Both the position numbers and the translations under genes were made by a program. DNA of 64,000 bases from Octopus vulgaris (lineage: Eukaryota). Shown here piece by piece: positions 1 to 64,000 of this stretch (the stretch's first letter is position 1; each line of letters begins with the position of its first letter). The stretch is taken from NCBI GenBank assembly GCA_951406725.2, contig OX597820.1, forward strand, positions 58,094,001 through 58,158,000, written 5' to 3'. Under the pieces are notes generated by a model. That model saw nothing but the letters and a program-made list of their open reading frames with translations, ran no database searches and was not told the origin of the DNA.

Positions 1-40
<40 letters not shown>
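1..40. repeat. (GATA)n microsatellite
   Basis: Perfect GATA tandem; longer arrays at 11175-11333, 35263-35346 and 61248-61312. Confidence 0.95.
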
Positions 41-199
41 TTTCATCTGCTCACGTGATCGTCCAGACTATCGGTTGCAATGTGCTTTGGATCATTTTAC
101 CTTTTGAATAATGGTCGCCCCGTTGGTTCGGCGAGCAGACCAACAACCATCCTAATAGGAAGGCTAGTATGTCACGAGTTTTTACTCGTTTAGAGCTGA

Positions 200-298
200 G
201 AGGACTAGAGCAACGTGGAATTAAATGTCTTGCTCAAGGACACAACGCGCAGCCGCTCTGGAAATCGAAACATACACATAACCATTAAGACATGCGCC

Positions 299-300
<2 letters not shown>
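200..300 (-). mobile_element. tRNA-derived SINE fragment (family A head/core)
   Basis: gtcttgctcaaggacacaacgc and gcgccttc match the copies at 2596-2910 and 31451. Confidence 0.7.
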
Positions 301-378
<78 letters not shown>

Positions 379-493
379 GGTGTGTGTGTGTATTCATTAC
401 AGATATAGGATGAAATATAATTAATTTAATAAAATCAACAAATTTCACCTAGTAGTATTTCGGTATGGAAAAGGACCATATTCGGTAAAAATT

Positions 494-718
494 TATATAA
501 TTATAATAATAAGGGTTTTTTGCAACAAGCTGCTTAAACCACATACCGAAAATATTAGAAATAGCAGCCAAAAACTACTATTTCTTTTAACATGTTGTCT
601 GTGGAGACTTATTTTTGTAGTAAAAGAAATAGTAGTTTTTTGACTGCTATTTCTAATATTTTCGGTATGTGCTTTAAGCAACTTGTTGCCAAAAACCCTT
701 ATTGTTATAATTATATAT
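494..718. repeat. Foldback inverted repeat, ~95-bp arms, abutting (TA)n
   Basis: 494-590 is the near reverse complement of 619-718, with a ~30-nt spacer. Confidence 0.9.
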
Positions 719-745
719 ATATATATATTTATATGTCCTGACTAT

Positions 746-808
746 GCTTGCACTGACGAGTAAAAAGTGCATTTTGTGCACTAATTATGAAATCATATGA
801 TCTGCAGC
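746..808 (+). ncRNA. Type I hammerhead ribozyme motif (intact core)
   Basis: tgca-CTGACGA(753-759)-gtaa..agtgca/tgcact..ttat-GAAA(789-792)-TCATATGA-TC-tgca. Stems I, II and III pair; cleavage triplet AUC. Confidence 0.8.
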
Positions 809-2595
809 TGAGTCTGTTTTTAGGATGCTAGCTTCGAGAGTTGCATTCCCTCGCGTTCGGTACAATGTGGTTATTATGGTAGTTTTGATTTTAAGAGTCC
901 CTCCTAGCGTGAGGCATTTATGTATAGAAATGCCCTTAATATATATATATAAGTGCACCTCCCCCACACACACAGTGGAATGGAGGGAGAGAAAGTTAAT
1001 TGATTCAAAGGGATTCGGGAAAGCGTTATCACGCTCACGTACTAAATATAAGCATACCTTTCGGCTTAATTCCATTCTGATAACAGTAGAAAATTCTGCA
1101 ACAAAATGCAACTGTTTCTCAGCATTCAAGTATGAATCTTTAGATTAATCATAGGTAAATTATAGGCTATATTAGTGTCTCTCGCCTCTCTAGATGTAAG
1201 AACGTAGCTAGAGGATTGTTATAAAATACATGTAAGTAAATTTATTGCAAAAAGATCACAAACCGACTGCATTATTATAATATTCTTTGAAATAGTTATA
1301 AAAACGGAGACAGTCATTCTACTTTCAGTTCCAGGTATAATGATTGTCATAAGTTTTTTTTCCAAGTACAATGATTTCAGCAGCCATGACTTGGAAATTG
1401 AATCAAATGGCTTTTAGTTATAAAGCCATAATAACTCAAGATTTCTGAAACTTGTTCAACACATCGCCGCACCATTTTCTTTTCATGTATCAGATCTTCA
1501 GTCACTCTACATTTATACTTGCAATATTTTTGAAAGAAACGTTTGAGATAGCTTGTATATTCAAAATGTATAGTCAAGCAATGAGGCTATAATTTTCTGC
1601 TACGTTAGCGTTTTCAGTCTGGACTTAAGATCTGACCTTTCGGAGTTCTTTGACATACAACATTCAACTACGGTAGTAGTTCAATAATATTCTTAAGGCC
1701 GCAATTTACTCACATGCAGCATCTTTCAGAGATTTGGTTAAGAACCGCTAATTCTGTTCTTAACCAAATAAAAAAATTGTGAACATGTTTGAAGAGGACT
1801 GGTCCCTATCTACATTATGGTATAAAAAATTGAGATTTGATCCACTAGAAAAAACTTTACATCAAAATTTGTAGCAACGTTATAGGAGAGTAAGTAACGC
1901 CACCATTCAAGCTTAGATCTAAATAACTTGTTTATTTTAAAAGCAAAATATATTTATCTTAGATTGAATGATAGAAGAACACATAACGAATTTCATAGTT
2001 TTGTTGCCATGCATCAAAAATTTGTATTAAAAAAATGAGGTAAAATATGAAAAAATATATAATTAACGCAATAAATTGGATTTAAGTAAAATCAACATTT
2101 TTTATATTTTAAAACAAACTATAGTTTAATTAAGTTTAAATGATAGTGCTCAATTCGAGAAATTTCGTGGTATCAATCTCATGCAATGAAGTTTTAAAAG
2201 AAAAAAAGTTATGAGCGTTTGTTTCTCAAATTTGAGAGTGATTGATATAGTTCCATAAGGGGACTTTTAATATATGTCACCGGCGTCATTAAGGTAAGGA
2301 AAAATATTATCAACGAGACTGCTAATTGACACATTTGACCCATTACTAATTAGCACAATAGCATAACCTGGAAAAAACATGGATTACGTGGAAAAATGTG
2401 AGCAGGAGAAATAATATTCTTAAGATTATTAACCTGGAAAATTACAGGACAAGTTATTACACTTGGAAAAGTTCAGGACAACTTATTACATCCGGTAAAG
2501 TATAGAACAAGGAAAATTTTTACTTAAAATATTGCAGCTAAGGATAAAATTTGAATATAAAAAATTATTTGTTTTTAATTCACAACGTTTAGGAG

Positions 2596-2910
2596 CACTC
2601 CGTCGGTTTCGACGACGAGGGTTCCAGCTGATACGATCAATGAAACAGCTTGCTCGTGAAATTAATATGCAAGTGACTGAGCAATTCACAGACACGTGTA
2701 CCCCTAACGTAGTTCTCAGGGAGATTCAGCGCGACACAGAGTGTGACAAGGCTGGCCCTTTGAAATGCAGGTGCAACTCATTTTTGCCAGCTGAGTGGAC
2801 TGGAGCAGCGTGAAAGAAAGCGTCTTGCCCAAGGACACAACACGTCGCCCGGAATTGAGCTCATGACATTACAATCGTGAGTCGAATGCACTAAGCCACG
2901 CGCCTTCACA
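2596..2910 (-). mobile_element. tRNA-derived SINE, family A
   Basis: Minus strand starts gtgaaggcgcgtggcttagtg (A-box), carries a CORE-like tgtccttgggcaagac block and ends ...ccgacggagtg; same family at 19738-20365. Confidence 0.85.
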
Positions 2911-2969
2911 ATTTACAAAGTAACATTATAATTAAAAAGGATACCATCATTTTGTTAAAATATTTAATT

Positions 2970-3200
2970 CTTTATTTCCCACAAGGGGCTAAACGTAGAG
3001 GGGACAAACAAAGACAGACAAATGGACTAAGTCGATTACATCGACCCCACTGCGTAACTGGTACTTATTTAATCGACCCCGAAAGGATGAAAAGCAAAGT
3101 TAACCTCGGCGGAATTTGAACTCAGAACGTAGCGGCAGACAAAATACGGTTAACCGCTTCGTCCGGCGTGCTAACGATTCTACCAGCTCGCCGCCTTAAG
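2970..3200 (-). mobile_element. tRNA-derived SINE, family B
   Basis: Minus strand: aaggcggcgagctgg head, gagttcaaattcc B-box, central tttcatcctttcggggtcgat..aagtaccag block. Many other copies (e.g. 15140-15340, 45957-46190, 59565-59750). Confidence 0.85.
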
Positions 3201-5266
3201 AATTTTGCCTGGCGTGCTAACAATTCTGCTAGTTCGCCGCCTTCAGTTTTGTTAAAATATTGACACACTTAAAAATGAGAGCCAGAAGTACCAATATAGC
3301 TACAGTTTTATGGAAAGTCGAATAGTATATATGGTAGGCAAATTCATTATATAAAAAATAGGCATGGGGTTAAGGCTAAAAATGTGAAGACTTGGAAATA
3401 ATTTAGGCAATAACTCAAGCAAATTTTACTGAGAATTTGTTGTTATAGGTAGATTTTATTGTAATATATAACGAATTTTTGTATTATTCTATTTATTGTA
3501 CTAATCATGTACTACTATTATTTTTATAACCTATTTTCAAATTTCTAATTATTAATTAATTATTAAAAAATGAATTTTTTTAAAGTGCAAAAAATATTTT
3601 AACTGAGTTATTTTTTATTTCTAATAGAAATAATAAGTAATAACAAATAGAAGTAATAACTTGGAATTAAATGTTTAGTTTTAATAAAAGCTAATATTTT
3701 CTAAATCAAAATTTTCTATTTGAAATTTTATCCTTAGCTGCAATCTTTTAAGTAAAAATTTTCTTGTTCTCTACTTTACCAGATGTAATAAGCTGTCCTG
3801 AACTTTTACAAGTGTAATAACTTGTCTCGTAATTTTCCAGGTTTATAATCTTAAAAATATTATTTCTCTTGCTTGCATTTTCCAAATAATACATACATTA
3901 TAGTGACTTTCTAAAGAAAGTCTGAATTTTGTGCCTGTATCATAGTATGAGGTTTCTATACAAACAGAGTGAGAGGAAGAGGGAGGGAGAGAGAGACAGA
4001 GAGAGAGAAATTCGAATTTTTAATTCAACCACTGAAGTTCATGCTTTAAAGTTATTAATTTGCGCTCAAGATTTTCGGGTGTAACATAATCGTATATTTT
4101 CCTTAATTTTTCCGTGAGCTGCTGTTGGTGTGCTGTGCTGTTATTACTCACCTAACACCTTATGATTGCATTTAAGTATCCGATTCTGAGAAGTTGATTG
4201 TCTATAGTTTCTTCTAGTTTCATTATTTAACTGAGCTCATTGCGTTGTTAAATTACTTCATTATCGCATACTCTACAGATATATCCCAAGTCTTTCGTCA
4301 AAGAAGCAGCACGCGAATACAAGCAGGTAGAGATATTACAATTCGTGTTATCACATACTTTCGTATAGTCTTCCATCACTAGAGTGATTGGGGTTTATCA
4401 ACTACCCCCGTTAAAACAGGCGCTATTTAATGATAGGTTTAAGAAATAATTATTTTCAAATAGTAGTTTTGAAAATATTTTTAAAGTATGTATATTGCAC
4501 AGCCACTTCTGCCAGATCAGTTTTATACGGCGATATATAAATATTCTGATGGTAATGATGTTAGCGGCACTTTGTTTGCATATGTATATACTTAGATTTA
4601 TGCATTTATGTTTACATGCTTCTATATGTTTTTACTTCAAGCTAAACTTTGAAAACTTTTCGAAATCCGATTAATGCCATGTAATTTTAATTTCCTAATT
4701 AGCGGTGCTCCAATTAGGTTTGTGCTACTCAGCCTTCCAAGTTTGGAGTTAAGGCAGTTTGTTACATATAAAAACGCACCAATAATTACAGGTATAAATC
4801 GAAAGTCCAAGTGGACTATCTGTTGGATTCTCAATAGTTCAGTATATGTTTTTTTTTTTTCACATCTTAAACATTTTGTTAAAAAATCTTTATACTACTG
4901 TGTCCACCTTCACGTCTAGCACACATCTTGTTCCTCTATCACTGGTGATGCGAAAAACAGCAGTGGTGGTTAATATCTTCATTGTCGGGATATCTAAGTT
5001 GCACATTCTTCTAAGTGCCCAAACTAGTATACGAAATATTAATATGAGAAATGGTTGTGAAAATGCATTGTGGGATATCTTAAGTGTACTAATTTATTCT
5101 TTTGCCAATACATATACACACAGACACAAATATACATGTATGCTTATACATGTATATATATATATATATATATAATATTATTAGAGACAAAACCACTATT
5201 TTGCAAATCAAACAAGGAAAGACTTAATCAATATATAAAAAATTTTAATATAAAGTAAATAAATCG

Positions 5267-5310
5267 CCACTACAATTGTTTCCTGTCTTCAAATGACATT
5301 CATCAGGTGG
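5267..5310 (-). ncRNA. Minimal type I hammerhead ribozyme
   Basis: Minus strand: ccac-CTGATGA-atgtc atttgaa gacag-GAAA-CAATTG-TA-gtgg; triplet GUA. Confidence 0.8.
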
Positions 5311-5432
5311 ATTTCATATATAAAAATATCAATATTTTAAAAAATAAATAAATTTAAAATGGCTAAAACTATAAATAATATAAATTTATCAATGAAAAAA
5401 TATAAAATATTGATATTTTTAGATAGGAAATA

Positions 5433-5475
5433 CACCTGATGAATGTCATTTGAAGACAGGAAACAATTGTAGTGG
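5433..5475 (+). ncRNA. Minimal type I hammerhead ribozyme
   Basis: cac-CTGATGA(5436-5442)-atgtc atttgaa gacag-GAAA-CAATTG-TA-gtg; palindromic stem III ACAATTGT. Confidence 0.8.
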
Positions 5476-5663
5476 CGATTTATTTACTTTATATTAAAAT
5501 TTTTTATGTATTGATTAAGTCTTTCCTTGTTTGATTTGCAAAATAGTGGTTTTGTCTCTAATAATATTATATAATATTTTACTATAAAATTGGATTCAAT
5601 CCTAAATCTGATTTTTCCCTGTAAATTTGGATTTATTCCCTAATATTTATTATATATATATAT

Positions 5664-6269
5664 TTCCCCCTCCTTTTCCACCCCTCTACCCTACCCCTTC
5701 GTCGCAAGATACTACGTGCCTTCCGTCGCCTCCAGCTTGATCCCACCCCCCGCCCCATTTTCCCTAACCCACCCCTGTCCTCCTTCAAACGAGCCCGCAA
5801 TCTGCGTGACCTCCTGGTCCATAGCACCCTCTCTCCTTCCCCCTCAGCCCCACACGGATCATTCCCTTGCTCTAGATCCCGCTGCAACACTTGCCCCTTC
5901 ATCACCAACACCACCGCTGTCACCGGCTCCAACCGGCATACTGTACGCATTAGGCACTCTTTTACGTGCACCTCGTCTGGCCTTATTTACTGCATTAAAT
6001 GCAACCTATGCGGGATGCTGTATGTAGGACAGACGGGACGCCGGTTGTCCGACCGATTCACAGAACATTTGAGGGACGTTCGCCTACACTCTTTTTCTCC
6101 CGTCGCACGCCACTTCCGCTCGGCCGGCCATTCCCTAGATGACATCTCAGTGTTTGGTCTCGCCCCCCACAATGGTCGTCCACTTTCCAGGCTCCACTTG
6201 GAGCAATGCTACATCTTCACCCTACAAACTACTACCCCACACGGACTTAACACAGCCCCCTCCTCTTGA
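5664..6269 (+). pseudogene. C-terminal linker, Zn finger and GIY-YIG endonuclease of a 5'-truncated Penelope-like retroelement (Neptune-like)
   Basis: The frame of ORF 6015-6269 is open back to 5664: FPLLFHP..FKRARNLRDLLVHS..FPCSRSRCNTCPFI..FTCTSSGLIYCIKCNLCGMLYVGQTGRRLSDRFTEH..VARHF..LEQ..PHGLN. The CxxxxCxxC linker is typical of the Neptune clade. Confidence 0.92.
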
Positions 6270-8837
6270 GGTCCTCTTCTTCTTCCCTTTTTTTTTTCAG
6301 ATACACCACCCCCACACACACACCTACCTACCTCCCACACGCCTGTTCACACACACACATACGTATACACATCTACGTACATACATTCACACATTTAATC
6401 ACACACACTTATAGACATACATGCACACACTAACATACAAACCAACATGCACATACATACACGCATACATACACACACACATACATACTTACACACACAC
6501 ACACACAGACATACATACACACATACATACACACATATACATACGCACATACATACACACACACTCACACACACATATCGCACATACATACTTCACACAC
6601 ACACACATGCACACATACATGTAGGCACACACACATACATACATACATACCCACACATGCACACCTTTACACGAATGCACACACACATACACCTATTTGC
6701 ATCCAGGCAGCCCCCCTCTTTTCTGCTCTCCGGTTTTGGCTGACGGATCCTCGGTTCCCGCGGAGCGGGTCGTTCGAGGGCCTTTGCGCTCGCGCGCCTT
6801 GGCGCGTGCTGGGGGCTTGGTCGGCCCCTTGGGCTTGCGTTGTATTGTTTGTGTGTTGTGTGCGTGAGCGCGCTTCGTGTGTGTGGGCTTGCTTCGGGTG
6901 TGTGCGTGCGTATGTATACATACATACCCACACACACGCATGCATCCCTACCCACATACATACACGCACACCTACTCTCACACACACATACACACACACA
7001 CACACATACCCGCACATACACACACATACATACATACACACACATACCTACTTCAGACATACACACACACAGACATACACCCATACACTCACACTCACAC
7101 GCATACACACACACACATACACACGCACACGTACACATACACACACACACACACCTACATACATACATTACACTTGTACACACACACACTTACATTCATA
7201 CACACACACATACTTACACACACACTCGCCTGCACGCGCACACACATGCATGACAAACACCCATACACTCACACTCACATACGCACACACCAACATAAAC
7301 ACGCACACGCACACACACACTTACACTCCCACACACATACATACGCACCTACATACACACACGAACGCATACACACGCACACACACGCATACACACATAC
7401 ATTACACACGTACACACACACCTACATACACATGCATACACACACACACAAACATGCACGGACACACCCAGACATACATACATACACCTATACACACACG
7501 CCCACACACCTACATACACACACATACACGGACACACCCATACATACTTACATACATACACCTATACACACACGCCTACACACCTACATACACATACATG
7601 CATACACACACACACATATACGCACATACACACACATATACGCACATACATATATACCCACACACATGCACACGCACACATACGCACATGCATGCATGCA
7701 TGCTCACGCGCACACCTACACGCATACATGCATACATGCATACACACACACACACGCACGTACACATACATACATACACACACACATACATACACCCATA
7801 CACATCCTACACACACATACATACACACTCACACATACATACACACACACTTACTCACACACCTGCATGTACGCGCACACACATGCACATACACACACTT
7901 CCACACACACACACGTACATACATACACACTCATACACGTACACACACACACACACACGGACATACATCTATGCACACACATATATACACACATACTTAC
8001 ATGCATTCATCGGACACACTGACACCCAGACATACACACAGACACACTCACACATCCACACACACACATACTTACACACACACTCGCAGGCGCGCGCACA
8101 CACGCGCTTGCGCCGGCTCGCGCACGCATACGCGCATGCATGCACCTCGCTCTTGGACCCGACGAGATCTCTAGCTCGTTTCTGGGGCCGTCGCCTGTCG
8201 TTGGGTTCTCCCACGCCCGTCTCCGCGAACCACTCTTCCATCTTCCTCTCAGCTGGAGTCCTTTTTCCTTATAACCTCCCCTTTTTTGTACACACACGCG
8301 CACACATACATACACCCACTCACACACACACATTTGCTTAAATATATACATTACTCTTACACACACTTCAAATCTACTCGCCATACATACATCTACGACA
8401 CTGGACACACACACACTACCACTCAACACACACACTGGCACGTTACATACGCCCCCATCCCTTCCCCTCCCTCCCTTCCTCCTTCCTTCATTTTTTTACT
8501 ACTGACCTACTGACCACTGTCTGCTATGCCTACTACTGTTTCGCCCTACCTCACACGCCTACACACAGACGCACACACTAACATATACATATATTTTTTG
8601 TTTTTTTATCTCGCCTCACACACACATACACATACGCACACGCACACACTCACACATACACACACATCTGTTGCGTTACCAACCCTGTCTCCACTCTTTT
8701 GGCTTTAAAAACCTACTTTGCTCTTGTTATCGTAAACTTCCGCCTTTCACCATGTGTACTTCGTAAATACCAGTCGCTTTTTTTTCTCCCTCTGTTTGCC
8801 CACCTCGGGTTCTTTCTTTCCTCTCTCTTCCATCTTT

Positions 8838-8875
8838 ATGTTTCCGACGAAGAGCTCCGCTCGAAACGTCATACC
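8838..8875 (+). ncRNA. Degenerate minimal hammerhead motif at the PLE 3' end
   Basis: CCGACGA(8844-8850)-aGAGC tcc GCTC-GAAA-CGTC; core U4>C substitution and weak stem I. Confidence 0.6.
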
Positions 8876-9170
8876 TTCCTGCTTCCATCTTTCCTGAGCG
8901 CCTATTAATAATAATACTGTAATTGTTCCACGTGTTGTTGTTTTTTCTGTTTTCCCGTTTGGATTAAAATTATATATATATATATATATATACATACATA
9001 TATATATATATATACATACATATACACACACACACACATATATATATACATATATATACATATTTATATATACGTATATACATATATATACATATATATA
9101 TATACGTATACATATGCAAGTATAAATACATATATAAATACATGTATATATATATGTATTTATATATGTG

Positions 9171-9224
<54 letters not shown>

Positions 9225-9410
9225 TACATAAACATTTGATCACTACAGACAAATTTTCTGTGTGGTTGTTCGGTTGTTCGGCAAAAAATTTCCGATACTG
9301 CATACGTCGTCTAACGACGGGAGAGTCCGTCATATATGTCTGTGTGTGTGTCTGTTTGCACATATGTATATGTAAGTATGTGTGTGTGTGTGAGTGTATA
9401 TATATATATA

Positions 9411-9444
<34 letters not shown>

Positions 9445-9631
9445 ACGAAAAAATCGAGTGAGATCCCAGTAAGTACAGTCAGTAGATCCAGTGGTAATCT
9501 GGGTGGGGTGTTGGTATGTGGATGAGGAGAGGTGGTGAGAGTTCAGGAATTGGTTCAGAAATGCAAGTCCAAAGAGTAGGAAGTTCAAGCAGGATCAAAC
9601 TGGGGTAACCACATAAGCGTATAATATGGAA

Positions 9632-10001
9632 TTGAAATTTATAGAAAAACAAAAGACAAAGAGAAGTCTATGAAGAACAAGCAAGTGTTTTAGTTTGACG
9701 CTCAGGAAAATAAAAAAAGTATTCTACGTTTCGAGCCTACGCTCCTCAACAGAAAGAAATAAAGGAAAATAAATAGAGAGAATGAAAAAACTTGTAGATA
9801 TCAGCGCGCTATGCTGGACATCTGAAATCTACAGGTTTTTTTTTTTCATTCTCTCTCTGTTTATTTTCCCTTATTCATTTCTGATGGGGAGCGAAGGCTC
9901 GAAACGTAAAAATTTTTTTTTTATTTCCCGAGCGTAAAACTAATACACTTGCTTGTTGTTCATAGACCTGTCTTCGTCTTTTGTTTTTCTATAAAGTTCA
10001 A
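9632..10001. mobile_element. Palindromic element with two decayed hammerheads
   Basis: Arms 9632-9798 and 9828-10001. Plus strand: CTGATGG-gGAGCgaagGCTC-GAAACGTA at 9881. Minus strand: CTGTTGA-gGAGCgtagGCTC-GAAACGTA at 9725-9752. Resembles 8844-8960. Confidence 0.85.
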
Positions 10002-10464
10002 CTAGATATGCGTGTATGTTTGCGCGCGCCCGCGCGCGCGTGTGTGTGTGTGCGCGCGCGCGTGCGTGCGTGCGTGTATTTATTTATAGCTAGAGAAAAG
10101 ATTTTGAACATGAAACCATGTGTATAAACCAATTTTCTGAAGTACACGGCCAAGTATCGGAAAGAAGTAATATTCTAGCAACGACATTTCTAGATTGTTA
10201 TAAATTAAGTGGTTCAGTCAGATTTTCAACATTAACTACACACAGCCGCCATAAATTGTTGAATCTGAATATAATCCTTACATGTATATCCGCTTTGTGA
10301 AGGAAGAACGTCGCTAGTATTTCCTGTTCCTGGATCTCGGAAGTTTAATCTTCATAATAAGAATTAAAATAACTATTGCTGGTCCCTGCTAGACTGACAA
10401 CTCTGCTTTTCTGTCTTGGTGAAGTTGTCGCTATACAAGCTTTCCGGCAACGTTGATGCGTTTG

Positions 10465-10496
<32 letters not shown>

Positions 10497-11173
10497 TGTA
10501 TGTATGTATGTATGTATGTATGTATGTATGTATGTATGTATGTATGTATGTATGTATGTATGTATGTATGTGTGTACTGTATATACGTATAAATACAAAT
10601 ATATACATAGCCTAAAATATATATGCCCAAAGCATGTGTGTATGTGTGTGTATGTGTGTGGGTTTCATTTATCTTCAACTTATTTCAGTCATTTAGCTAC
10701 CACACACACATACATACATACATCCATGCATAGAGATATATACAGATACAGATACACAGAAACACAAAGACAGGTGCATATATGCATACGTACATCCATA
10801 AATATCTAAATATATAGCTTTATACATACGCATACATACATACATACATACATACATACATACATACATACATACATACATACATACATACATACATACA
10901 TACATGAGCAGTACCGCCTAAGGCGAAACTTAGAGTAGACAATTAACTACCGCTATAATATAATATCTGCGCTTCTCAACCAAATGTGTTATGTTGTATG
11001 TCAGATAACATTTGCATCACGTAGAATATATTTTTGCAAACTTGACAATGCTTAACCGCAATATACATACGTACAAAAAAGAATTATACATACTCATATT
11101 TATTGACTTGAGTATATGAGAGTATGCACGCAAAAATATGAGTATGTGTAGACAAACAGTTAGATAGGTAGAT

Positions 11174-11334
<161 letters not shown>

Positions 11335-11414
11335 TTGCATGTATATACATACGTATGTATATATTTATACACAGATATATGTAAATTTAAATGCACATCC
11401 GAAAAGCTACTAAG

Positions 11415-11500
<86 letters not shown>

Positions 11501-11567
11501 GTATGCATATGCTGTATATATATGTATTCGTGTGTGTGCATGTGTGAGTGTATGCTTGTGACCGGCA

Positions 11568-11760
11568 TCACTTGTGGATTTGTATTGCCACTAAAACTCA
11601 GAACACGAAGTCTGCACTTCAACAGGTAAATGACGACTAAGACTGCGACACCTGCGCTGTCCAACGGGCTTGCCCGGATGTGGTCAGCGTCCGTGAGGGA
11701 TATAGAGAACTCGTTGGTAGGAGCAACCCATCCCGGGTGGATGCCGCCGCAAGTGCAAAT
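11568..11760 (+). mobile_element. RTE-clade LINE 3' end fragment
   Basis: WSASVRD..ATHPG then atgccgccgcaag, homologous to 44150-44236; flanked by accggca/accggta, a possible TSD. Confidence 0.6.
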
Positions 11761-11872
11761 ACCGGTACACACACACACACTTATACACACATACACACAC
11801 ACTCATTCATACACACACACATACTCATACACACACACACACAAACACACGGTATATATATATATATACATA

Positions 11873-12071
11873 CAGGGTTGACTAAAATTCCATAAATATT
11901 TAAATTCAATTTTATTTATTTATTCCAATTATGAATTTCTAATCATTATTTTCCTTTTCTCTTTCAGCATTTGTCTATTTATAATGAAATCTCATATAAA
12001 ATAATTTTTTTGTTTTAATCTTGGAATTAAATGGTTTTGATTTACTCTCAGGTGACTTTTGCCCAACCTTG
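11873..12071. mobile_element. Tc1/mariner-type MITE
   Basis: TA-CAGGGTTGACTAAAA ... TTTTGCCCAACCTTG-TA: short TIRs with a TA duplication. Confidence 0.7.
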
Positions 12072-13739
12072 TATGTATAATATAATGTAATATATTGATG
12101 ATATGATATATTATATTATATTATATTATATTATATCATATTTTATTATACATACTCTCTCATATTCGTACCAGTTATGTAATAAAAAGAAACGATTTTA
12201 TTAAAAACATATCTGCCCGGTTACCTTCCAACTGCTAATACATCGCTTCTAACCTCAAAACAGTTCTGGTAAGCAGCCTGCAGCACCTTTTCACATATAA
12301 TGACTAATTCTCGTAGGAAATTTTCGTTTATCGTTTTTATCACCTGCAATCGGTGACTTCCAAAATGTATTTTAATTTTGAGGAGAAAATAATGAATAAC
12401 TGCAAGAGGCAAATATGGAAAGCTAGAGTAGATGGCGCGGAAAAGACATCGCTTGATTTGCCCAGAATCTCGGATAAACAGTGATGTATGTATGAACACG
12501 TACATTCTTATGGGGCATGCGAGATCCAGGTTTTGTCTCTCCATGGCTCAGGTCTCATTGCTCGCACTACCACTTTAGTGACATTTACCTGCATTTTACT
12601 TTTTACATTACCTTTTTTTTTCTACATCGTAACAGTACACCCACGATTTGTCACTTTTCGGAAAGCTTTAGTCGGCACTCGAACCATCACTTCTGTCTAT
12701 GATTCGTATCTCTTGTTTTGTTAACTATCGGCAGATTCGTCACAAATTTTGCTTTAACACGATGCATCTTTTATATTTTACCTTTTACTTGTTTCAATCA
12801 TTAGACTGCGGCTATGCTGGGGCACGGCTTTTAAAGTCATGTAGTAAGAATCTTTACAGACGTCTCCTTTGAAAACTTCACAAAACAGTAAAATGACTAT
12901 TTTCGCAAACCACAATGGCACTTTCGCATGCAATTGTCGTTATTTTCGTGGAATGCCGTCCAGATTAGAGATCATCTTCTTTGTTGCTTGTTCTGAATTT
13001 GAAACTTTAACCACTCGAGATATTACGCATGACTCCGCAAATCTACCCCACGGGCCTTTTTTTTAACATTAGAAAAGTTTCCATAAAAGTCTTGCTTAAT
13101 TTAGGGACCCACATGGTTATGTGATTAAGAAGCGCGCTTTGGAACGATGGGGTTTCAAATTCTGTCCCACTGCTTGGGGCCTTGAGCAAGAATCTTCTAC
13201 TATAGCCCCGAGGCGACCAATGCCTAGCGAGTGGATTTAATAAATTGAAACTGCGAGAAAGCGCGTTTGATAGGCGTCTGTATGTACTTGTGTCTGTATT
13301 TTCGTGTATCTTTCTAGTACAATTTTCACGAACGCTTGCGCTTTTAAATCCTTTACTGTTTAATTTGCAAAAACGAAAATGCTTCAATTACCAAGTGCAC
13401 AAGACATGCATTTAATGTAGCAACGTGTGGATCGGCGGTTATAGGACGTTGTGTGATGCAGTTAAAACATTAGTCTCAAGACCCAAATTAAAACCATACA
13501 CAGCACTGGAGTTAGGATCACGCTGCGCCGGCTGGTTAGCACACTATTTCAAATCTCTTTCATTTTGGAAAGAACTCGTATTGTATATACAATTGTTTGC
13601 ATGTGTATGTGTGTGTGTATGTGTGTGTGTATGTGTGTGTGTGCGCGCTTGCGTGTATATGTGTCTGTTTTTCTACGCTAATGTCCATATATTTATGCAT
13701 AAGTACATTTACATATCCATGCATGTTTACAAAGGATAC

Positions 13740-13857
13740 AAACATACATGCATACATACGCACACACACATACATACATACATACATACATACATACATA
13801 CATACATACATACATACACACATACATACATACATACATACATACATACATACATAC

Positions 13858-13888
<31 letters not shown>

Positions 13889-13889
13889 C

Positions 13890-13920
<31 letters not shown>

Positions 13921-13950
13921 CACACATACATACATACATACATACATACA

Positions 13951-13984
<34 letters not shown>

Positions 13985-13992
13985 CATACATG

Positions 13993-14024
<32 letters not shown>

Positions 14025-14052
14025 CATACATAATACTTACATACATAGATAC

Positions 14053-14083
<31 letters not shown>

Positions 14084-14280
14084 CATACTTACATACATAC
14101 ATACATACATGCATACATACATACATACATACATACATACATACATACATACATACATACATACATGCATACATACACACATACATACACACATACATAC
14201 ATACATACATACATACATACATACATACATACATACATACATACATACATACATACATACATACATACATACATACATGT
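13740..14280. repeat. (CATA)n microsatellite array
   Basis: Slightly degenerate CATA tandem of ~540 bp. Confidence 0.95.
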
Positions 14281-16079
14281 GCGTTTATGCAAACAAATGT
14301 GCAAATCGAGATGAACAACTTCCTGTACACATCACTTTCTTTCTATGCCTGAGGCTATTTTCTTTTGTTGAAAATAGTGTCTTGTCGGTTTGAATTCATC
14401 TGCTTATTGTGAATATTATGTGAACTTCATTTCCTTTTCTTCTTTTTCTTTCTAATACTAGGGGGAGTAGTTAAGAAATGGTGGCGAAAAGTGTTTATTC
14501 ATCAACTAAACAACTATACTTTATATCAAGACCAAATTCAGAGCGTTACAAATGCAGCTAATCTTTACTGTTTACTTTAACTGTCTGTTCACATCCGGGT
14601 TGTGATTGTAAATCTGCCATGTTATTGCTGGCTCGCTGACTAGCCATTACAATACAATTACTTGAAGAAATCTTATTCGAAAGAAGGCGGAAATAACAGC
14701 CAAAAGAAAAGAAAAAAAACGAAGGCATGTTTCATTGCTCCATGTTTAGAGTGGATAAACCGACATATTTTTAATACAACAATATATTTCATTTCAAGTC
14801 TGCTCTCTATGTAAATAATGATAGCATATGCAAACATATTCCTTATAAGAATATTCTTGATGGTTCTAAGATGTCGACTTCTCTCTGATTTATTTTGGGG
14901 TTTTGTCTATTTAAGTTGAACTTTCTTTCGATCACATAACAGAGGCACACCCAAGTTATGCTGAAAATATCAACTGCAATAATATCTGAATCTTGTACTG
15001 AATTTATTTTAATCTACGAAAAATAATTCCCCACGGAATAATCTTTATTGTGTCTTGTTCCTTTAATTCAGAATTTTAACTAAGAGCAGCGACTATCGAA
15101 AAGCAGTAACTCAATCTAGTTTATATGCAATTCAAATTTTTTCACAGAGCCTGAAAGTTCCAGGGAGGGGATAAGTCGATTACATCGACCCCAGTGTTCA
15201 ACTGGTATCTATTTTATCGACCCTGAAAGGATGAAAAACAAGTCTACCTCAGCGGAATTTGAGCCCAAAACGTAAAGGCGGACGAAATGCCGCTAAACAT
15301 TTTTCCCGGCGTCCTAACGATTCTGCCAGCTCGCCTTTCAATATAATATGCAAAATTATTCAGCGTATCGCTATTCTTGTACATTTTCTGTGAAATAAAT
15401 ATTCTGTGAAGTACATGTCTATTCAGCAAAATTGATTTTATACACAAACCTGAGGATTCGATATTTTCCAATATTGGTGCAATAATACCGTTACGGTGTA
15501 TTATTTTTCATATACAATAATATTACTATATTCTTCTGGTAAACTATCGATGAAACATTTGTAGAATTATGTAATAAAACAATTGATCACTCCATTCGCC
15601 TTGTCAATATTTATATAAACACTATGTATGTTTACGGATTTTCAGATCTATCATCAGTAAAGTGATTCATGTCCGATCTATAATAGTATCTGATAGCCGA
15701 TACTCTTTAACGGGCTTAATAAAGCAAACCCCAAGGTTAAAATATCCCGATAATATATTTGTATTTTCTTTTCATTTTCCTCTAGATGCTAACATAACGC
15801 AGTTGGAATGCCAATCTAGTTCAAATTGACAAGGAGTTCTAAGGGTGGAATACACTTAGTACTGTGAGGGATAAGAAAAATCTGATGTTACAGGAATATC
15901 ATTTCGCCTAAGATATATGTAATGCTGTTGGAGATATAAAATAAACTGCAAGTAGTGAGGATGAGTAAAAGGTCATCATAACAGTATTATATGAAAGAAA
16001 ATTAAGGAGAGTAGGATATCTTAATGGACTGTGATACACGTTCAGTGCGAAGAGAAAATTAAAGGAACACCAACAGACC

Positions 16080-17340
16080 TCTAATTGAGAGAACTCGCTG
16101 GCAAATCAGTAATACAGCTTTCTGCTGTAAGCAGATCAAGGATCCTAAACCTCTGATAAAGAAATTGTTCCATTCTTTTAAGACACGAATCTCTTTCTAT
16201 TTACTCCATCCCACCGTGACTAACAACTCTATCGACACATTTCTTTCCTTTACTTTTCTCACTAAGCTGCACAAATTCGACAATCTTGTCAGCTTATAGT
16301 TGTTCCATTGAACTCTTCCTTAGCTACCTAACTCATGCCACGCTTATGCTACTACCCTATTCTCACCGATAAAATATGGCAACTATGCCCTTAAGTTTCT
16401 CAACTACTTTTCTTCCTCCGTGGAACATCGCAACTCCTTCTCACCATGGATGTATAATACCCCTATCATTACTACACACACACACACACACACCATAATT
16501 CGTTCGACTTTCTACCTTTAATTCAACCTTGCACTACAACCTTTCTTTTCTTTGTTGAACTCCTTGCCTTCAACTATTACTTCTTCCAGCGGAGCTGTGG
16601 ATACTAGTGTGAGATTTACTTATCGGAACCTCTTTGTAAATCTTTACTCAATTTAATGGGTCTATCACGAAACTGCATGGCCGTTGCCTGAATGGCTGCA
16701 TTCAGTGCTACTCATATCTTTATTGTTTCTCGTCTCTTTCTACTCACTGAGTCTTTCCTCCAATTCTTGCAATTTCTTTGACTCCGACAGTTATGCAGCA
16801 AAATCTTAGATTCAATTTCAAAATCCGCTAAAATGTGTTCTTCACACTGAGTTATCCTATATCTTTAGCTAGCTCTACACAACAACTAGGCCGTTAGCAG
16901 AACCTCTGCACATCACCCTAAATAATCCACCCGTAAACAGAGCTTCCTTTCCTCCCAACTTTTTATCATCCGTGCACCCCAACGCCTTTCAATGTTCCTG
17001 TCCGGAATGTTACACTTGACCTATCACCTACAACTCATAACTGGCCTAAAAACTTATTTCCATATCGCCTACTGTTTTCACTGCATTTCCATCGGCTTTA
17101 TATATTGTATCAGGGGTAAAACTCAGAAATTCCATTTGTAAAAGTGAAACTGGACGTCGTTTTCGCACGTACTTCATGATGTTTGTAATGCACACAATTA
17201 CACTACAGATTTGTCAATAGACATTCCACTTTCCTAGGACATTCCTTCAGTCATATCTACGTCGTGAGTCATATTACAATATGGTTCAACATTCACCAAT
17301 AGATTGCAAACAAAAAATCTAATATATGTAATGAAGGAAA
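16080..17340 (+). pseudogene. Highly decayed Penelope-like element (RT plus GIY-YIG relic)
   Basis: Frameshifted motifs in PLE order: QISNTAF..KDP (16102), FYLL (16195), TMDV (16443), FTCISIGFIYCI (17076-17111), ETGRR (17146). Confidence 0.7.
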
Positions 17341-17503
17341 TTTTGCCTCGAGCTATTAAAAATCTCACATTCGCCCCGCCCACCTCAACCTGTTTTCATC
17401 CACCTCCGTACATGTAATATTAGCTAACAACACTCATCATCTTCACTGATACACAGTTATTTACATAGGATGTATATGGCTGGTGGTTGTTTACACTGAT
17501 GTG

Positions 17504-18385
17504 TGAGGAGGTACCCAAAAGTAACCGGAAACGTTCTCTGTTGGACAAGCCCGTTGTAATTCGGTCTTCCACCGCAAGAAGCTACTTGATGCAATCCCCT
17601 CATACATCATTCTACTGATCGGTGTCGTCGAATGATGACGTGCTGCCAAATGACGTGTCTTTGTTTTGTGGTGCTTCTCCACTGTTCGTCGATTTTTGCG
17701 ACAGCTGAAACGAAGGAACAGCGTACTTCCGTGAAATTCTGTTTTCTACAGACGAAAATGGCGGCTGAAACAGTTGCCATGCTTTAAACAGCTTACGAGG
17801 ACGCTGCCATGAACACAACACAAGTTTACGGGTGGTTTTCACGGTTTGGGAATGGACACTTGTCGCTTGAAGACCAACCTCATTCAGGGCGACCGTCGAT
17901 CTCCTGAACGAATGAAAACATCATGAAAATTCATGAACTGATCTTAAAGAACTGTCCCCGAACAATTAACGAATTTGTGCCTGGTGTGTCCTAAAGCTTC
18001 TGCCAACGAATTGTGGGCGAGAAATTGCGAATTAAAAGACTTGTAGCAAAATCTGTGCGTCGCTAGCCCACGGAAAATCAAAAGCAGTCACGGCTGAATG
18101 AGTCTCGTAAACTGAAAGAACAGTTGGAAGTTGATCCGGACCTTTTTTCGAAGGTCATCACTGGTGACGAAAGCTGGTACTACGGAATTTACAGATATAG
18201 AAGAGGTAAAGAAATAACGACGGTGGCATTGGAAGGCATCACTTCGCAAGAGTTCCAGCGCTGCTTCGAATAGTGTAAAACGCGCCTGCACCGATGCATT
18301 GCTTCAAATGGAGAAAGTTTTAAAGACGATAAAAGTGTAAATATGTGAAAACTAAGAGAATAAAACAACACTGCACAATTCCGAT
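17504..18385 (+). mobile_element. Internally deleted mariner transposon relic
   Basis: TIR-like gaggaggtacccaaaagtaaccggaa; QVYGWFSRFGNGHLSLEDQPHSGRPS (17821); KVITGDESWYYG (18151); C-terminus RLHRCIASNGESF. Confidence 0.9.
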
Positions 18386-18711
18386 TATATATATATCAAT
18401 CTTCTGTATTGACCACTTTCCACCACTTTGATCTGTTTTTTGTATTGAATACGTATCGCCACCGTGGGCCACTGCATCGAACACTTTGAACATATACTTC
18501 AAACTATATATCAACTATACATGAACTCTAAGATGTCTGACTCCGTTGTGAATTATAAATGAATTTCTTGTGTTTGACGGCATGAGCTGTCTTTTTTTAT
18601 ATATAACTTTTTTTGATAAAGTTCATTTCAGGAACTGAAAAATGTTATAATGTATATATATAAAAATTAAAAATTGTATAATACAGCAGCATTTTCGAAC
18701 TTCATTTTTTA

Positions 18712-18717
<6 letters not shown>

Positions 18718-18774
<57 letters not shown>

Positions 18775-18823
18775 ACATATATACATATATATATATATAC
18801 ATATATACATAATATATTATATA

Positions 18824-18886
<63 letters not shown>

Positions 18887-19128
18887 TATACACACACACA
18901 TATATATAATATATATATATATACATATATATATACTATAATATATATATATAATAGATATATATTATATATTACATATATGTATATATAATATATATAT
19001 TATATATGTATATATATATAATATATATAATATATATAATATATATAATATATATTATATATGTATATATATATATGTATATATACATATGATATATATA
19101 ATATATATCATATATATCATATATATTA

Positions 19129-19172
<44 letters not shown>
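18718..19172. repeat. Degenerate (TA)n low-complexity array
   Basis: Almost entirely TA/CA dinucleotides. Confidence 0.95.
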
Positions 19173-19175
<3 letters not shown>

Positions 19176-19737
19176 GCACATACACATACGCACGCACACA
19201 CACACACACACAGAAAGGAAGGTTAGAAACCCAACTGTACTCTGAAAGTCGTGACCTCCTACATAAATAATGATGCGAGCGTCTGATCCGAGTTGGTCTC
19301 CATCAGTCCACCTGACTTCACACAAGGCTTATATATCGGTGTTGAATCAGTTACACACCTCTTTAATGTTTTCTGCTTTGACCATCTTATACATTCTAGA
19401 CACGTTCGCTGGAAGAGTCAGTCATGATGGCGTTTTTTTTTTTCACACAGTCCCCATAGCAACATCAGACAAAGAATTGCTATAGTAATTTGTACTATAA
19501 TTATGAGAGTGAAAATGTGGGTCTCGGTCTTCACAGCAAAAGAAAAGGACAAAAAAAATCAGAGACAATTGCACACAGGGAAGATGCCATTAATGAACAA
19601 CATAAAAATTAATGGAACGAATCGATATCTTTAAATATTTAAGAACCATCATTTCATTCGATTGAGAAAAACGTCAAAGTAATTAAGTGAAAAATTGACT
19701 GACCAAGGCTGCTGTCGGTGAGATCACACATATCCTG

Positions 19738-20365
19738 GTACTCCGTCGGTTACGACGACTAGTGTTCCAGTTGTTGATCAACTGATCAGATAAACGGAAC
19801 AGCCTGCTCAGGAAATTAACGTGCATGTGGCTGAGCACTCCAGAGACACATGTACTGTTAGCGTAGGGCTCAAGAAGTTTTAGTGTAACACAGAGTGTGA
19901 CAAGCCTGGTCCTTTGGCATATGTTTTTTTGTTTTGTTTGTTCCTTCTCAAGCAATGCCTGGCTCATAATGGGCCGGTTTCCCGTTTTCCTTGGCGTATA
20001 GGCTCCCCACCTAGATGGCACGCCGGTCCATTGTAGGTGAGCTGCTAGATGCAGGAAGAAAGAGTAAAAGAAAGTTGTGGCGAAAGAGTCAGCAGAAGTT
20101 CCCTATTACCTTCTGCTGGAGCCGCGTGGAGAATAATGTTTTGTTCATAAACACATACATCACCCGGTCTGAGATTCGAACCTGCGATCCCTCGACCGCG
20201 AGTCCGCTGCTCTAACCATTAGGCCATGTGCCTCCACCCATTGGAATATAATTGCAACTTATTTTTGACAGCTGGGTGGACTAGAGCAACATTAAATAAA
20301 GTGTTTTGCGTCGCCGGGGATTGAAATCACTACCTTACGATCGCGACCCAACTAAGCCTTCACGA
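19738..20365 (-). mobile_element. Family A SINE interrupted by a family D SINE (19925-20240)
   Basis: Family A halves at 19738-19920 and 20241-20365. The insert matches 24102-24407 in reverse; TSD-like ttggcatat/ttggaatat. Confidence 0.8.
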
Positions 20366-21329
20366 TCATACATATATTTATCATATAAACAACAATTGTA
20401 GAAGTAAAGAAATGAGTCCCATGAGCGAACAAGTGAAGATGCTTATATAAATTTGAGAAGAAGTAAAAAAAGAAAAAAATTCCAATTCAGATAGAATAAA
20501 AAATTCTGGAGTCCTTGGACGCGCAAAACCCACCAGAGAGATTCCTTTGTAGACAACAGATGAAGTTCATTAAACAGTACATGAGAAGATAAGTCGTCGA
20601 ATATTTAGTGATAACCGGGAAAGAGAAACGAAACAGAAGTTGAGAAAGATAGAGAAGATACATATTCAACGATCTTACCAGCTGGCTTAGATAGACCGGC
20701 CCAGCAACATGCTACAAAGTTGTATGTGGAACAAAACGAGAAAGTTCACGATCGCTGACGCCTATCACATAAAGAATACTATATGTGTATACGTGTGTAG
20801 TGTTTTGTCAGTTAATGTCTCCTCCCTGCAACGTATTTCAAATCTATCTTCCTTCTCGCCCAGCTGTTGCATTTCCTCCACAAATACTTGTTACCTCTCT
20901 GCTTTCTTCTTTATCTCATCTCCTTCCTCCTTTAATCTTCATGCTTATAATTTTCTTCACTCACACTATCGCCAGTTTATTAGTTCTATATCACCAGCAA
21001 CATTTCATCTTTCTCTACCGAAGTGCTCCATCTGAAAGTCAGATTTCTCTCCTCTCTCTTGGCGTAAAATTCATTGCACTGTTTGAACTATTTGTATAAC
21101 ACTTTGCAAAATAGAACATCACAAGTTTCCTCGGTTGCAACTATTTTATTGTTTTGGGATTAAGTTTATTACTGCAAGGCCATTAGCTGGAGCACGCTGA
21201 CTGCTAAATTATACAAAATACAAAAATTAATTGTGCGAGTGTCATCACTTCATAATTATTGTGTCATGACCTAGACTTAGACACCGAATTCATAATGGCC
21301 TAGTTTATTTGTCTGTAAATAAGTAGTGG

Positions 21330-21660
21330 TGTACACCTTGCTGTTTTTAATACTACAGGTAAAACTGTAAGAATGAATAGTCTTTGCCTTATTTTGATCG
21401 AGCTGACAACCGCTCATGAGAGCCGAGTGTACAAATAACGTCAATTTAAGAGGAAGGAATATGATGACTTTTTGAAAGAACTGACAAAAAAAGGGCTGAG
21501 CATTGCGCAGTACAGGCCATGAGGCGTTCTAGAATTTGTTGCAGCCACCATGTGCCAACTCCTGAGTCAGCTCGGAATCAAATATCGCAAAAGAACGACG
21601 ACGATGAAACACCAAACAGGGACAGCCGGGAAGAGTTCAATGTAGCTACATATGGAACTG
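21330..21660 (+). pseudogene. Decayed restriction-like endonuclease C-terminus of a HERO/CRE-type LINE
   Basis: LILIELTTAHESRVYK*RQFKRKEYDDFLKELTKKG..FVAATMCQLLSQLGI resembles the IELTVPxE..K..KY..RGF..LG pattern. Confidence 0.55.
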
Positions 21661-22257
21661 AAAAAGAATGCTGCTAATTGCTAAACATAGTACGAAGGGA
21701 ACCCAATTTGAAATAGACCTACAAGGCAGTTTCTTGTCGTGATCCAGCGATGTCCAACACAGTTCAGGGAAGTAAAATCATACGAAGGTGATTTAATCCC
21801 AGCAATAGGTGGCATTAATTAATTTTCCCTATAACTGAATGGGAGTCATCACCAACTGTGTGTGTGTGTGAGAGAGAGAGAGAGATAGAGAGGGAGAGAG
21901 AGAGAGGGAGACATAGAGAGAGAGAGAGACTAACTTGTGCACTGAGACTGAAAAATTGGTTGGAGACACAAAGCACATTATATAAATCTGACGAATTGCT
22001 GTGTCTTCGTGGCACGGGACTATAGTAGATATATCTTTAACACTGAGTGCATTAAATGACGTGTGTGTGTGTGCGTGCGCGCGCGCGCGCGTGTGTGTGT
22101 AGTATTTTTCCTAAAGTTGGGAGCTAGCTTCTGACGAATAAATTTACATCGCTGGAATTGAGATAACGACCGTTATATGGTTCTATATTTAAGAAATGAA
22201 GAATTATGTACATTATTTACATTTGACGGATATTTCTCATCATTTTGTTTGTGGTTA

Positions 22258-22301
22258 ACACAACGTTTCAACTGATATACCCTCCAGCTTTCATCAGGTG
22301 T
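22258..22301 (-). ncRNA. Minimal type I hammerhead ribozyme
   Basis: Minus strand: acac-CTGATGA-aagctg gagggtatat cagtt-GAAA-CG-TT-gtgt; palindrome AACGTT, triplet GUU. Confidence 0.75.
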
Positions 22302-22392
22302 CTTGGGGAAATTTCGAACCTGAGTTCTCATTCCTAAGGTATTTTTCGTTGTTGTTGTTGTTATTGTTCTTCTGCTCCTTATTATTATTATA

Positions 22393-22440
<48 letters not shown>

Positions 22441-22956
22441 TTCTTTTTTTTTCTTCTTTCAAATTTGCTTCCATTTCTTGCCGAGTGTCTTCCCGACTCC
22501 TAGGGTAGAGAAACTCATAGTATACATTGGTAGGCCATTAAACTAAACTCACTAGTTCGTTCATTTTTTTAAAAGTTAAATTAAAATACATGGGTTGTAA
22601 TCGTTCTCACATCGACAATGCTCTTCTCAATACGTGTGATGTACCAGTTAAGACAATCTTTTGCACTTCTTGCAAGGATGGTAAGCCAGGGATCATTCTC
22701 ATATAATTTTCGGTTCCCTTCTTGATCATTCCTAGAGTTCCTACGATCACTGGTATTGTAACCGCCTTGAGATGCCACATTTTCTCAATTTCAATGAGCA
22801 GGTCTTTATATTTTCTGAGCTTGTCAAACTCTTTCGCCGAGATATTATGATCACAGGGGATGCTCATGTCGATCAATAAGCAAACTTTATTGTTTTGGTC
22901 TTTCACAACAATATCTGGTTTATTGGCTTTGATGGTTCGGTCTGTATGTACTGGAA

Positions 22957-22957
<1 letters not shown>
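22441..22957 (-). mobile_element. 5'-truncated R4/Dong-clade LINE (restriction-like endonuclease C-terminus plus 3' UTR) in (AAT)n
   Basis: FPVHTDRTIKANKPDIVVKD..CLLIDMSIPCDHNISAKEFDKLRKYKDL..W..TIPVIVGTLG..QKIVLTGT (ORF 22607-22906, extended); AAT repeats on both sides. Confidence 0.9.
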
Positions 22958-23043
<86 letters not shown>

Positions 23044-23194
23044 TAGTTCACTGCGTGGAATCGAACGCGGAATCTTGGGGTTAGTGGCCTATGGGCATAT
23101 GGCGTAGTGGTTAAGAGCATGGGCTACTAACCCCAGGATTCTGGGTTCGATTCCACGCAGTGAAATGAATAATAATAATAATAATAATAATAAT

Positions 23195-23238
<44 letters not shown>

Positions 23239-23984
23239 CAACAACAACAACATCAAAAAATACCTTAGGAAAGAGAACCCAGGTTTGAAATTTCCCCAGG
23301 ATACCTGATAAAGACTGTCCGGTTTTTGTCAAATCCAGTTTCTCTGTATTAATCTGGAGGATGTTTTGGTAACTTAAACAAGTTCCACAGTAATTATTGA
23401 TATAAATCTAAAGTTAGATTAAAGGTCTTGTATCGGCAAATTTCTCATTAATTCTGTATTTATGTTCTTTCGTTTATCTTTAACATTATGCTAATGTCTA
23501 CTGGACAATTTATTTAAACTTTCATATTATGTTTGTGGTTTGTTATGCCTATGTTTTTATAAAGACTTTTATAGATACATTCCACCAGTATACTTTAGTA
23601 TTCTTCCAGTTTTATGTATCTTCTACATCATGGTAACTTGTTTTGGATTAGCATCGTAATGATAATTTTGAACAGCTGTTTATGATCATCGTGGCACAAG
23701 CTATATTTTCCCAGTAGTCTACACTAGTTGTCAAACACACAGCCAACCCAACCTTATATGCATGTGTGTGTGTGTGTGTGTGTGTGTGGATCAAAATAAC
23801 TGACGATTAGCATTACGCTTGAAACTCGAGAGTACCAACAAATTTGAATCAAACTGCTTTGATCCATACATGTAACTCACAATAAATTGGTCGAGTGCTC
23901 GTCTTTCGTTTGTCCACTCACTCGTATACACACACAAACACACACACACATATATATGTATGTGTATATATATGTATATATGTA

Positions 23985-24069
<85 letters not shown>

Positions 24070-24101
24070 ATGTATGTATGTATGTATGTATATCTTAGAA
24101 A

Positions 24102-24407
24102 GTGGGGGCACATGGCCCAGTGGTTAGAGCAGCGGACTCGTGGTCGAGGGACCTCGGGTTCGAATCTCAGACCGGGCGATGTGTGTGTTTATGAGCGAAG
24201 CACCTAAGCTCCACGCGGCTCCGGCAGAAGGTAATTGCGAACTTCTGCTGACTCTTTCGCCACAACTTTCTCTCACTCTTTCCTCCTGCATCTTGCAGTT
24301 CACCTGCGACGGACCGGTGTCCCGTCCAGGTGGGGAACCTATGCGACAAGGACACCGGGAAGCCGGCCCTAAGAGCCAGGCGTGGCTCGAGAAGGAACAA
24401 ACAAATG
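24102..24407 (+). mobile_element. Full-length tRNA-derived SINE, family D
   Basis: A-box tggcccagtgg, B-box ggttcgaatc, V-domain-like cctgcgacggaccggtgtcccgtccagg; TSD tcttagaaa at 24093-24101 and 24408-24416. Confidence 0.9.
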
Positions 24408-25759
24408 TCTTAGAAAATAAGATAACAAAGATGATAAGATGACAAAATAAACAATTTTCTTGTGAAATCTATAATATGCAGTGGACTGAGTAACACCTCA
24501 TAGCCTCGTCGAAGCATCATCATTATCATCTGCTTTCTCTGCTGGCTTATGTTGTACGGTTAGAGATGATCCGGTGAGCTGCAAGACCGTATCGTGTTCC
24601 AGTATCAACTTTGGCATATTTTCTATGACTGTATGAACTTCCTAACGGTAACTACTTTGGAGAGTATACTGGGTGGCTTTTAAGCGACACCGGCATTAGT
24701 GCGGTTGCCATGTAAACTTAAAAGATAAGCAAAGAACAGGGAAAAAAAGAAAACTCTGCCACTTCTAAAAGGGGAGTATTGGAGAGGGGGAATTTGGAGG
24801 TGGGTGGCTTTATGGCAGGTGTTGAAAGGCGAGAAGGAAGGTATGATAGAGAGGCAAGCACAGATGCCTTCTGTAGAGGAGATAAAAGTAAGGTAGTGAT
24901 GGGATACTAGAACAAACTTTCAAAAAGATACAGCGTGCCATGGGAAAGGATGAGAGAGTGGATACTTTCATAACAGGGTGAGGTGAGAGTAATAGAAGGT
25001 TAAAAATGGTGATATAGGTAAATATAGGGAGATGCGATTGAAGGAAAATACTAGCATGATGAGGAGGTTAGGTGAGAGACATAGGCAGGAGAATAGGTCG
25101 GAAAGCAGTGAGATGATGTACTAGGAGTGTATATGTGTGCGTATATGTATCATTTACTGTTTCTGGGAGCTCGGCGATCCATAGTAATGTTGGTAGATTT
25201 TTTTCTTTGAACTTCTCAGCATTAAGATTTGAAATGTAAGATCTTCTCTACCCTGATGGCGAAGGCTCGTCTTTTCCAATGTTAATTGCGTCCATACGAC
25301 AGCATATTGTGATGAACTAAATCTACTATCTGGGTGTTCGGATTGCCGAGCCCCCTTAAATAGCTGTTAGATTTATAACACCTTTCTTCCACCCATTTAA
25401 TTTTTTCTGTCGTTTGTACTCTGTGTAAGTTGGACCTATTTGTATAAATATCTACATATTTATCCTTAAAAATTCATCATCTTAAAGTTTCCACTTTTTG
25501 CTTTCTCTAGTTTTGCAAGTTTACTTATATACTTATTTTGTATTTCATACCCAAACTAAAATCTTTAATATGCTTAATGCATTTAATATATTTGATGCAT
25601 CTGACTTGTTTATGTATGTATGTATGTATGTATGTATGTATGTATGTATGTATGTATGTATGCATGCATGTATGTATGTATGTGTGTGAATGTATGTATG
25701 TAGTTATGTATTTATGTATGCATGCATGTATGTATGTTATGTGTGTATACATATATACA

Positions 25760-25880
25760 CATTTTAGAAGTAGAAGAGTAACGGTGACTTCAGTGTTTCG
25801 GCCAGCCAGCCGTCGTCTGTCTGACGAAAGTTAGAAGGTCGAAACTTCGAAGTCATTATCTCCATACTCCTTCTAAAAGC
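25760..25880. repeat. Decayed back-to-back hammerhead palindrome
   Basis: Plus strand: CTGACGA(25821)..GAAA-CTTCGAAG-TC. Minus strand: cagacga-cggctggctggcc-GAAA-cactgaag-tc. Flanks are an inverted match. Confidence 0.6.
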
Positions 25881-26312
25881 TTTAAATGATGTATAGATAC
25901 ATACACACGAATATAAAACACACACGTATACAAAAACACAGAAACTATGTGAAGCGTGAACATTGGAACCTGTCTATGGAGGAAAATAAATGAAAGGAAA
26001 AAAATGGTTATAGTTTTTAACGTAAAATTGCAAAGAAAGTATCTAAGCAAAAAGAAATAAAGAAGATTTTCTTTTAGATTAATTCCGGACAGAACAGTAA
26101 GAGACGAAGGCGGCTAAGAGAGGAAAAGCAAACAATCTTCTTATAAGCTGATTGAATGTAAATGTTATTTAAGTACGCTGGCTTTGTTTTATTTTGAGTT
26201 TGAAAATTTTTTGGCAGCCATTTATATTTTATATACTTCCTTCTCTGAATTGTGGGAATTGTTTTTTTCACATACAGCTGCATGTTATATACATATATAT
26301 ATATATATATAT

Positions 26313-26373
<61 letters not shown>

Positions 26374-26521
26374 TGTGTGCGAGTGTGCATGCGTGAATGC
26401 ATTTATATGCATATTATATACATACATATGTATATAATGCGCATATATTACACATACATGTATATACAAATACATATAGATCTATACATATATGTATATA
26501 CATATATGCATATATACGCAC

Positions 26522-26562
<41 letters not shown>

Positions 26563-26666
26563 CATGTATGTATGTATATATACATATAGATCTATACATA
26601 CATGAATGTACATATATGCACGTATATATATATTTATATATATTCATATATATAGATATATATACG

Positions 26667-26706
<40 letters not shown>

Positions 26707-27517
26707 AACATACTCAAGCATATACACACGACATGCAAATATGTGTGTGTGTACAGACAGACATACACACAAATTCACTCAGAACATAACTCTCACTCAC
26801 TCACACATATCTACACGTACATTTATATCTATCCATACATACAAATACATATATATATATATATATACATATATGTGTATATATTTATAAATAGATACCT
26901 ACACACACACACACACATATGTATGTATATATATATATATTTATATATTTATTTATTTATTTTTTTATTTATAAAAGTTAAACACACCCAAGTTGTAATG
27001 GTTTATGTATTTTTGATGAAAACCACATGATTGTGGAACATTGATGGTGCATACAAGGTGGAAGGAAATAAATCATAGACACACATATACATTTATAAAG
27101 GTGGTTATACACGTTCACACATACACACACATACTCATACACACACATACGTACAAACACAAACTCACACATACACATGCACACACACACACACACACAC
27201 ACACATAGCCGTAGTCGCGCAATCATAGAAACACCTGCACACATGCGGACATATATATCCACGCACAGGAAGAAAGAAAGAAAGAAAGAAAGGAAGCGTA
27301 GACTTGGTGAGAAATAAAGTTAGCGTATGTAACGAAAACCAGGGATTGATTGAAGAATGAAGTTTATTCATGCGTGAAAGCACAGACATATTTGAACGTA
27401 CGCAATGTATACAAAGAGAAGAGAGAGTGGGCGAGAGAGACAGAGAAAGATGGAAAGAGAATGAGAGAGAGAGAGGGGGGAAGGCTAAAACATATACCTA
27501 TACATGAAAGTGTGTAC

Positions 27518-27567
<50 letters not shown>

Positions 27568-27569
27568 AC

Positions 27570-27600
<31 letters not shown>

Positions 27601-27611
27601 TATAATTATAT

Positions 27612-27683
<72 letters not shown>

Positions 27684-27892
27684 GCGTATGTATAATACAT
27701 TTCTATAGAAAAATAATTATATATAATAAATGTATATAGGAATATATACATATATTTTTGTATGCATATACGTATGTATACATGTTTATATCAATACATA
27801 TGTGCATAGGAATGCATACATTATGAATGTATGTATATGTGTCTGCATATGCATACCTCTACACATACATACATTGATATATATATATATAT

Positions 27893-27945
<53 letters not shown>

Positions 27946-30259
27946 CGAATATATGCATACATACATACGTACATAGAAACATACATTTATAAATAAAAAC
28001 ATATATATATATATATAAATATGTATACATGCATGTGCATGTGACAATGTGGATGTTAATAAGTAAACTGCGTGTGTATAGTTACACTCATACATTCACA
28101 TATACATACATGCATATATATATATATACATGCACACATACATACACATTTATACTCGCAAACATAAGCATATATGTGTGTACGAGTATGTGTGTGTGTC
28201 ATTGTGTGTGTGTGTGCGCATGTGTATGCGAATTACGTATGCAAGTATGTAAGCGCTGTTTACGAACGGCTGAATATATAAAACGTTTATTTCCATTCAG
28301 ATACATGTATTTTAAATAGGTTTATGTTCTTCTTTTCTCTTCTTTTAATACCTGAATTACTTTCAGACAGCAATGTTTATACAATACGTATTGTAGTATC
28401 ACTTAACAAGTACAAATCTTGTGAATTATAGACGCCGCTGCTCGTTTATCACGCTAGATCAAAAGAGGTTGGTGATAAAGTAAAAAAGAAGGAAAAAAAT
28501 GTAAAATATTCATTGACTAGAGTTTGGTGATTACTGTTACAGTCAATTTTATGAATCACTTTCCTGATTCAGCAATCATTCAGCCAGCCTGTATAAACAG
28601 GAAGTGGTTATTGCGACACCTGACGACCTGGGATTTTTTTTTTAACCTCATGGAAGGAAGTCAGTGTATAGATATTGTGGGTAACTACTCATATTCAATT
28701 TCCTTTCAGCCCCTAATTCGTCTCTAACTAAGGATAACTTGGAGAGAGAAAAAAAATGTCAAGAAATAATGAGAATTCCATCTTGTTGCTCGTAAAACTC
28801 GAGAAAACAAACATCCAGTTACATTCAAAAGTTATCTATCAATCTCGCATGTCTCTCACTTATTATTCGAGATCTGTGTATAAATTTGCACTAGTCGCCA
28901 TCGAAAATAAAGGCTTATAGTGAAACTTCCTGTCATTGTAGGGTCTGGCCATTCATTTAGGTAATTAAAGTAGTATACTGCTCACTGGTGATAAATGCAT
29001 ATGCATAAAGTCAAAATTATAAGAATATCTTAACACAATGAATTACTGATTAACTTCAGTTACAAAGTCGATCAAGACACTCGGTAAGTACAAAAGAAAA
29101 ATACATCCGTGTGTGTCTGTTTGTATGTGTGTGTGTGTGTTCGTGTGAGTGTGTGTGTATGTGTGTGCCACAACCATTTCCTATGGAAGACCTCTTCTTT
29201 AAAATATTCGGTAATTACACAGTGTTCCCACACTTTACAACGTTGGTAAATAGACTATATACGGCAATTATTTACAGAGTTGTGCTAAAACAACAAGAAT
29301 TAAGTATCTTTCTTAACCATGAGCACAATCAGCACTGATTGCACTATCGATACAAAGGGCTAGTCCCTCTGCTGGAGGTTGAATAGCTGCGAATTTACAA
29401 TACATCGTAATAAACGAAAGATCCGGGATGTGTCTGGTCACTCAAATCATACCCTACCGACTTAATACAGAAGAGCAAATTATTTAAAGTTGAAAAACAA
29501 GAAAAATAACCCTAAAAGCAGTAGAAATGCACGAACGATTGTGGTGGTGCAATGAAGTAAATATGCTTCAGATACACTCGTTTATTCATACAAACGTAAC
29601 TGAGATGAAATATGTCATAAATAACAGTGACACACGAAATACACACCGCCGGAAGTTGTTTGACAAACAACAGCAGTAATTTTATTCAGCTGAATACACG
29701 TCATTGATTGGTTGAAATTACCGAAATACGACAACATTAACACGAAATAACTTTGAAAATACAAACTTTTCTCAACAACACTAAGAGTAAAAGATGTTTT
29801 ATATGCCACATTCTACCAGTGTCCGAAGTTTGAAAGTGTTAGTTACCAAAAATTAATTTCTCGATCTGCTGTTCAAAGGGAAAAGATTCTAAAGTTGTCT
29901 TAGATGAAGTGAAAAGAAGATACAATACATTTTATTTTAACAGATCTAACAAGGTACAAAGTTACAAAAGTCGAAAACGTGGTACAGTCGAGTAAATAGA
30001 CATCTATATATAATTACATCACTCTACATCCTAAGTTCAAACCCAACCAGTGACGTTTTGCCATTCATTTATACACATATTTTGTGAAAGGAGGTTAGCA
30101 TCAGTCTGTCATGATGGGTGGTATATTCCAGTCAACCCCTCTCACAAACAAACGGCGTTCTACCTATGTATAAAATCAATATTACACCATTAAGCCAAAT
30201 TTCATTTAAAATATTATGAACAAATATTACAAATATTTTATCAAAGGCAAAGCTGTCTG

Positions 30260-30293
<34 letters not shown>

Positions 30294-30314
30294 AGAGAGA
30301 GAGATGTATAAGTA

Positions 30315-30362
<48 letters not shown>

Positions 30363-31450
30363 ACACATACAAAGACATACATACGTACTTACATACATGC
30401 AAACACACACACGGTGTGTGTGTGTGTCGCTTACAAAGACATACCGTTCTGAGAATAAACAGACTTTCAAAAAGTAAATAAACAAATAAAAACAAATATG
30501 TATGAACAAAATAAAAGTCACGTAGGAAATATCCGATTATTTTTCTTCTTTAGCACATTATACACTAAATTACTTGTGTGATGATTAAATAAAATGTCCA
30601 ATACATAAAATTTTTGATGGTGGTAATGGACTAAAAGATGGCTACGGTAAAATATCTTAAAGTGAAAACAACTTACGTGTTTAGTTTTTATTTTCTTTAA
30701 CCACATATTAAAGATGTTTAGAGACTCAAAAAAAAAAAACAGATTAAATGTTGATATCTCTTGTATATCTGAGATGGTCAGTTGGTAACGAGGATGAGGA
30801 GTTAGACTGTGTGGCAAAGGAACCAAAGTTCGTTTTATTTTTCCGCCACCAGCCTATATTACATTCATGGCCGACGCTCATAGCTTCACTGCCGAATAAT
30901 TAAGTTTATTCGCTGTAGAAAGACAACAGAAAGTTAAGACGCTACCTAACTAGGCATGGGAGGCTTCGAAGAATTGAATGATTTTACAGGTATTGTGTTA
31001 ACTGGTACTGCTGTGAAAAACTTTTGGTAAGTGTAATTGAACTAGGTTAAATTAATGTACATTAGATACGCTATATCAAGGTATCGAGCTGTTAGAAACG
31101 GGAACAATGCTTGGCATTTCTTTCAGTTCTTTATGCTGTCAGTTCAAATTTCAGCTTCAACATTCATCCTCTTGGGATCAATAAAATAAGTACCAGTTGA
31201 GCACAAAGATTGATGTAATCGACAATTCCATCGCCTAAAATTGTTGGTCTTGTGCTAAACGAAGCCTTTTAGCAGCAAACTCTCTCGAAACAAGTTCTTT
31301 TTTAAGAGGAACAAGATTTTTAAGTTCTTTCGGGCATGCAGAGAAGGAAAGAATGATTTGGCGGAGTCATGCCTTTCCCATGAGAATAAAGTAAACTATT
31401 TTCTAGTTAAGAATCCTATCAACATAGATTGGCTTAACATAGATAATTTT

Positions 31451-31965
31451 GTGGAGGCGCGTGGCTTAGTGGTTAGGGTGCCAGGATCATGGTCGTAAGA
31501 TTGTGGTTTCGATTCCTGGACCGGGCGACGTGTTGTGTTCTTGAGCAAAACACTTCGTTTCACGTTACTCCAATCCACTCAGCTGGCAAAAATGAGTGAC
31601 GCTGCGATGGACTGGCGTCCCGTCCAGCTAGGGAATGCATATGCCACTGAAACCGGAAAACCGAGCCCATGAGCCTGGCTCGGCTTTAAAAGGACGCGTT
31701 TATTTGTGGAGGCGTGTGGCTTAGTGGTTAGGGTGTTAGCATCATGTTCGTAAGATTGTGGTTTCGATTCCTGGAACTGGGGACGCGTTGTGTTCTTGAG
31801 CAAAGCACTTCATTTCACGTTACTCCAATCCACTCAGCTGGCAAAAATGAGTAACGCTGCGATGGACTGGCGTCCCGTCCATCTGGGGAATACATACGCC
31901 ATAGAAACCGCGAAACCGGGCCCATGAGTCTGGCTAGGCTTTAAAAGGGCTCATTTATTTATTTT
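31451..31965 (+). mobile_element. Tandem dimer of tRNA-derived SINE family E
   Basis: Units 31451-31705 and 31706-31965, with a single flanking duplication taacatagataattt/taacagataattt. Confidence 0.9.
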
Positions 31966-32809
31966 TAACAGATAATTTAGCATGCCAGGAGTACTCGTTA
32001 CGCGAAAGATCAACGTATTGGAATATCGGCAAGATTCCCTAAAAACACCACAAAGCTTAAAATTTATGGTGAAAGTTGCAGGGAATTTTCGAATGCAGAT
32101 GTGACGAAATGAAGTAAAATAATCAGGAACAATGAAGTTGTAAGTTTAGGTCTTCATAAACCATTCGTTTGACGTGTATAATCTGAAGCGAGTTTCTAAA
32201 ATATTATGTGATAAATTGCTAAATTCTGCCATTCAGTTTTGAAACCGCGTTCAAGATTTTCGCGTTAATGCAGAAGCATGAAATGTATATGCATCGCAAC
32301 CAACGGAATCACCGTCACCGTCACCACTCTCATATTTTATGCGCATGAAAAATGTTGTGGTGTACTCAGTACTACATGAGAACACATTAAGTTGTCGCTC
32401 AGGAGTGCACCACATACACTTGTATTCATTTGACCTCATATGTAAATAAAGAATGAGTTACCAGCAATGTGGGAACGCAATGCCGATTCAATTTCCGGTT
32501 TAAGCAAATTCATTACGATCACCATTCATTGTTAATAAGCTTCACAGCTCACAAATTATCTTTGCTACCCTCCCCATCCACCCCCAACCCCAAAATGTCG
32601 ATTGGAACAAAGCTACATGACTAAGGTCAATGCCATTAGACTTCAACTATATAGGTTGAAGAAACAACAGAATGAATTCAGTTGTGAAATTTTAAAATTA
32701 GAATATTTAGAAAAACGTCAAAAATTACATAGCATTAAATATTCTTTCTCACCTTCCCCGTCTATCGTGTTGAAAAGTTTCTACAGAATACATATATACA
32801 TGTGTGTGG

Positions 32810-32866
<57 letters not shown>

Positions 32867-32914
32867 CATATATACATGTGTATATATGCATGCATATATA
32901 TATATATCGACATC

Positions 32915-32952
<38 letters not shown>

Positions 32953-32986
32953 AGTGTGTGTGTGTGTGTGTGTGTATGCGTGTGTG

Positions 32987-33022
<36 letters not shown>

Positions 33023-33329
33023 TCATATATGTATGTCTACATACTTGCAAGCATACACACATAGAAAGGGAGAAAATAAAATGGTTGCCACCTGCAATCC
33101 TGCAATGGGATATAATTTCATATCAGTTTCCACCATGCGTTTCCATAATGTATTTCATAATGCACTTTTTTAATATGTTCAAGTAATTGAGAGCAGCAAA
33201 ATATATAGATGCACACAAGTATGTATGTGTGCGTGTGCGTGTGTCCGTCCGTCTGTCTGTGTAAGCTTGTGAACAGAATGTAAGACCGAAGAAAAAGCAG
33301 AAGTCAATATATAATGTCTATATATATTG

Positions 33330-33687
33330 CAGGTCTCATAACAAGCTTACTTCCCAACTATATGGTCCTGGGTTCAACCCCACTGCGTGGCATCTTGGGC
33401 AAGTATCTGCTATTATAGCCTTGTGAGTGGATTTGGTAGACGGAAACTGATAGAAGTCCGTCGTGTATATGTATATGTATATACCTATGGGTGTGTCTTT
33501 TTGTGTATGGGTTTGTCGCCCCCCATTGCTTGAAAACAGATGTTATACCCCACTTTTCTTAGCAGTTCGGCAAAAGAGACTGATACATTAAGTACCAGGG
33601 TTTAAAACATAATTCCTGGAGCCGAATTGTTCGACTAAAATCCTTCAAGGCGGTCTCCAAGCATGGCCGCAGTGAAATGGATGAAAC

Positions 33688-33690
<3 letters not shown>
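33330..33690 (+). mobile_element. tRNA-derived SINE, family C (decayed)
   Basis: ccactgcgtggcatcttgggcaagt..gtgagtggatttggtagacggaaactga..gcatggccgcagt matches 46840-47250. Confidence 0.8.
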
Positions 33691-33759
<69 letters not shown>

Positions 33760-34160
33760 GAAAAGCCTGGACTCCGTCGGTCACGGGTGCACCTAAGAGG
33801 TTGCCCTGCGGAGTACGAGTCAGGACGGAAAGTCGCCTCACTGGCGAACGTACAACCCAGGGTTGTTTTAATGAAAAACCAGCAGTGACCTTTGCATACC
33901 AGCCTCCCCACTCCACGCCACCGATGTTATCCAAAGGAAAGGCAAAAGCCAATACACCTTGGCACCAGTGACGTCTTTCTTAGCACTTGAATATAAAAGA
34001 ATAACTTTTTTTCCGTAGTGGAAGACAGACTGTAGCAGATATCATAAGCGCATTGGAGAAACATAACACAGATACACATACGGAAATGTATGCACATTTA
34101 CATACATGCATACATTATAAACATTATATATGTATAAACATTATATATATATATATATAT

Positions 34161-34812
34161 ACATTGATGAGTTGCGGACAATTACGTAATCTTTATATTT
34201 TGTATCTTTTCATTTGTCTTGAACGCTTACGTTCTGGCGTTTGCTAAATTTTCTTGAGTGCAATCCTTTCTTAATGGTAAGACCATATGGGTCTACTTCT
34301 AGCATAATGGATGTCCACTTAGTGGTCATCCTTTTTATATGTATGTAATATAATTTTTCTGAATCCTCAGATTTTTCAATGTGCTAGAACACTGGCTTTT
34401 AATTGATATTAATCAAAATTAAATTCAAATAACTATGTTCTCTAACCAGGAAAATTCACTGCAGAGAATTATTTTCTGCAGAATTATTTCCGGTATTTTG
34501 GCGCGCCAAAACGAACACTTTTGAAAGATCACCCCAAATGTAATTGGTAGAACTGTATATATGTTCAATCTCATGCGGACGTCCCGTGTATAGTTCTGCA
34601 AATTATATTTTGCTATGATGATCACACTGATGAGTTGCGGACAATGACCTAAGTAATTATGTAAGTGGTAACAAGGAAATCGGATTTGTGCTTAATCTTT
34701 ATATTTTGTATCTTTTCATTTGTCTTGCTCGCTTACGTTCTGACGTTTGCTAAATTTTCTTGAGAACAATCCTTTCTTAATGGTAAGACCATAGGGATTC
34801 TACTTCTAGCAT
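34161..34812 (+). mobile_element. Partial tandem direct repeat (pLTR-like) with a hammerhead, in TA/CT microsatellite
   Basis: 34161-34304 is repeated at 34624-34812. The second copy has caca-CTGATGA(34627)-gttgc..gtaac-aag-GAAA-TCGGA-TT-tgtg; the first lacks the HHR 3' half. Confidence 0.75.
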
Positions 34813-35110
34813 CTCTCTCTTATATATATATATATATATATATATAAGGAGAAAGAGAGAATAGTATACATATAAATCGACGTGTGCATATGCACATGTG
34901 TAGGTATGCAACCGTATTACAAACATGGCCATGTACTTACACGTACACATTTAGACCTATACGCAGAATACACACACACATAGTCACATTAACGCACAAA
35001 TATACCCCTGGGTGTGTGTGTGTGTACGTATATCTAAACAAGCAATATTATGCATAGCGGCATATAGGCTGCCATACCACATAAATGATAAAACATATGC
35101 ACTATTAATA

Positions 35111-35199
<89 letters not shown>

Positions 35200-35261
35200 T
35201 ATATATATATATACAGTCAGACAGATGAATAGACAGACAGACAGACAAACAGAAAGAAAGA

Positions 35262-35346
<85 letters not shown>

Positions 35347-35351
35347 CTGCA

Positions 35352-35890
35352 AAAGAAGATATCAGCTAAATATAAGTTTAATATCGGTTACAATTGTTTC
35401 GGTGGCATTCTATTTCCAAGCCACATTTACAGATAAATTCCACAAGGCTTGTAGTGTGAAACACCATCTTCCTCAAGCCTGATCTGACTTAAGTTTTCCG
35501 CGCCTACGGATTACATATCGTTGAATCCCATTTATTTATCCGTCTTAATGTGTACATAGCCGAGGGTTTATATCGATTGTTACGTAAGGAAACACACCAG
35601 AGCTTAGTAAATCCCAACTTACCATACTTGCTCTAGATTCTAATGAACGCTGACAGTGAATTTCCAAAATGATGAAGAGATTATATATTATCATGTATAA
35701 TAACTAAGTTTGATAAGGTCTGAAGATGGTGTTCGGCACTACTTAAGCTATGCTTATTTTATACAAATCTTGTGTGATTTATCAGATATAACTATATTTA
35801 TGCGTAATGTTCTTAAAAGCGGTATAATACCGAAACAGTTGTTACCGAACGGTATTAAACTTACGTTTAATTGATACATTCATCTTTGTC
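35352..35890. mobile_element. Old inverted-repeat element with a long-stem-II hammerhead
   Basis: Plus strand: ggt-CTGAAGA(35720)-tggtgtt..aatacc-GAAA(35832)-CAGTTG-TT-acc. A decayed inverted copy lies at 35352-35480. Confidence 0.7.
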
Positions 35891-36274
35891 TTATTTTATG
35901 CTCTGCTATATTACATAACAACTGATTCTATCAGCGATATTCCTAGGATTTCATGGGTCTGTGGATTATATTTTATGGGAGCACATCTAATAACAATCTA
36001 AAGGTGCAGATACTCTGGAGTTCATATCGAATCACATGTAAAAGCATACGCTGGAAATTAACTAATTCCAAATATATCGATATTTATACGCATGAACGCA
36101 CGAACGCACGCACCTCCCCCCCCACACACACACATACTGCCTGTTTTCTCATATTTTAGCTATAGTTTTCTACAGAAGAAAAAACATGGGCTCGAATTAT
36201 GCCCCACTTTGTTGAATACTATATTAGAGAACGATTGCATCATGTCAAATATATATTCAGTATATTCTTTTACA

Positions 36275-36680
36275 CTTCACTCTTTTACTTGCTTCAGTCA
36301 TTTGAATGTGGCCATGCTGGAGCACTGCCTTTAGTCGAGCAAATCGACCCCAGGACTTATTCTTTGTAAGCCTAGTACTTATTCTTTCGTTCTCTTTTGC
36401 CAAACCGCTAAGTTACGGGGACGTATACACACCAGCATCGGTTGTCAAGCGATGTTGGAGGGACAAACACAGACACACAAACATACGCATATACACACAT
36501 ATATATATACATATATACGACGGGCTTCGTGGAGTTTCCGTCTACCAAATCCACTCACAAGACTTTGGTCGGCACGAGGTCATAGGAGAAGACACTCGCC
36601 CAAGGTGCCACGCAGTAGGACTGAACCCGGAACCATGTGGTTGGTAAGCAAGCTACTTACCACACAGTCACTCCTACGCA
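36275..36680 (-). mobile_element. tRNA-derived SINE, family C
   Basis: Full-length reverse match to 46840-47250. Confidence 0.9.
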
Positions 36681-37219
36681 ATTCTTAAGGCGGTGAGCTA
36701 GCACAATCGATACCACATCGGGCAATATGCTTAGAAGCGTTTTATCCGTCTGTAGGTTTTGAGGTCGACTTTGCCTTTCATCCTTTCGAAGTCGATAAAA
36801 TAAGGACCATTTGAGTAATGGATTTGATGTAATAGACTTAGACCTTCCTGAGAACATGCTGACCTTATGCCATAATTTGAAACCTTAAGGCGGCGAGCTG
36901 GATGAAGCATTAGCACGTCGGACGAAATGCTTAGCGGCAGTTCATCTATGTTCACGTTCTATGTTCAAATTCTGCCGAGGTCGACTTTGCCTTTCGTATT
37001 TTCGAATTCGATAAGATAAGCACAAATTGTGCACTGATGTAATTGACTTAACCCTTTCTCCCGGGCTTGCTGGCCCTGAGGCAAAGCTTGAAACCAATAT
37101 ATTTTACAATTTCTACATTACGATACATATATACATACAAACATACATACATACTTATACATACTTACATGTGAGTGTTCGTCCCCCGATGTTGTTGTCT
37201 TTACGTCCCCGATACATAC

Positions 37220-37650
<431 letters not shown>

Positions 37651-37761
37651 ACATAGATAGATAGATATGCATATTTATGTATGTATATATATATATACAT
37701 ATATATACACATATATATAATGTATGTATATATATATATATATATATACATATATACCTGT

Positions 37762-37802
<41 letters not shown>

Positions 37803-38787
37803 TGTGTAGTATGTAGAATGTAAGTAAGACGAAGATACACACTAGAAAAACGCAAACAAACCACGCGTACTCATAAATATGAAAAAGATGAGGTGAATGT
37901 GCTGAGAGGAGAGGCAGACGATATGAAGAAAGAAGTGCGGGGAAGAGAAGAAGACGTGGGAGAGAGGAGGGAGAGAGAGAGAGAGAGAGAGGAGGGGGGA
38001 GTGAGTAGCAGTTGTCTGCGAGAGATAATTATCTGGCAATGTAGTCCGTTTGAAAGATGATGAGACAGACAGTTATACCGAGAGATAACTCGATTGAGTG
38101 GTTGATTAACTTATCGATTGAAAAATGAAATACACTGACAGGAAGATAAATAGATAAACTGATTGACACACGGCAACAGACACGCTAGCTCTCTCTCTCT
38201 CTCTCTCTCTCGTTGCCTTTGTTTTTGTTGTTTGCTCTTGTTTTTGTTGTTGTTGTTGTTTTGCCACAGGTTATCCCTGATTTACCAAACCTTTGATCAA
38301 ACTTATTCTAGTTATGATCATCCCGGTTTTCTTTTGACAACAAAAGATTACATTGACTGATGTTCTTCTTATATTTCAGTTACTATTTCTTACTATTTGT
38401 TTAACTATGTGGTTCCCGTGTAAGCTCATATAAGCTTGTTTGTTTTGTTGTTGTTGTTGTTGTTGCTGTTGTTATTTAGCCACCAAATCAGCTCTAATTG
38501 AGTAGACATATGATCAAAGATGTTTTTTATTTGTGATAATCAAGTCTGTTTGTATATCGATATCGATGTTTAAATTGTTCAAGGTGTCCTTTTTTTTTTT
38601 TTAGATGGTAATGTGTGAGTTAAGGAAATTTATTTACTATTTCTAGCAAGTCGAGCAACCGCGTATACGATTCTTTTTGATTCGTCAAACAATTTATGTA
38701 AGTTGTTAAACAGAATTTTAATACGATTAAACGCTTACATTATATAACTACAACTAGTTGCTTGGCTTTTTATCTACTGTTTTATCT

Positions 38788-38809
<22 letters not shown>

Positions 38810-38818
<9 letters not shown>

Positions 38819-38980
38819 CGACGGGCTTCTTTCAGTTTGCGTCTACCAATCCACTCACAAGGCCTTGGTCTGCCCGAGGCTATAGTAGAAGACACTTGCC
38901 CAAGGTGCCACGGAGTAGGATTGAACCCGGCAACATGAGGCTGGTAAGCAAGCTACTTACCACAGAGCCATTCCTGCGCC
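38810..38980 (-). mobile_element. Family C SINE 5' half
   Basis: Reverse match to the family C head and core, ending at the internal microsatellite. Confidence 0.85.
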
Positions 38981-40029
38981 TATATATACATATCAATAAT
39001 CAGTCCGATATAACACTCATACAAAAGATGCTGCCTTTTATTGTTGGCAATGGGAACTGTATTCATGTGGAATAAAGTAACCTGTACAGAAACACGGTGA
39101 AATGTTCGTACGGGATTTGAACTCAACGCAAGAATAAATACTCCTATTTTCAATCCAATCTGCTGTTTTCGCTTCTACAAGAACACGACAAAAAAGAACT
39201 TAAATATATACATTTACACTTAAACATCTATTCATAATTTGACACAAATAGTTAGAGAAACATAAGGCAAACAAATGTCCATACAGTATGAAGATACTAA
39301 CGCTTCTTTTCCGGTGTATTAGCAAAAAGCAACAGCCCGGAAAGAATAGTGTTAATTATGCTATAATTGAATCGTCAGATCTTAATGTTACTCGCTCACC
39401 TCTTCTTGCACAAAACGTACTTCCGGGTGACAGAGAAATCGATAGCGCTTGCAAACACATGGTAAGAATTAAAACAGGCCTTAAGTTTGGGGCAAAAAAG
39501 AAACTAAAGGCAGCGAGATCTCATTTCAAGTACAAAATTGTTAAATGTAAAATTTATTGGTTACGTTTCGTAAGGCGGTATGCTGGCAGAATCGCTAGCA
39601 TGCTGAACACAATATTTAGCAACACTTCGTCTGATTACATCCTGAGTTCAAATTCTACCGAAGTCTATTTTGGGTCGATAAAATAAGTACCAGCTGAGCA
39701 CTAGGGTCGTTGTAATCGACTTATTCCTTCCCCAAAAATTGATGGCCTTGTACGAAAATTTGAAACCAATTTTTACTTATTTATTATTTCTTTGTTCAAT
39801 TGTTTTTCAATTTATTTTTCTAAAATTTTCGTTGCGTCGTGCAACCTTTTCAATAGTCGTTTTTCAATTGTCATTAATATTATTACGAAAAATATATTAT
39901 TCAAGTATTCGTGTAACAGAACACTTTTGTGTGCTTTTTAAGACAGCTGACCTGTCCGTTAAAATTAGAGCATGCGCAAAGAACAAGGGGAATCGGAATA
40001 TTTCGATTGGTTTTTGAAATTTCTATATT

Positions 40030-40420
40030 TCGGAACGTAAAGAAAGGCTGCTCATTTGAAACTGAGGTTTTGATTACTGTTGAAAACAAAGGGAAAAAAA
40101 CCCCAATATTTTTTGTTCTAAGAAAAGACAGAAGTTCTAGAAACTGTTTTTCTGAGGTAAAAATTGTTCGCGATTATTAAGGATTGACCACAAGTTTAAG
40201 AAAAAAATAGTAAAATACAATTTTTTACCAACAAGGAAACGCAAGATTCTGTTCGAAGATATCGATGAAGCAGTTTTTCTCCGGTTTAGAAAACAAAGGG
40301 AGATAAACATTCTAATTAGCGGGCCGCTTAGTCAAGTGAAAATTTAGAACATGACAAAACTTTTTTCTTGTAAATCATGAGTGTCTGGATCGATTCAAGT
40401 CGTCTGTGGAGAAGGAGTTA
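40030..40420 (+). pseudogene. pogo/Tigger transposase relic (CENP-B-type HTH)
   Basis: FEDIDEAVFLRFRKQREINILISGPLSQVK (40252) followed by LDRFK (40385). Confidence 0.75.
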
Positions 40421-41679
40421 TCGTTCCAATACAAAAAGCGAGTGGAAAGGGGAAATATGCAAAATTATTTCTTCTTGAAACAAACATATAGTTTATTGGA
40501 CAATCGGCTGTATTAAACTTTGTTCGCTTTGAAGATACTTTGCTCTCCTGATGGAAATGGTATATTTCAGTGCTGTGAGCAGTAGCAGTTCTGCGTCATT
40601 GCATTACAGTGTTGTGATCGATTCCTCTCGAGAACACGACGTAGAAGACAAATGCTGTTTCTTTTTGATGTTATGTGAATACTCAATTGTCCTTGTCTCC
40701 ATATGATAAAACACGGTTGCGAGTACATCTATGGGTGTTTTTTTTGTGTGTGTGTGTGTGTGTATGTGTGTGTGTGTGTGTGTTGATGTGTGTGTGTGTG
40801 TGTGTATTGGCAAATAGGTTGACACAAACATTGATATACTAAATTCGACAGACTATAAAAAAAAGATAATGCTCTTAATCTAAGCTGTCTTCCGGAACAT
40901 GGTTGATGTATAAGAAACAAAAATATAGATAACGAAATAGATATATAGATATCTAAAATGGAAAGACGACTAAAATAACATAATTGTTCTCTGAAGGAAG
41001 ATAATTTTGAGAGGAAAAAATATATATATAATAATTTAATGATTTTTATTTTAATAATAATGGTCTACCGTCGCAAAAATGTTTTAAAACTAAAAAAATT
41101 GGCTCTGTAGATTCTTAATTTGATCTCATTTATTTCTTTGATCATTTGTGCAGTTGCTTTAGGTTTAAGATATTTGATTTCACTGTCTTTACAGAATGGT
41201 AAAATCGTTATAGAGCCAGACGAAATGATTTAGGGTAGTTAGCTATGTTGTGAGCTAAAATTTCACCGAGGCCCACTTTGTCTTTCATTTTTCTAAGCTT
41301 AATAAAATATGTGCAAGTGCAAGATTAATATAAAAGACTATTCCACCGACTATTCCCGGAAAAAACATAAGAAGACGATATCGAGCTTTGGGTCTACTTA
41401 AAAGTTTTATGTCTCAAATTGCAGCAAGCTGGCAGAATCGTTAACACACCGCCCAAAAATGCTTAGACGGTTTTTCGCATTCGGAGTTCAAATATCGCCG
41501 AGGTCAAGTTTGATTTTTATCATATCGGATTCGACAAAATTAGTACCAGTTGAGCACTGGTTTCGATATAATCGATTTCCCCCCTCTCTGGCTAAATGCT
41601 TTCCTGTCTATTTCGGTGCATAAATAACTAGATCCATATAGCATTGTTTCATTACATTCTTTTTTACTCTAGATTAGAG

Positions 41680-42051
41680 AAGGCCCGAAATTTGGGGGGA
41701 GGGGTCAGTAGATTAGATCGACACCAGTACGCAACTGGTACTTAATTTATCGATCTCGAAATGATGAAAAGCAAAGTCGATCTCGGCGGAATTTGAACTC
41801 AGGACGTAAAGACAGACGAAATACCTATTTCTTTATTACCCACAAGGGGCTAAATACAGAGACAACAAACAAGGACAGACAAACGGATTAAGTCGATTAT
41901 ATCGACCCCAGTGCGTAACTGGTACTTATTTAATCGACCCCGAAAGGATGAAAGGCAAAGTCGACCGCGGCGGAATTTGAACCCAGAGGTAGACGAAATA
42001 CCGCTCAGCATTTCGTCCGGCGTGCTAACATTTCTGCCAGCTCGTCGCCTT
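41680..42051 (-). mobile_element. Composite (dimeric) family B SINE
   Basis: Two central blocks joined at gacgaaatacctatttcttta. Confidence 0.88.
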
Positions 42052-42159
42052 GCGTTGCTTCATTATATTAAAGATTTGGATTATGACTGATTTCTTTGCA
42101 TAGTTAAGGTTGTTGACTGCGTATCACTTGAAATTCTTTCATTATGTTAAGGTCACATG

Positions 42160-43130
42160 TATGGTGGTGTGTTCAAAAGACTCGCTTCGCAACCATGTAT
42201 TTTCAGGTTCAATTATTCTGTGTCCACGGGCCGCCCAATGCCTTATGAGTGAATTTGGTTGGCGGTAAATTTGGAGAAACCCGTCGAATATTTATATGTC
42301 TGTGTGTGAGTATTTGTGTATAAATAAATATATAGATACGTGTGAGTAACTTTGTGTTTATCCTCAACACAGCTTGACAATCTGTGTTTATTTGCGTTCC
42401 GTAACTAAGCAGTTCGGCAAGGAGACTGATATAAGAAGTACCAAACTTAAGAAAAAATAAGTATCTAATTCTATTTGACCCACTAAACCCCCCAAGACGG
42501 TACCCCCAGCATGGCCGTTTCAGATCAGTGACTGAAACGGGTAAAAGAATATATGAAAAAAAGTATAAGCTTATAGTTAAACTTATAGAAATCATAAGAT
42601 TTGAATAAGCATTTCGACGTACTAGAAAAGGCAGCTAAACCCCCTTCAATGCATATGCTATCATTTTTTAAAATGAAGGAAACATCGGGTAATGTAGTTC
42701 TAGATACAGTATTCGATGGTCTATCTGAAAATAAAATTGGATGGTCATATTTAGAATGGTTGGATCATAAGGCTAATGCTCTCTCTATTCCTCTCCGGAC
42801 ACCCTCCCCACTTTTAGTCAAATAGATCTACCCCAGTACTTTCTTTTTAAGTCTGGTACTCATTCGAACGGTCGTTTAGGCTGAACCACTAAGTTACGAG
42901 AACGTAAACCACCAACATCGATTGTCAGAAGGTGGTGAGGAACATACACAGACACGAACACACACACACACACACACACACGTACGGCTAGCTTCTTTGA
43001 GCTTCCGTCAACCAAATCCACTCCTAAGGCTTTGATCCACCCGAGCTTATAATAAAATACACTTGGCCAAAGTGTCATGCAGTGGGACTGAACTCGGAAG
43101 CAAACTTCTGACTACACAGCTACGCCTGCA
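42160..43130. mobile_element. Two decayed family C SINEs in convergent orientation (42160-42550 +, 42820-43130 -)
   Basis: Family C core and tail motifs on opposite strands. Confidence 0.7.
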
Positions 43131-43143
43131 TTTAAATGTACTG

Positions 43144-43197
<54 letters not shown>

Positions 43198-43727
43198 GTG
43201 TGTATGTGTGTGTGTGTAGCTTGTTTGCGCGTGCGTGTGTGTGTGCTTGCATAAAACAAATGATACAGAGAATGGAACACACGGGAAACTTCATTGCTCA
43301 CAACGATCGTTTGAACACCACCATCCCCCCACACACACACATACACACACACATATATATATACATATATATGTGTGTGTGTGTGTATGAAATTGTATGA
43401 AAGAGTTCCCAAACTAGTTCTGTCGCTCCCCCAACAGATATATACAAACAAGTGAACTGACACCGGTGAAATAAAACTTACAGATATTTTGATCCAAAAT
43501 GAAGGTGTGGAACCTATGTAAATGTGTTACAAGCTCTAATCCCATTATTTGGAACCTTTCTGTATTTTCAGCAGGTATCTGAGGATTTCAAGCGTTTAAC
43601 CTCTTAGCCAGTACGCTTCTTCTGAGTGAGGCGACAAGGATGGAATTAGCCTTCCCCTATACCTGTATTCTGCAACCTATTTTCACTTGCGGTACACATA
43701 TTCTTTTCAAGATTCGGTGGCACACCT

Positions 43728-44240
43728 ACATGAGGAATGTCTAAAGGATCATGGGAATAGGAAGTTCGGTAGCGGTCCCAGCCGCAAGTATATCCCTGTT
43801 GGGAGAATGTCTTGTTTGCCGTACATTTTTCACAGACGCAGGGACAGGAAGGGTAGAACCCGCCGGTTGCCGGATCAGACGCTTCCGTTCACCAGAGTCA
43901 CGTTAGCCGAGTACGGCCCTGATACCGCTGGGTGTCAGAACAATCCACCTTGGGTGGCCCAAGCAGAAACCGACGTCTCCGACGGCAGAGCTCTGACACT
44001 CCCGTTTCACCCCCTTACCACGATGGGGAGGGGGTTGGACTGAGGAGGGGAGGCTGATCTGGAACCCAACCTAGGCCCCTATGTCTACGGCGTTCGCAGC
44101 TGGAATAAGGAGTGGTTGGAGATCACGCGATCGTTGGCCTCGAATCGCCAGGCCTGGTCGGCGTTTGTGAGAGATGCAGCATTGAGGATGAATGAAGCCG
44201 GCTCAACCCAACCCGGGTGAATGCTGCCTCAAGACAAGAA
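43728..44240 (+). mobile_element. Short RTE-derived element (non-coding GC-rich 5' part fused to RTE ORF end) with a 12-bp TSD, inside a hAT-like MITE
   Basis: TSD GGTGGCACACCT at 43716-43727 and 44241-44252; EADLEPNLGPYVYGVRSWNKEWLEITRSLASNRQAWSAFVRDA..GSTQPG* then atgctgcctcaagacaag. Confidence 0.85.
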
Positions 44241-44696
44241 GGTGGCACACCTGAACTAAAAAATACAATTAAAAGTATAGCGAAAAAAAATTATATTCAA
44301 GTTACACTACAGCACTCCTAACATCGCCTCGTGGCACACCAGTCTGCTGCGACACAACGGTTTTCTCATCAGCCACAACTACCTTGAGCTGTTCTCAACT
44401 GTCATAACTATTCACCGAGTGGCTTTCTTCGGTTATTTAGGTTGCAAAGAAATATTCAGCAAGATTATATCGTTAATTTTTTCTTGATATTTTTATATAT
44501 TGTTTATTTTGTTTTTTCTCTACATGGAAACAAAATGTAATTACATTAGTTCATATTTTCACAACGAGGCTTTTGATGTATAGTCTTTGATCTAATATAT
44601 ACTTCGGTGTATTACGTATTTATTTTTTCAATAAATGTGTATGTGCACGTGTATTTGTATCTATATTGTATTTACACACACATATACACACACACG

Positions 44697-44736
<40 letters not shown>

Positions 44737-44839
44737 AACTCGTGTGTGTGCGTGTGGGTGTGTTCGCGCCTTTTTCATGTGCGTCATATTTATATATACA
44801 TACGTACACATGTATGTATGCATTTATATATGTAGGTAG

Positions 44840-45225
44840 GTGCAGGCGTGGCTGTGGTAAGAAGCTTGGTTCCCAACTGCATGGTTCTGAGTTCAGACCC
44901 ACTGCACAGCACCTAGGACAAGGGTCTTCCACTACAGCCTCATGCCGACCAAAGCTTTGTGAGTGAATTTGATAGACAGAAACAGAAAGAAGCCCGTCAT
45001 ATATGTGTGTTTAGATATTTGTGTGTGTACATTTGTGTGTGTGGGTCTTTGTGTCTGTATTTCCCCCCCCCATCAACGCTTGACAACCGCTGTTGATGTG
45101 ATTATGTACCTGTAACTTAGCGGTTCGACAAGAGAGTTCGATAGAATAAGTACTAGGCTTAAAGAAAGTCCGATTTCTTTGACTGAAGCAAGCAAAAGAG
45201 TAAAATAATAAAAGAATGTGTGTGT

Positions 45226-45272
<47 letters not shown>

Positions 45273-45730
45273 CGTGCGTGTGCGTGTGTGTGTGTATATA
45301 TATATATGCATATATACCTATAGGCGCAGGAGTGGCTTTGTGGTAAGTAGCTTGCTTACCAACCACATGGTTCCGGATTCAATCTCATTGCGTGGCACCT
45401 TGGGCAAGTGTCTTCTACTATATCCTCGGACCGACCAAAGCCTTGTGAGTGCATTTGGTTGACGGAAACTGAAAGAAGCCCTTCGTACATATATATATAT
45501 GTGTGTGTGTATGCATGTGTATGTGTATGTTTGTGTGTCTTCTTCGCTCTCCCCGGCATCGCTTGACAACCGATGTTGGTGTGTTTACGTCCCCGTTACT
45601 TAGCGGTTCGGTATAAGAGACTCATAGGTTACGTACTGGGTTTACCACGAATAAGTTCTAATTTACACAACTAAAGGCGGTGCTCCTGCATGGATGGCCG
45701 CAGGCAAATGACTGAAACAAATAAAAGAAC
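44840..45730 (+). mobile_element. Two consecutive family C SINEs (44840-45200, 45322-45730)
   Basis: Each has a gcagg(a/c)gtggct..tggtaag head, the core and a gactgaa..aaaag tail. Confidence 0.85.
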
Positions 45731-45732
45731 AG

Positions 45733-45796
<64 letters not shown>

Positions 45797-46286
45797 ATGA
45801 TAATAATCCACGATAGGATTTATAAATATTATAATGCATCGTTACGCGCGTTTCCACAATCATATGAGCATATGATTTTTGGAAACGTAGCTAGGCATTG
45901 AAATATTTACAAATTCTAACCAAGGATTATTATTATAACTATATCTTTCCTGCATTAAGGCGGCGAGCTGGCAGAAACGTTAGAACGCCGGGCGATATGC
46001 GTAGCCGTATTTCGTCTGCCGTTACGTTCTGAGTTAAAATTCCGTCGAGGTCGACTTTGCCTTTCATCCTTTCGGGGTCGATAAATAAAGTACCAGTTAC
46101 GCACTGGGGCCGATGTAATCGACTTAATCACTTTGTCTGTCCTTGTTTGTCCCCTCTATGTTTAGCCCCTTGTAGGCAATAAAGAAATATATATTTTTCC
46201 TGCATAATATCGGCACAGCTCGGTGCAGCCCTCAAAGAACTGTTATTGCCAGTTGGTATCATTAGGCATAATAAGATAGGAGCTTT

Positions 46287-46331
<45 letters not shown>

Positions 46332-46839
46332 CTCCTCCAGAACTGTCTGAGAACCGCGATCGGTTTCTTTACATCCTGCAACTTTGCGGATCGTCAAAAC
46401 ACAACCGATAGAATAAGTACCAGACTTACAAAGAATAAGTACAGCGGTCGATTTGCTCGACTAAAACTGGTGCCCCAACATGGCCACTGTCTAATAGCTG
46501 AAACAAGTAAATGACAAAAGATAAAACGATCCCCTCGTATTTTCATGAAGCCTTTCAAAACAATCACTTTTGAACATCAGAGATTCTGAGACCACAGTTT
46601 TTGTAAATAAAATCATTGGTATTTGTTTTTAATCTTTTTTTCTTCTATTTTCAAATTGGAAACTGATTTGTATTCGAGGACTTACAACCGCAGTACTATT
46701 TTTTTCTTTCCATAAATACGTTTCATTTTCATTTGAAGTGTGTAAACATATATTTTGTTTATGTGACCAAAATATAACTGCGTACAAAATAAAATATATT
46801 AATACACTTTAAAGGCAAAACAAAATAAATTTATTATAC

Positions 46840-47250
46840 AGGAGTTGTTGTGTGGTAACTAGCTTGCTTACGAACCACATAGTTCCAGGTTCAGTCCCAC
46901 TGCGTGGCACCTTGGATAAGTGTCTTCTACTATAGCCTCGGGCCGACCAAAGCCTTGTGAGTGGATTTGGTAGACGGAAACTGAAAGAAGCCCGTCGTAT
47001 ATGTGTATATATATGTATGTGTGTGTATGTGTTTGTGTGTCTGTGTTTGTGCTCCCCAACATCGCTTGACAACCGATGTCGGTGTGTTTACGTCCCCGTA
47101 ACTTAGCGGTTCAGCAAAACAGACCGATAGAATAAGTACTAGGTTTACAAAGAATAAGTCCTGGTGTCGATTTGCTCCACTAAAGGCGGTGCTCCAACAT
47201 GGCCACAGTCAAATGACTGAAACAAGTAAAAGAGTAAAAGAGTAAAAGAG
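46840..47250 (+). mobile_element. Full-length family C SINE
   Basis: tRNA-like head with ggttcagtcc, CORE-like ggcaccttggataagtgtctt, internal TA/TG microsatellite, (GTAAAAGA)n tail. Confidence 0.9.
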
Positions 47251-47509
47251 GACAAAATATATCAATACATTTTAACTGTTGTTTTTGACGGTATTTATGA
47301 GTTAAACAAAAAAATATTTATAATAAACAAGCCTTTTAACTTATTATCTGAAATTTGAGGGGCGGGATAGTAAATTATACCCACGCTAATACTCAACTAG
47401 TAAAGTCGGACAAAATGTCACTAAATATTTTGCACGGCGTGCTAGCGTTTCTGTCTGTTCTCTGCCTTAATGAAAAAAATGTTTTAAATTAATTATAATA
47501 ATAATCTTT

Positions 47510-47901
47510 TCTACTCTAGGCACAAGGCCAGACATTTTGGAGGAGGCCACTCGATTAGATCGATCCCAGTACGGAAATGGTACTTAATTTATCGACCCCA
47601 AAAGGATGAAAGGCAAAGTCGACCTCTGCAGAATTTGAACTCACAGTACAGACGAACGAAATACCTATTTCTTTTCTACCCACAAGGAGCTAAACACAGA
47701 GAGGACAAACAAGGACAGACAAATGGATTAAGTTGATTATATCGACCACCCCAGTGCATAAGTAGTACTTATTTAATCGACCCCGAAAGGATGAAAGGCA
47801 AAGTCGACCTCGGCGGAATTTGAACTCAGAACGTAACGGCAGACGAAATGCCACTAAGCATTTCGACCGGCGTGCTGATGTTTCTGCCTGCTCGCCGCCC
47901 T
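47510..47901 (-). mobile_element. Composite (dimeric) family B SINE
   Basis: Same junction as 41680-42051. Confidence 0.88.
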
Positions 47902-47936
47902 AACAACAACAACAACAACAATAGTAATAATAATAA

Positions 47937-48271
47937 GTGGGGGAGCATCCTAGCCATGTATTGAGAAGGATTACTTGGGGTTTGAATAATTCACCTCTGG
48001 AAACATGAGTGCTTTGTTCAACATCCTTAAACAACCCTTATTCAGGGACCTTTTGAGCAGGATGGGTTACTTGACCCGAAGAAAATTCTAATTGGGCCCC
48101 ACCTGCAAGATCATGTGCTGTTTATCTTGATGAGAACACCATGTCGCGTACATATGGTTGTGATGCATGTGCCTAGTGTACCCTTATCAGACGGGTAGTC
48201 ATGATGGGTATACTGGGCTTCGTATATTTTACCCCAGTGTCACTTTGATGGCATGCACTGCTCTCTCACTC
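47937..48271. mobile_element. Unclassified ~335-bp insertion within (AAT)n
   Basis: GC-richer block bounded by AAT repeats on both sides; no recognisable protein. Confidence 0.5.
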
Positions 48272-49468
48272 AATAATAATAATAATAATAATATTTATTC
48301 ATTAATTTATTTTATTTGTTTACTTTTCTATTTTCTATTTTTTCATTTTTACTCTCTGTCTCCACCTTTTTCTCTATCACATGACTCCGCAATGGATGGA
48401 CGGACGGACGGACGGATGGATGGATGGATGGATGTGTGTTGTGTTGTGTTTTGCGTGTGTGTGTGGGTGGGTGTGTGAAGTTTAAGGACAATAGACATTG
48501 CTAACACAGGAGTAATAAATGTTTCAGAAAAAAAACCTCTGGGACTTTAACGTCCGAATGATAAAAAAGTGTGCCTTAACGTTTCGGAGATTAGTCCTTC
48601 AGACATTTATGCGTTAAAATTATCTATCTTTGTCAAAATTTATTCTTGTGTTCTGCTTTTTAATGCTTATGTCTATATTAGGTCTCTTCGAACCCAGACC
48701 TTCATGTACAAAAAAAACTAAGATGAGGTTAATATAATCAATTAAATACATCCCCTCGAAACTATTGGCCCTGTGCCCCAATCAGATGCCATTATTATTA
48801 CTCTTTCTTCATTATTAAGGCGGTGAGCTGAAAGCATCTTTAGTACGCCGGACAAAATGCTTAGTAGCATTTCTTCAGACTCCTTTACGTTTTGAATTCA
48901 AACGTCGCTGCAGTCGACTTTGCTTTTCCTTCCTTTGGGATCAATAAGATAATACGTCAATTAATGGGTCGATATAATCGACTTATCGCTACCCTCTCAA
49001 AATTGGTAGTCTGTGCCAAAATTGGAAAGAATTATAACTACTACTACTACTACAACTACATGTACGTGCTCTGTGAAAAGATTTGAGTGCTCAGAGCGAG
49101 CCCCGCCGGCTTGCATACTACTACTACTACTACTACTACTAGTAGTATTAGTAGTATTTTCTGATGTGTCAGAATCGGTAAAGTAGCTATGTATTCAAAA
49201 CCCGTGTTTGTCAGATTTTTCTTTCATCGATCCAGGCTTTACAAATTTAGTACTAGTAGAGTTACTGATGTCTATATAATAGACTGTTCATAAAATTTTG
49301 GGCTTGTGCCTATGTTAGTGATCGCTAGAGGAAAGGAATATAGTGGAATATGTGAGACGTTGGGAAATATACCTTTTGGAATTTATTTGTATTTCTTTGC
49401 ATTCTGATTTCAAATATCAGATACACTTCCATAATTTAAGACACTTCGTAAAATATGAATGAACCGTA

Positions 49469-49564
49469 TACGCCATATGCCCGTGGGCCCACAGGTATAT
49501 GGCGTAGTAATTAAGAGCGCGGTCTACTAACCCCAAGATTCCGAGTTCGATTCCAAGCAGTGAA

Positions 49565-49602
<38 letters not shown>

Positions 49603-49779
49603 CAACAACATCGAAAAATACCTTAGGAATGAGAACCCAGGTTCGAAATTTCCCCAACACACATGATGAAGGCTGGAGGATATATCAGCTGAAACGTTGT
49701 GTAAACATCTAACATGATGAGGACAAATATCCGTCAAATGTAAATAATGTACATAATTCCTCATCTTTTAAATATAGAA
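49469..49779 (+). mobile_element. tRNA-headed hammerhead SINE (family H) with a 5' foldback
   Basis: 19-bp-arm palindrome 49469-49506; A-box tggcgtagt, B-box agttcgattcc; (AAT)n(AAC)n linker; acac-ATGATGA-aggctg..cagct-GAAACGTT-gtgt (49659-49702); ends at aatatagaa, the same terminus as 22181. Confidence 0.88.
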
Positions 49780-51189
49780 GAGTGTGAGTCATTTATTAAT
49801 CGACGAGTCTGTCATTAGTATTTTATCAGTGGCGAAAATTTTCTGCTGTATATTACTCATGTTTTATCACCCACCACAAACAATCCAAAGAATGAAAAAA
49901 AATCGACGTACACCTTGCTATCATTCCGAACTGCGATTATAGGGAAACGAAATTATATTGTCAAAACTCATTTAATCTGTGCTCCAGAATTCCTGCCAAC
50001 GCATTGAGATATATATCATGGAATTTTATGTAGCTCTCTTTACATTGTTAAATGGAAAATATTTGCTTTAAGGTTAAAGGTTAATAATATAGCTGCATCT
50101 AAATCTGATACCATATGAAGCGAAATATTTAAAGTGTTCCTTTCGTGTATTTATATATTTATTCATATTGTTTTTCACTGTTTAGCTATCTGACATTTTA
50201 TTCCCACCACGTCTGCAAAAGTGCAGACTCAAATCTTCATTTAAATAGCATATGCAGGAGTTCTTCAATTTGAAAGACAGAGGAAAAAAATACAGAAGAC
50301 TAAATAAATAATGAATTCAAAAATGGGAGTGGGGAAGCATAACAGATTTCAACAATGGAATATGAAAAAAAATAATAATAACTTTACGAAAATAATAACT
50401 TCATGAAATATTCATACAGAGTGAGAATTGCTAGTGTGTGCAAGGAGTGTAAGATTATTGTACTATACTTGGTTTAATAGCTAACAGCCATATTTACATA
50501 TTTGCGCACATTCATATAATTCAAAACTATCCATAGATAGCCTAAGCTCAGATTAACTTGCATATAAAGGTACAAAACCTACGTTTTGTATTTTTAATGC
50601 AATATACATTTATATACACCAGCTCACAAATATACATACTATTATTTACGGTTTAAAACACATATAAACTGACGCTGGAAATATCTGAAACAGTGTTTAC
50701 AAATACTGACATAACACGCAAGGCGTAACAAAGAAATATATCAGTTTCCTGTCCACCACGTCAAAATGTATGGCAAAAGCTACACTCTTTGCAATCTAAA
50801 GTGGCGATGTTGTTTCACTGGAAGCTGGAGCAGTTTAATTTACTTGCGCTGTTAATACACTCTAGAAAGGAATCAATATTCAAACATATTTCTTTTCTAA
50901 AATGTAAGGCATTTGTACTAAGGCAGAAATAAACCAAATCACAAATCCAATTTCTAGCAATCAAGAACAATGGAGTTTCAATTCTTGGTCGGAACCATTC
51001 CATTTACCCTACCTAAAATAATTCTATCTAATTTTTTCACACAAGGCAAGCGATATTGAATGAAAGTAGAAGTCAATTACATGGCCTCCACTGCTCAAAT
51101 GGTGCTTATTTTATAGACTTTAGAGGGATCTGAACTCAGAACATAAACATCCGGAAATACCGGCTGCCTTTTCTCCTCCGGTAATAGTT

Positions 51190-51582
51190 TCAAATTTTGG
51201 CACAAGGTCAGCAATTTTGGGGGCGGAGGTAAGTTGATTACATCGTACCCAGTGGTCAAATGGTACTTATTTTATTGACCCCAGAAGACTGAAAGGCAAA
51301 GTAGACTTCAGAGGAATTTGAACTCAGAACGGAAATATGCACGAAATACCTATTTCTTTACTACCCACAAGGGGCTAAACACAGAGAGGACAAACAAGGA
51401 CAGACAAACGGATTAAGTCGATTACATCGACCACAGTGCGTAACTGGTACTTAATTTATAGACCCCGAAAGGATGAAAGGCAAACTCGACCTCGGCGGAT
51501 TTTGAACTCAGAACGTAACGGCAGAGGAAATACCCCTAAGCATTTTGACCGGAGTGCTAACGATTCTACCAGTTCACTGCCT
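51190..51582 (-). mobile_element. Composite family B SINE
   Basis: Two central blocks; junction acgaaatacctatttctttactacccacaagggg at ~51341. Confidence 0.85.
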
Positions 51583-51740
51583 TCTCTTGTACTAATTAAT
51601 TCCTTTTCTACCGAAACACATATCTGTGGAAAAACAGGTCATATTATTTCATATTTCTTTTACGTAATTTCTATGTCCGAAAATTGATGTTCTCCAGAAT
51701 AGAATCTTTGTGGCTGTTATTGCTGTATTATGTTGTTGTT

Positions 51741-52350
51741 AAGGCGGTGAGCTGGCAGAAACGTTAGCACGCCGGGCGAAATGCTTAGCAGTATTTCGTC
51801 TGCCCTTACGTTCTGAGTTCAAATTCCGCCGAGGTCGGCTTTGCCTTTCATCCTTTCGGGGTCGCTTAAATAAGTACCAGTTACGCACTGGGTCGATATA
51901 ATCGACTTAATCCATTTGTTTGTCCTTGTTTGTCCTCTCTGTGTTTAGCCCTTTGTGGGTAGTAAAGAAATAGGTATTTCGTTCGTCTGTACTGTGAGTT
52001 CAAATTCCGCCGGGGTCGACTTTGCCTTTCATCCTTTCGGGGTCGATTAAATAAGTACCAGTTGCGCACTGGGGTCGATATAATCGACTTAATCCGTTTG
52101 TCTGTCCTTGTTTGTCCCCTCTATGCTTAGCCCCTTGTGGGCAATAAAGAAATAAGAATCGTTACCGCACCGGATGAAATGCATAGCGAAATCTCACCTG
52201 TCACTACGTACTAAGCTCAAATTCTACCTAGATCGAGTTTGCCTTTCATCCTCTCTGGGGCGATAAATCAGGTACCAGTGAAACTCTGAGATAAATGTTA
52301 TCGACTTCCCCCTTCCCCAAAATTTCAGGCCTTGCCTATAGTAGAAAGTA
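51741..52350 (+). mobile_element. Trimeric family B SINE array
   Basis: Three gcctttcatcc blocks at ~51843, ~52024 and ~52241. Confidence 0.88.
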
Positions 52351-53429
52351 TTATTTGTTGTTGTCGTTGTTGTTGTTGTTGTTACTATCGTGTAGGGTGA
52401 TTGGCATTAAATAGATGTGTTTCTAGACATCCATTTCTCTTTCACATTCACACACATTGACACATTCACACATTCAGAAAGATATGTATACATGCATTAA
52501 TACACATATATAGATACATAGAGCGTCTCATTTTCATGAGATACATTTTATTTGTGCTTTGGTAATGAATTATACACTCTCGTTTATAAATGTGCTTATT
52601 CCAATCCGAGTTACTTGCATTTAATTTGTGTACGATCATTACGAGACACCCTATATATGCTGACACACAAACAAAGACACATGCTAATACTCTCAATCAT
52701 ATATACAGTGACCTACACGCAAACACATGTAAAGATATACAGCTACTTTTGGATGCAAATATGCATACACACGCAAGAATGTAGTTATATAATAGCAGCA
52801 GATAAAGACGAAAACATATTCAATGAAAGATAAAGATTACAGTTTAAATAAGTACATAAAATATCAGTGAAAAGAAATACGGTAGAGTGGAAATGAATAG
52901 CTTTGTAAAAAGTAGAGTGAGGAGAGGAGGTGGTTGAAGTGGGAAAAAAAATGTAGTATGTAGAAATACTGAGATGTCTGTGAATAGAAAAAAACAATGA
53001 AATTAACTCACAAACTAAGAAAAGAGAGCAAGGAAGACGATAAATTGATTCGTATAAGAGGATTAATGAATATATATTTTTCGTTTCTACTTTTTATATA
53101 TAAAATAATATTGATGATGATGATGATGATGATGACGATGACGACGACGACGTTGATGATGAACATTTTTCATGATCATTTTCATTATTGTCATCTAACA
53201 ATATCATTATCTATCATTATCATCTAATATCATCAAGGGTATAACCTTCGCCTCCGCCATCATAATCATTTTCATAATATTCAACTTCATCATCATCAAC
53301 ATCATCATCACCGCAGTCATCATCATCATCATCATCATGACCAACACCATCACCGTCCCCAGAATCACTATTGTAACGTTCTCTTTGATTACTGAATATG
53401 TCGGCATCAGACGGACATTTTGACCAGCG

Positions 53430-54330
53430 GAAGCCATTTCTTCCACGAGAAGCCAAAGAGCAAACGTTTCTTAAATGAAAAGATGCAATGACAAGACATT
53501 ACAATCTAGCCAGGAGTTAACATTGCGGAGGCGATAGATGCATTCGCTTGACATTTCAAGAATAGCGTTCTCTCAGCCGATTTCTAAATGAGGCGGGCTA
53601 CATGGCTCCTGTTCTGTCCGATTTTCAATTCACCTGGAAGTTTGAACCATGCCAGTTCTCTAACACCATAACGCCTTACCATACCTGCAACCAGTGACGA
53701 AGAAGAAACAGTTTCCACTTGCCTCTCTAGAGAACGAATTGCAAGTCCACCGATTTGTGCATTTATTAATATGTACTCTTGTTACCACCCCGTCTTACTT
53801 TAGAACAGTACCCACCGTTTCAGTTTCTGAGATGTCAGAAAATACGATGGCGATGTCGTCCGCTTACGCAGATACGGTTCTCTGTGTTTTTCCAAGCAGG
53901 AGTGGAATATTTCTCAAGATATCACGTTATACAAGGAAACAACCCAGCCTCTGAGATGAAGATGAAACAGGTCAGACTTTATATAGCAACTGTCGGGGCT
54001 GAAGCCTTTAGTTTGATCTATAGTTATCATGGTTCTTCCGAAGCCAGGTTTTTTCCAACATTATTACGATTTGTTACATAAGACGCAACTAGTCCCAAAG
54101 TGACTACACTACCATCGACATGCATCGACCACTTTCGGAGCATCATTGCTAAACTTTTTCTACTCTGCATTTAGCAGAGATATGGAATTGAAATTACCGA
54201 TGATAACAACCATGCTCACCTTTCAGCAAGACTAACACGGCCACGCTCACATAAACTGAAAAGTACACAGATCTTCAACCCTGGGGAATTTAACGAAAGG
54301 CGTCTATCAAGATATTAGGGTCCAGCTCTG
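53430..54330 (-). pseudogene. Decayed L1/Tx1-type LINE reverse transcriptase
   Basis: Minus-strand motifs in order: DQTKAF (54001-54018), GWVVSLYN, SA*ADDIAIVF (YADD relic, ~53840-53872), GGLAIRSLE (~53725-53751). Confidence 0.65.
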
Positions 54331-55161
54331 GCATATAAATACTTAAATGAGTGATCAACCACCAAGTAAATCGGATTTCTCAACTACCCCCATGAGCTTT
54401 CGCACAAGGTCTTAATTCTGAGGGAGTAGACTAGTCGATTAAATGGGCCCCAGTTCTTGATTGGTGCCTTATTTTATCAATTCCGAAAAGATGAAAGACA
54501 AATTTAACCTAGACGGGATTTGAACTCAGAACACAAACAACCGAAACATTGCAAAGCATTTTCTTCCGATCTGCCGATTTTGTAATATTGATAATTATTG
54601 TTATCATCACTGCCATCAAAAAAAAAAAGTCATCATCACCATCATCATCATCATCATCACCACCACCAACCTCCTCACCATCATTAATTTATGATGGGCC
54701 TCGTCAAATTAGCATATTTATCTATAAAGTCTCCTCTTAATCGTTGACGTGTCCAACAAAGCAATAACAGAATCAGCCAGTCATTCAAGCTGTGAAATGT
54801 CTCATAAAATATCGTCTGTTCTGTAAGTGGCATATAGATAAACAACAGAGATGGACATTAAACCGAGAGAGGGTGAAAGATTTACTATTTTATAATACAT
54901 GTCTATGTTTAATAGCGATTCTATTACGACTCAATTTCATAGTTAACTATTTGAGCATGATTTTTGACTGGTGGTTTTTGTTGTTATTGTTGCTTATGTT
55001 TGTACTTGCTTTCTTTAGCAAATTTTGTTCTTTGATGTTGCTCTTTTTATTAAGACTGTCGTTATTACATCGACTTATTATTTGTTCCAGTTAAGTCAAA
55101 GCATCAGCTAAAAGTGAAATTTATTTTTTCCACATCTTAGAACACACACACACACACACAC

Positions 55162-55206
<45 letters not shown>

Positions 55207-56170
55207 CTCTCTCTCTCTCTTTCACAAACAAACAAGTAAATAATCATACGCACAAAGACACACATTAAAACTTCGTTTTGCTAAATTATTAATTATCTTC
55301 AAAGAATCATTAGAGAAAAAATAGATGGAAAATGAGAAAATTTTTGTGTAAGCGATTTTGCTAAATCTAGCTTTTTAGATACCTAATACTAATCAAAAGA
55401 TTCTAAGTCGTTATATGCACATTCGTGACTGTGTTTAATAGCATTTGTCAGTATATTCGGTTTAGTTTCAAATTGAAAATCCTTAAAAAGTATTCTTTTT
55501 TTTTTTGTCTTCCGTGAATTGTTCAACAAGAATTAAAAAGCCACGCAGATAAGCAAATGGAGGAAATGAAATACTGACGGAGACATTCAAAAGCAATATA
55601 CAAAAACAAGAAAAATATCATTTCAAAAAATAAACAAATAAACACTTAAAGACAAAATCTTTTTACAAAAAAAAAGACAAGGGTTTTTTTTATATATTCA
55701 ATGTAAGATAGAATTCATCAATCCAAAGAAATCCATCACAGTCACATTGTTCGGCGAAGGTAACGCAACAAGTTGAAATACATAACTAATATTTATGTCC
55801 TTTTCATGTTCGTAACCTAAAGAATTCGCTTATACAGAAGAGACGTGTAAAGATTAGTTTTAGTGAGGTTGGCGATCGATATCCTTATCGACATTAGTTG
55901 TGTGGATTATAGGTGTATCACTTTTATTATTATAATCCTCATCTTCTTTATCTAAAAGATTTGGTGAGGTATAATTTCCAAAAAAAGAAGATAAAATAAA
56001 AATAAATGTTTGTGACGACTTTTCGGCCACTGATATAAAAATCAGTCTGATCTACCGTTCTTTGTAATCAGAGTCTACGGGATAGTCGCATTCTGCGTTC
56101 AAAATAAAGCCGTATGCACGTTTTTCAGTCTTGTATAATACGCACAATTTTTTTCCAGTTAAGTGCAAAA

Positions 56171-56600
56171 GTGGAGGCGCGTGACTTACTAGTTAGGGTG
56201 TCAGCATTATGATCGTAAGATTGTGGTTTCGATTCCTGAACCGGTCGACGCGTTGTGTTCTTGAACACATACGCCAAAAGAAACCGGGAAACTTTGCCCA
56301 TGAGCCTGGCTAGGCTTTAAAAGAGGGTGAATTTATCGTGGAGGCGTGAAACCTAGTGGTTAGGGTGTCAGCACCATGATCGTAAGATTGTGGTTTCGAT
56401 TCCTGGACCGGTCGACGCGTTGTGTTCTTGAGCAAAACACTTCATTTCACGTTGCTCCAGTCTACTTAGCAGGCAAAAATGAGTAACGCCACGATGGACT
56501 GGCGTCTCATCCAACTTGGGAACAGATACGCCATGGAAACCTGGAAACCGGGCCCATGAGCCTGGCTAGGCTTTAAAAGGGCGCATTTATTTTTTTATGC
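56171..56600 (+). mobile_element. Tandem dimer of family E SINE (first unit internally deleted)
   Basis: Units 56171-56336 and 56338-56596; TSD taagtgcaaaa/taagagcaaaa. Confidence 0.88.
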
Positions 56601-57363
56601 TAAGAGCAAAATATGCACTGGAAGGAGAGTCCTACATATAACAATGATCAACGTTTATAAAGATTTCTACGTGAGCGTCTTCAACTATATATCCCCGGAA
56701 TTCTTATATATATATACTATTACATCATATATTAGATATAGTTAGATTTTGAAGCTCCAAAATATTCTGTAAGTGAACGAGAATGAGATTGAAGTGTAAC
56801 CTGAGGGTAAATTTGGAGAAATAGGAGCTGCTTTGTTAATTACTTCTAAAAAAATTATAGAAACAAATTTAAGAATGTACTTTTGTAACAATTTTTTTCT
56901 TGGCTATTAGCCAGCACTTACTTAGCCATCTATATTGATACGTTGCTTCTATTTTATACACTTCATATTTCTCTTATTTTACCCAGATTTGAGAGAGCAA
57001 TTAATCCTGTGCGCGCACACACACACACACAACTTAGGTGACTTAGATAACTTAGATAGTTCAGATAAGTTTCGGCTCAAGCAACGAATAACATAATAGT
57101 ACCACTTGCAAATGTACCACTTAATGATGTTTCATATTATAGTAAATCTGTCATGTCGTCTGTATTTTTTGTTCGGATTGGCCCCTGGGATGCTTCAATT
57201 TTTATATTTCCTTTTTTATAGGAAGACCAATGCGAACAACAGTGTTCAAGATGAGGACGAGCGAAGTTGGAGAATAGTAGGATAATGGTAGAAGCGTCTT
57301 TAGACCGGAAAGTTCTGATGTTTCAGAGCACTTCAGCTTCAGTTGATGCCGACAGTTATGCAC

Positions 57364-57423
<60 letters not shown>

Positions 57424-57929
57424 TGACACATCTGTCTCTGTGTGCGTATAAATATATATATATACATACTCGTATCATTATCGAACCGAGAGTTTAACAG
57501 CGGTCCTTCCATAGCACTTACATAGCGTTACCTGCCATCTTGAGTCTTCTGGATACCAATACCTCTCATAAAGAACCCTAGAGTCTGCCGCTATTCCCAG
57601 CGTAACAGATTATGTCTACAGCATAATTGTCCATTTACCCATCTCCCGAGGACTCGTCTCACAAATAAAAATATAATCGGGTCTCCCAACCAATACAAAA
57701 CCCAAACCTCAAACATTTCCAGTTCTCCAAACAGAATTCTCTTTTAGCCATAATCAATTGGCAAATGAGCTAGAAAAACATTCTAGCCATCACACAAGGC
57801 TCCACAACCCCACCACCACCTGATCGCACAAACTCTCATTGCTGCCATTAACAAGCAAATCACCGAAACAGTCAAATGCAATCACCACTATCGCCTCAAC
57901 ATTTTTGCGCAGTGCACAAGGCATCAGCC

Positions 57930-59537
57930 TTTCCACTAATGCCTAAAAATGGAAGATGGAATTTATTGAGGACTGGGATAATAACCATCGACACCATGTC
58001 CCGTTTTTCGTCCTCACAGAGACCCATCTCAATAACTTCCACTTGGAAGCTGAGGTGAGAGTCAAGAACTTTACAGCCATCTATGCTGATCGTGTCGGCA
58101 GAAGAAAGGATGGGACCGCCATTTTCGTGCACAATTCGTTTTCGGCTGAAGCAATGGACGTATTTACCAACAGCTACTGTAAAGCAGCTTCTGTGTTTAG
58201 TAAAACCAACAATTTAATAGTAGTTGGGCTCTATAGGCTACCCCTGACTACTTTTCTGCGATTCAAGGAATGCTTCAACAGTATTGTTTCATCCATCAGT
58301 GTCATGCTGACAATATATTAATGATGGGGGACTTCAAACTTCCCAGTGTTGATTGGTCCACAAGCAGCTTGAAACCAGGTTTTTCCACCTCAACCCCTGA
58401 TAAGGAAGCAATCGAATTGATTTGTGATTTCATGGATGAGTTTTCCCTGACCCAACTTGCTTGTGAACCAACAAGGTGTCACAAAAATACCTTGGACTTA
58501 GTGTTCAGTAACCACACTGACACTATCCTCAATATTGCAGTGGAAAAACACCACTACTCTCAGACCATGACATGGTTCTCTGCGATCTGAGATTCTACCA
58601 CCCAAAGGTCAAATCCAGTGACATCTCTCCATTTCTCCAGTCCATCCATTTGACACTATAGATCTTCATAGCGCAAACTGGGATGCGACCAATAATGATC
58701 TTTCACAAGTTGATTGGGTCTTTACGCATGCACACCCCACTCCAACATAAACACATCATGGCAGACATTTGTAGATACTGTGTCAAATATATGCACAAAT
58801 CATAATCCATTAAGATCAATATACAAATCAAAGTGCAGAATCCCTAGAAATAGAAGAGCAATTATCAGAAAAATTTAAAAAATAAACAAGAAAATCAACC
58901 AACTTAAATACGGCCAGCAGCAACTCACCCATTCGACTGCCATTGCATCACTCGAATCGGAAAAAATACGACCTCCAAAAAAGCATGATGACCATCATTA
59001 ACAGTCAAAGAGCAGCTGAGGAGAGTTGGGCATTGAGAAAATAAAACTCAATCCCAAAATGTTCTTTTCATTTGCCAAAAAAAACAACATAAAGACGCTG
59101 TTTCCACTGTTGGTCCTCTGGTTGACGAGAACAACACTCTACATGGTGATGCAAAATCCATGTGCGAGATACTGCAGAGACAATACTGCTCTGTCTTCAG
59201 TGATCCGAATGCGGTTGATCTGGCTAGTATCAGTGATGTAAACCCTCAGCTAACCATATCTGACATAACGTTTGGTGTTCCTGATATCCTAACAGAAATA
59301 GATAAGATCAAGCACAACTCGGCAGTAGGTCCCGATAAGTTCCCGGCCACTGACCTGAAGATGTGTCGACATCAAATTGCACCCCTCTAGCTGATCTCTG
59401 GAGAAACTCACTTGATGCAGGCTACATTCCTGATCATTTTCTTTCCCAGTCCTTCGTTCCAGTCTTCAAAAAGGGAAACAAATCTCTTGCAGTGAACTAC
59501 CATCCTATTTCACTTACTTCTCATATCATTAAAGTAT
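57930..59537 (+). pseudogene. CR1/Jockey-group LINE ORF2 relic: APE endonuclease, linker and start of RT
   Basis: Frameshifted ORFs with FVLTETHL, DR..RKDGTAIFV, GLYR, MGDFKLP, PTR..NTLDLVF, NPKMFFSF, AVGPDKFP and PVFKKG..NYHPISLTS. Confidence 0.92.
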
Positions 59538-59825
59538 CTCAATTTCAAATCTTGCTAATAGACCAGTAATTTCGGGCAACGGGCTAAGTCGGTTACATCG
59601 ACCGCAATGCTCAACTAGTACTTATTTCATTGACCTCGAATGGATAAAAGGCAAAGTCGACCTCGGTGGATTTTGAACTCAGAACGTGCAGACGGACATG
59701 TCACTGCGCATTTTTCCCTGTGTGCTAATGATTCTGCCAGCTTGCTACCCAGACTTTCTCTAATACTAAAATACCTTAACTCGAGTACGCGCACATTTTT
59801 GGTACTTTTAATATTATTGTTAACT

Positions 59826-60232
59826 AGGTGCAGGCGTGATGTGTGGTAAGAAGCTTGCTTCCCAGCCTCGTGCTTCCGGGTTCAGTTTCACTGCGTAGCA
59901 CCTTGGACAAGTGGCTCCTACTATAGCCTCGGGCCGACCAGAGCCTTCTGATTGGATTTGGTAGACGGAAACTGAAAGAAGCCCGTCGTATATGTATATG
60001 TTTGTGTGTGGGTTTGTGTATGCGTGCGTGTGTGTGTGTGTTTGTCCCCCCCACCCGCCATCACTTGACAACCGATGTTGGTATGTTTACGTCCCCGAAA
60101 CTTAGCGTTCGGCAAAAGAGACCGATAGAATAAGTACTAGGCTTACAACGAATAAGTCATGGGGTCGATTTGCTCGACTAAAAGCACTACTCCTGCATGG
60201 CCACAGTTAACTGACTGAAATAAGTAAAAGAA
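59826..60232 (+). mobile_element. Full-length family C SINE
   Basis: Colinear with 46840-47250. Confidence 0.9.
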
Positions 60233-61246
60233 TATAAGTATAAGTTTAACAATACATTTTGAAATTTATTCGCATACACTCATGCTGAGTTGCTTAAATT
60301 ATATATAGTAGAAATTATTTTATAAAGTATATCATATTACATTATAGTGGAAATTATATTAAATTGTATATAATGAAAATGTTGTTTCAACACGGATTCT
60401 ATGACGTGTGTAAAGGCAAATGGCATCTCTTTGTTTGATGTTAGCATGGCGTCAAAAGACCAAGTTCACGAATTAATCTGTTTCTGTTATTTACCAGGAA
60501 TCGATTCTATTTTAATTTCCATTTAAATTCAACGTAACGTGAATAGCCATCAAACAGAGAGATTTGAGAAGAAAATAAAAAATACATGGATTTATTAAAA
60601 ACTTTGAACCGCAGTTATTATTAATCTTATCATATTTAATATTCTTGACATCAGCTTGAAATTAGATACTTGCCAATATAACGTTTTTAGAAAACTTAAT
60701 AAAACTGTTCTTATCCAGAAGAATTCGTTTCACCCACTAAGCTATTTCAAAAAAATATATCTTAAAATATCAGATAACAACCATCAAACATCTCTTACTA
60801 AAAAACTTTATCCAATAATAGAGCAGATTGTATACAGAAGTTTTTATCACGGAGTCTTCTTAAAGTTACAAATAAGTAGGCAAAAAACTACATTATCTTA
60901 TAATTCCCATATAATCATGAAATACCACTTCTTATTGCTAAAAATTTTATAAACGTTTTACACAAACACTTTCTCAAACATTACAAAAGCCGTATAATAT
61001 TTGACAATAACAATACTAAGTTAATTAACTACAGTACCACATATAATTTTCATGTATCTTTGTTTACTATTAGCCGTAAGAAATTTGCAGTTTCTTCTAA
61101 TTTTAAATACATACATGTATCTATCTGTCTGTCTATGTGTCATATATTATATTATATTATATTATATTATATTATATTATATTATATTATATTATATTAT
61201 ATCATATTATATTATATACACAGATACATATATATGCGTGTATATG

Positions 61247-61312
<66 letters not shown>

Positions 61313-61354
61313 CATGCATACATACATACATACATACATACATACATACATACA

Positions 61355-61388
<34 letters not shown>

Positions 61389-63027
61389 CATATATACGTA
61401 AGTACATAATACATATATATACATAGAAACGTTATTGCACTGATGTCAGAATTTCGGTAAAATACACGTATAAATATAATTTTGTTACTCTTACTAAGTT
61501 TACCAAAAGATTAGCTGGACATCTTCCCAAACCCAGTTATATTTATAACTTGTAAATTTTGATTGACATTTACAATAAAAATAGTGAAGTTTGTATGGAA
61601 ATTAAAACTTCTCCGTTATTCATCTATAAAACTGACGTTATTTTGGGGTTAAATCAAACAATTATTGCTTTGTAAGTTTTAGATATTATTTACTTCCTAA
61701 GCAGAGGCGAACTCAAGCTTTGCGAGTTCGAATCCACTGCATATATCTGGTGTTCCTCCTGCTGGTGAATCATTTTTCTTGGGTGCTCGGTTTACCCACT
61801 GGTCAAGAATAGGGACTAGGACCTTTAAGTTATCTATCTCTGATAGGCGTACTTAACAAACAAACAGCAGACCAATTTCCCTCAAATTTCGCACTACTGA
61901 CTATTGAAGGATATATGGGAGAATATAGCACTATCTATTCAATGCCTGACAGAGGAACTGAATAACTATGGATGGAATACCTATGTTCATTGGTCTACAC
62001 AGTCAAGGCCGATCTGAAACAAAACAGCAACAATAACCTGCGTTAGACTACTCGCATATAAGTCAGCCGATTAAGAAATGATGTCCTATAGTTAAGCATC
62101 ATTCAATGGACCCTTTCATAAACAGATTAATTTTAAACTTTTCGATATATAATATATTTTTACTCGACACAAGACTTCAGATTTCCAACTATGTATAATG
62201 CTACATTGAGTGGTTATATAATATTTCAGAATATTAATTATTAATGTCTTCAAAGGGCATTTAGAACCAGATGACAGATAGATTTAGCAGCCTGTTTTTA
62301 AGTCTCGTTTTGCAAATCTTACAGTTGCCGTTAAAACTCAAAACAGACTAGGAACATACAAACAGTACAAAAGGGAAGAAAAACAGAAAGAAGTGACGTT
62401 CGTGCATTCTTAATAGAATTAGTGACATTAACGAATGCCATCCAAATGAAAGCTGAAACTGGATCGTCATATTAGGTCGTCGATGACATATCATTATGCT
62501 CTTGTATGTTAGTATAGATTGGAAGACTCAGTGGAGTCCGTCAAAGCGAAACCAACATCGAAGGCTGGTGTAGTAGAATAACATAGAATTTCGCGCATAT
62601 GAAATGGTATTAATTGGAAGTAAGCAGTTTCAAAATGTGTGAATTTACATTCATCTACGGTTGTAAACGATTTAAAGAAACTGCTCACGATTTTGGAATT
62701 ATTTCAAAGAAATAGGAGGTGAATTTTATTTTAGAGATGATATTTATCTATTATAGGTTTACTTGTTATTCCGATGTTCGCTTACTGACTTCAAAAGTTT
62801 AGACGTTGGATCATATGTAGATTAAACCTTGTGGTTCTTGAATGTAAAGTATGGATTTTGTAGAGCTAAATTTTCTACACTTACCTGTAAGCCTAGTGTA
62901 GCTGCTACCTTTATGACTTTCGCATTAACGTTATTTAATGCTTTAAAGTGCTTTTCTATATGTTGATAATAGTGTCAGAATTTAATCTGTGGCACGTTTC
63001 TCTGTCAATGTCATGTATATACATACA

Positions 63028-63065
<38 letters not shown>

Positions 63066-63167
63066 TGTATATGTATGTATATATGTATGTATAAATGTAT
63101 GTATGTATGTATGTATGTATGTATGTATGTATGTATGTATGTATGTATGCATGAATTCTGATTTCTA

Positions 63168-63210
63168 ACGGCTGAGGATTAGCATCACGTATTGAAACTT
63201 GAAGTACCAC
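63168..63210 (+). ncRNA. Degenerate hammerhead motif in a ~130-bp island between microsatellites
   Basis: gg-CTGAGGA(63172)..GAAA(63194)-CTTGAAG-TA-cc; stem II is poorly paired. Confidence 0.5.
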
Positions 63211-63280
63211 TGTTTTGACCCATACATGGAACTTCCAGTAAATGTGCTGAGTTCCCTTCTTTCGTTTGTTCATTAACTCG

Positions 63281-63319
<39 letters not shown>

Positions 63320-63321
63320 TA

Positions 63322-63356
<35 letters not shown>

Positions 63357-63406
63357 ATTAAGGAGACTGGACGCAATTTAAAGCCAAAACGGAAAAGATT
63401 CAACGT

Positions 63407-64000
63407 CACTAAAAGTAACTAAGGGGGCAGGGCAGCACCAGCATTGCTAGAAACAAGAGTCAAAACTCTTTACCTACGAAGAGAGAATTGTTCTATGTAC
63501 TGACAAGGGAGACAACCCCACCGCAGCAAGCGAAAACAGCAGATTGGCAGACCAATTCCACATGAAATTAATGCTCATCGTTGAAGCTACACCATTGCTG
63601 CCGCTAAAACTGAAATCCACTTGTCAGTATTTATAGAATTTACCATAAGAATCAATGGCTGATTTCGCAAAATGGTAATGTGAAAATTATAAAGTAATTA
63701 AGGTGGCTAGTTACAAATTAAAACCAAACGGGAAAAATTCACTGTAACAAAAAGTAATCAGCTATTGATTCCTGTGGTAAATTCTATAAGTGGAATTCAA
63801 CGTCACCACCAGCAATGGAGTAGCATCACCGATGAGTATCAACTTCATGCGAAATTGGCATGCCAATCTGATGCCCTCGCTTGCTGTGGGGAAGTTGTCT
63901 CCATTGTCAATGCATAGGACCGTACTTCGTTCGTGGCTAAAGAGTCTTTGAGTCGTGTTTCTAACAATGCTGCCCTGCAACCTTAGTCACTTTTAGTGGT
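63407..64000. repeat. Diverged inverted repeat, ~250-bp arms
   Basis: 63407-63664 is an inverted match to 63756-63999, with a ~90-nt spacer; it may extend past the window end. Confidence 0.85.

Follow-up and report, generated by a model that had tools for sequence, protein, structure and literature searches.

An ancestral A>G burst, probably from ADAR editing of hairpin RNA, in both inverted arms of an octopus Penelope-like retrotransposon

The DNA and RNA editing of retrotransposons has reportedly been reviewed by Knisbacher and Levanon (2015). Excerpts of two papers (PMC8586724, PMC5625713) describe ADAR as preferring long dsRNA and as disfavouring a 5' G, and the excerpt of the first cites ADAR-linked A-to-G hypermutation of avian retroviruses, namely RAV-1 (Felder 1994) and avian leukosis virus (Hajjar and Linial 1995). 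For Penelope-like elements, a CX2-5CxxC linker preceding the GIY-YIG domain is a feature in the portion available of PMC8557442, and the minimal hammerhead type of their pLTRs is covered in that of PMC4209133. Among the titles and abstracts listed in a search of mostly open literature, none dealt with a retrotransposon family founded by an ADAR-edited copy, and the accessible sections of PMC3185545, PMC5974252 and PMC3409221 held nothing informative for comparison.

The window analysed here is a stretch of 64,000 nucleotides of Octopus vulgaris DNA, in which an almost A-free patch (6721-6910) lies within one of two inverted arms of a Penelope-like element. On comparison of the sequences the arms prove to be inverted duplicates, and we consider it very probable that a one-strand A>G burst in them came from ADAR editing of an ancestral hairpin RNA, which would then have been reverse transcribed, likely in the germline, and have founded the present family.

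The host element and its inverted arms

The features of the copy in the window are as follows.

~5663..8972, + strand: 5'-truncated copy of a Penelope-like element between (TA)n runs, boundaries read from the sequence
5663..6269, + strand: 3' end of the ORF, with a C-x4-C-x2-C linker and a GIY-YIG endonuclease (translation; Pfam GIY-YIG E=0.0027, below cut-off)
6697..6916, + strand: arm 1, which holds the patch 6721-6910; inverted duplicate derived from the precursor of arm 2 together with the CA repeats upstream of it; carries ancestral A>G
6743..6747, + strand: surviving ancestral A pair of the patch, both 3' of G
6917..8064, + strand: spacer, the predicted hairpin loop, an A/C-rich degenerate microsatellite (~360-1670 nt across copies)
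8065..8270, + strand: arm 2, the original segment, predicted to pair antiparallel with arm 1, also with ancestral A>G
8844..8867, + strand: minimal hammerhead-like core of the pLTR, predicted by pattern match, with C replacing the usual U at core position 4

Copies of the family are 97-99% identical. The UTR end is repeated upstream of the ORF, as a partial tandem, in 8 of 39 copies, the full-length partial-tandem copies being L022, L025, L031, L032, L041, L046, L047 and L055. The full ORF of L046 matched RVT_1 (Pfam E=0.001, below cut-off). A protein search gave 463 homologues at E<=1e-30; among the matches listed, most possessed PF00078 and many PF01541, none exceeded 58% identity, and ten were used as outgroups. 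Rfam did not recover the core at 8844-8867, returning only microsatellite-driven matches below cut-off. A single ORF running from RT to GIY-YIG, the linker, the pLTR with its hammerhead core and the (TA)n target fit a Neptune-type Penelope-like element. Core-like words seen by eye in the patch were considered as an edited hammerhead, a candidate that was dropped for want of a stem II.

Other retroelement sequence occurs in the window. A near-perfect inverted repeat of ~150 bp at 5160-5600, from another PLE-like family, contains two hammerhead-like cores, one per arm (5278-5306, minus; 5436-5464, plus), and its arms differ at few sites with no A>G burst. At 9700-9935 two degenerate pLTR ends with hammerhead-like cores form an inverted pair that resembles the 3' terminus of a second PLE family (L201-L208, L214-L216; ~67% amino acid identity) which is without a G-rich arm. 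ORF fragments at 22607-22957, 57900-59400 and 60600-61260 appear by eye to belong to other retroelements (non-LTR endonuclease/RT pieces and a decayed PLE-like piece).

Arm 2 is situated in the 3' UTR/pLTR of the element. Divided into thirds, the patch pairs best with 8196-8262 (left), 8131-8207 (middle) and 8065-8145 (right), an antiparallel order. When 6640-8330 is folded as a whole, the pairing of the left third is kept and the right part pairs with CA repeats of the spacer, so that the right half of the patch has several possible partners. In 9/9 copies the core duplex outperforms 60 dinucleotide shuffles (z -4.6 to -10.3), arms of one subfamily pair better than arms of different subfamilies (duplex residual of -5.6 kcal/mol for the own group vs +1.5) and covarying columns are seen between the arms. 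A long dsRNA duplex between the arms of the transcript is predicted, extending over ~150 paired nt in young copies. Arm 1 has little A in every subfamily group (6.2, 5.7, 4.5, 4.5 and 3.8% A). Similar CA-rich words of ~20 nt flank it at 6638-6657 and 6915-6934, possibly by microsatellite chance.

The A-poor patch in the present family

The 190 nt of the patch comprise 76 G, 61 T, 47 C and 6 A, in flanks of 40% A, 39% C and 5.5% G, and lie 3' of the GIY-YIG-like ORF remnant; the preliminary description of an almost A-free stretch with A/C-rich, G-poor surroundings in a PLE 3' UTR was therefore accurate. Across the 64 kb, segments of 150 nt with <=15 A are confined to the patch and to a (TG)n microsatellite at 37.3 kb. 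The same description counted a 5' G at five of the six surviving A and took it as a sign of ADAR. The count is correct, but as a sign it is weak (p=0.04 at 40% G): two of the six (6743 and 6747) align to ancestral A, and the remaining four arose later or are unaligned.

A search with the patch gave 429 first-look candidates, and all 40 that were scored are 94-100% identical. When 39 paralogues were chosen by their ORF alone, 37 possessed the patch, with 5-10 A each. Contigs of two DNA runs, from two organisms, span its full length without a G>A variant at 5%; runs X5 and X17 cover it in scraps only. The patch is genuine, and the sequencing or polishing artefact that had been offered as an alternative is excluded. 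Since the 37 paralogues and the two DNA runs share the patch, the window copy is not itself freshly edited. It departs from the family majority at 9 sites of the patch, one of them A>G, and private A>G in the patch is absent among the young copies (0 in 225 A observations). Long open ORFs and the patch occur together in young copies (e.g. L209).

Three side observations concern arm 1. Copies L021 and L029 are without it, apparently through internal deletion, and L128 ends in a TA run at its start. In the patch homologues of 38 young copies, private T>C is 3.7-fold commoner than in other regions (17/2095 vs 29/13240, p=6e-5), the changes being scattered and their context not clear.

A>G changes between lineage P and the two-arm copies

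Older two-arm subfamilies, found via a loose-end motif, form a ladder O-S-M-Y. An ORF-anchored search with an old copy gave 40 matches, 29 of which were newly fetched: six with arm 1, thirteen (lineage P) with a homologue of arm 2 and no arm 1, and ten with neither arm. With BLAST, the P segment matches arm 1 on the opposite strand. By these alignments, lineage P is an old sister lineage in the same genome, carrying the unduplicated precursor of arm 2. A younger family offshoot, Q (L133, L139, L140, L142, L146, L147 and L149), has no match to either arm. The P-type and two-arm states are both present in the DNA runs of two organisms.

In a three-way comparison over 130 columns, the majority of 11 P copies (leaving out the partial L131 and L136) was set against the three basal two-arm copies nearest P. 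P differs from old arm 2 mostly as A against G and from reversed arm 1 mostly as T against C, so that in each arm the sense-strand change is A>G. This change makes up 16/23 of the changes in arm 2 and 21/28 in arm 1 (37/51 together). Pooled over the arms, the counts from P to the basal copies are A>G 37/63, C>T 0/51, T>C 3/74 and G>A 1/56 (p~3e-13), and with all old copies (13 for arm 2, 19 for arm 1) they are 34/64, 0/49, 6/73 and 1/55, respectively. Outside the arms, A>G between P and old two-arm copies amounts to 1/100 in the ORF, 1/89 just after it and 2/41 in the HHR region, that is, 4/230 against 37/63 within the arms (p=2e-25); within the duplex-free lineage P it is 3/307. The sense-strand G>A of APOBEC-type editing is not seen at the 1/56 given above.

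The clearest contrast needs no root. Where a G of arm 2 faces U in arm 1, P has A at 15/15 sites; where it faces C, P has A at 1/22 and G at 21/22 (p=2e-9). At both kinds of site, arm 1 preserves the state at the time of duplication. A perfect duplex would have 74 AU and 56 GC pairs, and the basal copies have 21 AU, 48 GC, 37 GU and 8 mismatches. The A-run of arm 1 and four other A became T or were rearranged, rather than becoming G.

A 5' G precedes 2/37 edited and 4/20 kept A (p=0.17), which is the ADAR direction without being significant; with all old copies the figures are 2/34 and 5/21 (p=0.09), arm 1 alone gives p=0.053, and edited sites show no 3'-G bias. About five arm-2 edits of the basal copies are absent from other old copies, which suggests more than one round of editing. 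No unedited two-arm copy was found among 52 matches to a degenerate motif (49 all-A, 2 edited, 1 single-G, no inverted pair); 20 of these were fetched, and 19 are oriented or extended as P-type arm 2, the other being a short fragment. The host genome has four loci with adenosine-deaminase (A_deamin) exons, ADAR1, ADAR2 and ADAT taken together.

The earlier proposal of A>G on the sense strand of the element, fixed in DNA, is thus borne out over both arms, with a predicted dsRNA substrate and an unedited relative now identified. Retrotransposition of an ADAR-edited transcript remains probable in an ancestral form and fails for the window copy; the edits in arm 2 had been missed. In the comparison of paralogues that had been envisaged, A>G dominates as expected and avoidance of a 5' G falls short of significance. 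A G-rich patch common to all paralogues, the mark of a native island, describes the young family and does not extend to lineage P, and the comparison with P overturns a native G/U-rich arm without editing. Tracing along the two-arm lineages alone (leaving out the chimeric L104) gives no loss of A (5 vs 7 A), because the burst predates them.

The restoration of every G to A, previously used as an argument, does not stand up. The likeness of the restored right end to sequence at ~8334 is non-specific, since letter-swap controls that mimic no kind of editing match the flanks equally or more closely, and a Markov test was not discriminating. Of 58 patch G in the window copy that align to the precursor (L125 left out), 20 were A and 29 were already G; many patch G, as complements of arm-2 C, have been G all along. 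Conversely, of the 41 ancestral A that align, 20 have become G, 14 T and 5 C, and 2 are still A.

After the burst, in a fixed register, G.U pairs fall from 37 to 16 and mismatches rise from 8 to 39. The top trunk change is T>C in both arms, and also in the ORF and the HHR region, so compensation is not proven; at G.U sites it amounts to 16/27 vs 7/20 (p=0.14), which is only suggestive of partial compensation. An A>G excess, the signal of ongoing editing, is seen neither in young copies nor on terminal branches.

Proposed history and comparison with known systems

The history would begin with lineage P, in which the precursor of arm 2 is present and arm 1 is not. To this, arm 1, homologous to the reverse complement of the precursor, was joined at TA-rich palindromic points. 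The new transcript would have folded into a near-perfect duplex of ~200 bp with a 1-kb loop, in which ADAR would have deaminated ~60% of the A, the element's RT reading inosine as G. Most of what separates the oldest two-arm copies from the precursor, in either arm, is A>G, which creates G.U pairs. Editing would have taken a single cycle or a few, sister branches having most edits in common and differing in a few. The edited copy presumably remained active because its ORF was untouched, and its lineage would include today's young, intact copies. Later subfamilies drift with their arms kept complementary, T>C being the commonest trunk change, possibly in partial compensation. The burst would have been quick, since the ORF branch joining P and the basal copies is ~0.4%.

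Could G.U pairs have accumulated without a deaminase, by RT errors after the duplication together with selection against a perfect duplex, or by an error bias of RT on a structured template? C>T would yield G.U pairs just as readily and ranks with the most frequent changes in other parts of the element, but the arms have none (0/51); A>G, moreover, is rare outside them (4/230), and the ORF branch on which the changes fall is very short. We regard such an origin as improbable, even though the neighbour bias is not significant and the later co-evolution of the arms (-5.6 vs +1.5 kcal/mol) means that selection may act on them.

Deletions occur readily in perfect inverted repeats, which lends some plausibility to the reverse polarity, with a wobble-rich two-arm form as the ancestor and P derived from it by G>A in arm 2 (through repair of, or deamination at, mismatches in the hairpin) and then deletion of arm 1. 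The rooting bears on this directly: FastTree trees root in P, or between Q and P, so that both free trees root on the P/Q side, and 5/6 informative P-vs-basal sites match P on outgroup polarisation; amino-acid polarisation is mixed, and both rootings are compatible with AU tests (p 0.91 and 0.76). The rooting is thus only suggestive of P as ancestral to the two-arm lineages and is not statistically settled. The reverse course requires G>A at 15/15 G.U sites yet at 1/22 G-C sites, and leaves unexplained how a duplex with mostly G.U mismatches originated; APOBEC-type G>A editing is, moreover, reported absent from 19 invertebrate genomes in the available part of PMC4866542. We judge it more improbable again than an origin without a deaminase. 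Fresh editing of the transcript behind the window copy, or an artefact, could be argued from composition alone and is refuted by the 37/39 paralogues with 5-10 A each, the 40/40 scored matches, the two DNA runs and the single A>G among nine sites off the family majority.

If ADAR editing of an ancestral hairpin did cause the burst, the locus would be a dated fossil of RNA editing entering a genome, with the precursor, the earliest edited copies and the later subfamilies preserved side by side. It would imply that ADAR met the element's RNA in the germline, and would make the heritability of A-to-I edits through retrotransposition directly testable in a cephalopod. Inverted arms, mismatches of G.U only and a duplex-free sister lineage would serve as a search recipe, and such A>G bursts would inflate estimates of element age. 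More tentatively, ADAR may have acted as a heritable mutagen which rescued the retrotransposon, turning a perfect hairpin into a tolerated wobble duplex, later selected as a working RNA structure, so that the edited lineage became the young, abundant and intact family; this route might shape many families in heavily editing animals and carry RNA edits into the germline on a large scale, an idea that we hold to be speculative and rather less than even in likelihood.

The octopus case resembles what the excerpted literature gives for the avian retroviruses in having an RNA-strand A>G cluster fixed in DNA via reverse transcription. Those are single exogenous virus variants, whereas here a non-viral retrotransposon would have been edited in both arms of its own internal hairpin, the edited form founding a lasting lineage. 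With the APOBEC-edited LTR retroelements of vertebrates, as presented in the sections available of PMC4866542 and PMC2873906, it shares deaminase scars written at retrotransposition, their detection through edited and unedited relatives and the distortion of age estimates; there the change is G>A on cDNA and found in vertebrates only, with invertebrates as the negative control, while here it is A>G, confined to the putative dsRNA and in an invertebrate. Clusters of hyper-edited RNA at inverted repeats, which are most pronounced in octopus and frog according to extracts of PMC5625713 and PMC9068888, likewise have dense A>G in long repeat dsRNA, with upstream G depleted there; those are seen in RNA only, unlike the present pattern, which is in DNA and inherited. 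Finally, the element resembles Neptune-type PLEs (PMC8557442, PMC4209133 and PMC11167929, in part) in its RT with C-terminal GIY-YIG, CX2-5CxxC linker, partial tandems, (TA)n targets, hammerhead core and tendency to inverted pieces. The inverted pieces described in those portions are 5'-adjacent by-products of insertion, whereas the one reported here is found within the UTR, is inherited along with the element and is predicted to form a conserved long-range duplex.
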